DNA from: Clostridia bacterium
GTDB lineage: Bacteria; Bacillota; Thermoanaerobacteria; Thermoanaerobacterales; Thermoanaerobacteraceae
Direction of reading: 5' to 3'
Length of the DNA stretch: 64,000 bases
Assembly: GCA_012840485.1 (NCBI GenBank)
Contig: DULG01000088.1
Location: forward strand, 12,047 to 76,046
The translations under genes were made by a program, and so were the position numbers. Of the stretch, positions 1 to 64,000 are shown piece after piece. The stretch's first letter is position 1, and each line of letters starts with the position of its first letter. The notes under the pieces were generated by a model. It was not told where the DNA came from. It was given only the letters and a program-made list of their open reading frames with translations, and did not search any database.

Positions 1-382
1 GGAATCCTTTTACAAAAAAAGTTGATCTTGTAGAAAAAATAACATGTGGTTTGCGTTGAAGTATTTTTTCTAACTTAGCTTCATAATCATCTTTTGACGT
101 AAAATTCAATAAAAAGGTGTATATATAATTCTGTGTATCTTCTGACTTTGTATAGCTAAACTCCGGAGGGCATTTTTCTTTAATAATTTCATCAATTTTT
201 TCCACTCCACCTTTAAACTTATTATTTACATCCTCTTTAGAAACCTTACAAACAATTTCACGACTTCCAGAAAAAGAGTCATCAATAGTTAACTTAGTTG
301 AAATATTTGCTCCACATCCGGATAAAATAAAAATAAAAGCCAAAAACATTAGAAGAAGAAAAAACACTTTTTTCGCACTCAT
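1..382 (-). CDS. Putative lipoprotein, 3' part runs off the window (MSAKKVFFLLLMFLAFILFLSGCGANISTKL...)
   Basis: Manual translation: ATG at 382 about 10 nt after GGAGG; hydrophobic signal with LSGC lipobox; frame stays open to position 1. Confidence 0.75.
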   Translation of the reverse strand, partial: MSAKKVFFLLLMFLAFIFILSGCGANISTKLTIDDSFSGSREIVCKVSKEDVNNKFKGGVEKIDEIIKEKCPPEFSYTKSEDTQNYIYTFLLNFTSKDDYEAKLEKILQRKPHVIFSTRSTFFVKGF

Positions 383-615
383 TATCCCCAAACCTCCCCA
401 ATAATAAACAGTTATACCAGGTAAATTATATTTCGACACATTTATCAAAAACTTTAATTATTCTGAATAACAATATTCAAGGACCACTGCCAAAATGCTA
501 GTAAATTAATCCTCAAATTGTTATTTTATTGATGCCTCTAAATAAAAAAAGACAGGTATTTTAAAAATTACCCATCTTACTTATATTATGTTTTTTCTTA
601 TACCCGATACTCATC

Positions 616-1000
616 TTAACTGCATAATACTATCATCTGCCTGACTGTGTACACCGGTATTATACCTGCTTCAACAGCAGGTTTTAAAGGAACATGCTGC
701 GCAATTATTACCGAACCGGGTGGTATATCACCGAACATAGGTACAGGAGACCAATACCCATCATCGAGTGGAAAATACAAGAAAACGACACTATTGTATA
801 GCTTCAAAATAGTTTTTTCCACGTAGTTATAAAAATTGTTTGATAGTTTTTTGTGCCACATTATAAATAGAAACTGGCCAAATAACTACCGTATTTTCTT
901 TATCAACGAAAAACTTGAGGGTATGTACAAGAATACTGTCATTTCTATCGTCGGATTCTTGTCCCCCTTTGGCACCAAAATTTTCGGCAGTTACTAAAAA
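616..1000 (-). pseudogene. Degraded fragment, possibly of a pectate-lyase-3-like beta-helix protein
   Basis: Upstream frame reads FLVTAENFGAKGGQESDD, similar to the 'DFGAKGDGxTDD' N-terminal motif; a different frame has VVFLYFP..GY; stops and frameshifts lie between. Confidence 0.25.
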
Positions 1001-1277
1001 CTAACATTTTTCATTTCGCTCCATTAACAATGGCCTATTAGACAAACCCCAGATTCTTGACTCAAACACCGGGAATGGTTCTTTTTGTTTTAAATATAAT
1101 AAAAAAGCCGTCCCCATTTTTCTCATGAATTGATACACAATATTAAGCTTCAAAAATTTCCATTACTATGTTAGAATAGACAGATAAGAAAACTTGAAAG
1201 ACAAAGTTAAAATTTTAGTAAAAAATATCATAAAGGAAATTCTTTACTAAAAATAAAGTAAAGGAGAAGTTATTTTT

Positions 1278-1670
1278 ATGAGAAATCTTGCTAATATTTT
1301 CTTCTATATTTTAATTGCCTTATTAATGGCAATGCAATATATATGGCATCTAATCATTATAGGAAGTTTTTCTACACATATGACTATAGCAGAATTAATC
1401 GTCTTCATTTTTATATCCCTTATTATATGTTTTTCTATACTTCTAAAATACATATTTCCCAAAAATACATTTACAAATCTTATTATGACTTATCTCTTAA
1501 TAGCCGAAGAAAGTATTTTATCTATCCTATGGATTATTTCTATATTAGACAGTTTTAAATATAAAAACGAAATTTTTGTTTTAATCGCTGGTTTTGCAGG
1601 TTTTTTATCTGTTTTTATATCATTTCTATGTGAAGCTAATTTTCTTCTCAAATTTACACCTAAAAAGTAA
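1278..1670 (+). CDS. Hypothetical integral membrane protein (about 4 TM segments)
   Basis: 130-aa ORF, AGGAG RBS upstream, hydrophobic throughout. Confidence 0.6.
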   Translation: MRNLANIFFYILIALLMAMQYIWHLIIIGSFSTHMTIAELIVFIFISLIICFSILLKYIFPKNTFTNLIMTYLLIAEESILSILWIISILDSFKYKNEIFVLIAGFAGFLSVFISFLCEANFLLKFTPKK

Positions 1671-1758
1671 ACAATCATAAGTGATGTTTTTGTATTTTTA
1701 AAATAATAATCAAAATAAAACCGTTTCTTACATTTAAAAAATACTAGACGGTTTTATT

Positions 1759-2421
1759 CTACAATCCAGTAACTGTATCTACCCATATAAATTCCTTGAT
1801 TACATTTTTAGCTATTGGATTAAACATGTCTGACGATTCAAGAGTAGGATGAATGATAATATAAAAATATCTACCTTCATGCTCTCCTAAAGCTATAACT
1901 CCGTAAAATCCATTCCTCTGAAATATTGCCCAATTAAAAATCTTTTGCTCTTCTTTAAGCTCATATTTGTTTGCAAGACCTTTTACTTTTTCAATTGCAT
2001 AAGATTTATCTGCATTTCTCGGCAAAAAAGTTATTTCAATATAGTCATAGTCATGAAGAAATTGTCCATTTATTATTTTTGAAGTTTCTATACGCACAGT
2101 TGTGCTTCCATCTCCAAAATTATTAATACTTGTTTCCATGTTTTCCGGAATATAAGTTATAAAACCAGGTGATAATTTAGAACAATCAAAAAGTATATAT
2201 GAAACTTTATAATCCACACCTTCAATAGTCGCAGTCTCTTCCTTGCTTTTAGGAAGTTCACTAATATTTATTTTGTTTGTTTTTTTTTCACTAAAATTTT
2301 CTTTTGTTTTAGACACAGGAGGTATAATGCTTTCTGAGCTGTCTTTATCAGTTTTTGTGATATTAATATAGCAGCCACTCAAAAATAATATTACCATTAA
2401 AATAATGAGAAGTTTTCTCAT
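1759..2421 (-). CDS. Hypothetical lipoprotein
   Basis: Signal peptide with FLSGC lipobox; GGAGTGA RBS. Confidence 0.75.
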   Translation of the reverse strand: MRKLLIILMVILFLSGCYINITKTDKDSSESIIPPVSKTKENFSEKKTNKINISELPKSKEETATIEGVDYKVSYILFDCSKLSPGFITYIPENMETSINNFGDGSTTVRIETSKIINGQFLHDYDYIEITFLPRNADKSYAIEKVKGLANKYELKEEQKIFNWAIFQRNGFYGVIALGEHEGRYFYIIIHPTLESSDMFNPIAKNVIKEFIWVDTVTGL

Positions 2422-2660
2422 CCAGACTCACTCCTTAAAATATATGTTTTCACTAATTTCAAAATTTATCATTTATATCTTTCCAGCATCATCAATAAGA
2501 GTTAAGAGAAACAATTAATATTAAAATTACGATATTGATTGTTATATATTATTAGCCTTTAGCTACAATAAGCCCAATCCCCTATATCTATTGATGGTAT
2601 ATAACCCATTCAAGAAAACTTTTTCTCTGAAACTTTCTTAAACCCAGACAATATTTCTCT

Positions 2661-3305
2661 TTAATTAGGTATAAATTCAGTCTTACCATTAATCCAATCC
2701 AATTTGGTAATAAAATACCTACTCGAAACCACTGAACCGTCAGGATATCTTTCTGGTTCTACTGTCAACTTTATTTCAAAAGCTAATGTTGGTGAATTAT
2801 TATCATAAGGACCATAATATGCCTTAACATCATATATCCAATAATAATTACTATAAGAAACTTCTTTAATTTCTATTTTTGTTACAGGTGTAGAAGGACC
2901 TATTATTTCAGGTTTTATTTGCCCCCTAATTTTGGGACTTAAAAACAAACGAGCAACAGCTCCATTTCGATCTTGCAAGGCATGGGCAAAGTTTTCTACA
3001 AAATGCTTAGGAGTTTCAGCTGTTCGCAAATAATTGCTAATCAAATCCGTTTCTACTTTATCACTAAAAGAAATCGTAACAATTCTGTCTTGTTTGTCCC
3101 ACTTCACCTCTGCCCCTACGGCTTCAGCTACCCACTTAATTGGTACCATTGTCCTTCCATTGATAATCTGCGGTGGCACATCTGGCTTAATCTCACTACC
3201 ATTTACAATTAATTTGATTGTGCTATTTGCAAAAGCAATTATAGTAAAAAATGACACCATTAGAATAGCACTAATAAACAACATCAAACTTTTTTTCAAC
3301 AGCAC
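2661..3305 (-). CDS. Secreted copper-amine-oxidase N-terminal (stalk) domain protein
   Basis: Signal peptide (AFA) followed by IKLIVNG..PPQIINGRTMVPIKWVAEAVGAEVKWD, the typical Cu_amine_oxidN1 signature. Confidence 0.85.
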   Translation of the reverse strand: MLLKKSLMLFISAILMVSFFTIIAFANSTIKLIVNGSEIKPDVPPQIINGRTMVPIKWVAEAVGAEVKWDKQDRIVTISFSDKVETDLISNYLRTAETPKHFVENFAHALQDRNGAVARLFLSPKIRGQIKPEIIGPSTPVTKIEIKEVSYSNYYWIYDVKAYYGPYDNNSPTLAFEIKLTVEPERYPDGSVVSSRYFITKLDWINGKTEFIPN

Positions 3306-3330
3306 TCAACCCCTTTTAATATTTTCTTTT

Positions 3331-3402
3331 CCAAAATATTTCTATCCTCATTATACCATTATTTCGTCCATCTGATATTACAAATTGGTTACAAATTATT
3401 AA
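3331..3402 (-). promoter_or_regulatory. Duplicated promoter, copy 1: TGTAAC-N5-TGTAAT direct repeat (3377-3393) plus extended -10 TGGTATAAT
   Basis: Near-identical to 4324-4394; matches the WalR/OmpR-type TGTWAH-N5-TGTWAH consensus. Confidence 0.7.
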
Positions 3403-4313
3403 TTCTTTCTTAATCTCCACGTATTACCCCCATCTATTGTTTCATAAACTAAAATATGTTTTTCTAATTTATTATCTTTATTAGGCCCATAAAGTTCCAA
3501 AATTAATTTCCCCTGTTTACTATCAGTAAATACAGGTACATTTGCAGAAGAGAGATAACAATTTTTATAACTCTTGGGTATAGATAATTTTATCTGTAAC
3601 CAGCTTTTCCCTCCATCTGTTGTTCTAAAAAGCAAGGGGTCAGGGCCATTGTTGTTTGAGATACTAATCCATCCATTATTTTTGTTGTAAAATTTCATAT
3701 TTGAACGGTTTGCCGCACTATAAATCCCATCATAGTTCTTTTTGCCTGTTATATTCACATTTTCACACGTTTTACCTCCGTCATTGGTTTTCAATAAATA
3801 ATTTATCTGCATTCCTGCACCATTCATTGTGGTCAAAATCCAACCTTCTTCAGAAGTAACAAATTGAAGAGCTGATATAGCTTCTCCATATTTGCCAATA
3901 TTAGATTTTAATATATCCCATTTTAAACCTCCATCTGTCGTTTTAAGCATATACAATGTAGATGGAACAATCCATCCTATCCACCCATTATTGCCCATAA
4001 AATAAGGTACTATATTCTCAGCATCTTTATAAGAACTCTCAGGAATTTTATCAACAGGAATATAAATTTGTGCCCATGTTTTTCCCCCATCATCACTATT
4101 ATATAATTGCAAGTCTTTCAAGGATGAAATCTTATTATCTTTGAAACTCCATTTCCACTTTTCACTTTGGAGATTACTAGGAGTAACATCCTCACTTACA
4201 TTTTGGTTATGGGACTTTGCTAAATTATCATTATTTTTAACGCTGCCAACACTGCTCTGGCATCCGCTAAAAAATAAAGTTAAAATTAACAATCCAAAAA
4301 ATATTTTTTTCAC
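3399..4313 (-). CDS. Lipoprotein with Asp-box/BNR repeats (sialidase-like or YCF48-like beta-propeller)
   Basis: FSGC lipobox; five S/TxDGGxTW-type motifs (SDDGGKTW, TTDGGLKW, TNDGGKTC, TTDGGKSW, TIDGGNTW). Confidence 0.85.
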   Translation of the reverse strand: MKKIFFGLLILTLFFSGCQSSVGSVKNNDNLAKSHNQNVSEDVTPSNLQSEKWKWSFKDNKISSLKDLQLYNSDDGGKTWAQIYIPVDKIPESSYKDAENIVPYFMGNNGWIGWIVPSTLYMLKTTDGGLKWDILKSNIGKYGEAISALQFVTSEEGWILTTMNGAGMQINYLLKTNDGGKTCENVNITGKKNYDGIYSAANRSNMKFYNKNNGWISISNNNGPDPLLFRTTDGGKSWLQIKLSIPKSYKNCYLSSANVPVFTDSKQGKLILELYGPNKDNKLEKHILVYETIDGGNTWRLRKN

Positions 4314-4323
4314 ATTTACACCT

Positions 4324-4394
4324 CCAAAATATTCCTATCCTCATTATACCATTATTTCGTCATCTGATATTACAAATTGGTTACAAATTATTAA
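4324..4394 (-). promoter_or_regulatory. Duplicated promoter, copy 2: TGTAAC-N5-TGTAAT (4369-4385) plus extended -10
   Basis: Direct repeat of 3331-3402. Confidence 0.7.
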
Positions 4395-4515
4395 ATTTTT
4401 ATTAATACAATTTCCATAAAACGGAATTAATTATGTGTTATTTGAAAATTGCACTCCTTTGTGCTATTCTAAAGAAGTAAACTTTATCTTTTTTCTCCTA
4501 AGGGGTGGCTTTTTA

Positions 4516-5463
4516 ATGGAAGTCTTTTTTTCATCAGTCCAAGGAGTTTTAATAATTGTATTCATACTGGCTCTGGGATACTATTTATCTAAGATAGGCT
4601 GGTTTGACAGTTTTACAGCAGACCTTTTTGCAAAGCTTGTAATTAATGTATCTTTACCTCTTAATATGATCGTAAACATTTATACAACTTTTTCTAAAGA
4701 ACAATTAGAACATTCAGTAAGAGGGCTTTTGATTCCATTTTTATCTATCCTTCTGTCATATACGATCGCTTATATATTTGCTAGCATTTTTAAAGTAAAA
4801 AAAGGAAGAAAAGGCATTTTTGTCCTTATATTCTCCCTTTCAAACACTATTTTTGTTGGACTTCCTATGGCTCAAGCTCTTTTTGGAGATATATCAACTC
4901 CCTATGCCCTTTTATACTACATGGCAAATACAACAATACTTTGGACTCTGGGCGTTTATGGTGTAATACGGGATGTAAATGAAAAAGAAAAAAATGTAGT
5001 AAATTGGGATACTGTAAAGAGAATATTAAATCCTCCTCTTTTAGGATTTATAATAGGAGTAATTTTTGTGCTTATAAACCTTTCCCTTCCAAAATTTCTC
5101 TTTGAAAGCTTTAGAATGATTGGAAATCTCACTACTCCTTTATCAATATTCTACATTGGCATAGTCATTCATGAAATGGGCTTTGATAAATTTAAACTTG
5201 ACAAAGATGCTATTCTGGTTTTCATTGGAAGATTTTTAATAACTCCTGCTCTTCTATTGCTTCTAAACATATTCATCCCTGTGCCAAAGCTCATGAGAGA
5301 CGTATTTGTCATAATGTCAGCAATGCCTGTACTTGTAAATTCTTCAATAATAGCAAGAATCTACGGCGCAGATTATGAATTTGCCACAAGTATGATTACA
5401 TATACAACAATATTAAGTGTAATTATAATGCCATTTTACATGGTGCTACTAAGAACGATTTAG
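4516..5463 (+). CDS. AEC (auxin efflux carrier / malate permease) family transporter
   Basis: About 10 TM segments; SNTIFVGLP and MSAMP..VNSSIIA motifs; likely start is ATG 4516 after AGGGG. Confidence 0.85.
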   Translation: MEVFFSSVQGVLIIVFILALGYYLSKIGWFDSFTADLFAKLVINVSLPLNMIVNIYTTFSKEQLEHSVRGLLIPFLSILLSYTIAYIFASIFKVKKGRKGIFVLIFSLSNTIFVGLPMAQALFGDISTPYALLYYMANTTILWTLGVYGVIRDVNEKEKNVVNWDTVKRILNPPLLGFIIGVIFVLINLSLPKFLFESFRMIGNLTTPLSIFYIGIVIHEMGFDKFKLDKDAILVFIGRFLITPALLLLLNIFIPVPKLMRDVFVIMSAMPVLVNSSIIARIYGADYEFATSMITYTTILSVIIMPFYMVLLRTI

Positions 5464-5478
5464 CACTTTATTTTCAAT

Positions 5479-5712
5479 CTATGTGAGAATATCCTTATAA
5501 ACCTCTTCTTTCCCGATCTCATTTAATAGTTCATGCCTTTTTTCTGGATAAAGCTTCGTATCAACCCGTTTTAATCCCATGCTCTTATAAAGCTCATACA
5601 ACCTCCTTACCAATTTACCGTATTCACCGACAGGGTCTTCTTCTCCTGAAATAATAAATAAAGGTAAATCCTTCGGTATTTTAACTAACCTCTGAGGCTT
5701 AAATATATTTAA
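5479..5712 (-). pseudogene. C-terminal remnant of an alpha/beta hydrolase (lysophospholipase-like)
   Basis: Manual translation: IPKDLPLFIISGEEDPVGEYGK, frameshift, then LYELYKSMGLKRVDTKLYPEKRHELLNE; catalytic Asp and His motifs present, N-terminus absent. Confidence 0.8.
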
Positions 5713-5810
5713 AAGCCCTCTAAAGAAATAATAAAAAAATCCCGCTGTAAAGACGCCGCCACGTCTATACCTAAAACTCTTTCGTCAATATTCACTGCTA
5801 TCCCTTCTTT

Positions 5811-6719
5811 TTATACCAATTCTACTTCTTGCACTTTTCTGTATCTTTCAAAATAATAATACAGTATTAAAAAAGTAATTAAAATAACAAGAGTAGCAAT
5901 TATTCCACCCTCCAACCCAAAATCTCCTCCGGAGAGTAATTTATCTTTCGGGAAAGCGTTGTAAAGGCCTCTTGTAGCATTGCCACTCACATTAAACCCA
6001 AATATGTAACCTTGAAAATAATTCCACGATATGTGATATCCAATTGGCATCCATAAATTCCTTGTCTTTAGATACATATAGGAAAACAAAACACCTATGA
6101 GAAAAATATTTAAAAGCCCAAGGAAAACTATATTAGGATTTAGAATATGCATAAGTGAAAAAATAATGGAAGAAATCAAAACAGAAAGCCAGGGCTTACC
6201 CATCTGGTTTAATGCACTTATGAAATACCCTCTGCTCATAAGCTCTTCTTCCAAACCCACAAGAATAAAAGCATACATGCCCCACAGCAAGTAGTAAGCA
6301 TTTATGCTGCTATTTTTCTCTATCTTTACAGTTCCTGCAACATATAGTATCAAAACAATTATTGCAATGGAAAAAGCTCCAATTAAAAAACCAACTATTA
6401 AGTTTTTATAACCATCTTTTAGAGAAGTAAAGCCTATGTCTTTAAACTTTTTTCTGTCTATAAATTTTAGCATCAAAGCTATCATAATTAAAGTAGACAA
6501 GAAACTTATAGTACTAAAAAGATAAAACCTCTCTTCTCCCACCATCAATAAAAGGTAAAGTTTCTGCGCCGTATACTTTAAATAACCACCTATCAAGCCG
6601 ATTATAAAAAAAGCCAAAAATGAAAGTAGCAATGTGATGACAAAAGTTCCTGCTATCAAAATAGCAATTTTCCAGCCAGAGCGGATTTGCCCATTTTTGT
6701 TTACAAATATTTTCTTCAA
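5811..6719 (-). CDS. CPBP (CAAX/Abi) family intramembrane metalloprotease
   Basis: EELMSRG, FSLMH and HISWN motifs in a multi-TM protein. Confidence 0.9.
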   Translation of the reverse strand: MKKIFVNKNGQIRSGWKIAILIAGTFVITLLLSFLAFFIIGLIGGYLKYTAQKLYLLLMVGEERFYLFSTISFLSTLIMIALMLKFIDRKKFKDIGFTSLKDGYKNLIVGFLIGAFSIAIIVLILYVAGTVKIEKNSSINAYYLLWGMYAFILVGLEEELMSRGYFISALNQMGKPWLSVLISSIIFSLMHILNPNIVFLGLLNIFLIGVLFSYMYLKTRNLWMPIGYHISWNYFQGYIFGFNVSGNATRGLYNAFPKDKLLSGGDFGLEGGIIATLVILITFLILYYYFERYRKVQEVELV

Positions 6720-6842
6720 GGTAATCCCTCCAATATTTTATTGAACTTTCCCAATGATAGAAAAAGAACAACCTATTACCATAATATACAAACTTAAACC
6801 AAAACTCAAGTAAAACTTATTCATCACACAAAAGTAAAGAGC

Positions 6843-6868
6843 CCCTTTTGTCTAAAAAGACAAAAGGG
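6843..6868. repeat. Hairpin CCCTTTTGTCT-AAAA-AGACAAAAGGG, degenerate member of the GGGACGGTTC repeat family, probably a terminator
   Basis: 11-bp perfect inverted repeat just downstream of the 6889 stop. Confidence 0.6.
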
Positions 6869-6888
6869 ACCCTCCCGTTGTTTTTTTA

Positions 6889-7338
6889 TTATCCCTCAAT
6901 TTTTTTTATTAACTCAAAAAGCTTCTCCTGACTTTCTTTGTCATTCGGGTTCTTAAGTAATTTTTTTAAAAGTTCACCTAACTCATATCTATTTTCCTTA
7001 ATTTTGTCCAACCATTTTGGTGCACCCCAAAACATATTATTCAATTCTGTAAACGCTTCCGACACAAGCAAATGATTTTTATAAAATCCATTAACTTTAC
7101 ATGCTAATGATAAAGCATACACGGAGCCGGTTATAGAACTAAAAATCACCAAATCTTCTACGCTTCCATTAAATTCTTTGATATTTTCACTTAAGAAGCG
7201 CAATTCACTTAAAAAATAATCGTTAATACTGTCCATTTGGGCTTGATACTTTTGGATTGTTTTATACTGATATAAATTTAAGATCAGTGAAGTTATTAAA
7301 ATTAAAGAAATAGTCCATGATTTAATATTCTTTTTCAA
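6889..7338 (-). CDS. Hypothetical membrane-anchored protein
   Basis: 149-aa ORF with N-terminal TM and GGGGGA RBS. Confidence 0.65.
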   Translation of the reverse strand: MKKNIKSWTISLILITSLILNLYQYKTIQKYQAQMDSINDYFLSELRFLSENIKEFNGSVEDLVIFSSITGSVYALSLACKVNGFYKNHLLVSEAFTELNNMFWGAPKWLDKIKENRYELGELLKKLLKNPNDKESQEKLFELIKKIEG

Positions 7339-7423
7339 TTTTGAGTCCCCCTTTACATTTAACTATTATTACTTTAATTTCTATTTATTTCTATCACATT
7401 TCATTTTCATTAAGTATCAAATT

Positions 7424-8074
7424 TTATTCATCTAATTGACAATATATCTTTACTTCGGCATTTTCTAAAAGTAAATATTCTTCTCCATCCCTCCACTTAA
7501 TTATGAGTTTTATAGGCTTTTTAATGGCTTCCAAAATTTTTTCCCTATCTTTCACATCAATTTGATTTATATTTGGTAACCAGGTAAACCGACTAATTTC
7601 TGTCATATAATCCATCTTCTCATTATTTTTCACATTTAAATCTATCTTCTGCTGATTTAGAGTACCGGAATATAATATCCCAGACATTATATAAGGCTGC
7701 AATCCTTCGTCAACAAATGCTTGTGCTTTAAAGTCTCTTATAACTTTATCACTAATATTTTCTATTATTATCTTATACTGTAAAGAAGTATATTTATTAG
7801 ATTCTTGAGCTTCTTTTGCATTTTTAGCCCATTCAGAAGTTTCATTGCCAGAAAATTTATATTTCTTCCCTACCTCAATCAGAGTATAAATTTTAAAATT
7901 CTTACTTTGTGTAGAATAATTCAAGTCAGGAGCTTTATTAGTATTGTATAAAAATGGATGGCTTCTATTGTAATTATAATAATCATATCCTATCAATGCT
8001 ACTACAACAAAAAGAACTATTAAGGCCCAAAATAACGTACGTTTGGGATTTTTACTACCATTATCTTCTCTCAT
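7424..8074 (-). CDS. Hypothetical membrane-anchored protein
   Basis: 216-aa ORF with a single N-terminal TM. Confidence 0.65.
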   Translation of the reverse strand: MREDNGSKNPKRTLFWALIVLFVVVALIGYDYYNYNRSHPFLYNTNKAPDLNYSTQSKNFKIYTLIEVGKKYKFSGNETSEWAKNAKEAQESNKYTSLQYKIIIENISDKVIRDFKAQAFVDEGLQPYIMSGILYSGTLNQQKIDLNVKNNEKMDYMTEISRFTWLPNINQIDVKDREKILEAIKKPIKLIIKWRDGEEYLLLENAEVKIYCQLDE

Positions 8075-8254
8075 TTTCTAAATTTGCCTCTCTTCTTCTC
8101 CCTTTTCTTCCATTATACCTCTTTAAGTGCCAAAATTTATTAAAAAATTCTTAAATTTTGTTACAATTTATTTCATATATAATGCTCAGTATAATCAAAA
8201 TAATGGGGGAAAAAGCTTAATCGCAATTGTTAATGAAAAAAATTCACATAATAA

Positions 8255-8300
8255 GACGGTTTACTTCATCTGAAAAAACAGATGAAGTAAACCGTCCCCA
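8255..8300. repeat. 18-bp perfect inverted repeat GACGGTTTACTTCATCTG, a member of the GGGGACGGTT family; likely terminator of the natAB operon
   Basis: Arms at 8255-8272 and 8279-8296 with a 6-nt A loop. Confidence 0.75.
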
Positions 8301-8338
8301 GTGTTTGTTTTACTTACATTTGCTAATTATAAAAGTTT

Positions 8339-9532
8339 TTACACCCTAAATAATGCCCATTCCTGTTTAAACATTAGTGCTGCCATATATATACTAATAG
8401 CCACGTATATCATTGAGGAAAACACAAATATCCCTATATGTGTCATATTAACAATTCCATAAATTAGTTCTTTAAATATTGAAATAGTCCCAAATACAGG
8501 TATTGCAAAATAAGATATAGGTATTTCATTTGGCATTTTATACATCACTAAATATGCCGGAATTATTGCGATAAACATTAAAGGTGAAATATATGTCTGG
8601 CCTTCTTTAAAAGATTTTGCATATGCACTTAAAGCAAGCTCCAGTGCAGCAAATATTGATGCTGTAAAAAAGGCAGCCACGAACATGACAACTATTGCGC
8701 CTATACTCAACCTAAAATCGGCATTTAAAGATGCCATATCTTTATTTAAAGAAAAGGAAGCAAAAAGTCCCAAAAGTGAAGCTACAGCACTTATAAGCGC
8801 CATGGTTGTCACGGCTAAGTATTTGCCCGCCATTATAGAAAGCCTTGATGCAGAAGTCGTAAGTAAAGGTTCTAACGTACCTCTTTCTTTCTCACCTGCC
8901 GCTAAATCAACAGCTGCTCCCATACCTCCTGTTGCTGTCCATAAAGTCAAAAGCATTGGCACAATGAATGCTAAAAAAGAACCTGCCATTTTACTTTGTG
9001 AAGCTATGTTTTCAGTTTTTACCTCAATTGGATCTAATATTTTAGGATCTATCCCTTTTGCTATAAGTCTTTGTTTTACAATATTATTCGCATATTCTTT
9101 TATAAGACCTCTTATCGTAGTCTCTGCATTTGAAGATTTCATATTTGACATGTCTACCTGGATTATTAAATCAGTGTTTCTACCTTCTTCTATATTTTTA
9201 TCAAAATCAGAAGGTATAATTACAATTGCCCTTATATCGCCTTTTTCAAGACTTTCTTTGGGATTTTTCAAATTCGTTATTATACTTATTCCTGTCGATT
9301 TTAAATAATTTACAAATTTTTGATTATTTCCTTCATCCAAAACTACTATTTTTGTATCGCTTACTTTTTGCTCTGATATGCTCTCTGCTCCACCTATTAC
9401 TATGTACATCATTATAGGAATAAACAAGGCAGGAAGTAAAATTGTGACAATCCATGTCTTTCTATCTCTAAAAATGTCCTTTAATTCTTTTTTCAAAACT
9501 ATGTATACATGCTTAAACTTCAATTTTCTCAC
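8339..9532 (-). CDS. natB: ABC-2 permease, NatB-like (Na+ extrusion / exporter)
   Basis: KKELKDIFRDRKT N-terminus; AGEKERGTLEPLL motif. Confidence 0.8.
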   Translation of the reverse strand: MRKLKFKHVYIVLKKELKDIFRDRKTWIVTILLPALFIPIMMYIVIGGAESISEQKVSDTKIVVLDEGNNQKFVNYLKSTGISIITNLKNPKESLEKGDIRAIVIIPSDFDKNIEEGRNTDLIIQVDMSNMKSSNAETTIRGLIKEYANNIVKQRLIAKGIDPKILDPIEVKTENIASQSKMAGSFLAFIVPMLLTLWTATGGMGAAVDLAAGEKERGTLEPLLTTSASRLSIMAGKYLAVTTMALISAVASLLGLFASFSLNKDMASLNADFRLSIGAIVVMFVAAFFTASIFAALELALSAYAKSFKEGQTYISPLMFIAIIPAYLVMYKMPNEIPISYFAIPVFGTISIFKELIYGIVNMTHIGIFVFSSMIYVAISIYMAALMFKQEWALFRV

Positions 9533-10244
9533 CTACCAATTCCATAAATAATTCTTCAAGATTGTCTGTTTTGTATTTCTCTTTTAAACCTTCTATAGTC
9601 CCCTCCTCTATAAGTTTCCCTTTATGTATTATACCTATCTTGTCACAAAGTTTTTCTACTTCTGACATGCTGTGGCTTGAGAAAATGATTGTCTTTCCTT
9701 CTTCTTTACAAAACCTTATAAAGTCGTGCACTTCTCTTACTGAACCTACATCCAGGCCTGACGTTGGCTCATCAAAAAGCATCACCTTAGGGTCATGTAT
9801 TATTGACCTTAAAATTGCTACCTTTTGCTTCATTCCTTTTGAAAGCTTCGCTGCTAGTCTATCAATAAATTCCATCATGTCAAATTTACGAGCTAATATA
9901 TCAATTTTTTTATTAGCCTCTTTTTTATCCATATCATGAAGCTCTGCAAAATAAAGTATATTTTCCCTTGCAGTAAGCCTGTCATATAAACCGCTTTCTC
10001 CTCCAAAAAGTATCCCAACTTCTTTTCTTATCTCTTCTGGTTCTTTTATTAAGTTTCTTCCATTTATAATGGCTGTCCCATTCGTAGGCTTAAGCATTGT
10101 AGCAAGCATTCTTAAAGTTGTGGTTTTACCAGCACCATTTTCACCCAAAAGCCCATATATTTCTCCTTCTTCTACTCTAAAACTTAAATTGTCTACTGCT
10201 CTTATGTTTTTAAACACTTTAGTCAATCCCTTTACTTCTACCAA
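9513..10244 (-). CDS. natA: ABC ATP-binding protein, NatA-like
   Basis: GENGAGKTT Walker A, LSKGMKQK signature, LFDEPT Walker B; overlaps natB. Confidence 0.85.
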   Translation of the reverse strand: MVEVKGLTKVFKNIRAVDNLSFRVEEGEIYGLLGENGAGKTTTLRMLATMLKPTNGTAIINGRNLIKEPEEIRKEVGILFGGESGLYDRLTARENILYFAELHDMDKKEANKKIDILARKFDMMEFIDRLAAKLSKGMKQKVAILRSIIHDPKVMLFDEPTSGLDVGSVREVHDFIRFCKEEGKTIIFSSHSMSEVEKLCDKIGIIHKGKLIEEGTIEGLKEKYKTDNLEELFMELVGEKIEV

Positions 10245-10259
10245 AATTACCCCTCACCT

Positions 10260-10835
10260 TCAATTTTTATCATTTTCTAGGTCTAGTACCAATTTAGATA
10301 ATGCTTCTTGAATCGCTTGACTGACTTCTTCAAGAAAATCTTTTGAAATTCCCTCTGATTTAATTTCCGGTTCTGGAATAGGTTCAAACCAAGTAAGAAA
10401 GAGCTTTTTCATAAATTCTTTAGCAAAATTCTCCGTCACAATGCGATCATCAAAATCTGAAACTGATAGAAGTTTTCTTCCATCCCTAAAAAGTATAAAA
10501 TCCCAAAGCCTTATTCTTCTGGTTTCTATAATTTGTAAAAATAATTCTCTTGCCTCTTTTGTCATCTCACCTTTTACAGCAATAGCTCCCTTCATACCAC
10601 TCCATGGCTCCACAGAAATTTTAGGCAGCCCAAGAAATTCTTCTCTTCCTTCAGAAAGTGTCATTGTCGGATCATCAGGAAATCGAACTTCAAAATGAGA
10701 TGCTGAAAGTACACCATATTTAAGCATAACTTCCCATATATCAGTATCTCTTCTCTTTCCTATGTAATAATATTCTCTTTCTTTTGACATAGCTCTCACT
10801 CCCATCTCACTATCAAATCCTTGTAATACCATCAT
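10260..10835 (-). CDS. Hypothetical soluble protein (true start probably near 10790)
   Basis: Long ORF in operon context; no motif recognised. Confidence 0.6.
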   Translation of the reverse strand: MMVLQGFDSEMGVRAMSKEREYYYIGKRRDTDIWEVMLKYGVLSASHFEVRFPDDPTMTLSEGREEFLGLPKISVEPWSGMKGAIAVKGEMTKEARELFLQIIETRRIRLWDFILFRDGRKLLSVSDFDDRIVTENFAKEFMKKLFLTWFEPIPEPEIKSEGISKDFLEEVSQAIQEALSKLVLDLENDKN

Positions 10836-10863
10836 AAATTATAAAGTTAAAAACAACGGGACT

Positions 10864-12474
10864 TTACTTTAACTCCAGCCTCTCAAATATAAAGTTTGCA
10901 AAAAGTAAAAACACTCCCGATTCCAAAACCATTATTAAAGCCGCTGTTAAAACTCCTATTGCCATATTCTTTGTTATCACACCTAAGGGAACCGCTACTG
11001 CTCCTACAGGTAGGAGTATAAACAAAAAACTAAAAATCTTAAATAAAGGCATCGCTACTTTAAGGTCTTGTTTTGAAGGAAGTAAAAGCTGCATAAACGC
11101 AGCAGAAAAACTGTCCAAAGTTGAAAAACTTATAATAAAAACTATTGCAGTAATAGTGTTTAAAATTCCAGGTTTTATAAATATTGATGCCGGAACAATA
11201 ATAAGTATTGCCGCTATAAAAGCTTTAAGTAAAGGAATAAGATTAACAGCTATCAATTTTTCAATTCCCTCTCCCGGAATTGTGTATATATACATTTTAT
11301 TTAATTCTGTACTAACTGTAGAAGCAAAACTTAAAATCCACCCCAAATATGCATACAAGAAGGATAACGAAAATATAACAGTGGGTTCATCCTTGGGCAA
11401 AAAATATCCGAAAGCAATTGATGCTAATAGTAAAAATAGATTGTACCAGTTAAAATATATAGAACCCAAGCTTCTCTTATTTTCAACCATTTTAAGCCAT
11501 ATAAAAGCCCATGGACCTTTGGGGTGTAGATTAATTACTACAGCTTTTTTCTTTTTCATTTTTTTTGCAGATTCTTCAGTAGAGCTTACAAATCCTTCTT
11601 TTTTAACTTTATTCCTTATTTCTCTGACTCTTTCACTGTACGTAATAACCTCTTCATAGTAGTCTGTTGCAAAGTATAAAGCCAGTAAAGTAACAATGAT
11701 TATTGTTAATAACTGTAGGATAATAAGTATTAAACAATGAGTACACTCTCCAGTAAAATATGGAAGAATAAGAAGTTTAGTTGGACCTAACACAGGCACA
11801 TAATTCCATATATTTAAAACTAAATAACTAATAGCACCAAAAAAACTCCCTTCTTTATATATAAAATAAAATCCAAAACCTACAATTAAAATTAAAATAC
11901 CTGATACAATATATTGGATTAATTTTTTTGCGTTAAATTTCATTGAAATTGAGTAAATAAAAAAATTTAATGGCACTAAAGCAAATATATTTGTAAAAAT
12001 ACCCATGTACACATATATTAAATTTGATGAATATTTAGTGGTTGCCATCATATTTGCTATAAAAGGTAAATATATCATAAAAAATATAGAAATAAATAAA
12101 GTCTTAAAAACGCTTTTTATCATATACCATAAAAATAGTTTTCTTTCATTTATAGGTGATGAAAAAAGAAAAGTCATATCTCCATCTTCAACTATTATTC
12201 CAGGCTGTTTTAAAGAACTGTATATTGAAAGTATTATCTCAAAAAGTATTATTATAACTAAACCTGCCTCTAAATATGATAACTTGAGCTCACTTACTTG
12301 AGAAAGTTTTGCCTTATTATCCATATTCCCAAGAGTAATAGAAACAAGCATCAAAAAATATCCTAAAAACATAAAAAGATAAATAAATATTCTTTTTGGA
12401 TTTCTAACAATATCTTTTATTGAATTTTTTATCTTCATCAATTCAAATATAAAAAGTGCATTTATCTCACTCAT
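10864..12474 (-). CDS. Putative ABC exporter permease
   Basis: Multi-TM, 536 aa; FLFSSPI motif; translationally coupled to the upstream ATPase. Confidence 0.75.
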   Translation of the reverse strand: MSEINALFIFELMKIKNSIKDIVRNPKRIFIYLFMFLGYFLMLVSITLGNMDNKAKLSQVSELKLSYLEAGLVIIILFEIILSIYSSLKQPGIIVEDGDMTFLFSSPINERKLFLWYMIKSVFKTLFISIFFMIYLPFIANMMATTKYSSNLIYVYMGIFTNIFALVPLNFFIYSISMKFNAKKLIQYIVSGILILIVGFGFYFIYKEGSFFGAISYLVLNIWNYVPVLGPTKLLILPYFTGECTHCLILIILQLLTIIIVTLLALYFATDYYEEVITYSERVREIRNKVKKEGFVSSTEESAKKMKKKKAVVINLHPKGPWAFIWLKMVENKRSLGSIYFNWYNLFLLLASIAFGYFLPKDEPTVIFSLSFLYAYLGWILSFASTVSTELNKMYIYTIPGEGIEKLIAVNLIPLLKAFIAAILIIVPASIFIKPGILNTITAIVFIISFSTLDSFSAAFMQLLLPSKQDLKVAMPLFKIFSFLFILLPVGAVAVPLGVITKNMAIGVLTAALIMVLESGVFLLFANFIFERLELK

Positions 12475-13184
12475 TTTGTTACCTCCAAAAACAAATCTTC
12501 CAATGAGCCTCCCGGTCCTGCCTTTTCCATTACTTCTTCAAGTGTGCCCTCATATATGAGTTTTCCTGTTTTTAAAATAAGCACTCTATCTCCAAGATTT
12601 TGTACAGAATCTAACATATGTGTACTCAAAAGTATAGACTTCCCTTCTTTTTTAAGCTCTTTTATGGTATCTTTAAGTTCTCTTATAGCTTTTGGATCAA
12701 GTCCTACAAAAGGCTCATCAAAAAGCATAACCTCTGGTTTGTGTAAAAGTCCGCATATTACCATAACCTTCTGCCTCATGCCTTTAGACAAATTAGCTCC
12801 CAATTCATCCTTTTTATCCATAAGGTCATAAGCTTTGAGGTATTCTAAAGCCTCTTCTTCCCAATTTTCAAGCTTATATGAAAGGGCAATGAATTTCATA
12901 TGTTCCCATACTGTAAGCATAGGATATATGTCCGGAGTTTCAGGTATATAAGCAAGTTTAAACTTTGCCTCATTATCTTTATAATCATAACCACAAACTT
13001 TTATTTCTCCTTCTGTCTTTCTCAAAAGTCCCATTATTGTCTTTAAAGTAGTGCTTTTACCCGCGCCATTTGGACCTATAAGCCCTACAACTTCTCCAGG
13101 ATACATCTTGAAAGAGATCCCATCAACTCCTTTTACCTTGCCATAATATTTTTTTAGATTTTTTACTGAAAGTACATTATCCAT
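12471..13184 (-). CDS. ABC transporter ATP-binding protein
   Basis: GPNGAGKST, LSKGMRQK, LFDEP and C-terminal SLEDLFLEVT. Confidence 0.92.
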   Translation of the reverse strand: MDNVLSVKNLKKYYGKVKGVDGISFKMYPGEVVGLIGPNGAGKSTTLKTIMGLLRKTEGEIKVCGYDYKDNEAKFKLAYIPETPDIYPMLTVWEHMKFIALSYKLENWEEEALEYLKAYDLMDKKDELGANLSKGMRQKVMVICGLLHKPEVMLFDEPFVGLDPKAIRELKDTIKELKKEGKSILLSTHMLDSVQNLGDRVLILKTGKLIYEGTLEEVMEKAGPGGSLEDLFLEVTK

Positions 13185-13199
13185 TTTATACCTCCATAT

Positions 13200-13910
13200 T
13201 TATTTGTTATTTTCAACCTTTTTAAGCTTATACACAAGTTTTCCATTGTCATACTGATACATAAGCCTATTCCCATCATCTGAATACCATATATACTGCT
13301 TTGATGGACCTGCATTTAATTCAACTTTAAAGCATTCTGCTTCTCCATAAGGGACAGTGACTTTCTCTTTAGATACAACTTTATTTGTAATAGGCACTAC
13401 CTGAGCAGTTGAAACTATTGCATCATATATAGTAAACTCTGCACCCACTTTAAAGGGATATGCTCTCATAATCATAAGAAGAGAGTCATTATCATAATAG
13501 TATTTGGGAAGTTTGACAGTTAGATTCTGCTCCCCTTTGGAAGTTTTAGCCTTAATATTCCACTTATCCTTATAGGCAGTCTCTATCTTTATATCCCCTT
13601 GTGGTGACATTACGTTGTAGTAAGAACTTAAAGGCATTAAAGTGTCAGACCTAATTGTAGTACCCGTATTCAGCTGTGTTGAGTCAATCTTTGTGATAGA
13701 CGACATCTCATTAGTATTTGTGCTTTGAGACTTTTCAATTGTAAATTCTGCTGTGCCAATTAATTTGTCATTCTCAAAAATGTCATAGGTAAGCCTTTGA
13801 TAATCTCCCCAGGGAATTTTTTCCATCTCCATAGGCTTTGCATTTGATGAACAGCCTGCAAGAACAAACAATGTAAAAATTATAACTGTCATTAAAAATT
13901 TTTTACACAT
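13200..13910 (-). CDS. Lipoprotein, DUF3108-like beta-rich protein
   Basis: LAGC lipobox; KEKVTVPYGEAECFKV and IWYSDD motifs resemble DUF3108. Confidence 0.65.
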   Translation of the reverse strand: MCKKFLMTVIIFTLFVLAGCSSNAKPMEMEKIPWGDYQRLTYDIFENDKLIGTAEFTIEKSQSTNTNEMSSITKIDSTQLNTGTTIRSDTLMPLSSYYNVMSPQGDIKIETAYKDKWNIKAKTSKGEQNLTVKLPKYYYDNDSLLMIMRAYPFKVGAEFTIYDAIVSTAQVVPITNKVVSKEKVTVPYGEAECFKVELNAGPSKQYIWYSDDGNRLMYQYDNGKLVYKLKKVENNK

Positions 13911-13912
13911 AT

Positions 13913-14671
13913 TTAGACTCTCCTTTCCACTTTAATAGCATTTTTATAAAGAAAATAAAGCAAAACATAGCCTAATAGTGTACCTGACAGCAAAAATACT
14001 ACATAAACATAAATAAGAACAGAACGCAAAACAGGATAATATTGAAAAAACATTGCAAAGTTGTCAATAAACATGTGATAAAGCATTGCAACAACAAAAT
14101 ATATTAAGAGATTAACGAATTTTTTATTAAAAACATACCTGCTAAAGCCCACTCCTATTATGCCTCCCATAATGCCGTGCATTTGAATAGCAAGAAATCT
14201 TTCAAAAACATAAGCAAAACCGACAAATGTTCCTACAGGAAACTGCATTCCGAAAACTCTACCATATTGAGGATTATAAAGCAAAAACATTAAAGACATC
14301 GCTTCACCTATACCATAAGCAAGCCCTGTATATGTAAAAATCGATGTAGAATATTTTAAATCTTTAAATTGTACCATCATATTCTTATCAAGAAAGTATA
14401 CTACAACCAAAACAGCTAATAATTTAGCTAATTCTTCCCAAAAAGCATTATCCGCCTGCACAACTGTAAGCACATACCACAATGAAGTGTTTAAACTTAA
14501 AAGATAGAGTTCCCAGTGTTTTCTCAATAAAAATATTATTTGAAATAAAAAACCAGAAATGAACAAATACACCCACATCCTGTTTTTTATATGTATATTA
14601 CTTTTCCTCAGTGCTATAAATAAGAACGAAAATATTATAATTACATCAACAAGTACCATTACAAAAAACAT
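13913..14671 (-). CDS. PrsW/YhfC-like glutamic-type intramembrane protease
   Basis: FWEELAK, GLAYGIGE, ERFLAIQMH and YHMFID motifs. Confidence 0.7.
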   Translation of the reverse strand: MFFVMVLVDVIIIFSFLFIALRKSNIHIKNRMWVYLFISGFLFQIIFLLRKHWELYLLSLNTSLWYVLTVVQADNAFWEELAKLLAVLVVVYFLDKNMMVQFKDLKYSTSIFTYTGLAYGIGEAMSLMFLLYNPQYGRVFGMQFPVGTFVGFAYVFERFLAIQMHGIMGGIIGVGFSRYVFNKKFVNLLIYFVVAMLYHMFIDNFAMFFQYYPVLRSVLIYVYVVFLLSGTLLGYVLLYFLYKNAIKVERRV

Positions 14672-14901
14672 TTAAAGCACCCCTATCTCATCGTTTTCAT
14701 TTTCTACAACCATAATTTTATACTCTGTGTGAGACAGCAAAGTTATTAGACAAGAAATTTTTTACACAATACTATAAATTCTACAAAATTCCCTAAAATC
14801 CTTCTTTTATTTCCAAACCATAACAAAATTTAACATAGTTTTAACATATCTCTATCAGGTTACCTTCTCACAGTTCTAACTATTTATAATCAGAAAAGGT
14901 A

Positions 14902-15234
14902 CTATTTTCGTATAAAAACATACAATAAAAAAATGTCAAAAAGTAAAAGTATAACCCCTGCTGCAATATCATATGTCCCATGAAAAATTTTCTTTTTTTC
15001 TTTTGCTTGAGGATATTTTATTGCAATATAAGAAAACAACTGCAATACAGGTATAAAAAATATAAATTCCAACTTAGATACAACATAATTTATATTCCCA
15101 AAAGCATCCCTTTGAAGTGGTATACTTTCAGGTAGATACTTATATGCAAAAATATTTATAATAAAGGTTATAACTGGAAACATCCACCCCCACTTATACA
15201 AATATCTCATTACTCTTTTTGACATTTTTAACAT
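14902..15234 (-). CDS. DUF1648-domain membrane protein
   Basis: YLPESIPLQRDAFGNINY resembles the DUF1648 'LPD.IP.HW...G' motif; GGAGG RBS. Confidence 0.7.
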   Translation of the reverse strand: MLKMSKRVMRYLYKWGWMFPVITFIINIFAYKYLPESIPLQRDAFGNINYVVSKLEFIFFIPVLQLFSYIAIKYPQAKEKKKIFHGTYDIAAGVILLLFDIFLLYVFIRK

Positions 15235-15258
15235 CCTCCTCTCAATTCGCCTGCTTTT

Positions 15259-15304
15259 ATTGTAAATTGTGTTAAATATAAAAACTACTATACTTTTGTA
15301 TAGA
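15259..15304 (-). promoter_or_regulatory. Promoter with 18-bp operator ACTATACTTTTGTATAGA (15287-15304) abutting the -35, 17-bp spacer, -10 TACAAT (15259-15264)
   Basis: Same motif and spacing as at 19010 and 29352. Confidence 0.65.
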
Positions 15305-15334
15305 ACAGAGTTGACTTAAACTTGATATTGTATC

Positions 15335-17002
15335 TTATTCAATTTGATAATACCTCCTATTCCCAAAATAAATCAAAAATTTATAAAAAGCAAAAGTAAT
15401 TATTCCTAATCCAATAGCAATATAAGGCATGTAGATTGCAAGCTTTGATATTCTGGTTACCACATTAATTGACAAAATCACAAATAAAATCAATAAAACC
15501 ATAGATATGAGTACATTGATATTTTGCCTCACCACCACCCTTGGATTCTCCCAATTTAACATGGGTATACAAAATTCACAAAACAATCCTATGATAAAAT
15601 AAATGTTCAATATAAAAAAACCTATCATAAAAGCAAGTACAAGATAAATCAGGCTCAATCCTGTTACAAAAAAACTAAATGAACACGTAAGTATGCCAAA
15701 TATAATGCTTAAAATATTACAATGTAGAAGTTTCGCTTTAATGTATTCTTGAGGATTTATAGGCAATGATTTTAGATAATAAAACATCTTCCCTTCTCGT
15801 GATAAAGCAGTTGATGCTATCATATTAAAACCACCGACTAAAACATATCCTAAAGCTATAAGCAGTGTAATAAAATATTTTGCATTTAAATCTTTTTCTA
15901 TATCAGAAACTACTTTTAGTAAATCTGGCATACCTGAATAAAGAGAATAAAGCGAAAGAAAGGGAATAATTAACGTCATAGCGAATCCATAAATAACAAA
16001 TGTCGAATCACGATAAAAAAGTTTTATGTCTCTCTGTAGCAATGCCATAACCTCACTCTGACGTTTAAAGAGCAACCCTTCCATATTATAAACTTTTTGT
16101 TTATTCTTGTTACTTATCTCTTCGCTGCGGGATATTACATCAACTAAACTGCTTGATAATAACTTTAAAATGAGAATAAGACCTATTAATGAAATGAAAA
16201 TGAAGATTAATAAATATTTAAAAGAAATTATCACTTTTTCTGTAATAGCCTTATAAGCAATATTTACTGGATAAAATATTTTTGAAAAATCTACTAACAG
16301 GGAAAGCTTTTCTTTTATAATACTTACACCTGTATTTTTATTTGCTTCAAAATAATTCTGCATCCCTGTAATTTCTTTAAGTAAAATTATAAAGACAATG
16401 TTTATTATAAAAGCAGTTATATTAGCGAACCCTCTCTTATCAAAAAAATATCCTGCTCTTTGTATTAAAACAAAAACAAAAAATTGCAATGCCATTGGAA
16501 TTACAGGTATTAGCACTATAACTACACAAGCAAAAACATAATATGTAAAAGGTTCATTGAAAGTTATACCATTAATAATCAATACTGGCATAAGTGCAAA
16601 TAGTGAAAGCAATAATTGAAATATATATCCTGGAACAAATCTGCTGAGCAAAATTTGCCATGGTTTTAGTGGTAAAGTCATTACGTAACTATTTTCTCTA
16701 CTATTGCTTACTGTTGAAATGTATGAACCCGCTAAGCCAAACGTTAGTAATAAAAGAAATGTAAAATTTAAAAGCCCCTCTATCATCAAATTTTGTTCCC
16801 TAGTTAACGTTAAATTGTAATAGAGAAATTTGTTAATCTGTATATACGCCTTGAATATATTATAAAATAATAATAAAAGTAACCCATATATGAAAAAGTT
16901 TAAATACAGTTTTTCTTTTTCATACTTCCATGAATACTTAAATCCATGAAATCCATATAAGGACTTATAATTATATTTTATTAAAGTCCATAATTGCTTC
17001 AT
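15335..17002 (-). CDS. ABC exporter permease (large, multi-TM)
   Basis: 555 aa; TLPLKP, ALSREGK and SLPINP motifs typical of ABC-2-like permeases. Confidence 0.8.
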   Translation of the reverse strand: MKQLWTLIKYNYKSLYGFHGFKYSWKYEKEKLYLNFFIYGLLLLLFYNIFKAYIQINKFLYYNLTLTREQNLMIEGLLNFTFLLLLTFGLAGSYISTVSNSRENSYVMTLPLKPWQILLSRFVPGYIFQLLLSLFALMPVLIINGITFNEPFTYYVFACVVIVLIPVIPMALQFFVFVLIQRAGYFFDKRGFANITAFIINIVFIILLKEITGMQNYFEANKNTGVSIIKEKLSLLVDFSKIFYPVNIAYKAITEKVIISFKYLLIFIFISLIGLILILKLLSSSLVDVISRSEEISNKNKQKVYNMEGLLFKRQSEVMALLQRDIKLFYRDSTFVIYGFAMTLIIPFLSLYSLYSGMPDLLKVVSDIEKDLNAKYFITLLIALGYVLVGGFNMIASTALSREGKMFYYLKSLPINPQEYIKAKLLHCNILSIIFGILTCSFSFFVTGLSLIYLVLAFMIGFFILNIYFIIGLFCEFCIPMLNWENPRVVVRQNINVLISMVLLILFVILSINVVTRISKLAIYMPYIAIGLGIITFAFYKFLIYFGNRRYYQIE

Positions 17003-17028
17003 GATCCAGTCATCTCCAGAAAAATTTC

Positions 17029-17724
17029 TTATAAATCCTTTTTGTCATCTTTTTTAATTTTTAACTCATTAATAGTCCCCGTATAAAGTATCCTGCCATT
17101 TTTTATAATTGCGATTCTATCGCATATCTCCTCTGCTATCTGCATAATGTGTGTTGTGATAAATACTGTTTTACCTTGCTGGGCTAAACTCCGCATAATC
17201 TCTTTTAAATTTTTGATTGCTTTTGTATCCAGCCCAATCACTGGTTCGTCCATAATTAAAAGCTCCGGTTCATGAATAAGTACTCCTAAAATCAATAATT
17301 TTTGTTTCATTCCATGCGAATAGCTCTCTATTTTCATATTTAAAGCATCATAAATCTCCAGTATTTTACCATATTTTTCAATGTTTGATTTTCTAATTTT
17401 GCTATCTATTTTATATATATCTGATATAAACCTTAAAAACTCTAATCCTGTAAGTTTACTAAATATATCTGGGTTATCTGGTACATATCCAATTTTTTCT
17501 TTTGCTTTAAGAGGTTCTTTAATTACGTCATATCCATTAATTAAAACTTTTCCGCTATCGGGTTTTAATATACCAGTAATAATTTTTACAGTTGTTGTTT
17601 TCCCAGAACCATTTGGACCAAGAAAACCAAAAATTTCACCTTTATGTACTTCAAGGTTTAATGAATCTACAGCCTTTTTATCGCATCCATAGTATGTCTT
17701 TGATACATTTTCTAAAATAAGCAT
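17029..17724 (-). CDS. ABC ATP-binding protein, probably truncated by 10 aa by a premature TAA
   Basis: GPNGSGKTT, YSHGMKQK, IMDEP; reading past the stop gives in-frame EIFLEMTGS then TGA overlapping the next ATG. Confidence 0.85.
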   Translation of the reverse strand: MLILENVSKTYYGCDKKAVDSLNLEVHKGEIFGFLGPNGSGKTTTVKIITGILKPDSGKVLINGYDVIKEPLKAKEKIGYVPDNPDIFSKLTGLEFLRFISDIYKIDSKIRKSNIEKYGKILEIYDALNMKIESYSHGMKQKLLILGVLIHEPELLIMDEPVIGLDTKAIKNLKEIMRSLAQQGKTVFITTHIMQIAEEICDRIAIIKNGRILYTGTINELKIKKDDKKDL

Positions 17725-17742
17725 AAATAGTGCAGCTCCTTA

Positions 17743-18063
17743 TTAGAAAATTTTTAAATTTATTAAGATGATTACTATATCAACAATTAATACAAATAGA
17801 TTACCAAATATAGAATATAAGTCAGTATAAAGAGTTGTGTTTTTCCCTTTAGTTTTGAGTTTCACATACCCATAAACAAATAATTGCATCAAGGGAATAA
17901 TAAAAACAAATATTGTTTTAGAGACAGTATTTGAAATACTCCCATCAAAGTGCCACTGAATAGCAACTGTCTGTGGCAATGCTTTATAAAAAATGATGTT
18001 TATGATAAATGTGAAAACAGCAAATAACCAATTATTTTTACCAAAAAAATTTATTGCTCTCAT
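17743..18063 (-). CDS. DUF1648-domain membrane protein
   Basis: ALPQTVAIQWHFDGS motif; paralogous to 14902-15234. Confidence 0.75.
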   Translation of the reverse strand: MRAINFFGKNNWLFAVFTFIINIIFYKALPQTVAIQWHFDGSISNTVSKTIFVFIIPLMQLFVYGYVKLKTKGKNTTLYTDLYSIFGNLFVLIVDIVIILINLKIF

Positions 18064-18099
18064 AAAATTTTTCTCCCTTCTTATATTACGTTTTTCTTT

Positions 18100-18960
18100 T
18101 CATTTAACTTTTTTCTTTTCATACAACAAGCTAAATATAAGAACTACAAATATCATTAGAATTATCGTTATAAATATAACAAAATTTGATGCATGTATTT
18201 TATATATGTTGTAATATAATGTATCAAATATCACTAATTCGAAAAGGGAATATATAAGTATTAAAAGTACTGGTAAAAATTTACTTACCATAATCTGCGA
18301 TATGCAATAATACGGCAGAAAAATCCCAATCCATCCCAATATCAATATAATTTCATCTACCACTATTGCTATAGTTTTCTCAACAACCCACTCATCCGGG
18401 TTTCCCGTCAATCCAAAGTGAATATACACCTGGGGTGGTAATTTGACATATAAAATTAAATTAATTACTGTAGATATAGCAAAAATTAACACCGACAAAT
18501 AGATAACATATTTTTTTTCAGTTTTAATGGCATTTTTTGAATTTATATGATTTAAATCTCCTACTTCTTCTACTTTATAACTTCTATTACTATTATAACC
18601 TCGCCTTACCCCATTTTCATCAAATATTTTGTGCAAATGTTTTTCTGTAAGATAAATTATAGATATAAATAAAGGAATTATATAAATACCAAAGGATATT
18701 CCCATTATAGCTGAAGATACATTAAAAATGAACATTATTACATTAATTACAAATAACAATATTGAAAACAAAATGAATAAATCGGCAGAGTATCTATTTG
18801 CTTCTTTGAAAACATCTTCATTTTTTGTAGCAAATTCAGTTCTATAACCATAAAAATAATTTATTTTTTTAGGAGGAAAATATTTTAATACCACCCCTAT
18901 TAATAAAAAGAATAACGGAACACCAAAAGTAAGGAATAATCTACCTATAAAGTCTTCCAT
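18100..18960 (-). CDS. SdpI/YfhL-family immunity protein fused to a DUF1648 domain
   Basis: PPKKINYFYGYRT..A....F.EANRY (SdpI motif) plus LPPQVYIHFGLTGNPD (DUF1648). Confidence 0.8.
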   Translation of the reverse strand: MEDFIGRLFLTFGVPLFFLLIGVVLKYFPPKKINYFYGYRTEFATKNEDVFKEANRYSADLFILFSILLFVINVIMFIFNVSSAIMGISFGIYIIPLFISIIYLTEKHLHKIFDENGVRRGYNSNRSYKVEEVGDLNHINSKNAIKTEKKYVIYLSVLIFAISTVINLILYVKLPPQVYIHFGLTGNPDEWVVEKTIAIVVDEIILILGWIGIFLPYYCISQIMVSKFLPVLLILIYSLFELVIFDTLYYNIYKIHASNFVIFITIILMIFVVLIFSLLYEKKKVK

Positions 18961-18981
18961 ATATTCTCACCTCCGGTATTA

Positions 18982-19027
18982 ATTGTAGTACTTATTTCCT
19001 ATAAAGTCTACTATACTTTTGTATAGT
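18982..19027 (-). promoter_or_regulatory. Promoter with perfect operator ACTATACTTTTGTATAGT (19010-19027), -35 TAGACT, 17-bp spacer, -10 TACAAT
   Basis: Read directly; upstream of the SdpI gene RBS GGAGGTGA. Confidence 0.7.
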
Positions 19028-19059
19028 AATGCTATACAAAAATTCCCCTTTATGTGTTT

Positions 19060-19838
19060 TTACTCCTTATCTATTAAACCTAATTTAACAGCTTTTGCTA
19101 TAGCTTCTTGTATTTTTTGTAAGCTTTTCCATTATTTTCTTTTTGTGATATTTAACTGTAATGGGTTTAATTTTAAGAAATTTCGCGATAACTATTTCTT
19201 TATATCCCTTAGCTTGCAATTGCAATATTTCTATTGGTTTCCCTTTTAAATCCATTTTTATTTTTTCAATTTCTTTTTCCTTCATTTTCTCTTCGTATTC
19301 ATTTATAATTTTTTCAGACAGCAGTTTTATTACAATAGTCATCTCATCTGCAATTTTTTTATCAATTGTTGATATATCCAAATATCCTATTATCTTTTCT
19401 CCGTTTGTTGCTAATGGCATTGCTATACAATACCATTTTCTAAAAATATCCCAGTAATGCTCCTGTGGTTTTAAACAAACTGCTCTTTTTAATCTCATTG
19501 CCATTGAAATTGCATTTGTACCGCAGCTTTCTTCTTTAAAGGATATCCCCAATCGAAAGCCAGACTGCCTTATGTATTCTTCTTCCTTTATATTACATTT
19601 TACATCTATTAAATATCTTTCTTCATCAGTCAGTAAAAAAAGATATTGTCTTTCTGCCTAATCATTTTCTATACTTCTATTAAAAGCATCTATGAGTACC
19701 TTGTTCTGTGCTATTTTTAATCCTAAATCCCTCTAGATTTAGAATTATTAGTGGTGTAGTTATTGAAGGGTCAATACCCATTTCAGTACAACGTTTATAA
19801 GAAGAAAGCCATTCCCCTTGCGGACATAAAAAATCCAT
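19060..19838 (-). pseudogene. GAF (AcoR-like) plus LuxR-HTH regulator, frameshifted near both ends; paralog of 29440-30237
   Basis: MDFLCPQGEWLSSYKRCTEMGIDPSITTPL start, early frameshift and stops, GISFKEESCGTNAISMAMRLKR core, second frameshift before QEAIAKAVKLGLID*. Confidence 0.85.
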
Positions 19839-20057
19839 TTTTAATACCTCTAAAATGATATAAACGTTTTTAAAAATTTATTAATTCCTTAAACATTATA
19901 CAACATTTAAAGTTAAATTTGTGGATTTTGAAACGAAAGTGTCATTTTGGGGAACGAAAATGCATTTTTTACTTAATATCTTACAATTATGGGACTATTG
20001 TTATCGTAAAGTTTTTAAAAATATATCAGTAACATCTAAATTCGTTATCGGACAATA

Positions 20058-20129
20058 ATCGAGTAGAGAGCCACTTTACAGCGGCTCCCTCTCACAGAAC
20101 CGGACGTGCGCTATTAACGCATCCGGCTC
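20058..20129 (-). mobile_element. Group II intron 3' remnant (domains V and VI only)
   Basis: GAGCCGGATGCG-TTAATA-GCGCACGTCCGGTTC (DV with AGC triad), then a DVI stem with bulged A ending CTACTCGAT; no RT ORF and no 5' domains. Confidence 0.85.
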
Positions 20130-20173
20130 TTCATATCATCTTTTACTTTTATCGTAGCTATGACACAAACAGG

Positions 20174-20224
20174 GGGGACGGTTCCTTTTGTCCGAAAAAA
20201 ATTCAGACAGAAGGAACCGTCCCC
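20174..20224. repeat. REP-like hairpin GGGGACGGTTCCTTTTGTC ... GACAGAAGGAACCGTCCCC
   Basis: 19-bp near-perfect inverted repeat; family members at 8255, 38461, 39914, 47247, 49319. Confidence 0.85.
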
Positions 20225-20279
20225 TTTGTCTGATTATATTTTTTCTTGCCTCTTCCCCTATTGTCTAAAGTACTCAAAG

Positions 20280-21473
20280 TCACAGCTCTTTTTCTAATCC
20301 TATTGCCCTTTTAAAAGGTATACTGGAAATTAAAGCTGTAATTAAAGATAAGAAAAGTGCAGCATAAAGACCCTTTTTGTCACTTAAGACTCCAAAGGAG
20401 TAAATACATAGAATTGTAGAAACACTAATAAACAAACTATATATTGAAATAATCGTTGCACGCTCTGAAGAAGGTATTAACTTATTAAAATAAGACATAA
20501 AAATCGGAGTGTGTGCAGAATATACTGCTGTATAAATAATATAAGGTATAAACGAATACTTGGGAATCGCATACATCATAAATATAAACAATGCAGATGT
20601 AATACTGACAATCATTAGTGTGCGAGCTGCCCCTTTAAATCTTTCAGCTATCCTGTCAGCATAACGGGGCACAAAAATACTAAGTACCATCGTTAATGCT
20701 AAAATAATACCAAACAATTCTACAGGTATGCCTGCCCGTTCGAAATAGGGCTGCCACAACATTGACATGATTCCCGATGAAAAGAAAAAGAAAAAAGCTC
20801 CAATTGTAATAAATAATAAAATCTCATGTTTAAATAGATACACAGTTCCTTTAGCAATTTTATTAAAATACTCTCTGTAACTGTATTCGTCCGTTTTTTT
20901 CTCTAATTTAGCTTCTTTGCCCGCTAAAAATACGTAAATAAAAACCAAAAAAATCCCTATACCTTCTATTAGCCAGATTTCTCTAAAGATATTATAACGT
21001 ACTAAAACGCTGCCTCCTAAAAATCCTATCGTACTACCTAAATAGTTAAAACTTGTAAGACGTCCCCAGTATTTTGTCAGGTCTATTTCTTTTTGACCCA
21101 AAAGAAACGAATCAGCAAACCAAGATTCAAAGGCTCCAGAATTAAGAGTTGCTCCAACTCCTGATAAGAAATATAAAAATAATAAAACTGTAAAAGAGGT
21201 GTTGAAATATATCCCAATAGAAGTTAAACTGCCAATCAATAAAGATAAAAGAACAGAAAATTTACGGCTATATGTATCAGCAAAAGCACCCGTAGGTATT
21301 TCGAATAATATGACCGCTATGTGGTTTATTATTATGAGGAGTGAAATTTGTGAAAAATCTAAATTAATTTTATTAAAATATATTACCCAAAATGGTGCCA
21401 TTAAAGATGTAAAAAAACTTGAAAACAATGTTACCGTCAAGAAAAATCGTACATTCCTTTTTAAATTTTGCAT
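20280..21473 (-). CDS. MFS transporter (probable exporter)
   Basis: 12-TM pattern; FEIPTGAFADTYSRK motif A and SGAFESW. Confidence 0.88.
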   Translation of the reverse strand: MQNLKRNVRFFLTVTLFSSFFTSLMAPFWVIYFNKINLDFSQISLLIIINHIAVILFEIPTGAFADTYSRKFSVLLSLLIGSLTSIGIYFNTSFTVLLFLYFLSGVGATLNSGAFESWFADSFLLGQKEIDLTKYWGRLTSFNYLGSTIGFLGGSVLVRYNIFREIWLIEGIGIFLVFIYVFLAGKEAKLEKKTDEYSYREYFNKIAKGTVYLFKHEILLFITIGAFFFFFSSGIMSMLWQPYFERAGIPVELFGIILALTMVLSIFVPRYADRIAERFKGAARTLMIVSITSALFIFMMYAIPKYSFIPYIIYTAVYSAHTPIFMSYFNKLIPSSERATIISIYSLFISVSTILCIYSFGVLSDKKGLYAALFLSLITALISSIPFKRAIGLEKEL

Positions 21474-22459
21474 TTATTTAAATCCTCCTCTGAAGGAATA
21501 AATTTACCAAATGTTAGGAAGTTTTCAGCAATACAATAATTCGTAGAACAGAAGCGAGCAAATTCACATTTGGTACACAGAAATTTTTTGCTTAATCTTT
21601 TGGAATAACTTCTTATCCTTTTTGCTTTCTCACTATTCCATATTTCAAAAATATCTTGTGATTTTATGTTGCCTAGAATTATTTTATCATCTACTCTTTG
21701 CTCGAAAATCCGGCATGGAAGTACATTCCCATCAGGTTGAATTTCAAAACCGACGTTTATATTGCAACCTGGAACCTTTTGGTCTTCAATAGACTTGGGT
21801 ACATCTCCCATTATTTGGTACAATGTTTGACAATTGTTGCCCCCAATCCCAAGGTTTCAAGCGTGCAAATTTAACTGAAGTAACTCCCAAATCGCTTAAC
21901 AATTTTACAATTTCTTCTATTTGCATCATATTATGTTTTCCGTAAGTTACTTCAACTTCCACTTGAAATGCATTTGAAAATTTTTTCAAATTTGAAATTG
22001 AAGAAAAAACCTTTTTAAATGTCCCCTCTCCCCTGATAAAATCATGAGTCTCGCTATTACTTCCTTCTATTGATAAACTATAACTTACTACGTGATAAGA
22101 ATTCATTATCTCAATCTTTTCTTTCGATAAATTTATACCATTAGTAACTAGTTCAATAGGGATTTTGTGTTGATTAAATATTTCCATAATTTTAAAAAAA
22201 TCCTTTCTAACTGTTGGTTCGCCACCATTAAAATCTCGTATTTCTCCATTTGTTCAGCCAATTTTTTTATATCATCTAATTCTAATTCTTTTATTTGGTA
22301 ATGTCTTAAACTCCCAACCAAACAGTGTTTACATTTTAAATTACATTTATAAGTTAATAGTAGTGATAATACTAACGGTGATTCGAATTCATAAATGTGG
22401 TCAATACTATAGTTTGTATTATTTCCTTCTCTGTTCTCTCCAATAATTATTTTCTGCAA
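21461..22459 (-). pseudogene. Radical SAM/SPASM enzyme (PqqE/MftC-like architecture) split by two frameshifts
   Basis: CNLKCKHC in the first piece; GGEPTVRKD in the shifted frame; VTNG; SPASM C..C..CTKCEFARFCSTNYC in the last piece. Confidence 0.85.
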
Positions 22460-22553
22460 TGGCTTACTAATTGCGCTGCTTATGGAATTCTCGAGATATT
22501 TTTTATTAATTTATACCATATATATTCCCACAAAATCTTATCATATCTAATTC

Positions 22554-23324
22554 TCAATACTCATTCCATATCCCTTCAACTTTACTTTTATTGTAAATAT
22601 ATCTAAAAAAGGATATACCAATGATAAAATATAAAAAGCTATTTATGCATAACAAAAACATCTGACTGAAAAATACAGGCTGCTTGTCAATTAAACTCTG
22701 TGAAATTAATATGCCCTGTGTTAAAGGCAAACTTTTGCTAATAATTTGAAATAAGATTGGCATGGAATTAATATCAATTATCGTCCCCGTAAAAAATAAT
22801 AAAATGTAAGATAAAATAGTCTCAAAAGAAGCCGTTTTAGTAAATCTTAAAGTCAGTCCTCCTAATAATAAACTAAAGCCCAATAGTCCTATTAACGTAA
22901 TTATTAAAATGGGTATTATTTTTATATTAAAAACTATATTTATGGGTAAGGTTAATTTGATAACTATAAATAATACCATAACTTTGATAAAAGTAATTGC
23001 AAGCCATGTTAGTGTTTTTATTAAACATATTACTTCTAAAGATACAGGCTTTAGAAGCAACTGTTCTAATGTACCTACTTGTTTTTCAAAGGATATCGAT
23101 ACAGATACCTCACTTATTATGTTAGCCGCGAGAAACCAATATAAAAAGCCAATGTAATAACTGTCTTTTACAGCAGCATAATTTCTAAATTCCAAAAAGA
23201 ATCCTGCAAAAAATATATAAGTTACAATCATATTTACTATATGATCGGGGTAATAAGTTTTTACTTCGATCATATACTTAGATAATTCCGCTTTTATAAT
23301 ATTAAACATCTTCAAAGCTGTCAC
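22554..23324 (-). CDS. ABC-2 type permease
   Basis: FEKQVGTLEQLLLKP motif, 6 TM, LPLTQGI. Confidence 0.85.
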   Translation of the reverse strand: MTALKMFNIIKAELSKYMIEVKTYYPDHIVNMIVTYIFFAGFFLEFRNYAAVKDSYYIGFLYWFLAANIISEVSVSISFEKQVGTLEQLLLKPVSLEVICLIKTLTWLAITFIKVMVLFIVIKLTLPINIVFNIKIIPILIITLIGLLGFSLLLGGLTLRFTKTASFETILSYILLFFTGTIIDINSMPILFQIISKSLPLTQGILISQSLIDKQPVFFSQMFLLCINSFLYFIIGISFFRYIYNKSKVEGIWNEY

Positions 23325-24261
23325 TTCCTAACTTCAAAAATTTGTACATTATATCTTCAAGGCTATCTTGGCTTTTAGAAATATGAGTAACATAAATATT
23401 TCTTTTTACCATATCACCTAAAAAGCTATTTATAAGCCTATTACTATCAATATAAACTTCTATTTCAGTAATATCATTTTCCCTGCGCACCACATTAACT
23501 GTATCAAAATACTTTTTTATTTCTGCATCATCTAAATTTCTTTCCACTCTTATTAAATATTTATTGCCTGAATATTTATTTATCAACTTATCTACTGTAT
23601 CCAAAAATTGTATTTTCCCTTCACCTAATATCATCACTCTATCAGCTACTTTTTCAACGACATCCATTTGATGTGACGTAATAATAACTGTCACACCCTC
23701 CTCCTTTGACAAATGTTTTATTTTTTCAATCATGTCCATTTTAGACACCACATCAAGCCCTAAAGTTGGCTCATCTAAAAACAATATCTTTGGTTCATGG
23801 AGTAATGAGATTATAATTGATAATTTTTGCTGCATCCCTCTTGAAAAATTCCCTACTTTTTTATCTTTATCCTCATATAGCCCAAAAAATTTTAATAATT
23901 CCTCTCCTCTTTCTCTAATTTCTTTTTCTTTTAACCCCATCAATCTTCCGAAATAAAGTATATTTTCATAAGCCGACAAATACCAATAAATATTTCTATT
24001 ACCTTCTAACACAACTCCGATTTCAGTGTAGTAATCCTTTCCTATAGTTGTAATTTCCATATTTTTATATAAAATTTTCCCTTTTGAAGGAGTTAATAAA
24101 TTAACCATCAATTTTATCAATGTAGTTTTACCTGCGCCATTTTCTCCTAATATGCTGAAAATTTCTCCTTTATCAACATGAAAACTTACTGAATCTAAAA
24201 CCAATTGCTTTTTTCTATTTGTCTTATATGTTTTGGATAGCTCTTTTATTTCTAATATCAT
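23302..24261 (-). CDS. ABC transporter ATP-binding protein
   Basis: GENGAGKTT, FSRGMQQK, FLDEPT and C-terminal SLEDIMY. Confidence 0.92.
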   Translation of the reverse strand: MILEIKELSKTYKTNRKKQLVLDSVSFHVDKGEIFSILGENGAGKTTLIKLMVNLLTPSKGKILYKNMEITTIGKDYYTEIGVVLEGNRNIYWYLSAYENILYFGRLMGLKEKEIRERGEELLKFFGLYEDKDKKVGNFSRGMQQKLSIIISLLHEPKILFLDEPTLGLDVVSKMDMIEKIKHLSKEEGVTVIITSHQMDVVEKVADRVMILGEGKIQFLDTVDKLINKYSGNKYLIRVERNLDDAEIKKYFDTVNVVRRENDITEIEVYIDSNRLINSFLGDMVKRNIYVTHISKSQDSLEDIMYKFLKLGSDSFEDV

Positions 24262-24482
24262 ACTAATCTTTTTTCCTCCATTCTGTTTGGAGCTTTAACA
24301 TAAGTATAGCAAAAATAACAGTAATATTACTTTATAATAAATAATATTATGACAAAACCAAAAAGTAATATCACAGAATTTAATTACTTTAACAAGCAGA
24401 TATTGATTTTAAGCTACTACAGGTAGAATTTGGTATGTTGTTATATTTGAGTCTAACTTCCTTGAAAACTCTCAACTACCAT

Positions 24483-25757
24483 TTATTTATTTCCCTTGGC
24501 ACTATTTTTATAGTTCTCTACAATTAATGGAATATCATTTTCATCCAATTCTTGTTTAGGACATATATTACCGTAAACATTCTTTTTATATACACACCAT
24601 CCTCCGCAAATAATTTTATAATCACAATCAGTACATTCAGAATTCATATTTTCTTTTTCTATAAATTGACTAACTCTGGAATAATAATAATGGCTTCCAT
24701 ATTCAGATATATGTGAAATTAAGTATTGTGTATTACCAATTCCAGATATACACTTATAGAGATATCCATCCGGACTAATTATAAATACGTTGTCCCTAAA
24801 AAAACTACATGTAAAATAACTATTTCTGTAGAAAGGCACATAATTATTTCCATACTTTAAACCTATTTTATGTGCATTTAACCAAGCTTTATTTATGTCG
24901 TTTTTATAAGCATATTTAAAAGAATTCTTTCTAGACTCAAATACTATACTAAAAAACACGGGATAATTTATTCTTTTTTTTCTTAATTCTATAAACAATT
25001 CTTCAATATGATTTATATTCAACAAATTAATGTTGCAGTTTATTACAATATTGATTGATTCATTAAACTCCTTAGAAATAGCTTCTAGATTATTTATTAT
25101 CTTATTGTAACTTCCACTGTTGTCCATTCCAATTCTCAACTGATCATGGATTTTTTGTGGTCCATCTAATGTTACTTGTAGCAAATCTATTTTCATATTT
25201 ATGAGTTCATTAACTGTTTTTTTGTTAAGTAAAGTCCCATTCGTAATAATCGATTTGATAATTTTGAGAGATTTTCCTTCATTCGATATTCCATTAATAA
25301 TATTTTTAATTTTTCTCTTATGTAACAAAGGTTCTCCTCCAATAAAACATAGTTCAATTTGCTCTGGACTTGTCTTTTTAACAATTCCTTTAATAAATTT
25401 AATTACATCTTTTTCTGTTTCCTCAGTCATAACCTTTTTACTTTTTATTTCCCTTTGATAACAATAAACACATCTTAAATTACAGTTGTAATTTAAATGA
25501 ATTATGAAAGAAACTGAACGACTCGAATACTTAATTTTATTCATAACCATTTTAACAAGTTTTTCTTCATCTATTTCGCTAAATTGTAAATATAATTCTT
25601 TCCTTAAATATTGTAATTCTTCTTGGTTCAATTTTTTAATAAATATTTCTACATCTTCTTTAGAAGTAGGTAAAGATATTAAAGAATTAGTAATTGAATT
25701 ATACAAAAGAGTTTTTTTATCATCTACAGGTATTTTAATTACATATTTGCTTAACAA
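24483..25757 (-). CDS. Radical SAM/SPASM peptide maturase with an N-terminal extension (probable RRE)
   Basis: CNLRCVYC, GGEPLL, TNG, QVTLDG; SPASM Cys set C..C..CTDCDYKIICGGWC..C; about 90-aa N-terminal extension. Confidence 0.9.
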   Translation of the reverse strand: MLSKYVIKIPVDDKKTLLYNSITNSLISLPTSKEDVEIFIKKLNQEELQYLRKELYLQFSEIDEEKLVKMVMNKIKYSSRSVSFIIHLNYNCNLRCVYCYQREIKSKKVMTEETEKDVIKFIKGIVKKTSPEQIELCFIGGEPLLHKRKIKNIINGISNEGKSLKIIKSIITNGTLLNKKTVNELINMKIDLLQVTLDGPQKIHDQLRIGMDNSGSYNKIINNLEAISKEFNESINIVINCNINLLNINHIEELFIELRKKRINYPVFFSIVFESRKNSFKYAYKNDINKAWLNAHKIGLKYGNNYVPFYRNSYFTCSFFRDNVFIISPDGYLYKCISGIGNTQYLISHISEYGSHYYYSRVSQFIEKENMNSECTDCDYKIICGGWCVYKKNVYGNICPKQELDENDIPLIVENYKNSAKGNK

Positions 25758-25785
25758 GATTTTTTACCTCCTATTCTTGATTATT

Positions 25786-27072
25786 TTATGTACAGAGTTG
25801 AATTATACCTTCAACTATTCCATTTTGGATTTCTTCTTTTTTGCAGAGAACTTTATTAATATCATATTTGTTCTCTATTTTTTCTCTTTTACACCCCCCC
25901 ATACAAAAAGGTAAAAATGTACACGTCTTACATCTTTCTTCATATTCTATTTCATCTTCATCATAACTATACAACTTTAATAGAATCATGTCTGTATCAT
26001 CCTTAATGTTTCCTATAATAAATTTATCACTACCGATTCCGTATATACACTTACTTATATTCCCGTTGGGTTCTATTATAATCGAATTCTTTCTATTAGC
26101 TAAACAAGGTCCATATCCTATAAATTCATCATTCTCTTTGTTATAACCATATATTTTCAAACTCTTTAATAAAGTTTTATATATTATAGCTAATTCATCA
26201 GGTTTTAGTTTATGCACTCTCGAAATATTATTTTCAGTACTTATCAAAGAATTAAACTTTATATAAACTTTGTTTCTGTATTTTTTAGGAAATATATCTA
26301 AAAATTTAATTATACTTCTGTAATTATATTTATCAAAATTCATATTGATTACAATCTCAAACCCATTATCTATTAACATCAAAAGATTATTATATATCTT
26401 TTTAAACGTTCCAGAGCCATCATGTAAAAATCTTCTTTCGTCATGGCATCTTTCAATTCCATCAATAGTTATCTGAAAACTGTTAATATTTAATTTTTTG
26501 AAGTTTTCAATCATCTTTTCATCAATTAAATATCCATTAGTCACTATGTTAACCAGACTTCTAATTCCAAAATTATTTTCTATGTAACATAAAAACATAC
26601 AAACTTTTTCTATTGTCTTCATTTCTAGCAATGGTTCCCCGCCAAAAAAGTTAAAATCTATAACACGACACCTACTTTTAATAATAACATTCTCTAAAAA
26701 TTGCAGCATTTTGTCTAGTTCCATGTTTTTATAATTTTTTTCTTTTTTAAAACCTTCATAACAATATGGACATTTAAAATTACAATTGTATGTCGTTAAA
26801 AATGTTACAATAAAATATTCATTTTGCCATTTTTGCTTATTTAACCAATACTTATACAATAAAAATTCATCTATATCATCATCCACTATAAACCCTAATT
26901 CACATAAATCTTTATATTTTTTTTTGGCAGTATGATAATTTATTTTTTTTATATTTTCTTTAAGCTGGTAGTATTCTCCTCTTTCTATAGAGATAATTGA
27001 TCTCGTTAATGTATTAAAAATTATAACGTTATTATCTAAAGTCTTCTCATAATTAAAAACCGAAAATTTCAT
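25786..27072 (-). CDS. Radical SAM/SPASM peptide maturase with an N-terminal extension (probable RRE)
   Basis: CNFKCPYC, GGEPLL, TNG, QITIDG; SPASM C..C..CKTCTFLPFCMGGC..C; AGGAGG RBS. Confidence 0.9.
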   Translation of the reverse strand: MKFSVFNYEKTLDNNVIIFNTLTRSIISIERGEYYQLKENIKKINYHTAKKKYKDLCELGFIVDDDIDEFLLYKYWLNKQKWQNEYFIVTFLTTYNCNFKCPYCYEGFKKEKNYKNMELDKMLQFLENVIIKSRCRVIDFNFFGGEPLLEMKTIEKVCMFLCYIENNFGIRSLVNIVTNGYLIDEKMIENFKKLNINSFQITIDGIERCHDERRFLHDGSGTFKKIYNNLLMLIDNGFEIVINMNFDKYNYRSIIKFLDIFPKKYRNKVYIKFNSLISTENNISRVHKLKPDELAIIYKTLLKSLKIYGYNKENDEFIGYGPCLANRKNSIIIEPNGNISKCIYGIGSDKFIIGNIKDDTDMILLKLYSYDEDEIEYEERCKTCTFLPFCMGGCKREKIENKYDINKVLCKKEEIQNGIVEGIIQLCT

Positions 27073-27261
27073 ATTTAATTTTCTCCTCCTATGTTATCTT
27101 CTATTTTCTCTCATTATTTAGCTTTTTTAATTTTTCTATCATAATAAGGTAGATATCATTAAAGAATATACCAGGTATTTCTATTATCATTTTATTCACT
27201 GGATCTCTGCCTTTAATTCTTTTTTTATCTGCTATTATGCTCTTTAAATTATAATGTAAAC

Positions 27262-27798
27262 TTATTTTAACTTTTTCAAAATTTGTATAAAATCTAGTAC
27301 GTTTTCAACTTTAATTATTCTATCATCATCTATTACTAAATCTGTCAATTTAGGCACTAAAAAATAATCATACTGTCTTTCTTTAAAAATACTAAACTTT
27401 TCTTTCATCCCACCAACTTCTAAAACATTTCCGTATAAATCTATTTCACCAGTTGCTAAAATATTTTTACCTTCTACATATTTCCGCATGTTCTCATCCA
27501 AACAACTATACATAACAGACATAAAAATTCCTAACCCTGCAGAAGTTCCATCTTTATAAATACTCCCATTAGTAAAATGTACATGAAAATCGAATTCATT
27601 AATTATTTTTTTATCTATTTTTAACAAAATATAGTTGCTTTTTATTACTGAAAGTGCAACTTGTACCATTTCCGCAATTGCATTACCTACAACTCCTGTA
27701 ACCAAGCAGTTACCGTTGCCATTCTCAAACCTCATACATTGCACCGAAAAACAATCAACAATACCTTCATTATTTATGGCAGGTACATCTATTCTCAT
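27262..27798 (-). CDS. Stand-alone Lon protease proteolytic (S16) domain, no AAA+ module
   Basis: HVHFTNGSIYKDGTSAG (catalytic Ser) and TGEIDLYGNVLEVGGMKEK (catalytic Lys) align to E. coli Lon PKDGPSAG / TGEITLRG..IGGLKEK; GAGGAG RBS. Confidence 0.88.
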   Translation of the reverse strand: MRIDVPAINNEGIVDCFSVQCMRFENGNGNCLVTGVVGNAIAEMVQVALSVIKSNYILLKIDKKIINEFDFHVHFTNGSIYKDGTSAGLGIFMSVMYSCLDENMRKYVEGKNILATGEIDLYGNVLEVGGMKEKFSIFKERQYDYFLVPKLTDLVIDDDRIIKVENVLDFIQILKKLK

Positions 27799-28043
27799 TT
27801 TTCTCCTCTCCCATTAGTATAAACAATAAATTGGAAATAAGTAATTAATAAAAAATATGATTACTTTCTTATTTTTCTTATTTTCCCTTTACATATATTT
27901 CGTTTTATTAATGTGATATAGTATAGTACAGTTAAAATTTGGAGATATTTCTTTAATCAATATATTTTTACATATTTTTTGTGCCGCTATTCTTATTTCG
28001 TTTTGAAAATCCCTGTTGAAATCAATATTTCTTTATATTTACA

Positions 28044-28089
28044 AGCATAGCATAATAAGTATTGTCTACAGTACTTATTATGCTATGCT
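28044..28089 (-). terminator. 18-bp perfect stem-loop downstream of the precursor peptide gene (terminator or mRNA-stabilising hairpin)
   Basis: AGCATAGCATAATAAGTA (28044-28061) / TACTTATTATGCTATGCT (28072-28089). Confidence 0.75.
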
Positions 28090-28101
28090 ATTTAATGAAT
28101 T

Positions 28102-28233
28102 TTAATCAATAGTTAAACGCTGTGTTTTTCTGCAACATGAATAAATCAAATCAGCATTTTCGATCTTGTGTCCAGTTCTAATAACTTTAACTTTTTTTAA
28201 TTCATTAGATTGCTTCTCCTGTTTTTGAGTCAT
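28102..28233 (-). CDS. Putative RiPP precursor peptide, 43 aa: MTQKQEKQSNELKKVKVIRTGHKIENADLIYSCCRKTQRLTID
   Basis: Manual translation (below the ORF-track cutoff); strong AGGAGGTG RBS 6 nt before ATG; first gene of the rSAM operon; followed by a strong hairpin. Confidence 0.8.
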   Translation of the reverse strand: MTQKQEKQSNELKKVKVIRTGHKIENADLIYSCCRKTQRLTID

Positions 28234-28388
28234 CGCTTACACCTCCTTCTTTTTTAAATATTTGGTCTTTGCAGAATCCTAAAATCCTTATGTATTGAAA
28301 GATTCTGCTGTATATTTTCAAAGGAATTCCTCCACTTTTTTTGAATTTATAGAAAGAGACAAATCCCCAAAAAAAGGGAGGAACTCCT

Positions 28389-28835
28389 ATGAAAACTGAA
28401 GCTAAATAAACACTATTTTTTGCCGATATTTACGATAATGTTTAAACCTTTTTCTGAAGAAGATAAATTTAAGTTTATTAAACTCTTTGATTACTTTATT
28501 GATTTTTCTAAACTTACTCCATCTTCTTTCTATAACCATTATTATTCTCAATTTGACGTCATAGAGATTTTTATCTTGAATCTATGCTTACTGCTTTGTT
28601 TATTCAAAAAATCCTTTCTATTTCTACTTTTCAACTCCGTGCTTATGTCTTTAAACTCTTTAAAGAATTAAGAGAACTTTATGGCTTTAAAAGAGTCCCT
28701 CATCCTTCCAATTCCCTAGATTTAAATCCATTTTCCTCAAAGATTTGGAGAATTTCTTCAATAATCTTGTTAATTTAACTGAATCTATTTGTCAGCCTAT
28801 TAATCCTTCACTTTCCAATATACTCTTGGTTTAAT
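28389..28835 (+). mobile_element. Degraded IS transposase, N-terminal part (ISNCY/IS1182-like; family uncertain)
   Basis: Stitched frames give MKTEAK*..SFYNHYYSQF..RDFYLESMLTALFIQKILSIST..KELRELYGFKRVPHPSQFPRFKSIFLKDLENFFNNLVNLTESIC; several stops and frameshifts; GCAGAATC/GATTCTGC inverted repeat near 28271-28308. Confidence 0.7.
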
Positions 28836-29323
28836 TATTATGCAGAACTTGGTGCCTTCGAATATCCTCTATTTTTGAAAAAGTTTTTGGCTTGGTAATT
28901 TGTTCTTATAGTTTGAATATACCTGACTTTCTATTTCCCAGTGTAAGATTGACTTTTATTTTTCTATGTTTAAGAATTTAGACTTGTTTTTAATACCGGA
29001 ATCTCTTTATGTTGCTATTGTAGTTGTTAAGCTAAGTAAATTTTGTAAGTTTAAGTTTTTTATTAATCTGATGCAATTGACTTAATTTTCACTAAATTTA
29101 GTTTGGGCCACTTTTCAATATTTGACTTTCAGAGGATATTTATGATTTTTTAGCTACTCTTTTGTCTTTTCTTATCCCTGACTATTTTCTTTGTGTTTAA
29201 TTGTCAGTTTTGATTATTATATATTTTATATCATACATACTTTGTTTTTTAATTCTGATTATTTTAATTTACTTTGCATAATCATAACATTTCTGACATT
29301 TCTGCACTTATTTTTTTATTTTC

Positions 29324-29369
29324 ACTATACAATGAAACTAATAGCATGTCTACTATATTTTAGTATAGT
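29324..29369 (-). promoter_or_regulatory. Promoter with operator ACTATATTTTAGTATAGT (29352-29369), -35 TAGACA, 17-bp spacer, -10 TATAGT, pointing to the RiPP cluster
   Basis: Same geometry as 19010 and 15287. Confidence 0.65.
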
Positions 29370-29413
29370 TTTTATTACATTTCCAGTTAATGTTTACATA
29401 AATAAGCAAAAAA

Positions 29414-29431
29414 ACTATACAAAAGTATAGT
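29414..29431. promoter_or_regulatory. Perfect palindromic operator copy ACTATACAAAAGTATAGT
   Basis: Reverse complement of the 19010-19027 copy; 62 bp from the 29352 copy. Confidence 0.65.
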
Positions 29432-29439
29432 CTCAAATT

Positions 29440-30237
29440 TTAATCCACATCTACCAGTCCCAACTTAATTGCCTTTATTACTGCCTCTTTAGTGTTTTTT
29501 ACTCCAAGTTTTTCTACTATCTTTCTTTTGTGATATTTCACAGTCACAACCCCTATCCCAAGAGCTTCTGCTATGTCTGATTCTCTGTATCCTTTTGCCT
29601 CTAATTCCAGTATTTTTATCTGGCTGTCATTTAATTTTATCTTTATCTCATTTATCTCTTTTTCTTTTACTATCTTTTCATATTCACTCGCTATTTTTTC
29701 AGCCAGCAGTTTTATTACCATTGATACTTCACTTGTGATTTTTTTGTCAATAGTTGATATATCCACATAGCCTACTATTTCCCCGTTTTCTACTATTATA
29801 GGTGAAGCAATGCAGTGCCATTTTTTAAATATGTAACAGTAGTGTTCCTGAGGTCTTACATACACTACCCTTTTTAATCTCATTGCCATTGAAATCGCAT
29901 TTGTCCCACAGCTTTCTTCTCTAAAGGATATTCCCCGTTCAAAGCCTGAATCTTTTATACATTTTTTCCCTTTTGTACTGCATTTTACATCCATCAAATA
30001 TCCTTCAATATCAGTAAGCAAAAATAGATACTCGCCTTTTACCCACTCCTCTTCTACACTCATATGAAAAGCTTCTATGAGTTCTTTATTTTTATGTACT
30101 TTCTTTTGCAAATCTTCTGGATTTAATATCACCAATGGCAGAGTTATTGAAGTGTCAATACCAATTTCTATACATTGTTTATATGAAAAACTTAGTTCTT
30201 CTTGCGGACATGAAAAATTCATTTTTATACCCTCCAA
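29440..30237 (-). CDS. Transcriptional regulator: AcoR-like GAF domain plus C-terminal LuxR HTH
   Basis: GISFREESCGTNAISMA, HYCYIFKKWHCIASPI (GAF); LNDSQIKILELEAKGYRESDIAEALGIGVVTVKYH..KIVEKLGVKN (LuxR HTH). Confidence 0.9.
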   Translation of the reverse strand: MEGIKMNFSCPQEELSFSYKQCIEIGIDTSITLPLVILNPEDLQKKVHKNKELIEAFHMSVEEEWVKGEYLFLLTDIEGYLMDVKCSTKGKKCIKDSGFERGISFREESCGTNAISMAMRLKRVVYVRPQEHYCYIFKKWHCIASPIIVENGEIVGYVDISTIDKKITSEVSMVIKLLAEKIASEYEKIVKEKEINEIKIKLNDSQIKILELEAKGYRESDIAEALGIGVVTVKYHKRKIVEKLGVKNTKEAVIKAIKLGLVDVD

Positions 30238-30325
30238 AAAGATTGAACCGTTTTTTAATTATTATACAATATTTAGAACAAGATTTGTGAAATAATAGTA
30301 CGATGCACAATAAGGATCGCACATT

Positions 30326-30583
30326 TTACCTATGCCACCACATACCCAGTCCAAAGGACAATAATAAATTGAACATCCCATTACTGGCCATAAGATCTAC
30401 TTGTACAGAATCTGGTTTTACAATATCTTTAGAATTCCTAGAATTTAGTGTTTCAATTAAATACTCCATTAGATCACACCCTTTCGGAATATGCAATCTT
30501 TTTATCAATAGTTGATTACCATATTCCCATTTTTTATTATTATAGGCGAGGTAATAAAAATGAGGAGAATAATCTCCTCCCAT
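30326..30583 (-). CDS. Small hypothetical ORF or remnant
   Basis: 85-aa ORF directly after glgA; no motif recognised. Confidence 0.3.
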   Translation of the reverse strand: MGGDYSPHFYYLAYNNKKWEYGNQLLIKRLHIPKGCDLMEYLIETLNSRNSKDIVKPDSVQVDLMASNGMFNLLLSFGLGMWWHR

Positions 30584-30598
30584 TAATATAACACTGCT

Positions 30599-32035
30599 TT
30601 AATCTATCAACAAGCTTTCATAAAGCAAAAGATATTCTGTAGCTGAAGCATTCCAGCTGTGGTCTACTTCCATAGCCTGCCTTACTATGCTATTCCACCT
30701 ATCCTTATCTTTATATATTGACAGAGCATACTCTATTACATGAAGCATATCGTGGGCATTGTAGTTTGTAAATGAGAAACCATTCCCTTCGCCAGTGTAC
30801 TCATTATAGGGAGTCACTGTATCTTTAAGTCCTCCCGTTTCTCTTACAATTGGAAGACTTCCATACCTCTGGGCTACCTGCTGGCTTATGCCACAGGGTT
30901 CAAATAAAGAAGGCATTAAAAACATATCCGATGATGCGTATATCTTTTTGGCCATAGAGTCACTAAAATCAATTATTGCAGCCATTTGAGAGGAATATTT
31001 AATAGCAAAGTTTTTAAAAGAATCTTCATAATTCTTTTCTCCTGTGCCAAGAACAAGAAACTGGGCTCCTGTGCGCAGAATATCCTCTAATACGGCGAGT
31101 ACCAAATCAATTCCCTTCTGGCTGGTAAGCCTTGATACAAGCCCTATTAAAGGTATATCCTCTCCTATTTCGAGTTTTAAATCTTTCTGAAGCATCACTT
31201 TGTTTTGCCTCTTCTTATCAAAAGAATTTATGTCATAATTTATATATATGTCTTTATCCGTTTTAGGGTTATAAAAATCATAGTCGATTCCATTGACTAT
31301 TCCCACTAATTTGTCTCCTATTCCTTCCAGCAGTCCATGAAGGCCTTCCCCGTAAAAAGGAGTTTTTATCTCTTCTGCATAAGTCTTGCTGACAGTCGTC
31401 ACTTTGTCAGAGTATATGATTCCGCCCTTCATAAAAGAAATTCCATCATAGTATTTAAGTTTATCCTCTGCATAATATTCGTCTCCCAGAGACAGGAGAT
31501 CTCCCAAAACTATCTTAGAAAATACTCCCTGAAATTTTAAGTTATGTATGGTAAATACTGTTTTTATTTTTCTATGCACATCGCTCTCGCTGTAGTGAGC
31601 CTTTAAAAGAACGGGAACAATGCCTGTGTGCCAGTCATTACAATGGATTATATCTGGCTTAAAGTCTTTCAAATAATATATAGATTCTAAAATAGCCCTA
31701 CTAAAATAGGCAAATCTTTCTCCATCGTCATAATATCCGTAGTATTGATGCCTCTTAAAATAATATTCATTGTCCAAAAGATAATAAGGAATTCCTTCAA
31801 ATTCTACATATTCAATTCCACAATATTGATTTCTCCATCCCACAGGCACTATAAAATTTGCAATGTGTTTTGCTTGAGCCATGTACTCCGAAGGTATTTG
31901 CCCATATTTAGGAAGCATAACTCTTACGTCCACACCCAATTTTCTCAGCACCTTTGGCAAAGAATAAGCAACATCCGAAAGACCTCCTACCCTTGCAAAA
32001 GGATAGGCTTCAGAAGCCACAAACAGTATTTTCAT
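30599..32035 (-). CDS. glgA: Glycogen synthase
   Basis: MKILFVASEAYPF..GGL.DV, HCNDWHTG, PSLFEPCGISQ, ETGGLKDTV. Confidence 0.97.
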   Translation of the reverse strand: MKILFVASEAYPFARVGGLSDVAYSLPKVLRKLGVDVRVMLPKYGQIPSEYMAQAKHIANFIVPVGWRNQYCGIEYVEFEGIPYYLLDNEYYFKRHQYYGYYDDGERFAYFSRAILESIYYLKDFKPDIIHCNDWHTGIVPVLLKAHYSESDVHRKIKTVFTIHNLKFQGVFSKIVLGDLLSLGDEYYAEDKLKYYDGISFMKGGIIYSDKVTTVSKTYAEEIKTPFYGEGLHGLLEGIGDKLVGIVNGIDYDFYNPKTDKDIYINYDINSFDKKRQNKVMLQKDLKLEIGEDIPLIGLVSRLTSQKGIDLVLAVLEDILRTGAQFLVLGTGEKNYEDSFKNFAIKYSSQMAAIIDFSDSMAKKIYASSDMFLMPSLFEPCGISQQVAQRYGSLPIVRETGGLKDTVTPYNEYTGEGNGFSFTNYNAHDMLHVIEYALSIYKDKDRWNSIVRQAMEVDHSWNASATEYLLLYESLLID

Positions 32036-33177
32036 CTTTTAATTTCTCCTGCCTTTCTAAGCAAATTTTCAACTATTTCACCTTTCTCTATAACAACAGG
32101 AAACTTTTTATCCCCAATTAATCTCTTCCCTTCTTCTATTATTACATTTTTATCCAGTATAACATTTTTCAAAAATGTTCCTTTTTCGATTATGCAATTT
32201 GAAAACACTATAGAATCCTCCACAACTGCCCCTTCTTTTATCTCCACTCCCCTTGAGATTATGCTGTTTTTAACCCGCCCTTTTATGAGGCAGCCGTTTG
32301 AAATAAGAGAATTTTCCACCTCACATCCTTCGTAATATTTTGTAGGAGGTGAGTCATTTGTTTTTGTATAAATTTTACCTTTTTCGAAAAACAGCTCCCT
32401 TCTTACCCTCAAGTCCAATATATCCATTGAAGTTAAGTAATAGCTTCTAACCGAGTTTATAAAGCTCAAATAGCCTTTATATTCGTACGCTCTTACTTTT
32501 AATTTATCTAAACTGTCATATATACATTCTTTAAAAGAATTATATTTACTCTTCTCTATAGCCCTGTAAATAAAGTCTATTAAAAGTTCTTTCTTTAATA
32601 TGAATGTTTCCATCGAGATATTTACACTTGCATTAAGCCCTAAAAGTCTTCCTACACTTAAGACTTCATTCCCTTTATCTAAATTAAGCACATCACAGTT
32701 TAAAAATCTTCCTTCACTATCATTTACTTTTTTATACAAAACCGTAATATCATTTCCCATCTCTTCATGATATCTGGCAACTTCATTGAAATCAATTTTG
32801 TATATCATCCTGGAAGAAGCGAGTATTATGTGGTCACCAGAACTTCTGTAAAAAAACTCCATATTATTTTTTAAAAGTTTTGCATCGCTTATAGGCGGAT
32901 TTTCTAACGAATAATTAAATATAAACAAGCCTCCGTTTTTTCTATTTAAATCCCAGGGTTTGCCTGTACCTAAATGGTCAACTAAAGAGCGAGAGTGGGT
33001 CTGCCCAAAAATCCCTACAGTTTTTACACCGGCATTTACAAGATTTGAAAGTATAAAATCTATCACACGGTATCTTCCAAAAATTATAACAGAAGCAAGG
33101 GGCCTATTTACTGTAAGACTTTTTAAATTGCCCTCTTCTTCATTTAAATTTAACACACCTATATAGTTGACAAGCAT
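32032..33177 (-). CDS. glgD: Glucose-1-phosphate adenylyltransferase subunit GlgD
   Basis: RPLASVIIFGRYRVIDFILSN; between glgC and glgA. Confidence 0.93.
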   Translation of the reverse strand: MLVNYIGVLNLNEEEGNLKSLTVNRPLASVIIFGRYRVIDFILSNLVNAGVKTVGIFGQTHSRSLVDHLGTGKPWDLNRKNGGLFIFNYSLENPPISDAKLLKNNMEFFYRSSGDHIILASSRMIYKIDFNEVARYHEEMGNDITVLYKKVNDSEGRFLNCDVLNLDKGNEVLSVGRLLGLNASVNISMETFILKKELLIDFIYRAIEKSKYNSFKECIYDSLDKLKVRAYEYKGYLSFINSVRSYYLTSMDILDLRVRRELFFEKGKIYTKTNDSPPTKYYEGCEVENSLISNGCLIKGRVKNSIISRGVEIKEGAVVEDSIVFSNCIIEKGTFLKNVILDKNVIIEEGKRLIGDKKFPVVIEKGEIVENLLRKAGEIKR

Positions 33178-33201
33178 AAAATTCTCCTCCCCTCAGTTAT
33201 T

Positions 33202-34374
33202 TTAATTCACACTTCCTGTTACAATTTCCCCTTCCCTCACAACGGTTATTTCTTTGCCATCTCCTACAACGCTCCCTCTTTTCACAACCACTTTAGGCCC
33301 AATTATGCTTTTTATGACTTTTGCTCCATCTTCAATCACTGCATCAGACATAATGATAGAATCTATTATCTCCGCTTTTTCTCCCACAACTACCCCATAA
33401 GACAGAATCGAATTGGAAACAGTTCCAAAGACTATGCATCCTTCCACTATCAGGGAATTTGAAATATTTGCAGAGGGACCAATATACTGAGGAGGATATG
33501 CAAAAGAAACACTGTAAATTTTCCAACTTCCGTCAAAGAGTCTTAATTCTTCTTCTTTTGGAGAGTATGGGTCCTCTTTTATTAGGTCCATGCTTGCCTC
33601 CCAATAGCTATTTATTGTACCCACGTCTTTCCAGTATCCATTAAAGACATAGGCATACATTTTATACCCTTTTTTAAGCATTTTGGGAATTATGTCTTTA
33701 CCAAAGTCATGGGAAGAATTTTCGTCTCGAGCATCTTCCATCAAAACTTCTTTCAACTTATCCCATTTAAAAATGTATATTCCCATCGAAGCCAATGTGC
33801 TTTTAGGTTTTTTTGGCTTTTCTTCAAATTCATATATCTTATAGTCTTCATAAGTATTCATTATTCCAAATCGCGAAGCTTCTTCTATCGGCACTTTTGT
33901 AACAGCAATTGTGGCGTCAGCATTCTTTTGCTTGTGAAATTTAAGCATTTTTAGATAATCCATTTTATACACATGGTCCCCGGAGAGAATCAGTAAATTT
34001 TCGGGAGAATATTTTTCAACGAAATTTATATTTTTAAGCACTGCATCGGCAGTTCCGCTATACCATTTGCCACCCCTTTCTTCAGTATAGGGAGGAAGTA
34101 TTGTAACACCTCCGTTGACCCTGTCCAAATCCCAGGCGCTGCCTATACCTATATGAGAGTGAAGTATAAGGGGTTGATACTGAGTCAAAACTCCTACCAC
34201 TTCTATAGAAGAATTAGAACAATTACTTAAAGTAAAATCGATTATACGGTATTTCCCTCCAAACTCTACTGCAGGTTTTGCATTTGTTTTCGTCAGCAAT
34301 TCAAGTCTGCTGCCCTGCCCCCCTGCAAGAATTAATGCAATAATCTCCCTTTCCATAAAAATCACCTCACTCAT
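33202..34374 (-). CDS. glgC: Glucose-1-phosphate adenylyltransferase
   Basis: [44 protein letters not shown]. Confidence 0.97.
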
Positions 34375-36247
34375 ATTGTGGTTTTAATATCACTGCGGAA
34401 AGACGAGGCAATTTTATTTGTATGCTGTAAGGCTTGCCGTGTATTCCTATTTTTTCAGCTTCAATGAGATTTTCGTTCAGAAAGCCTTCCCCTCCGTATT
34501 TTGTATCATCGCTATTCAAAATCTCTTTATACAAAGAATATTCAGGCACACCTATTCTGTAGACGGGATAAGATAACTTACTGAAATTGCACACCACCAC
34601 CAAAAAATCTTTTTTGTCCTTTGCAAATCTTATATAAGAGATAATACTCTGCTCACTATTGTTAACATCAATCCAGAGAAAGCCCTCCTCAGAATGGTCC
34701 ATTTCATAAAGACTTTTATTAGAAAGATATATTTTATTCAAATCTTTTACATATTCCTGCAGGTTTTTGTGCATTGGATAATCAAGTAAAAACCAATCCA
34801 GTTCTTTTTTAAAGTCCCATTCTATAAATTGCCCAAATTCTCCCCCCATAAAAAGCAGCTTCTTTCCCGGATGAGTCATCATATAGCCGTACAAAGTCCT
34901 AAGATTTAGAAATTTTTCTTCATAAGTGCCAGGCATCTTATCAAGCAAAGATTTTTTCCCGTGCACCACTTCATCATGTGATAAAGGTAAAATAAAATTT
35001 TCTGAATAAGTGTACATAATAGAAAAGGTCAGAAGATTATGATTCCACTTCCTTTTTTCAGGAGGTAATGCCATATACCTTAAAGTGTCATTCATCCAAC
35101 CCATGTCCCATTTGTAATTGAAACCAAGCCCTCCATCATAATCAGGGTAAGTAACTAAAGGATATGCACTTGATTCTTCCGCCACCATCAAAGGATTGGG
35201 AAAATTGGTGAAGATAAGTCTATTTAAATCCCTGAGAAAAGAAACCACCTGGTCATGAACTTCCTGCCTTCCAGAACGGCTATGAAGGTAGAGCATATTA
35301 GAAATGGCGTCACATCTTAAACCGTCAATGTGGTATTCTTTAAACCAGAAATAAGCATTTGAAAGTAGAAAGCTTTTTACACCCGGCTTTGACACATCAA
35401 AGTTTGCTGTCCCCCAATAATCATTTCCTCTTATAAAAGAGTCTTCATACTCGTAAAGGTGTGTTCCATCAAAATTGTAAAGGCCATGCTCATCCTTGCA
35501 AAAATGCCCCGGAACCCAGTCCATAATCACTCCAATGCCATGTTGATGCAGTCTATCGACAAAATACATAAAATCCTCAGGAGTGCCAAAGCGACTTGTT
35601 ACAGAATAATAGCCTGTTATTTGATACCCCCAGGACATATCCAGAGGATGTTCCATTAAAGGCAGCAATTCCACATAAGTATATCCCATTTCCTTCATAT
35701 AAGGCACAAGTAAATCAGCAATTTCTCTATAGTTTAGCAACTCTCCATTTTCTTTTCTTTTCCAAGACCCCAAATGAATCTCATAAATACTTATAGGTAT
35801 TTCAAAAATATTTTTGTTTTTCCTCTTTACCATCCAATCCTCATCGTGCCATTGATACTCGGGTAAATTTTTTACGATAGAAGCAGTATTAGGTCTTACT
35901 TCCGAAAAAATAGCATAAGGATCTGCCTTCAAAATCTTTTTACCGTCTCTTGTATGGATCTCGTATTTATAAAGTTCTCCTTCCCTTAACCCTTCTATAA
36001 AAATCCACCACAATCCTGAATCTTTCACTTTAAGCATCATATGATTTTTTGCATCCCAATTATTAAAATCGCCAGCAACTCCCACCCTAATCGCCTTAGG
36101 CGCCCAGACGCAAAATACAGTTCCCTCTTTTCCCCTGTAATTCATAAATCTACTTCCTAAAAAAGTATAAGCCCCGAAATGTTCCCCTTTTAAGAATTTT
36201 CTGATATCTGAAAGATAGAGAGTTGACTTTTTATACTGGACTGCCAT
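34367..36247 (-). CDS. glgB: 1,4-alpha-glucan branching enzyme
   Basis: [45 protein letters not shown]; likely start ATG 36247. Confidence 0.97.
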
Positions 36248-36573
36248 TTTGAAAACACCCCTTTTTATATATATATTCTTTAGGGGAAAAATCAAAGAAC
36301 TGAAAAGGAAATGAAAAAACAAAGATAAGATTTATAAAATCTAGAATAAATATATCTTTACCTTTAGTATAGCATTTCCCACAATTTTGTTCAAGAAAAT
36401 TTTGACTGAAATTTGTAAAGTTTTGTATTATAATATTTCTAAAGACAATGTTTCTTTTAGAAGGGTAATTATTTTCTTTTACAACAAAAAGTAATTTCCG
36501 CTCTCCTTTTGCCTTTTTAAAAGAATAAAGAGAAAGAAAAAACATATGATGAAAGAAGAAAGGAGAATTTGTA

Positions 36574-38451
36574 ATGTACAAAAACTTTGAAGAATATCCG
36601 GTGTATAACGGAGATGACCTGGGATACACATTTAATCCCTTTTCCTCGAAATTCAGACTATGGACTCCAACCGCAGAAAAAGTATATTTATGTCTTTTTA
36701 AAGGGGATGAAAAAAGGGAAATAGAAATGAAAAGAAGTGAAGGGGGTACATGGGTTGTTGAAATAAAAGAAAATCTTAAAAATACTCTTTATACATACAA
36801 AATCCTGAGGAAGGGCGAACTCATCGAAACTGTAGACCCTTATGCAAAGGCTTTAACAGCAAATGGAACACACGGTGTAGTAATTGACCTTAAAGATACA
36901 GACCCTCCCGGATGGTCAGAAGATGTAAAGCCCCCTTTCGATGACCCTATTGACGCTGTAATATATGAACTTCATGTCAGAGATTTTTCTTCTCACAAAA
37001 ACTCTTGTATCAAAAATAAAGGCAAATACCTCGCTTTTACAGAAAAAGGTACAAATTATAAAGAGGTGAAAACCGGTCTTGACCACCTGGTAGAATTGGG
37101 CATAACTCATGTTCACCTTCTTCCCATTCAGGACTTTGCAAGTGTAGATGAATTAAAGGGAGGATACAACTGGGGGTATGACCCTTATCACTACTTTGTC
37201 CCAGAAGGAAGCTATGCTATAGACCCCAAAGACCCTATCTCTCGAATAAAAGAAGTAAAAGAAATGATACTCTCTCTTCACAGAGCAGGAATACGGTTGG
37301 TTATGGATGTAGTCTATAATCACACTTATACTATCCTCAATTCTATTTTTGACAAAGTCGAACCAGGATATTTTTACAGACATAACCCTGATGGCAGTTA
37401 TTCCAACGGTTCTGGCTGTGGAAATGAAACTGCATCTGAAAAACCCATGGTAAAAAAATTAATAATAGATTCATTGAAATACTGGGTAAAAGAATACCAT
37501 GTAGATGGTTTTAGGTTTGACTTAATGGGACTTCATGATATAGATGCAATGAAAGAAATAGAAAAAACTTTACATTCTATAGAGCCTTCTTTGCTCTTAT
37601 ACGGGGAACCGTGGACAGCGGGTCCTTCAATCTTGCCTGTAGAAAAGCAATTTTTAAAAGGGGCTCAAAAAGGCACACGAATAGCCGTATTTAATGACAA
37701 TTTCAGAAATGCGATAAAGGGATTCCCCGACGACGAATCCAAGGGCTTTGCCACGGGAAAGAAAAATGCCGAAAAAGATATTATGAGAGGAGTAGTAGGT
37801 TCAATAGAATATTCTGCTGAAATTAAAGATTTTACACTAAATCCGCAGGAGACTGTAAACTACGTCTCATGCCATGATAATCTGACTTTATGGGACAAAA
37901 TTTCAAAAAGTAATCCAGAAGCCACAGAAGAAGAAAAAATACTTATGGATAAGCTTGCTACTATGATAATACTTACCAGTCAAGGTATCCCTTTTATACA
38001 TGCTGGAGAAGAATTTTTAAGAACAAAAAAGGGGAACAATAATAGTTTCAACGCAGGAGATGAAATAAATCAGCTGGAATGGCCGAGAAAACTTATATAC
38101 AAAGAAGTATTTGAATATTATCAGGGCTTAATAAAGCTAAGAAAAGAACATCCTTCCTTTAGGATGCAAACAGGAGAAGAAATAAAATCAAAACTTCATT
38201 TTATAAAATCCCCAAAAAATACAATTGCTTTCTTAATCTCAGATAATATCAACAACGACCCCTGGGAAAAAATTACTGTAATCTACAATCCAACAAAATC
38301 TAAAGTTGAGGTAAAACTTCCCCAAGGGAATTGGAAGGTGGTTGTTGACAATAAAAAAGCTGGAATTCTCCCCATAGAAAAAGGCGATTGGACACTTTCT
38401 GGCAATACTCTTACAGTACCTCCACTTTCTGGGATGGTTCTTTTTAGCTAA
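36574..38451 (+). CDS. pulA: Type I pullulanase (GH13 debranching enzyme)
   Basis: YNWGYDP, DVVYNHT, DGFRFDLMG, YGEPW, CHDN. Confidence 0.95.
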   Translation: MYKNFEEYPVYNGDDLGYTFNPFSSKFRLWTPTAEKVYLCLFKGDEKREIEMKRSEGGTWVVEIKENLKNTLYTYKILRKGELIETVDPYAKALTANGTHGVVIDLKDTDPPGWSEDVKPPFDDPIDAVIYELHVRDFSSHKNSCIKNKGKYLAFTEKGTNYKEVKTGLDHLVELGITHVHLLPIQDFASVDELKGGYNWGYDPYHYFVPEGSYAIDPKDPISRIKEVKEMILSLHRAGIRLVMDVVYNHTYTILNSIFDKVEPGYFYRHNPDGSYSNGSGCGNETASEKPMVKKLIIDSLKYWVKEYHVDGFRFDLMGLHDIDAMKEIEKTLHSIEPSLLLYGEPWTAGPSILPVEKQFLKGAQKGTRIAVFNDNFRNAIKGFPDDESKGFATGKKNAEKDIMRGVVGSIEYSAEIKDFTLNPQETVNYVSCHDNLTLWDKISKSNPEATEEEKILMDKLATMIILTSQGIPFIHAGEEFLRTKKGNNNSFNAGDEINQLEWPRKLIYKEVFEYYQGLIKLRKEHPSFRMQTGEEIKSKLHFIKSPKNTIAFLISDNINNDPWEKITVIYNPTKSKVEVKLPQGNWKVVVDNKKAGILPIEKGDWTLSGNTLTVPPLSGMVLFS

Positions 38452-38460
38452 AAAGACAAA

Positions 38461-38480
38461 GGGGACGGTTCCTCTTGTCT
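38461..38480. repeat. GGGGACGGTTCCTCTTGTCT, REP-like unit
   Basis: Matches the family consensus; directly after the pulA stop. Confidence 0.75.
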
Positions 38481-38632
38481 GTTCTGTATTTAGGTCAAGT
38501 TGTGAAGGCTCAATTAATAGATATTGCAAAAATTCCTTATATTCTATATAATAGAATCAAGTTGTGATAAAAAATCGCAATAAAATATTTTAAAAATTTT
38601 ATTGTTACATTTCAAACAAAGGGGAGAAGAAA

Positions 38633-39844
38633 ATGGCACAAAAAATTGAGATGAAGGTTCCTATTGTTGAAATGGACGGGGACGAAATGACAAGAATAAT
38701 ATGGAAATTGATAAAAGAAATACTCTTAGAGCCCTATATAGACCTTAAAACGGAATATTATGACCTTGGAATTAAAAACAGAGACGAAACTAATGACCAG
38801 GTCACAGTTGATGCAGCATACGCAATAAAAAAATACGGAGTCGGGGTAAAATGCGCCACAATCACTCCAAATGCAGAAAGGGTCAAAGAATACAATCTCA
38901 AAAAAATGTGGAAAAGCCCTAATGGTACAATCAGAGCAATACTTGATGGCACAGTTTTTCGCACACCTATTATTGTAGAAAGTATCAAACCTCTCGTAAA
39001 AACATGGAAAAAACCCATTACAATTGCGAGACATGCCTATGGGGATATTTACAAAGACGTAGAATACAGAGTTGGAGAAAAAGGCAAAGCAGAACTTGTA
39101 TTTACTTCTGAAAAAGGAGAAGTGTCAAGGCAGACAATACATGAATTTGAAGGTCCTGGAGTTATACTCGGTATGCACAATACTGATGCATCAATAAAAA
39201 GTTTTGCAAAAGCATGTTTTAACTATGCCTTAGACATAAAGCAGGATTTGTGGTTTGCGACTAAAGACACCATATCAAAAGTATATGACCACAGATTTAA
39301 AGACATATTCCAGGAAATATATGAAAATGAATATAAAGAAAAATTCGAGGAAGCAGAAATTGAATATTTCTATACCCTTATTGACGATGCCATAGCTAGA
39401 ATTGTAAGGTCTGAAGGTGGAATGATATGGGCATGCAAAAATTATGACGGCGATGTAATGTCAGATATGGTAGCAACAGCATTTGGAAGCCTCGCCATGA
39501 TGACTTCTGTACTGGTATCTCCTGATGGTAAATACGAATTTGAAGCGGCTCATGGAACAGTTACAAGGCACTATTATAAATACCTTAAAGGAGAAGAAAC
39601 TTCTACAAATTCTATTGCTACAATTTTCGCATGGACAGGTGCTTTGAAAAAAAGAGGAGAACTTGACGGAATAGATTCTCTTGTTGATTTTGGAGATAAG
39701 CTTGAAAAAGCATCCCTCAAGACAATTGAAAAAGGAATAATGACGAAAGACTTAGCTATGCTATCTGACTTGCCAAATAAAACTGTCGTAAATACAGAAA
39801 ATTTTCTAATGGAAATCAAAAATACTCTAGAAGAAATACTATAA
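38633..39844 (+). CDS. icd: NADP-dependent isocitrate dehydrogenase
   Basis: [47 protein letters not shown]. Confidence 0.97.
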
Positions 39845-39850
39845 AAACAT

Positions 39851-39933
39851 AGAGGAACCATCTATTCACTTTCAAACAGTAAGGATGGTTCCTTTTGTGG
39901 GGACTCAAACACCGGGGACGGTTCTTTTTGTTT
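39851..39933. repeat. Cluster of degenerate REP-like units and a hairpin between convergent icd and the ABC remnant
   Basis: AGGAACCATC / GATGGTTCCT arms; GGGGACGGTTCTTTTTGTTT at 39914. Confidence 0.65.
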
Positions 39934-39939
39934 GAAAAA

Positions 39940-40265
39940 TTATCCCCCAGCACTTTGATATTTCTTAAGCCCTATATTCCAAAAAGTATATGCTATTACA
40001 AAAGCTATAATTGCCACTAGCGGACTTAATAAAGCAAAAGTTTTATAAATTTTTTTATCAAGAAGGTACAAGGCAGGATAAAAACTTGTAAATGCAAAAG
40101 GCACAATCCAAGTTATTAATATTTGTATAGCTTTATGGTATATCGTTATAGGATATTTTGCAAACTCGCTTAAATGAGGTACCATCACCATAGTACTCAT
40201 TATGTCTATAAACCAAAAAGCTATAGTAGCCATAAAGAGGTTTATGGAAAAATATATAATAGTTC
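39940..40265 (-). pseudogene. 3' fragment of an ABC-2 (DUF990-type) permease
   Basis: IAFWF..EFAKYPITIY..TWIVPFAFTSFYPA..GLKKYQSAGG; no N-terminus. Confidence 0.75.
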
Positions 40266-40765
40266 ATAGTACCACTGGGCTTTTTGTCTCAGGATATCAA
40301 TATCTTCAAGGTACCCATAGTGATGTATATAAATTCCTTTTATTTCTGGCACGCACCCTATACGTTGAAGTGCGTAATTAACCGTCTCATGGATATCTTT
40401 TTCATATCTCACATTGAAATCTCGAACAAAAAATTTAGTGACAGGAAATGAAGACCAGCGGATAATAATTTTGTACTAATAAAGCATAACCTTTACATTT
40501 TCCCTCCTGTGCTAATCCCCTTAATTTCTGACCATAATAACAAGAAAGAGCTTCATCAGTATCAATAGATAATATCCAGTCTCCTGTAGCATGTCAATAG
40601 CAAAATTTTTAGCATCTTTATAACTAAAACTCTCATAAGGATAATTATATACTTTTGCACCTAATTTAGATGCCATAATAGCAGTAGCATCAATTGATCC
40701 TGTATCAACAACTATAATTTCATCAACAAATCGTTTAACATTCTCAATACAACGAATTATTTTTT
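40242..40765 (-). pseudogene. Glycosyltransferase family 2 remnant
   Basis: Manual translation: VDEIIVVDTGSIDAT..LGAKV..KNFAI, frameshift, ATGDWILSIDTDE, later YEKDIHE..IHHYGYL. Confidence 0.8.
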
Positions 40766-40840
40766 AAAAAAGAAGGATTTTATTAAGAAATATAGAAATA
40801 ATATATTGTAACAAAAATGTGTTTTGGAGGAGATATAGAA

Positions 40841-41593
40841 ATGTCAAAAAAAATATTACAGCCTCATATTCACCTTTCCATTGATGATTCGGCAGAATTT
40901 GCTCTTTTACCTGGGGACCCAAAGAGAATAAGCCATATAGCTAAATTTTTAGATGATGTAAAAGAATTAGCAAGAAATCGTGAATACTATAGTATTTCCG
41001 GTTTATACAAAGGGATAAAAGTATTAGCTATTTCAACAGGCATTGGTGGACCTTCTACAGCTATTGCAGTTGAGGAATTGAAAAATATAGGTGTAAAAGT
41101 TCTAATACGAATAGGAAGTTGCGGTGCTCTAAAGGAAGACTTAAAAAAAGGAGACTTAGTAATAGCTACAGCTGCCGTAAGAAACGACGGAACATCAAAA
41201 ACTTACATTGAAGATTGCTTCCCTGCCGTTTCTGACTTAGAAGTTTTACAAGCACTTATTGAAAGCGCTAAAAGCCTTGGTTATCCCTATGAATATGGCA
41301 TCATAAAAAGCCACGATAGTTTTTATACAGACAAAGAAGAAGAAATTAATAATTATTGGAGTGAAAAAGGCGTTATTGCTTCTGATATGGAAACTGCATC
41401 ATTATTTGTTGTAGGCTCATTAAGAGGCCTTAAAACAGGTTCAATTTTGAATGTAGTAGTAGAAAAACAGGGTAATCTTAAAAACGATATTGCAGAATAT
41501 GCTTTCGAAGAAGATAAAATGTCAATATTAGGAGAAGAAAGAGAAATATTAACAGCTTTAAATGCAATTGTCAAATTAAAGAATTTATTATAA
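40841..41593 (+). CDS. Nucleoside (uridine-type) phosphorylase
   Basis: LLPGDPKR, STGIGGPSTAIAVEEL, RIGSCGA, DMETA; start ATG 40841 after GGAGG. Confidence 0.9.
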   Translation: MSKKILQPHIHLSIDDSAEFALLPGDPKRISHIAKFLDDVKELARNREYYSISGLYKGIKVLAISTGIGGPSTAIAVEELKNIGVKVLIRIGSCGALKEDLKKGDLVIATAAVRNDGTSKTYIEDCFPAVSDLEVLQALIESAKSLGYPYEYGIIKSHDSFYTDKEEEINNYWSEKGVIASDMETASLFVVGSLRGLKTGSILNVVVEKQGNLKNDIAEYAFEEDKMSILGEEREILTALNAIVKLKNLL

Positions 41594-41670
41594 CAGCAAA
41601 CTAAATCAATTGTCTTGCTATAAAATGTAATTTAATTACATTTTATAATAAATTTAAAAGGGGTGATATA

Positions 41671-42276
41671 ATGAATAATAAAAAAAGCATGTGGTCTTTC
41701 AGATTTTCAACAGCTCAATTAGTTCTTATACCTGCTGCAGTTGGAATAAATTATGTTGGTAAACTTTTTGCTGGTATTTTAAAGCTCCCCCTGTGGCTTG
41801 ATTCAATAGGTACAGTTCTTGCTAGTATGTTAGCTGGTCCAATAATCGGAGCTCTTTCAGGTGCTACAAATAATATAATCTACGGTTTAACTGCAGACCC
41901 AATCTCTTTAGTATATGCGCTAACCAGTATTGCAATAGGTCTGACTGCAGGAATTTTAGCTTACAAAGGTTGGTTTGACAACTGGATTAAAGCATTTGTT
42001 TCTGGACTTATAATTGCTCTTGTAGCAACTCTTGTATCTACTCCTTTAAACATTCAATTTTGGGGTGGACAAACAGGTAATATTTGGGGTGATAGCGTCT
42101 TTGCTTTTTTGATGGCCAAAAAATTTCCTATTTTCTTGGCTTCTTTCGCCGATGAGATTATAGTTGACCTACCGGATAAAGTCATTACTGTTCTCATAAG
42201 TTTCGCTATTTTTAAGAGTTTACCAAAACAATTGATTTCCATATACACTGATGACCACAAAATAGAAAAATTATAA
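41671..42276 (+). CDS. ECF transporter S component
   Basis: IPAAVGINYVG, LPLWLDSIGT, GPIIGALSG motifs; 6 TM. Confidence 0.85.
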   Translation: MNNKKSMWSFRFSTAQLVLIPAAVGINYVGKLFAGILKLPLWLDSIGTVLASMLAGPIIGALSGATNNIIYGLTADPISLVYALTSIAIGLTAGILAYKGWFDNWIKAFVSGLIIALVATLVSTPLNIQFWGGQTGNIWGDSVFAFLMAKKFPIFLASFADEIIVDLPDKVITVLISFAIFKSLPKQLISIYTDDHKIEKL

Positions 42277-42318
42277 GACTGCTTAAAAGCAGTCTTATAA
42301 TTTGGAAGGAGAAGCATT

Positions 42319-43089
42319 ATGCGATATTTAAGTTTATACCAGGAAGGCAATTCTTTGCTTCATAAAATTGATCCTATTACTAAATTACTATTTGTAATTA
42401 TCGCAATTTTAGTTCCTATTATAATAAACACTTTAACCATGGCATTGGCTTTCTTTATAATAAGCACATTACTGGTATTTGTTGCCAGAGCTTTTAAAAG
42501 GACCTTGCCTATTATCAGTTTTAGCAGTTTAGTAATTATAACTGTTTTGTTCATACAGGGATTATTTTATTTAAAAAATCAGACACCTTTTTTTACATTA
42601 GGCCCCTTTGTATTTTATAAGGAGGGTTTGTTGTATGCTACAGGAATTGCTATTAGAATTTTTAATATTATAAATGCAGTAGCAGTTTTAATCTTTACTA
42701 CAAAACCTTCTGATTTAATTGAAGCTCTTGTGAAAAAAGGTGTCTCACCTAAAATAGGTTATGTTTTTAGTTCAGTTCTTCAAATTATACCCCAAATGAT
42801 GTCAATCGTAGACACAATATTAGACGCTCAAAAAGCAAGAGGCCTTGAAACAGAAGGGTCATTTACTAAAAGAGCAAAAGCTTTTATACCTCTTATAGGA
42901 CCTGCTGTTTTAAATTCACTTATCTCAACAAAAGAAAGGGCAATGGCACTAGAGGTGAGAGGATTTAATTCAAAGAAGAAAAAAACTTTTTTAAATGAAG
43001 TACCCTATAACAAGTATTCAAACGTTTTGCAAGTGGCGTTAATTGCAATATTAGTATTTTCTATTATTTGGAGGATAATATCATGGTAA
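42319..43089 (+). CDS. ecfT: ECF transporter T component
   Basis: LHKIDPITKL, AQKARG and ALEVRGF motifs. Confidence 0.9.
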   Translation: MRYLSLYQEGNSLLHKIDPITKLLFVIIAILVPIIINTLTMALAFFIISTLLVFVARAFKRTLPIISFSSLVIITVLFIQGLFYLKNQTPFFTLGPFVFYKEGLLYATGIAIRIFNIINAVAVLIFTTKPSDLIEALVKKGVSPKIGYVFSSVLQIIPQMMSIVDTILDAQKARGLETEGSFTKRAKAFIPLIGPAVLNSLISTKERAMALEVRGFNSKKKKTFLNEVPYNKYSNVLQVALIAILVFSIIWRIISW

Positions 43090-43925
43090 ATTTAGTTGTG
43101 GAACATTTAAAATATAGATATCCTTTAGGTAATGAATTAGCTTTAGAGGATATAAGTTTTGAAGTAAAAAAAGGAGAATTTATAGGTATAATAGGTGAAA
43201 ATGGTTCAGGTAAATCTACCCTTTGCCAAGCTATTGTTGGATTAGTTCCCAATTTTTATAAAGGTGCCTATGGTGGTAAAGTATTAGTAAAGGAAATTGA
43301 AGTAGCACAATCAGATGTATCAGAAATATCTTCCTATGTAGGAATTGTCTTTCAGAATCCTTTTACTCAAATTACGGGCTCTAAATTAACTGTATACGAA
43401 GAAGTCGCTTTTGGTCTAGAAAATTTGGGTATTCCAAGAGAAGAAATGATAAAACGCATAGAAGAATCTTTAAAACTTCTTCGGTTATTTGAATATCGTC
43501 ATTTTAATCCTTTTGAATTATCAGGAGGACAAATGCAAAGACTTGCTATCGCAAGTGTCATAGCAATGAAACCTGATATACTTGTATTAGACGAACCTAC
43601 TTCTCAACTTGACCCACAAGGTTCAGAAGAAGTTTTTCAAGCAATACAGGACCTTGCAAAAAATGGAATGACTATAATAATAGCTGAACATAAAATTGAA
43701 AAAATTGCTTCATACGCAGATAAAATTATTTTGCTCCACAAAGGAAAGCTCGTTGATTTCGATACTCCAGAGAAAATTTTTTCAAGAGAGGACATTGAAG
43801 AATATGGAATTGTACCTCCTGTTTATACGCGCATATGCAAAAGTCTTAACGTAAAAAATGAAGCAGGTTTTTATCCTGTGACTTTGGAACAAGTTTATTA
43901 TGAGCTGGTGAAAGTCTATGGATGA
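43083..43925 (+). CDS. ECF ATPase (A subunit)
   Basis: GENGSGKST, VFQNP, LSGGQMQR, LDEPTSQLDP. Confidence 0.9.
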   Translation: MVNLVVEHLKYRYPLGNELALEDISFEVKKGEFIGIIGENGSGKSTLCQAIVGLVPNFYKGAYGGKVLVKEIEVAQSDVSEISSYVGIVFQNPFTQITGSKLTVYEEVAFGLENLGIPREEMIKRIEESLKLLRLFEYRHFNPFELSGGQMQRLAIASVIAMKPDILVLDEPTSQLDPQGSEEVFQAIQDLAKNGMTIIIAEHKIEKIASYADKIILLHKGKLVDFDTPEKIFSREDIEEYGIVPPVYTRICKSLNVKNEAGFYPVTLEQVYYELVKVYG

Positions 43926-44733
43926 GGTCATAAGAGTACAAAATCTTTCTTTTGCATACAAACAGGATTATGAAGTCTTAAAAAATATATCCTTAGTCTT
44001 TGATAAAAAAAGTACGGCAATAATTGGCCAAAATGGGGCTGGTAAAACCACTTTCGTAAAACTTTTAAAGGGTCTTTTAAAACCGACAAGTGGTGAAATA
44101 TATATAAAAGGATATAATACAAAAGAGGTAAGCACAGCATTTTTATCAAAATATATAGGGCTTGTCTTTCAAAATCCTAATGATCAAATTTTTAAAAATA
44201 CAGTTCTTGAAGAAGTTATGTTTGGTCCTCTTAATATATTAAAAGATAAAAAACAAGCTCAAGAAAATGCTATAAAAGCTTTAGAAATGGTTGGATTACA
44301 GGATAAAATGCATATTCATCCTTACGACTTGGGACTTTCTGATAGAAAACTTGTAAGTATAGCTTCTATAGTATCTATGGACCCAGACATCATTATCCTT
44401 GATGAACCTACAATTGCACAGGACCATAAAGGAAATACCATAATAAAAAATGTAATTAAAGAATTAAAAGAAAAGGGGAAATTAGTAATAACTATTACAC
44501 ACGATATGGATTTTGTAGCCGAAATATTTGAAAGGACTATTGTATTAAATGAAGGCATTATTCTCCTTGATGGCAATACCCGTGAAGTTTTTTCCCAACA
44601 AGAAATACTCAAAAAAGCTTACCTTGAACTTCCCCATGTTGCACAACTTGCAAAAAAATTAGGCATTAAACAAACTCTCTTAACAGAACAAGAATTGATA
44701 AATTTTTTAAAACATAATAAACTCAACAATTAG
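43918..44733 (+). CDS. ECF ATPase (A' subunit)
   Basis: GQNGAGKTT, VFQNP, LDEPT, ITHDMDFVAE. Confidence 0.9.
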   Translation: MDEVIRVQNLSFAYKQDYEVLKNISLVFDKKSTAIIGQNGAGKTTFVKLLKGLLKPTSGEIYIKGYNTKEVSTAFLSKYIGLVFQNPNDQIFKNTVLEEVMFGPLNILKDKKQAQENAIKALEMVGLQDKMHIHPYDLGLSDRKLVSIASIVSMDPDIIILDEPTIAQDHKGNTIIKNVIKELKEKGKLVITITHDMDFVAEIFERTIVLNEGIILLDGNTREVFSQQEILKKAYLELPHVAQLAKKLGIKQTLLTEQELINFLKHNKLNN

Positions 44734-44874
44734 ATGAGGGAGCACTCCAAATTGCTCCCTTGTTTTAATCCTTTAACTTATCAAAAAATCTTTAAGAAAA
44801 TATCTTCCAATCACATAAAATACTATATAAAATTTTTCAGTTATGTTAAAATGTTATTAAAGGGGGAACAAAAA

Positions 44875-46203
44875 GTGTTTAATTTAAAGAAAATTTTGTT
44901 ATTTACAATCTTGCTAATTTTTGTAATAATGCCACTTTCTTCTTTAAAAGCAGCCCCACTCCAAAGCCCCGTCTATGTACTATCCATTGATGGCCCCATT
45001 GTACCAGTTGTCGCAGATTACATTGAAAATGGCTTTAATGAAGCAGAAAAAAGTGGTGCAAGTTGTATAGTCATAGAACTTTCTACTCCTGGCGGTTTAT
45101 ATTCTACTACTCAAAAAATCGTCACAAAAATACTAAACTCTCCTATTCCTGTTGTAGTATATGTCTCCCCCGCGGGAGCCTGGGCAGGTTCTGCTGGTAC
45201 TTTCATAACACTTTCAGCAAATGTCGCTGCAATGGCTCCTGGAAGTAGAATAGGCGCTGCCCATCCTGTGTCAATGGAAGACGACACTGCTTTATCAGAT
45301 GTACAAAAGCAAAAAATCACTCATGACGCTGCTGCTTGGATAAGAAGCATCGCAGAAAACAGGGGGAGAGACCCCAAAAATGCTGAAATGGCAGTTATTG
45401 AAAGCAAATCTTTTACTGACACAGAAGCATTAAATGCCCATTTAATCGATTTTAAAGCTACTAATTTAAATGACCTTCTAAAAAAAATAAACGGCCTTAC
45501 AGTCAAAAATTTTGACGGCACAACTACAACTTTGCAAACAGATGGTCCAATCAAATACTTCCCAATGTCTTCAGCTCAAAAATTTCTCTTTGCAATAAGC
45601 GATCCAAATATTGCTTATCTTCTCATGAGCGCTGGTATCTTGGGCATTGTATTGGAGCTTTATCATCCTGGAGCTATCTTTCCCGGTGTAGCAGGAGGAA
45701 TAAGCTTACTTTTAGGCCTTTACACACTTGGAACATTAAATGCTCAATTAAGTGGAATGCTTCTTGTCATATTAGGGCTTGTGCTTTTGGCATCTGAGGC
45801 GTTTGTTGTAAGCCATGGCATTTTAGCAGTGGGCGGTATAACTTCCTTCGTACTTGGCTCTTTAATGTTATTTAGTGGAAACCAAATGGGACTCACTATT
45901 AACAAAGGAGTAATTTTCGCAACAGCCTTTTTCATGGCAGCTTTTATTTCTTTCCTGTTAGCTGCTGTTATAAAAGCTCAAAAGAGAAAAGTAGTCACAG
46001 GAGTAGAAGGTTTAATTGGTGAAATAGGTATTGCAGTAAGTGATATTAATCCAAATGGCATAGTCTTGGTAGAAGGAGAAAGGTGGCAAGCAGAATCTAA
46101 AGAGTATATTGCAAAAGGCGAAAAGGTCGTCATTACAGCAGTAGAGGGTTTAACAGTTAAAGTTGAAAAAATAAAAGAGGGAGGCAGTAAAAAAAATGAT
46201 TGA
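44875..46203 (+). CDS. nfeD: NfeD-family membrane-bound serine protease
   Basis: [27 protein letters not shown]-terminal EGERWQA OB fold; GTG start after AGGGGG. Confidence 0.9.
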
Positions 46204-46969
46204 GAGTTTTGCTTTTTTGTTTACTTTATTGATAATCCTAATAAGTTTAATTTCTGCATCTATTAGAATAGTTCAAGAATACGAAAGAGGTGTAATCTTC
46301 CGTTTGGGGCGCTATGTAGGTGTTAGAGGGCCTGGGATATTCTTTTTAATACCTTTAATTGAGAGAATGCAAAAAGTAGATTTAAGAGTTGTTACAATGG
46401 AAGTTCCCACTCAAGAAGCCATCACGAAAGATAACGTGACAATAAAAGTCAATGCTGTAGTATATTTTAGGGTAGTAGACCCAGCAAATGCAGTTATAAA
46501 AGTATTAGACCACATAAGAGCAACATCACAATTGGCACAGACCACATTAAGAAGCGTCTTAGGCCAATCTGATTTGGATGAACTTTTATCCCATAGAGAT
46601 GAGATAAATAAAAGGCTTCGCGAAATTATAGACGAAGGAACAGAGCCATGGGGCGTAAAAGTAAACCTTGTTGAAATAAGAGACGTAGAATTGCCTCAAA
46701 CCATGCAGAGAGCAATGGCAGCACAGGCAGAAGCAGAAAGAGAACGCCGTGCAAAAATAATAAGCGCTGACGGTGAATATCAGGCTGCAGCAAAACTTGC
46801 AGATGCTGCCAGAATCATATCTTCTGAACCTGTATCATTGCAACTTAGATATTTACAAACCTTAAGAGAAATAGCTAATGACAGGTCAAATATTGTAGTG
46901 TTTCCAATGTCACTGGATATATTGCAACAATTTTTCTCTCAGGGCCAAAAACAAAATAAGATAGAATAA
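46196..46969 (+). CDS. Stomatin/SPFH (slipin) family protein
   Basis: [49 protein letters not shown]. Confidence 0.93.
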
Positions 46970-46994
46970 AGCTGCTGGAACAAGCAGCTTTATT
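46965..46994 (+). terminator. Rho-independent terminator AATAAAGCTGCT..AGCAGCTTTATT
   Basis: Inverted repeat at the stomatin stop, between convergent genes. Confidence 0.7.
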
Positions 46995-47230
46995 CTATTA
47001 ATTTTCTTAATTCTCCCACATTTCTTGGTGCCTTATTCTTTTTTACTATTCCTTTCTCTTTTAAAATCTCATATAATTCCAAAATAATTGGCTTTCTCAG
47101 GTCCTTTGTATATAAGTTTTTATCGCTAAATATAGTTTCAGGAAATCCTTCTTTAATTTCTTCCATCTTTCATGACATATATATAATCATAATCAGTCCA
47201 AGAGTATGCAAAATCTACATCATGAGTAGA
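46990..47230 (-). pseudogene. cbiO: 3' remnant of a CbiO-like ECF ATPase
   Basis: STHDVDFAYSWTDY..IYVMKDG..KEGFPETIFSDK..LRKP across a frameshift; lies downstream of the cbi remnants. Confidence 0.65.
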
Positions 47231-47246
47231 CACCGCAATAGACATA

Positions 47247-47304
47247 GGGACGGTTCTTCTGTCTATTTTTACTTGACTAATTTTCAGACAAGGGAACCGT
47301 CCCC
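47247..47304. repeat. REP-like hairpin at the cbiG/cbiO deletion junction
   Basis: GGGACGGTTCTTCTGTCT ... AGACAAGGGAACCGTCCCC. Confidence 0.85.
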
Positions 47305-47309
47305 TTGTC

Positions 47310-47520
47310 TATTGGCAACAATTCCAGCAGCCATGACAAATACAAGCCCATCGTATTTTTTAAAAACTTTATGGACAAAAGGAATAAATTCTTCCTCTAT
47401 CGTAAGGTCTTCAGGTGATGCGTACTTATCTTTTACGTACACGTCACCACCTAATTTTTCTCTAATCTGCTTTGCTATTTTTGAACCGTTTTTTGTAAGA
47501 GCAATTACAGCCAAATTCAT
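47310..47520 (-). pseudogene. cbiG: CbiG N-terminal fragment
   Basis: MNLAVIALTKNG..FKKYDGLVFVMAAGIVA, then runs into the REP hairpin. Confidence 0.85.
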
Positions 47521-48273
47521 AAATCTTTCCTCTCCCTAAAACCATGAGAAAATTCTTTATCGTAAAGCCTTGAATAAGCTTCCACATCCTTTAAAAAATC
47601 CCCTACCAATATCATAGACGTCCTCTTTATTCCTTTTTCTTTAACTTTTTGGGATATGTCTTTTAAAGTGCCCAGTACAATCTGCTGGTCTTCCCATGTG
47701 GCTTTGTAGATAACAGCCACTGGAGTAGAATCCTCATATCCTTCTTTTAGCTCTGAGACCACTCTTTCTATTTCATGGACACTTAAAAATATATTGCCAT
47801 TGTAGCCTTGTGCCTCGACAGATGCCTTAATTTTTCTAACTCAGGAACTTTTGTCTTGCCCTCTACGCGGGTTAAAATGATGGTTTGAGTAAGTTCTGGT
47901 ACAGTTAATTCTTTTTTTAAAACCGCTGCAGCCGCCAAAAAAGAACTAATTCCTGGAATTATTTCATACTCTATATTTCGCTGTTAAGCTCCACTACCTG
48001 TTCGTGAATAGCCCCATAAATTGAAGAGTCTACCGTATGAAGCCTCGCAATATCCTTATTTTCTCTATCTGCTTTCACTATCACTTCAGCTATCTCTTCT
48101 AATGTCATTGAAGCACTGTTACAAATTTCTGTACCATCTTTAGCATACTTCAATATCTCTTCACTTACCAAAGACCCTGCATATATGATGACATCACAGG
48201 AAGACAAAATTTTCATCCCTTTAACAGTTATAAGTTCTGGATCTCCTGGACCTGCCCCGATAAAGTACACCAT
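47517..48273 (-). pseudogene. cbiF: Cobalt-precorrin-4 C11-methyltransferase, frameshifted
   Basis: MVYFIGAGPGDPELIT..YAGSLV; IPGISSF and TPVAVIYKATWEDQ..RLYD in other frames. Confidence 0.88.
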
Positions 48274-48274
48274 C

Positions 48275-48946
48275 TCATTTCACCTTCTTAGCAATAATCA
48301 AAGACAAATAATCTATCTTTTTACTCAAATATTCTTCAAGGTCATAGCAAATTTTTCATTATCATGGCCACACCTTATGACAAGATACCCTTTAAATCCC
48401 TTCTCTTTGAGGAGTTTTACAATATCATCATAATTTCTTGAAACCTTCATCAAAACTACACTGTCAAACAAATCTAAAATCTTTCCAATCTCTTGTATAT
48501 CATGGGAAGAGATAACTGTAAAATTTTGACTGCCTTCAGCAATTGGAATATTAAGCCGAGAGGCTGCAGCAGAATAAGAGCTGACTCCTGGAATTGTCTC
48601 TACTTCATTCCCTTCTAATTCTTTTAAAAGGTATATGTAAGTACTGTAAATCATGGGATCTCCTATCGTTATAAAGCTACATCTTCCCCTGCTTCCAGAA
48701 AATCCTTAATTTTTCTGGCATTCTCCTGCCATTTCATTTTGAGTGTTCCTTTGAATAGATCATGGGAAAATTCATAAATACGACTTTTCCCTTTATGTAG
48801 GACTTTGCGATATCGTAGGCAATGCTCCCCTCCCCTTTCCCCGAAGGAGCCACCACTATCTGAACTTTTTGAAGTATCTCTACAGCCTTTAAAGTAATAA
48901 GATTTTTTTCACCTGGTCCTACGCCTATTCCGTAAAACTTAGCCAT
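48275..48946 (-). pseudogene. cbiL: Cobalt-precorrin-2 C20-methyltransferase, frameshifted
   Basis: FYGIGVGPGE..ITLKA, then GDPMIYST..IPGVSS in another frame. Confidence 0.88.
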
Positions 48947-48947
48947 T

Positions 48948-49295
48948 CTATCCCTCTTTTTGTGCAGTTATTATGTATATAGGATTTCTCGCTATCATCA
49001 TTGTCTTTTCTCCCGCCTTTTTAGAGACAGAAATATTTACATTTACAACTTCCAAGCCGTAATCTTTTTTTGTAAAATAACTACTGGCTATATAGGCAGT
49101 TTCCAATGTAATGGCGTTTATTACTACAATCTCTTTTTCTTTTAATCTTTTATCTACCGCCTCAAAAATCTCTTCTGCCTTATCTCCTGTACCGCCAATA
49201 AACACTCTGTCAGGAGAGGGTAAATCAAATAAGACATCAGGGGCTTTTCCTTTTAGCACCACTATATTTTTTACTCCAAATTTCTTTATAAGACA
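48948..49295 (-). pseudogene. cbiT: CbiT C-terminal fragment
   Basis: KFGVKNI..GKAPD..PDRVFIGG..INAITLET..ARNPIYII; N-terminus replaced by a REP element. Confidence 0.85.
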
Positions 49296-49297
49296 CT

Positions 49298-49350
49298 GGG
49301 ACTAGTGGTGGGACTAGTGGGGACGGTTCCTTTTGTCTGTCCCTAGTGGT
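49298..49350. repeat. REP-like unit with duplicated GGACTAGTGG flank at the cobS/cbiT junction
   Basis: GGGGACGGTTCCTTTTGTCT at 49319-49338. Confidence 0.8.
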
Positions 49351-49408
49351 TTTTTTATTTTATCATAGATGCTAATTCATCTATTTTTCTTAATAGCTAA
49401 ATTCCCTT

Positions 49409-50155
49409 TTATAATAATGAAAAATATATATAAACCATAAGTTCAACAAATTCAATAACTGCCCCTAAGGTGTCTCCTGTCATTCCGCCTATTCTTTTAG
49501 AAATGTATTTTGACATAAGGTATGTAAAGATAAGAGAAATCGCAGTAAGTTCAAAGAAATTTCTCAAAGGCATTACAAAATGGCTTATTACTACAGAAAT
49601 CACAAAGGCAATTGTAAATTCTTTTAGACCCGCCTTTTCAAGCAGTAGCCCGCCTAATCCTTTTCCACCTCTTGCAGATTTGCTAATTGCAATTGAAAAG
49701 ACAACAGATAATCTAGCAACGACAGGTGACATTAAAAGAGCCGAAAATACAATGCTTTGTTTTATACTGCTTAAAAATAAGATTTTCAATATCACCATAA
49801 AAACTAAAACCAAAACTCCATTCGTCCCAAGTCTTGAGTCTTTCATTATTTCAAGTATTTTATCTCTGCCTTTGTTGCTAAAAAGCCCATCGAAAGTATC
49901 AGCAAGCCCATCTATGTGCATTCCCCTTGTGAGGATGTAAGAAAGAGCGACAAGTAATGTCATGATAATTTCCCGGGAAAATAAATCTTTTAAAAGAAGG
50001 TGGGAAATAAACAAAATACTGCCTATTAAAAGACCAACTAAAGGAAGATAAGAAGCTATTTTATAAATTTTATTTTCCTCAATGTCAATATTTATTGGTA
50101 TTGGAATGCCAGTCATAAACTGTATAGAAAGTATTAAAACTTTAAGCTCTCCCAT
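49409..50155 (-). CDS. cobS: Adenosylcobinamide-GDP ribazoletransferase (cobalamin synthase)
   Basis: QFMTGIP, TRGMHIDGLADTFDG, IMKDSRLG, GGMTGDTLGA. Confidence 0.95.
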   Translation of the reverse strand: MGELKVLILSIQFMTGIPIPINIDIEENKIYKIASYLPLVGLLIGSILFISHLLLKDLFSREIIMTLLVALSYILTRGMHIDGLADTFDGLFSNKGRDKILEIMKDSRLGTNGVLVLVFMVILKILFLSSIKQSIVFSALLMSPVVARLSVVFSIAISKSARGGKGLGGLLLEKAGLKEFTIAFVISVVISHFVMPLRNFFELTAISLIFTYLMSKYISKRIGGMTGDTLGAVIEFVELMVYIYFSLL

Positions 50156-50159
50156 AAAA

Positions 50160-50711
50160 TTACCCCTTTATCTTAACAGGAATGCCTGATATCATAAGGT
50201 AAACCTCATCTGAAGCATCAGCCATCTTTTTGTTCATCCTTCCTGCTATGTCTCTGAAAATCCTCCCTAATTTATATTCAGGCACCAGTCCCATCCCCAC
50301 TTCATTTGTCACAAGTATTATTTCTTTGTCACTTTTAGAGGCCTTTAATATCTTATCTACCTCTTTACTTATCCTCTTTTCTATTTCCTCCACCTCTTGA
50401 GAAGTTGAATCCTCCCAGGTTAAATCGACTTCCATTAGTAAGTTGGTAATCATAACTGTTAAGCAGTCAATCAGCACAACTTTCCTGTCGTTTTTTAAAA
50501 TCTCTTCATCAAGGTTTTTATAAACCTCTTTTGTCTCCCAAGAAGAAGGTCTTCTCTCTCTATGCCTTCTTATCCTTTCTTTCATCTCTTCGTCAAAGGG
50601 AATAGAAGTTGCTACATACAAAACTCCCTCTCTTCCCTTTTCATAAGCCAGCTTTTCGGCAAATTCGCTTTTCCCAGACCTGGCACCACCTGTTACCATA
50701 ATTAATCCCAT
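50160..50711 (-). CDS. cobU: Adenosylcobinamide kinase / phosphate guanylyltransferase
   Basis: VTGGARSGKSEFAE, HRERRP, LIDCLT, VTNEVGMGLVP, FRDIAG. Confidence 0.96.
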   Translation of the reverse strand: MGLIMVTGGARSGKSEFAEKLAYEKGREGVLYVATSIPFDEEMKERIRRHRERRPSSWETKEVYKNLDEEILKNDRKVVLIDCLTVMITNLLMEVDLTWEDSTSQEVEEIEKRISKEVDKILKASKSDKEIILVTNEVGMGLVPEYKLGRIFRDIAGRMNKKMADASDEVYLMISGIPVKIKG

Positions 50712-51796
50712 CAGACTACAACCCTTTCTTTATCTTCACTAATTTCTTCATATGTTATCTCTCGTAAAGCATTTAGAAGTTTTTCGTTGTCCTCATGCTT
50801 TTTAACAGCCACCCTAAAAAACCTCTTGTCAAGATATCTAAAATTAGATGCATCTCTTATTAAAATTCCTCTTTCCAAAAGCTTTTTCTTTATGTCGTCA
50901 ACAATTCCTGTCTTTAATTTGAGAAGTATAAAATTTACTTTTGTATCAAATGCCACTAAATAATCTATTTTTCTCAATGAAAACAGCATATGCTCTATCT
51001 CTGCATTTACATATTCTCTGGTCTTTTCTATATACTCTCTGTCTTTAAAGAGCCATCTTCCTACAGCTTCTGCAAAGGTATTTACTGTCCAGGGCTCTTT
51101 GTATTCCTCTAGTTTCTGTATTAAAGAAGGACTTCCAATTCCATACCCCAACCTTATTCCCGGCATTCCAAAAAACTTTGTGACAGCCCTTACTACAAAT
51201 AGCTTGTTGTGCTTTTTGACAAGGGGTAAGGCTTCATATTTTTTGTAATCCTTCACAAACTCTATAAATGCTTCGTCTATGAGAACAGGGATATCCAAAA
51301 TCTCAGCTTTTTTAAGCAAAATCCCTATCTCTTCCCTTATCACTCCTTGCCCTGTGGGATTATTGGGATTGCCAAGTATTAAAGCATCTGCTTCTTCTAT
51401 TTGAGAAAGAAGTTTTGCAAAGTTTAACTTAAAACCTTCTTCTTCCTCCAACCTAAAATATACAGGCTCTCCACCGTTTAATTTAACTGTCCTTTCATAC
51501 TCTAAAAAAGAAGGAGAAGGAATGAGAGGTTTTTTTATTTTAAAAGCCCTGACAAAAAGGTGTATCAGTTCTGCCGCACCATTTCCTACAATTATATTTT
51601 CTTTTCCATATCCCACATACTCAACTATGGCATCTTTTAACTTTCTATACTGCACATCGGGATATTTAGTTAAATCTACTTTTTTTACCGCTTCCCAAAT
51701 CCATTCCGGAGCCCCAAGGGGATTTATATTGGAGCTAAAATCAAGTATATCTTCTCTGTAGTCATATATATTTCCTCCATGTTCATAAGGCTTCAT
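50711..51796 (-). CDS. cobD: L-threonine-O-3-phosphate decarboxylase
   Basis: HGGN..DFSSNINPLG, GNPNNPTG, IDEAF, TKFFGMPGIRLGY. Confidence 0.92.
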   Translation of the reverse strand: MKPYEHGGNIYDYREDILDFSSNINPLGAPEWIWEAVKKVDLTKYPDVQYRKLKDAIVEYVGYGKENIIVGNGAAELIHLFVRAFKIKKPLIPSPSFLEYERTVKLNGGEPVYFRLEEEEGFKLNFAKLLSQIEEADALILGNPNNPTGQGVIREEIGILLKKAEILDIPVLIDEAFIEFVKDYKKYEALPLVKKHNKLFVVRAVTKFFGMPGIRLGYGIGSPSLIQKLEEYKEPWTVNTFAEAVGRWLFKDREYIEKTREYVNAEIEHMLFSLRKIDYLVAFDTKVNFILLKLKTGIVDDIKKKLLERGILIRDASNFRYLDKRFFRVAVKKHEDNEKLLNALREITYEEISEDKERVVV

Positions 51797-51827
51797 TTTA
51801 TCACCTTCTTTCCAACCATACTAATCT

Positions 51828-52559
51828 TTACGCAGTCCTTCCTACATACATCACCGGCTTATCTATAAAGCTTCTTATAAGCTCTTCATTTTCTTCTTCA
51901 TATACCACAAGACAGCAAGTAGCTGGTCCTGCTGATTTTGTCAAATCTAACGGGGCAGAAAAATCAGTATCAATTTTAAGTCCTGATACCTCTTGTAAGA
52001 TAGAAAGTTCATATCCTATACCTTTTGAACCAACAGGTATTGCTTCTACTATCTCTTTTGATTGAGAAATTTTTATATAGTCTTTTAATGTGAGGATATC
52101 TTTTGCCCTTAACACTTCACTTCCAACTCGAGGATATCCCAAAAGAGATACATGCATTCCCTTTTTCACTTTTTTTATCTTCAAATCTTCAATCCTCACC
52201 CTTGCAATCACTGTAATTCCTATTCCTGTCATGGAAGTAGGAAAATTTTCTTCTGTACTTCCTGTCAAAACCACATCTAAAAGCCCATTTTCTTCAAGCT
52301 CCTTTTTTATGCCCTTTAAAATTTTTTCTCCTGTGGGATTCATTTCAACAGAAAGAGTGTCTGAAATTACAACAGGCTTTGCACCTACGCACAAAACCTC
52401 TGAAAGAGCAACTTTTACTGTAGTCCGCCCTACAATCTCCTCATCAACTTTTAACATGTCATTTTCTTTACTGCCTATTGCTCCGAGGCTGTCACAAGAT
52501 ATAACAAAGGCTACATCTTTTTCATAGATTATGACTAAATCCCTATATCTTTCTACCAC
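51828..52559 (-). CDS. cblS: AIR-synthase-like protein, probable alpha-ribazole kinase
   Basis: RYRDLV..ISCDSLGAIGSK, TGSTEENF, EAIPVGSKG; adjacent to a CblT-like gene in the cob operon. Confidence 0.75.
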   Translation of the reverse strand: MVERYRDLVIIYEKDVAFVISCDSLGAIGSKENDMLKVDEEIVGRTTVKVALSEVLCVGAKPVVISDTLSVEMNPTGEKILKGIKKELEENGLLDVVLTGSTEENFPTSMTGIGITVIARVRIEDLKIKKVKKGMHVSLLGYPRVGSEVLRAKDILTLKDYIKISQSKEIVEAIPVGSKGIGYELSILQEVSGLKIDTDFSAPLDLTKSAGPATCCLVVYEEENEELIRSFIDKPVMYVGRTA

Positions 52560-52567
52560 TTTTTTTA

Positions 52568-53047
52568 TTACTCCTTTTTAGATAACGCTTTATATACAAA
52601 GGCTGCAAGTAATATATTGACAAATGAAGCAACTGTCAAAGGCACTACCCATGCTGCAAAAAATCCCCATCCAAACATAGGTACAAACAATAAAGTTGCA
52701 AAAGGACCATTCAAAATAGTAGTGAGAATTACAGCGAGGTATATATTAAATCTTTTATAAAAAACTCTAAAAAGATAAGCATATACTGCCATTTGAAGAG
52801 CTATGTACAGGTGATTTACAACTCCCAAAGGAAAGCCAGAGGTTACAGCTGTCAATAAGTGTCCCAAGCTTATCACAATTGCTCCATACCAGCTTCCCAA
52901 GTATAAAGCTGCAAAATAGCCTGGCATTGAGTCAAAAGCAACAGTATTAAAAACCTTTATCAATGCTCCTACTGCACTTAAAGCTATTAACATAGCGACA
53001 AGAGTAAGTGTCTTTACATCTTTTAGTGATGTTGCTTTTTCCTTCAT
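52568..53047 (-). CDS. cblT: ECF S component, probable alpha-ribazole transporter
   Basis: ALSAVGALIK..AFDSMPGYFAAL..GHLLTA..SGFPLG. Confidence 0.75.
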   Translation of the reverse strand: MKEKATSLKDVKTLTLVAMLIALSAVGALIKVFNTVAFDSMPGYFAALYLGSWYGAIVISLGHLLTAVTSGFPLGVVNHLYIALQMAVYAYLFRVFYKRFNIYLAVILTTILNGPFATLLFVPMFGWGFFAAWVVPLTVASFVNILLAAFVYKALSKKE

Positions 53048-53062
53048 ATCAATCTCCTCCTT

Positions 53063-54016
53063 TTAAATTAAGTGACGTATTAAAATATCAATTAGATAAA
53101 ATATCAGAAGACCTATGAAAGAGGTCATATACATTATCCTTATGCTCTCCCTTATATGCCTTAGAGAAATTTTTTGTTTCTTATCCCCTAATGTAGGCTT
53201 AATCACAGGCTTTCCAAAGTAGTAATTTAGCCCTCCTAACTGTATTCCCAACGCTCCAGCAACAGCAGCCTCCCCATGAGCGCTGTTTGGGCTGTCATGT
53301 TTCAATCTGTCTCTTAAGAAGACCTTCCAGCTATTTTTGTAGTCATACCTTAAAACGTAAGAAGAGATAATTACTAAAAAACCTGTTATTCTTGCAGGTA
53401 TAAAATTTAATACATCATCCAATTTTGCAGAAACAAAACCCAAGTCCTTGTATTTCTCATTTTTATACCCCACCATAGAGTCCAAGGTACTGGCTGCCTT
53501 ATAAAACATTGCCAAAGGTGCCCCGCCTATAAAGGCATAAAACATAGGTGCTATTATTCCATCTGATATGTTTTCTGAAACTGTCTCTATCACACCCCTT
53601 ATTATGTCTTCCTCCTCCAATTTGTCTGTATCCCTGCTTACTATAAAGGAAAGACTTTTTCTTGCCTCAATTATATTGCCCTCTCTCAATGGCTTAAAAA
53701 CTCTATTTGCAGCCTTTGAAAGGTCTTTTGTTGCAAGTGAGGTATATATTATTAGAACTTCCAATAAATACTTTAGATATATATGTACCATTCCTGCCAG
53801 ATAAAGTATCAAATAAGTCAGTATATAAACCATGCTGACTGTAAAAAGGCAAAGTATGAATCCTGCAATTTTTAAAGTCTCTTTATCCTTTGCATACTTT
53901 CTCAGTATTTTCTCCTGCTTCTGTATCATCCACCCTATAATCCTTACAGGATGTGGATACCCTTCAGGGTCCCCAAAAGTTAAATCCAAAAAATACGCAA
54001 GTACTACCTTCATCAA
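53063..54016 (-). CDS. cbiB: Adenosylcobinamide-phosphate synthase
   Basis: [45 protein letters not shown]. Confidence 0.95.
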
Positions 54017-55551
54017 TCTCTATACCTCTCCATAATTTCATAAATCCTATTTATGTTAACAGATTCTCTTACAACATCAGCAAGCCTATCATACTGTCTT
54101 TCTTTAAATTCTCTATAATCGATAATTTTTTCTATAGGAGAAAGCCCTTTTAACTTTCTTACAATATTTACAAATTCTCTGGTAAAATTTCTGTTTTCAA
54201 AAATTCCATGTATATAAGTGCCAAATACTTTGCCATCTTCACTTACACATCCATCATAAACTTCAACTTTTTCTTTGTTTCTATGGAGAATTACTGAAAA
54301 AGACTTACAATTTCCCACACTGTAACTTCTGCCCATGTGTATTTCATAGCCTTCTATAGAAATACCTTGAAGGGGAGATAATATTGAAGGCAAATCATTT
54401 CCTACTACAGCCTTAACTTGAGTTGTAGTTTTTTCTTTCTCAATGACAGTCTCTATATCTAAAAGTTCCAATCCTTCAATTTCTGAAGTTGCGCTTTCAA
54501 TGTGATGAGGGTCTTTTATAGCTTTCCCTAACATCTGATACCCACCGCATATTCCTACTATGAATTTGCCTTTTTCTCTTAAGCTTAAAATTTCTATATC
54601 TAATCCGTACTGCCTTAGAGTTTTTAAATCTTCTATTGTGTTTTTTGTACCCGGTATTATTAAAACATCACAATTTCTTATCCTTTCACCTCTGTTTACA
54701 TACCTTATTTTTACTCCGGGAATTTTGGCAAGAGGGTCAAAGTCAGTGAAATTTGATATGTGGGGAAGATTTATTATTGCAATATCTATTTCCCCCTGCT
54801 CACCTTTTACATAAAATTTATCCGTTGCTCCATCCTCTTCATCGATGTGTACATCTAGATAGGGTACTACCCCTAAAACCTCTTTATGTATTATGTCTTC
54901 TAACATTTTTAATCCCGGTTTTAATATTTCTATATCTCCTCTAAATTTGTTTATAATGACTCCCTCAACACGATTTCTCTCCTTCTCCTCAAGAAGGAGT
55001 AAAGTCCCTGCTATTGCGGCAAACACTCCTCCTTTGTCAATATCCCCAACAAGAAGGACTGGTACATTTACCAATTCTGCCAAACCCATATTAACGATGT
55101 CTCTCTCTTTTAAATTTATCTCTGCAGGGCTTCCTGCTCCCTCTATAACGATTATGTCATTTTGACTTGCAAGAAAATCAAAGTTCTCTTTAATAATGTT
55201 TAAAAGCTTTGACCTAAACTGAAAATATTCCTCCGCTGACATATTTTTATGGACCTTTCCCCTTAGAATAACTTGACTCTTTTTATCGGAGCTGGGCTTT
55301 AAAAGTACTGGATTCATGTGATAAGAAGGTTTTATGCCTGCGGCTTCTGCCTGCATCGCCTGTGCTCGTCCTATTTCCAGCCCTTCCTCTGTTATGTACG
55401 AATTTAAAGCCATATTCTGTGATTTAAAAGGTGCAACTCTATATCCGTCTTGTTTAAAAATTCTACATAAAGCTGCCACTAATAAGCTCTTTCCCACAGA
55501 AGATGCCGTCCCTTGTATCATCAATTTAAGTGCCATACTATTTCCTCCCAA
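54013..55551 (-). CDS. cbiP: Cobyric acid synthase
   Basis: [53 protein letters not shown]. Confidence 0.96.
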
Positions 55552-55780
55552 AGCAAAGCAGTTTTACATTCTTTGTCACCGCACTGAATTTGTAAAAAGC
55601 TAATTAAAAAATATACAAACTGTAAACGTGGAGGCGGCCACCCTGAGCCAAGGAGGGCGAATGTGGCCGGTACCCTGCCGTAACCTGAAAGTTGAGCTTT
55701 AGTTTAGTCGCTTGGTAGCTTTAAGCGACGATGTAAAATATTTCCCTATAGAACTTATTTTGTCAACAAACTGAATATAT

Positions 55781-57136
55781 TCATGAATATGCTTCACACT
55801 TATCCACAAATCTCTTTACTGCCTCTTTATATGTGTATAAATTTATATGCACATAAGTTGCAAAACAATTTTTATACACAAATCCACACTGCCAGCTCTC
55901 TTCTCTCCCCGGTTTATGCACAACGTAGGAGGCATTTTGTGAAGACCCTTCTATTACTGAATGGTGAAACTCATGCCCTTTTAGCTTTTCTCCTTTCTTA
56001 AAAAGCGCATTGTCAGAAATCACTTCTGCTTCTACATATCCAAACCTTTGAAGTCTTTTTGTCATCACCACTTCAAAGTTATAAACTCCCACCATTTCAA
56101 AAGTATTGCCTTCCAAATCTTTTATAGCTTTAGAAAGGTACATAAGCCCCCCACATTCTGCATAAACAGGCATACCTTTTTTCACTGCCTCTTTTATAGA
56201 ATTTAGCATCTTTTTGTTTTCACTCAACCTCATTTCAAAGACTTCTGGAAATCCTCCTCCAATGTACAAACCGCAAATCCCTTCAGGCAAATTTTCATCC
56301 TGAAGAGGACTGAAAGGTATAAGTTCGGCTCCCATCTCATTAAAAGTCTCCAAACTTTCTTTATAATAGAAATTAAAAGCTTCATCATAAGCATAGCCTA
56401 TTTTTACTCCCTTACTTTTTTCTAATTTTTCTTCCTCTGTTCTTCCTAAATCAGGCAATTTTATAGTTAAGTTCATCATTTTTTCTATATCAATGTACTT
56501 TTTAATGTAACTGTATAATCTTTCAAATTTTTTATTTATCTCTCTTGCCTCATAAACAGGTAAAAGCCCTAAATGCCTTTCTGGCAGTTCAAGTTTCACA
56601 TCCTTTGGAAGATATCCGAAAACCTCAATGCCCAAATCCCCCTTTATCGCCTCTTCCAAAAGGCTATAATGCCTTTCACTTCCAACTTTGTTGAGTATAA
56701 CACCTTTTATTTTTACGTCCTTATCATAATTCATATATCCCATTATTAAAGCTGACACACTGGCTGCCATAGAGGAAGCATCTACTATCAAAACTACTGG
56801 CACATTGAGAATTTTTGCGATTTGGCTACTGCTCCCAAAAGACGTAGTGTCAATTCCATCGTATAATCCCATAACTCCTTCTATTATTGAAATATCCGCC
56901 TTTGAAGCATTTTTATAGAATAAATCTTTAAGATTCTCTTCACCCAACATGTACAAATCAAGGTTGCAAGAGAAATTCCCCGTAACGTATCTGTGATAGG
57001 CAGTGTCTATATAATCAGGACCAACTTTAAAAGGCTGGACTTTGTATTTTTTAGAAAGCACACCCATAAGGCCTAAACTTACAGTAGTCTTGCCTACTCC
57101 TGAATGGGTACCTGCTATCATAAATCCTCTAGACAA
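55781..57136 (-). CDS. cbiA: Cobyrinate a,c-diamide synthase
   Basis: AGTHSGVGKTT, FKVGPDYID, EGVMGLYDG, ERHLGL, YAECGGLMYL, HEFH. Confidence 0.95.
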   Translation of the reverse strand: MSRGFMIAGTHSGVGKTTVSLGLMGVLSKKYKVQPFKVGPDYIDTAYHRYVTGNFSCNLDLYMLGEENLKDLFYKNASKADISIIEGVMGLYDGIDTTSFGSSSQIAKILNVPVVLIVDASSMAASVSALIMGYMNYDKDVKIKGVILNKVGSERHYSLLEEAIKGDLGIEVFGYLPKDVKLELPERHLGLLPVYEAREINKKFERLYSYIKKYIDIEKMMNLTIKLPDLGRTEEEKLEKSKGVKIGYAYDEAFNFYYKESLETFNEMGAELIPFSPLQDENLPEGICGLYIGGGFPEVFEMRLSENKKMLNSIKEAVKKGMPVYAECGGLMYLSKAIKDLEGNTFEMVGVYNFEVVMTKRLQRFGYVEAEVISDNALFKKGEKLKGHEFHHSVIEGSSQNASYVVHKPGREESWQCGFVYKNCFATYVHINLYTYKEAVKRFVDKCEAYS

Positions 57137-57947
57137 CTTTAAGCTTCTCCTTTCCATTTAAAGAGGGAAAAATATAGGGAGTTCGTGTAAAAGGATTTTC
57201 AAAAATTTCAACCTCTATTGAAAAAGCCAATTTTATATTTTCAAAAGTCAAGACCTTCTTCGGATTACCCGAAACCATTATCTTCCCATCTTTCATTATG
57301 AAAATTTCATCGCAAAACTGAGAAGCAAGGTTAATATCATGTAGTACTGAAATTACAAGTATTCCTTTTAAAGTCAAATTCTTTACAAGAGAAAGTATTT
57401 CTATTTGATACTTTATATCAAGGTGAGAAACTGGCTCATCCATGAGTAAAATTTTTGGCTTTTGCGCTAAAGCCCTTGCAATATAGACTCTCTGCCTCTC
57501 CCCACCACTTAACTCCTTTATGTTTTTATCTCTAAACTGCCATGTATTTGTAATCTCCATCACTTCTCTTACAATATCCTTATCTTCTTTCCTCTCTGAC
57601 TGAAACCTTTTAAGGTAAGGAATTCTTCCCATCATCACAATGTCATAACAGGTAAATTCAAAATCGTAAACCATATCTTGAGGCACATAGCCTATATATC
57701 TAGCCTTTTCTTTGATTGTAAAATCCTTTACATTTTTTTCTAATATGGCTACATCTCCTCTTTTAGGCTTCAAATATCCGGATATATTTTTTAAAAGAGT
57801 GGTCTTGCCACTTCCATTTGCCCCTATTATTCCTAGCATTATGCTCTTATCTACACTAAAACTTATTCCCTTTAAAACTTCTTTTTCCCCATAAGAAAAA
57901 TACAAATTGTCTACTTTCAAGATAGACATAATATCACATTCCTTCAC
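57129..57947 (-). CDS. btuD: Cobalamin/siderophore ABC ATP-binding protein (BtuD-like)
   Basis: GANGSGKTT, LSGGERQR, LMDEPVSHLD, LHDINLA; in a riboswitch-led cob operon. Confidence 0.8.
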   Translation of the reverse strand: MKECDIMSILKVDNLYFSYGEKEVLKGISFSVDKSIMLGIIGANGSGKTTLLKNISGYLKPKRGDVAILEKNVKDFTIKEKARYIGYVPQDMVYDFEFTCYDIVMMGRIPYLKRFQSERKEDKDIVREVMEITNTWQFRDKNIKELSGGERQRVYIARALAQKPKILLMDEPVSHLDIKYQIEILSLVKNLTLKGILVISVLHDINLASQFCDEIFIMKDGKIMVSGNPKKVLTFENIKLAFSIEVEIFENPFTRTPYIFPSLNGKEKLKVV

Positions 57948-58926
57948 TTTTTTGTTTGCTCCTTATAAGAAGATAGAGGAAAAAAGGCCCTCCAAATGTC
58001 GCAGTAATTATGCCAATAGGAATTTCCATGGGCTTTAAAATAATGCGAGCCAATAAATCTGCAAAAGTCAAAAAGGTAGCTCCTGCTATTGCACTAAAAG
58101 GCACCAAAACTCTGTTGTCAGGCCCTACAATAAGTCTTGATATATGAGGTACAATTAGTCCAACAAAACCTATGATTCCACCAACCGAAACAGCTGTAGC
58201 AGTAACTAAAGAACCTATGATGAGAATAATCTTCTTTACCAGTTCTGTATTTACTCCTAAGTGCTCAGCTACTTCTTCACCTGTCAATATAGCATTTACA
58301 TCCCTTGAAAATACGTACATAACAAATGACCCAATCAATATAACAGGCACAGAATAAATAACCTGATTCCAACTTACAAGACCGAATCCTCCCATAGTCC
58401 AAAAAACTATTCTGGAAAACTGGTCATGATTTAAAATCATTAAAAGAGAAATAATCGCAGACATAAAAGCACTTATAGCTATGCCAGCCAATAACATTGT
58501 AGTCATTGAAACTCTTATGCCACTTTTTGATATAGTGTATACAAAAAACACAGTAATAAGCGAAGTTATAAAAGCCATAAAGCTAAGTCCAAATATCCCA
58601 AGCCCCAATATTATGGCAATTGTTGCACCAAAAGCTGCCCCTGAAGATATACCTAAAACATATGGGTCTGCCATGGGATTTCTCAAAAGCCCCTGAAAAA
58701 ATGCTCCCACAACAGATAGACCCATTCCGACAAAAGCAGACTCAATAACCCTTGGCAACCTCAGAGAAAGAACTATTTTTCTGTTAATCTCACTGCCACT
58801 TCCTAAAAAAATATTTAAAATCTCCTGCAGGGGGATTTTTACCGCCCCTGCAGAAATTGATAAAAGCATTGTAAATACAAGTAAAAGAAATGTCAGAGTA
58901 AAATATATGCTTTTTCTTGCTTTCAC
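57934..58926 (-). CDS. btuC: FecCD/BtuC permease
   Basis: LRLPR, RNPMADPYVLGISSGAA, GFVGLIVPH, PIGIIT..GGPFF. Confidence 0.85.
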   Translation of the reverse strand: MKARKSIYFTLTFLLLVFTMLLSISAGAVKIPLQEILNIFLGSGSEINRKIVLSLRLPRVIESAFVGMGLSVVGAFFQGLLRNPMADPYVLGISSGAAFGATIAIILGLGIFGLSFMAFITSLITVFFVYTISKSGIRVSMTTMLLAGIAISAFMSAIISLLMILNHDQFSRIVFWTMGGFGLVSWNQVIYSVPVILIGSFVMYVFSRDVNAILTGEEVAEHLGVNTELVKKIILIIGSLVTATAVSVGGIIGFVGLIVPHISRLIVGPDNRVLVPFSAIAGATFLTFADLLARIILKPMEIPIGIITATFGGPFFLYLLIRSKQKSEGM

Positions 58927-58927
58927 T

Positions 58928-59875
58928 TTATTTAAATGCCTCCGGATGTAAGAATTTTGCTACTTCTTCAAGCCCTAAAACAATTCTATTAGAAGCTCTT
59001 GCAATTATGTCATCACTGCTTACAATGAATATTTTATCATTTTTAACAGCATTTGTATCTTTGTATCCTGCCATATTTTTAATGTCTTTCACATCTCCGG
59101 CATGGGGAGAAGTAATTATAACATCAGGATTTTTCTTGACTAACTCTTCTACACTGTATTGCGCCCAACCATTTACATCACTTGCAACATTTTTGCCACC
59201 AGCAAGGTTTATGAGCTCATCAATAAAAGTCCCTTTTCCAGCTGTCCAGTTTCCATCAAGAGAAACAAGATAAAATACGTTGACTTTTGGAAGGTTTTTG
59301 ACTTTGTCGTTTATTTCTTTTATTTTGTCCTGTATTTCTTTAATTACTTCTTCTGCCTTTTTTCCATTCCCTGTTATTTGACCTATCAATTCTAGTGACT
59401 GATAAATTTGATCAATGTTTTTAGCTTCCAGCATCACAACGGGAATGCCCATTTTTTCCAAAGATTCCATTTGTTCTTTACCAGAAAGAGTGGAAGCAAA
59501 TATTATATCAGGTTTTTGAGCAGTAATCGCTTCTACATTTGGTCCTTTAAATCCCCCCACTTTGGGTACATCCTTGACCTCAGGTGGGTAGTTATCAAAG
59601 TCCGTAACCCCTACAACTTTACTACCCGCTCCAACAGCATAAAGAAGTTCTGTAGTAGAAGGTGCAAGAGTGACTATCCTTTGCGGCTCTTTCTCAATAG
59701 TTACTTCTCTACCTAAAAAGTCTTTAATTTTTAATGGAAACTGAGTTTTTGCTGCTTCAGTAGTTGTCTGAGAAGTTTCTTGAGGTTTTGTAGCATTTTG
59801 AGTTGAACAAGCAGAGATTGAAAATATTAAAGCAAATACGACTAAAAACACAACTAATCCTTTAAATCTTTTCAT
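58928..59875 (-). CDS. btuF: Cobalamin-binding lipoprotein
   Basis: ISAC lipobox; PQRIVTLAPSTTELLYAVG; directly under a cobalamin riboswitch. Confidence 0.85.
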   Translation of the reverse strand: MKRFKGLVVFLVVFALIFSISACSTQNATKPQETSQTTTEAAKTQFPLKIKDFLGREVTIEKEPQRIVTLAPSTTELLYAVGAGSKVVGVTDFDNYPPEVKDVPKVGGFKGPNVEAITAQKPDIIFASTLSGKEQMESLEKMGIPVVMLEAKNIDQIYQSLELIGQITGNGKKAEEVIKEIQDKIKEINDKVKNLPKVNVFYLVSLDGNWTAGKGTFIDELINLAGGKNVASDVNGWAQYSVEELVKKNPDVIITSPHAGDVKDIKNMAGYKDTNAVKNDKIFIVSSDDIIARASNRIVLGLEEVAKFLHPEAFK

Positions 59876-59915
59876 AAGTACCCTCCTGTCTTAAATTTGT
59901 GGTGAATTTATTAAA

Positions 59916-59948
59916 AAAAGGCTACCCCTGCGGAGGTAGACCTTTTTT
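59916..59948 (-). terminator. Riboswitch expression-platform terminator upstream of btuF
   Basis: AAGG(T)CTACC-TCCGCAG-GGGTAGCCTTTTTTT on the minus strand. Confidence 0.75.
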
Positions 59949-60012
59949 ACCTACTTATAGGCACAGAAAGGCCGTTCAACCTTCCCTCCGAAGGTGAACT
60001 TCCAAAACAAAA

Positions 60013-60227
60013 CCTTATGGCAGGTCTCCTGGCTTGCGATTCATCTTCCACCCAGCCTTCCCACCCGGCACTCAACTGAACGCAATTTCTCTCCCTCTTT
60101 TCCCCTTACTAACGCGCTCAGTTGAGTGCCAAGCAGTGGCACCTCAGGGTTTCATCCTCGCTCACAGTAGCGGGGGCTGCAGCGGATTCTCACCGCTTTC
60201 CCTTTTAACTTTATCAAGACCATAAGG
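60013..60227 (-). ncRNA. Cobalamin (AdoCbl) riboswitch upstream of btuFCD and the cob operon
   Basis: AAAAGGGAAAGCGGTGAGAATCCGC..CCCCCGCTACTGT..GCCACTG..GGGAAGG..AAGCCAGGAGACCTGCC. Confidence 0.95.
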
Positions 60228-60287
60228 TTTTTTATATTCATTTTATACATTCTTATTTTACATCTACCTAAAACTTAAGTCAATTAA

Positions 60288-60818
60288 TTAAATTTCGATA
60301 CCTACTCTAGCAGGAACTCCTTGCTTGTAGTAATGCTTTATTTCCTTCATTTCTGTAACTAAATCAGCCTTATCAATAATTGCTTGAGGAGCACTTCTGC
60401 CTGTTAGAATAAGTTCTACAGTCTCTGGCTTTTCATCGATAAGCCTAACTATTTCTTCAACGGTTAAAAGCCCTGAATGTATAGCTGCCATCACTTCATC
60501 CACAATTATAATGTCATACTGTCCACTTTTTACTGTCTCCAAAAGTTCATTATACTCTTCTTTTACCATTTGCTTAAGTTCCTCAAATTCTTCTTTTGTC
60601 ATCTCCCAGGTAAATTTCTTTGATTCGGCAAAACGTCGTATTTCAAAATTTGGTTTTAAAAGTTCAGCTGTTTTTAACTCCCCTGTAGTCATTCCCTTTA
60701 AAAACTGAAACATTATAACCTTCATCCCTCTGCCTACCGCTCTAAAGGCTAATCCTAATGAAGCTGTGGTTTTCCCTTTTCCGTCCCCTGTATAAACTTG
60801 TACATAACCTTTTTTCAT
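60288..60818 (-). CDS. cobO: Cob(I)yrinic acid a,c-diamide adenosyltransferase (BtuR/CobO type)
   Basis: VYTGDGKGKTTASLG, QFLKG, DEV, LILTGR, ADLVTEM..IKHYY..GIE. Confidence 0.93.
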   Translation of the reverse strand: MKKGYVQVYTGDGKGKTTASLGLAFRAVGRGMKVIMFQFLKGMTTGELKTAELLKPNFEIRRFAESKKFTWEMTKEEFEELKQMVKEEYNELLETVKSGQYDIIIVDEVMAAIHSGLLTVEEIVRLIDEKPETVELILTGRSAPQAIIDKADLVTEMKEIKHYYKQGVPARVGIEI

Positions 60819-60991
60819 AATAATCTCTCCTTAAATTCATATTTTTACAGCAAAAGGGTAAGCTATTGACAAAATCTTTACACAGGAAATATTTTACAAA
60901 GGAGCAACTTGTTGACAACCCGGCACTCAAGTAAGAGAGTTTGATAAAGCAAAAAATAGAGAAGATAAACATACTTTGTCAACAAACAACA

Positions 60992-61022
60992 AAGGCCTAC
61001 CCCTCAGGAGGTAGACCTTTGT
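60992..61022 (-). terminator. Terminator of the second riboswitch
   Basis: AAAGG(T)CTACC..GGTAGGCCTTT stem, near-identical to 59916-59948. Confidence 0.7.
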
Positions 61023-61086
61023 TGCCATTATTGTAATAGACACAAAAAGGCCATTCTACCTTCCCTCCGAAGGCGAACTTCTAAAA

Positions 61087-61254
61087 TCTTATGGCAGGTC
61101 TCCTGGCTCGCGATTCATCTTCCACCCTGCCTTCCCACCCGGCCATCTCTTGAGTGCCAAGCAGTGGCTTATTAGGGCTTCATCCTCGCTCACAGTAGCG
61201 GGGGCTGCAGCGGATTTTCACCGCTTTCCCTTTTAACTTCTCAAGACCATAAGA
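61087..61254 (-). ncRNA. Second cobalamin riboswitch, upstream of cobO
   Basis: Same conserved boxes as 60013-60227 and near-identical sequence. Confidence 0.95.
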
Positions 61255-61552
61255 TTTTTTGTATTCACTTGTACACCTATATTTTACATCTACTTATCAT
61301 TTAAGTCAATTCCCTTATTCATGGCTATCTATTTACTTTGAAAAATATGTATCAAGTTTCTTATAATAGAGTCAAGGATATCTCCTCTCAGAGAACCAAT
61401 GAACGATTCAATGCGCTCAACATCTACAGCATAATTAGCATGTATATTCTTTTGCTTTCTTCCTCACTGCATTATCTATAACTCCACCACCAATTTTTAT
61501 CGATAATCTTATATTTTATTATAACCCTCACATAGAAAAAACTCAATAAAAA

Positions 61553-62686
61553 TTAGTTTTCTGGTTTTGGTCCATAATACTGATAATAGTAAGCTTTTAA
61601 CATGCCATTGTAAAGCTTTCTTTTTTTAGAAGCCTCTCTTCCAAAGAGTTTCTCAAATTTCTCATGGGAAGTAAGTATATAAAAAGACCATGTATCAAGC
61701 TTTTTGAAAATTTTCCCCATCTCTTTATAAAGTTTTTCTACTTCCTCCAATTCCCCCATCCTTTCACCATAAGGAGGATTGCATATTATAACACCATATT
61801 TATCATCTGTTTTTAAATCTTTTAATGGGATATTTTCAAAAGTTATGTATTTCTCTACACCAGCTTTACGCGCATTGTCTTTTGACAATTTGATGGCGTT
61901 TTCGTCAATGTCATATCCTTTTATGTTTAAAGTTATATCTTTTTTAATAGCACCAACTGCTTCTTCTCTCGCTTCTTTCCATAATTTATTTGATATTCTC
62001 CACCATTTTTCGGAAACAAATTGTCGTTTTAAACCTGGTGCGAGATTTATTCCAATCATAGCTGCCTCGATCGGAATCGTTCCAGAGCCACAAAAAGGGT
62101 CTATCAAAGGTCTATCCGGTTTCCAAAAGCTCAGCATTATCATAGCAGCAGCCAAAGTTTCTCTCAAAGGTGCTTCATTGGATATGACTCTATAGCCTCT
62201 TTTGTGTAAACCGTCGCCACTCGTGTCAATCATAAGTGTTACCTTGTCTTTCATTAATGAAAATTTTATTTTATAAGTTGCGCCGTTTTCTTCAAACCAT
62301 TCTTTTTTGTATTTCTTCTTAAGCCTTTCCACAACAGCTTTTTTAACTATTGCTTGAGAGTCAGGCACGCTAAAAAGCTTGGATTTTATTGAATAACCCT
62401 CCACAGGAAACCTGCCATCTTCAGGTATCCAATCTTCCCAGGGAAGAGCCTTTGTACCTTCAAAAAGTTCTTCAAAAGTTGTGGCAGTAAATTCCCCTAT
62501 TTTTACGTATATTCTCTCTGCCGTTCTAATCCAAAGGTTTGACCTGCATAAGGCCGCCTCATCGCCTGCAAAAGTGACTTTTCCATTCTCTACAGTGATA
62601 TCTTGATACCCTAGCTCTTTCAGCTCTCTAGCAGTCACTGCCTCAACACCGAAAAGAGTAGTTGCTATAAACTCTATCTTTGACAT
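61553..62686 (-). CDS. THUMP-domain class I SAM-dependent RNA methyltransferase (RlmL/YpsC-like)
   Basis: DTSGDGLHKRGYR, APLRETLAAA, DPFCGSGTIPIEAA, NPPYGER. Confidence 0.93.
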   Translation of the reverse strand: MSKIEFIATTLFGVEAVTARELKELGYQDITVENGKVTFAGDEAALCRSNLWIRTAERIYVKIGEFTATTFEELFEGTKALPWEDWIPEDGRFPVEGYSIKSKLFSVPDSQAIVKKAVVERLKKKYKKEWFEENGATYKIKFSLMKDKVTLMIDTSGDGLHKRGYRVISNEAPLRETLAAAMIMLSFWKPDRPLIDPFCGSGTIPIEAAMIGINLAPGLKRQFVSEKWWRISNKLWKEAREEAVGAIKKDITLNIKGYDIDENAIKLSKDNARKAGVEKYITFENIPLKDLKTDDKYGVIICNPPYGERMGELEEVEKLYKEMGKIFKKLDTWSFYILTSHEKFEKLFGREASKKRKLYNGMLKAYYYQYYGPKPEN

Positions 62687-62731
62687 ACCCTATCTCCTTC
62701 TGTTTATAGTTTAAAAGCATTATTATTTCAT

Positions 62732-63535
62732 TTATCGGCTGGCTCCTCCGCCTCCGGCAGAACCTCCGCCGAAGCCTCCCCCGCCGCCAAAACCTCCACC
62801 GCCGAAGCCACCACCTCTAAAGCCTCCAAATCCTCCTGAGCCAAAGCTTCCTGGACCCCACCAGTTTCTTCTTATATTTCTTCCTCCTCTTCCAAAGATA
62901 ATAAATATTAAAATGAGTATAATCACTGCAGCAATATCTTCCCACGATATACCGTTATCATTGCTATTATTTGCATTGATGCTGTATTTAGAAGCATCCA
63001 GTCCTTGAAGGTCTATGTTGTATTCTTTTGCAACCCTTGAAGCCATAGCCATATAGCCTTCGTATATACCTTTTGAATATTCGCCTCTTGCCCAATTAGG
63101 CAATACAAAGTCATCCAAAATCCTTCCTGCTACAGAATCCGGTATTGCCCCTTCCAAGCCATAACCTACATCAATTCTCACTTTACCAGTTTGGCCTTTT
63201 AAAAGTCTATCTTTTACCACTAAAAGGAGAACACCGTTGTTTTTCTCCCTGTCTCCTATTCCCCACTTTCTAAAAAGGCTAAGAGAATATTCCTCTATTG
63301 GGTAATCTCCAATGCTGTCAACTGTAACAACTATTATTTGCGCCTTTGTGGCATCATCTAAAGCTTTCCCTATTCTTTCAATCTCCTCTATATCATTTTG
63401 GGACATGAGCCCCGCATAATCATATACATATCTAAACTGAATAGGTTTAGATGGAACATCAGGAGCACAAAAAGCTATGGAATTAAAAAATAACAGCAAA
63501 AAAGTAATTAAAAATAAGAAAACCCTCCTCTTCAT
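62732..63535 (-). CDS. TPM-domain (YgcG-like) membrane protein with Gly-rich tail
   Basis: VYDYAGLM, WGIGDREKNNGVLLLV, IDVGYGLEG.IPD, GGGSAGGGGASR. Confidence 0.92.
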   Translation of the reverse strand: MKRRVFLFLITFLLLFFNSIAFCAPDVPSKPIQFRYVYDYAGLMSQNDIEEIERIGKALDDATKAQIIVVTVDSIGDYPIEEYSLSLFRKWGIGDREKNNGVLLLVVKDRLLKGQTGKVRIDVGYGLEGAIPDSVAGRILDDFVLPNWARGEYSKGIYEGYMAMASRVAKEYNIDLQGLDASKYSINANNSNDNGISWEDIAAVIILILIFIIFGRGGRNIRRNWWGPGSFGSGGFGGFRGGGFGGGGFGGGGGFGGGSAGGGGASR

Positions 63536-63547
63536 TTTACTTCTCCT

Positions 63548-64000
63548 TTATTTGAAAAAATCTATTTTAGGCACAGTTTTTGCTGCTTCATCTGCTTTAA
63601 AATATTCTCTTTCCTTAAACCCAAACATATTGGCGATGATAGAGGTTGGAAAAGACCTTATCTTGGTGTTATAAGCTTGAACAGCATTGTTATAATCCAT
63701 TCTCGCTACAGCTATTCTGTTTTCAGTTCCTGCTAGTTCATCGCTTAACTGCCTGAAATTTGCATCAGCTTTTAAATTAGGATAATTTTCTGCAATAGCT
63801 AGAAGCCTTCCCAATGCTGTATTTAATTCATCATTTGAAGCTGCTTTTTCAGCAACAGTGTTGGCACTTAAAAGTTTTTCTCTCGCTTTATTTACACTAT
63901 CAAAAATCTCTTTTTCATGTGCTGCATATCCTTTAACAGTCTCTACTAAATTAGGAATTAAATCAGCCCTTCTTTGAAGCTGATTATCAATCTGACTCCA
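63548..64000 (-). CDS. lemA: LemA family protein (5' end beyond the window)
   Basis: WSQIDNQLQRRADLIPNLVETVKGYAAHEK..ENYPNLKAD..ENRIAVAR.DYN..FPTSIIA. Confidence 0.93.
   Translation of the reverse strand, partial: WSQIDNQLQRRADLIPNLVETVKGYAAHEKEIFDSVNKAREKLLSANTVAEKAASNDELNTALGRLLAIAENYPNLKADANFRQLSDELAGTENRIAVARMDYNNAVQAYNTKIRSFPTSIIANMFGFKEREYFKADEAAKTVPKIDFFK

Follow-up and report, generated by a model that had tools for sequence, protein, structure and literature searches.

Does a 43-codon open reading frame (ORF) lying ahead of two radical-SAM (rSAM) enzymes in a clostridial genome encode the precursor of a RiPP and, if so, what kind of product would its neighbors make of it? The ORF lies in a 64,000-nt stretch of DNA (the window, hereafter), and in a first-pass annotation it had been described as an unannotated precursor gene with a ribosome-binding site (RBS), a downstream hairpin and a YSCCR core. 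Here, we report a computational analysis of this locus, of its relatives in genomes and metagenomes, and of the enzymes encoded beside it.

The putative precursor gene and its flanking signals

The ORF occupies positions 28102..28233 of the minus strand, from the ATG at 28233 to the TAA that ends at 28102, and it is translated as MTQKQEKQSNELKKVKVIRTGHKIENADLIYSCCRKTQRLTID before the stop codon. The peptide can be divided into a putative leader (approximately residues 1–28), which contains the conserved stretch K-V-K-V-I-R-T-G, a conserved putative core, Y31-S-C-C-R-K-T-Q-R39, and a variable tail of four residues. Its two Cys residues are adjacent, and the genome has a single copy of the gene. 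As to its unannotated status, the peptide is absent from the NCBI proteins, which include its neighbors, and together with 19 relatives it gave zero matches to the Pfam and NCBIfam models, companion peptide models included; the gene callers of ENA, JGI and Logan do predict it.

The signals around the ORF are all present in the sequence, as previously noted. The RBS, AGGAGGTG, is found at 28247..28240 (minus strand), with a spacing of 8 nt between GGAGG and ATG, and an RBS of the GGAGG type precedes the start codon by 6–10 nt in six of the seven loci compared. About fifteen bases past the precursor stop, in the gap that separates the precursor from the downstream Lon_C gene, a stem-loop (28044..28089, minus strand) forms 18 perfect pairs plus 2 inner pairs, with a free energy of –25.5 kcal/mol and z = –6.95, and none of 200 shuffled sequences folds equally well. 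A hairpin of unrelated sequence occurs at the same position in the other six loci compared, and thus in 7/7 in all. The perfect 18-bp stem after the stop is as first described; however, no U-tract follows it on the coding strand, which sets the hairpin apart from textbook intrinsic terminators. Its probable function is that of a partial terminator or of a transcript stabilizer, raising the level of the precursor mRNA over that of the enzymes. Rfam matches in the region 27000–30500 consisted only of chance miRNA-like matches on hairpins.

The peptide family and its conservation

A search with the single peptide sequence matched only the peptide itself. At least 24 metagenome contigs, obtained from biogas fermenters and comparable sources, encode the exact peptide; they represent strain variants of the window locus with over 99% identity and are, hence, useless for dN/dS. 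The family was reached through the contigs of homologs of the first rSAM enzyme (rSAM1) having 36–51% identity: each of these contigs carries an ORF of 41–50 codons before Lon_C, two rSAMs and an ABC-2 pair, and every such ORF bears the signature ...YSCCRK.Q.... An exhaustive search of 1.84 billion representative proteins with a profile of seven peptides gave 16 matches, and a word-index search with a profile of twenty peptides gave 56 clusters. In total, 59 distinct peptides with the motif Y-[SA]-C-C-[RK]-K-[TS]-Q-R were collected from metagenomes and metagenome-assembled genomes (MAGs).

Counting from the Tyr as position 0, this residue is invariant (59/59), and so are the Cys at +3 and the Gln at +7 (59/59 each), Gln38 of the window peptide being constrained to the same degree as Tyr31 and Cys34. 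The Cys at +2 is present in 58/59 peptides, the exception being the member P0139, in which Ser takes its place; Lys at +5 and Arg at +8 are found in 57 and 54 peptides, respectively. The remaining positions of the core accept two or three residues: Ser (44) or Ala (15) at +1, Arg (34) or Lys (25) at +4, and Thr (43), Ser (13) or Lys (3) at +6. In the leader, the Lys/Val stretch is conserved as [IV]-[KT]-[VI]-[IVLF]-x-x-G at a fixed distance of 10–16 residues before the Tyr, with hydrophobic residues at –16, –14 and –13 across the 59 peptides and Gly at –10 in 51/59. The tail past the Gln is variable and 2–12 residues long, and each peptide has two, sometimes three, Cys residues. The proposed YSCCR core is in fact the center of the sole strongly conserved block of the peptide; however, the block is longer and reads Y-S-C-C-R/K-K-T/S-Q-R.

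Codons vary among loci even in the invariant columns (TAT/TAC, TCA/TCT, TGT/TGC, AGA/CGG, AAA/AAG, and CAG/CAA). Over the nine core codons, the Nei-Gojobori estimates from 14 loci (91 locus pairs) are pS 0.87 and pN 0.11, and for the leader of the same 14 loci they are pS 0.72 and pN 0.46, a pattern of purifying selection at the protein level. Since the motif is conserved beside the rSAM genes, and since codons vary while residues stay fixed, comparative sequence analysis indicates that the 43-codon ORF is a real gene under protein-level selection. An equivalent ORF is conserved beside homologous rSAMs, and the family has the features generic to RiPP precursors, namely a small ORF, conserved in its leader and in its core, beside a maturase gene (13 loci, 59 peptides).

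Organization of the cassette

Synteny was counted over the 13 loci with readable downstream context. In all of them the peptide gene is at the head of the cassette, and between one and three rSAM/SPASM enzymes with an RRE-like domain are encoded downstream (13/13). A stand-alone Lon_C (peptidase S16) protein is encoded in 12/13 loci, L075 being the one that is without it, and in 12/13 loci the rSAM genes are followed by an ABC ATPase with a membrane partner; none was called in L031, in which the cassette is broken up by IS elements. The order peptide, Lon_C, rSAM(s), ABC genes is shared by the window, L032, L034, L036, L037, L038, L061, L072 and L074. In particular, the full set of peptide, Lon_C, rSAM1, rSAM2, ABC ATPase and ABC-2 permease is found in the window, L032, L034/L035, L036, L037, L038, L061 and L072, the last from a Lachnospiraceae MAG (GCA_017429445). 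Simpler cassettes also exist: L071, from another Lachnospiraceae MAG (GCA_017938285), and L073 have Lon_C and one rSAM, and in L075 the one rSAM comes without Lon_C. L074 carries a third rSAM, which is unrelated.

The number of enzymes is mirrored in the peptides. In two-rSAM loci the core region reads [hydrophobic]-Y-S-C-C-R-K-[ST]-Q-[RKH], and in one-rSAM loci K-E-Y-[AS]-C-C-K-K-T-Q-R; rSAM1 is confined to cores that read YSCCRK with a hydrophobic residue before the Tyr. Position +4 is Arg in the 10 two-rSAM loci and Lys in the 3 one-rSAM loci, and this correlation between Arg35 and the presence of rSAM1 is suggestive, the loci representing two clades rather than an independent sample.

The radical-SAM enzymes

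The two maturase genes of the window, both on the minus strand, encode rSAM1 (25786..27072, 428 aa) and rSAM2 (24483..25757, 424 aa), each a rSAM/SPASM protein with an RRE-like N-terminal domain. Both have the hallmarks of a peptide maturase, that is CxxxCxxC, the SPASM Cys set and the predicted RRE-like domain, and CxxxCxxC and the seven SPASM Cys are invariant in 7/7 members of both rSAM families. The AlphaFold2 models are of high confidence (pLDDT 92.7 and pTM 0.90 for rSAM1; pLDDT 91.7 and pTM 0.91 for rSAM2), and in both of them three strands and three helices precede the TIM-like core. In the models, this N-terminal β3-α3 domain is arranged like a RiPP recognition element (RRE); the predicted domains and the conserved Lys/Val stretch of the leader are consistent with a leader β-strand being presented to the RRE.

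In Foldseek searches, CteB (5WGG/5WHY) was the top match of both rSAM1 and rSAM2, with 440–468 aligned columns and TM scores of 0.70–0.73 (0.73 for rSAM2), followed by anSME, TigE, SuiB, ChlB and SkfB, and CteB likewise came first for both enzymes in sequence searches of the PDB. The structural alignments to CteB, SuiB and TigE span the full length of the enzymes. The modeled folds are those of RRE-rSAM-SPASM peptide maturases. However, the fold does not fix the chemistry, because SuiB, which forms C-C bonds, TigE, ChlB and anSME also match well. Against NCBIfam, both enzymes stayed below the cut-off of every named maturase family, and many peptide-maturase models matched them at such lower scores: the top score was that of CefB (196 bits for rSAM1 and 192 for rSAM2 against a cut-off of 600), and lower scores were obtained with PapB (NF047865; 102 and 121 bits, cut-off 340), SCIFF (TIGR03974; 74 and 82 bits, cut-off 425) and RumMC (NF035951; 72 bits, cut-off 720). 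PapB is what we take to be the best-scoring model for rSAM2 among those that have been characterized experimentally.

The relationship between the two enzymes was addressed by BLAST and by a maximum-likelihood tree, in which the single rSAMs of L071, L073 and L075 group with rSAM2. Instead, rSAM1 forms a clade of its own (100/100), separated from rSAM2 by a 98/99 branch and nearer to other clostridial rSAMs. Because the single enzymes join rSAM2 and rSAM1 falls in a separate clade, the phylogeny points to rSAM2 as the universal partner enzyme of the peptide family and to rSAM1 as an accessory enzyme recruited in the YSCCRK subfamily only. By the same tree the two rSAMs are not close paralogs, and a recent tandem duplication was rejected.

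The Lon-type peptidase, the exporter and other neighbors

The gene that follows the precursor (27262..27798, minus strand) encodes a 178-aa protein recognized by the Pfam model PF05362 (Lon_C, peptidase S16) with 83 bits, and it lacks an AAA+ module, a PDZ domain and any membrane segment. All 7 members of this Lon_C family share the Ser of the DG[TS]S motif and the Lys of GG..K, which we take to be the catalytic dyad by correspondence with S679 and K722 of Escherichia coli Lon. The protein thus has the Ser-Lys Lon_C domain of Lon proper and not its fused AAA+ domain, and full-length Lon models score only 38–77 bits against cut-offs of 517–891. We propose that it is a cytoplasmic leader peptidase. 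A literature search found no paper linking a Lon-type peptidase to a rSAM RiPP, nor any account of this protease family in the maturation of RiPPs.

Downstream of the rSAM genes, an ABC-2 type exporter (22554..24261, minus strand) is composed of an ATPase (23302–24261) and a permease (22554–23324), for which we propose a role in the export of the product and/or in self-protection. Beyond it lies a third rSAM/SPASM gene (21461..22459, minus strand), recognizable from its Radical_SAM and SPASM fragments and broken in three frames; it is missing from the other loci and lies outside the conserved cassette. An ancestral cassette with three rSAMs is unsupported, a third rSAM being found elsewhere only in L074, where it is unrelated.

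Other genes nearby are local. An MFS transporter (20280..21473, minus strand) is an accessory of this locus and is absent from the other loci of the family. A MimR_N/GerE (LuxR-type) protein (29440..30237, minus strand), 1.2 kb upstream of the precursor, is possibly a local regulator; it is not conserved in the family, the other loci having different regulators or none. Pfam searches on the ORFs of the 1.2-kb upstream gap gave nothing. A reading of the locus as a defense system was discarded, PADLOC having returned only generic similarity to the viperin core.

Comparison with known systems

Small Cys-containing precursors beside an RRE-rSAM-SPASM enzyme are known from SCIFF (CteA-CteB, PDB 5WGG) and from PapA-PapB (freyrasin), and the Cys-x3-acceptor loops of PapB substrates resemble the C-x3-T and C-x3-Q spacings of the window core. 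However, the C-terminal region of the SCIFF precursor is Cys-rich, with six Cys, in contrast to the two adjacent Cys of the window peptide; Tyr and Gln are invariant in the core of the present family, and a Lon_C peptidase is encoded in its cassette, unlike in SCIFF and PapB. Furthermore, the window rSAMs fall far below the curated cut-offs of SCIFF, PapB and RumMC, which places them outside these characterized thioether families. The top-scoring profiles, CefB (NF038107), TIGR04463, Clo7bot (TIGR04334) and the geopeptide maturase (TIGR04280), all describe maturases for small Cys-containing peptides and gave 129–196 bits against cut-offs of 400–600; in CefA a Cys occurs at every fifth residue, whereas those of the window peptide are adjacent.

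Thuricin CD, like the window, has two adjacent rSAM/SPASM enzymes that retain their clusters, and an ABC transporter. However, it has two precursors (TrnA/TrnB) instead of one, its core is a hairpin with three sactionines and not a nine-residue motif with two Cys, and in the window the two rSAMs come from different lineages, one of them being dispensable in part of the family. The streptococcal RaS-RiPPs of the TQQ, RRR and NxxC types, made by TqqB, RrrB and NxxcB (the latter forming a β-thioether), have a short motif close to the C-terminus and a single SPASM rSAM (PMC9389541). The window motif holds all the residue types used by these three enzymes, that is adjacent T-Q, Y...R and C, and an adjacent T-Q, the pair that is joined by an ether in rotapeptides (TQQ/TqqB), is present in the window peptide and in 43/59 peptides, with S-Q in 13 and K-Q in 3. 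However, the precursor sequence differs from theirs, the shp/rgg quorum-sensing genes are absent and Lon_C is present.

For the peptidase, the closest functional likeness is SepM, in which an S16 Ser-Lys domain processes a small secreted peptide; the match to its profile is weak (23.9 bits, cut-off 200). SepM is membrane-anchored, has a PDZ domain and trims a peptide that has already been exported, whereas the window protein is a bare, unanchored catalytic domain of 178 aa.

A literature search found no mention of the core motif, in a field in which approximately 15,000 RRE-associated rSAMs have been listed and many rSAM-RiPP groups are uncharacterized (PMC10288494). Since the generic features of RiPP precursors are present, since the locus departs from SCIFF, PapB, CefB, RumMC and thuricin CD, and since the literature searched is without the motif, the precursor family appears to be new. 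By sequence, what is known here would be the broad kind, a rSAM/SPASM-modified RiPP, and what is new would be the precursor family and the accessory protease.

Proposed pathway and chemistry of the core

We consider it quite probable, on comparative grounds, that the ORF is a genuine RiPP precursor founding an unnamed Y-[SA]-C-C-[RK]-K-[TS]-Q-R family, and that its maturation follows the pathway proposed here. Judging from the sequence, the precursor mRNA would be translated from its strong RBS, and the stem-loop would probably keep precursor transcripts above those of the enzymes. The basic leader would offer a short β-strand, [IV]-K-[VI]-[IVL]-K-x-G, to the RRE-like domain of the rSAMs, and rSAM2 would then modify the nine-residue core, most likely by forming thioethers between one or both of the Cys sulfurs and carbon atoms of neighboring residues. 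In the two-rSAM loci, rSAM1 would add a second, different modification or serve as a partner subunit in the manner of TrnC/TrnD. Finally, the Lon-type Ser-Lys peptidase would cut off the leader inside the cell, and the ABC-2 transporter would export the product and/or protect the producer.

Thioether chemistry of the core, to which we give about an even chance, is favored because of the conserved Cys residues, of CteB as the nearest structure, of the PapB score and of the spacings C33-x3-T37 and C34-x3-Q38. Cys-x3-acceptor spacing is known from ranthipeptides such as the substrates of PapB. A Ser at the place of the first Cys in P0139 implies that two thioethers cannot be universal in the family. 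In thioether-forming rSAMs, the Cys is activated on an auxiliary cluster (PMC9389541).

A core whose defining modification is other than a Cys thioether is possible, on the doubtful side. It would carry an aliphatic ether between Thr and Gln (a morpholine) and/or a C-C link from Tyr31 to Arg35 or Lys, and its Cys pair would have another role, for instance in disulfide formation, in metal binding or in recognition. Precedents exist for both links: TqqB forms an ether between adjacent Thr and Gln, and RrrB joins the γ-carbon of Arg to the ortho position of Tyr (PMC9389541). The family offers the matching residues, with Thr or Ser directly before the invariant Gln in 56/59 peptides, an invariant Tyr and an Arg at +4 that tracks rSAM1 in the 10 two-rSAM loci, Lys standing there in the 3 one-rSAM loci; moreover, the SPASM fold is common to enzymes forming C-C and C-O bonds, and the top fold matches include SuiB and ChlB. 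However, the second Cys shows the same invariance as Tyr and Gln, the first Cys is kept in all peptides except one, and Arg35 is replaced by Lys in 25/59 peptides. The thioether-forming CteB is the best match in sequence and fold, and PapB is presumably the best-scoring characterized model. At +6, furthermore, 3 peptides have Lys and 13 have Ser, a residue that TqqB barely tolerates (PMC9389541).

As to the part played by rSAM1 beside rSAM2, an alternative to each enzyme installing its own modification, which we regard as rather unlikely, is that rSAM1 and rSAM2 form an obligate complex on one substrate, with only one of them supplying the essential radical chemistry. The two genes lie side by side in 10 loci, where they are conserved together, both proteins keep all the cluster-binding Cys and the predicted RRE-like domain, and in thuricin CD the two rSAMs TrnC and TrnD work as one complex (PMC12093266). 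However, three loci carry a rSAM2-type enzyme alone, so that rSAM2 is presumably active without a partner, and the different lineage of rSAM1, together with a presence that tracks changes in the core, fits an added reaction better. That the ORF encodes no substrate at all, having arisen by chance, acting as a regulatory leader or specifying a small basic protein that has a function of its own and happens to lie upstream of the enzymes, is very improbable: AT-rich DNA commonly holds short ORFs and zero family models recognize the peptide, yet its nine-residue motif is conserved in 59 peptides despite saturated synonymous change, it is always the first gene before rSAM/SPASM enzymes with a predicted RRE (13 loci), and a strong RBS precedes it in 6/7 compared loci.

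With the ORF read as a precursor modified by rSAM2 and, in part of the family, by rSAM1, a further step can be put forward tentatively, namely that the locus represents a new RiPP class in which two unrelated rSAMs build a multi-crosslinked nine-residue core and a bare Lon-type protein is the leader peptidase. The core could then pair a thioether with a link centered on Tyr or on Thr/Gln, a combination that would not have been seen before.

Host, distribution and mobility

The host is a member of the Thermoanaerobacter group, and at an identity of 90% or above the GlgA protein encoded in the window falls into one cluster with proteins from Thermoanaerobacter kivui, T. uzonensis and Caldanaerobacter sp. 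The GC content of the cluster is 24.5–29%, against 35% in the flanking glycogen genes. Elsewhere in the family, L032 is a contig of 8.3 kb with a 25-bp terminal overlap and with Rep3 and Mob_Pre genes, on the basis of which it is probably a circular mobilizable plasmid having the cassette as its sole cargo, and IS elements flank L031, L034 and L061. Given the low GC of the cluster, the L032 plasmid and the flanking IS elements, the cassette looks horizontally acquired in this Thermoanaerobacter-group genome.

The cassette family is rare and often found on mobile DNA. No close homolog of rSAM1 was found in 60 relatives of the host, the best match having 30% identity. A peptide-alignment search of 185,579 species genomes gave nothing that could be confirmed, and a degenerate DNA pattern run on the same genomes gave 12 stretches, of which one was real (L047, from a Lachnospiraceae MAG) and 11 were due to chance; in JGI metagenomes, the same pattern gave 20 stretches, two of them real. 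As the pattern demanded TCN for Ser, the YACC subfamily was missed and these counts are lower bounds, as are the prevalence figures in general. Among Lachnospiraceae species genomes, 1/401 carried the peptide. The family is absent from the PLSDB plasmids, where only Clostridium perfringens rSAMs of 28–30% identity were found.

Concluding remarks

A tiny ORF absent from the NCBI proteins has become a defined and testable family of 59 members, recognizable by its sharp motif and fixed cassette. The division between rSAM2, which is universal, and rSAM1, which is accessory, tells which co-expression should go first, and the natural one- and two-rSAM variants, combined with the invariance of Tyr, Cys and Gln, provide the comparison for assigning the reaction of each enzyme. 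The natural series of cassettes with one, two or three rSAMs, along with the Lon domain, makes the family an unusually well-defined target. If true, the stand-alone Lon leader peptidase would be a new type of RiPP protease, possibly useful as a tool enzyme. The cassette is hosted by thermophilic bacteria of biogas reactors and by uncultured Lachnospiraceae known from MAGs, and because of these hosts and its frequent location on mobile DNA, its product may matter in competition or signaling within anaerobic communities.

Base Composition and Probable Mobility of the Cluster

The rSAM genes have a GC content of 24.5% and the ABC transporter genes of 27.8%, against 35.7% in the adjacent glycogen genes (window 20280-29439 compared with its flanks), and this much lower GC content is consistent with horizontal acquisition of the cluster. 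The intact GerE-type regulator (29440-30237) has a truncated, co-oriented paralog at the island's far end (window 19085-19552). In the divergent family locus L032 (L032:1-8312), the contig ends share a terminal direct overlap of 25 bp and the gene content is limited to Rep3, Mob_Pre and the six-gene cassette; this contig probably represents an entire small mobilisable plasmid dedicated to the YSCC peptide system.

The third rSAM/SPASM gene of the window (21461-22459), which in this strain is spread over three frames with Radical_SAM and SPASM fragments, is outside the conserved cassette, and the third rSAM of the divergent locus L074 is unrelated to it.

A Second Strain Type and the Upstream Gap

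The window's locus also exists in a second strain type (L022, L023, L025, and L026), whose cassette is 99.3% identical to that of the window. In this type, a 306-aa Rce1/CPBP-like membrane protease sits between the ABC permease and the remnant of the third rSAM gene, a further cluster of two rSAM genes and an ABC transporter is found upstream of the regulator, and the regulator itself is broken into two ORFs (L022:262-5889 and L022:14141-15061; also in L023, L025, and L026). Proteins of the Rce1/CPBP-like family are frequently annotated as bacteriocin self-immunity proteins.

The most divergent segment between the strain types is the 1.2-kb gap separating the regulator from the precursor (window 28234-29439), with 93-96% identity versus 99.3% elsewhere, and no gene was recognisable in it by Pfam or Rfam. 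On the minus strand, this gap holds a terminator-like hairpin with a T-run close upstream of the precursor (28379-28364) and, ahead of the precursor RBS, an inverted repeat, GCAGAATC...GATTCTGC (about 28262-28290).

Peptide Variants in the Family

Nine family peptides (P0135, P0138, P0148, P0149, P0150, P0153, P0155, P0156, and P0129) have an additional Cys at or near the extreme C-terminus, with endings such as …QRC, …ILC, …VMC, and …QIC, which suggests that these variants contain either a disulfide or a third link through sulfur. In the metagenomic protein P0139 the core reads YSSCRKSQN, in which the first Cys is replaced by Ser and the Arg at position +8, counted from the core Tyr as 0, by Asn.

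SdpI-Like Neighbours

In the divergent locus L073, the region immediately upstream of the cassette encodes an ArsR-type HTH protein and a DUF1648/SdpI protein (L073:5756-6662), and an SdpI/DUF1648 operon is found in the window at 14902-18960, about 10 kb away. Since such genes occur in both loci, the idea of a link between SdpI-like proteins and the YSCC peptide family gains some independent support, and these proteins may possibly serve the family in immunity or sensing.
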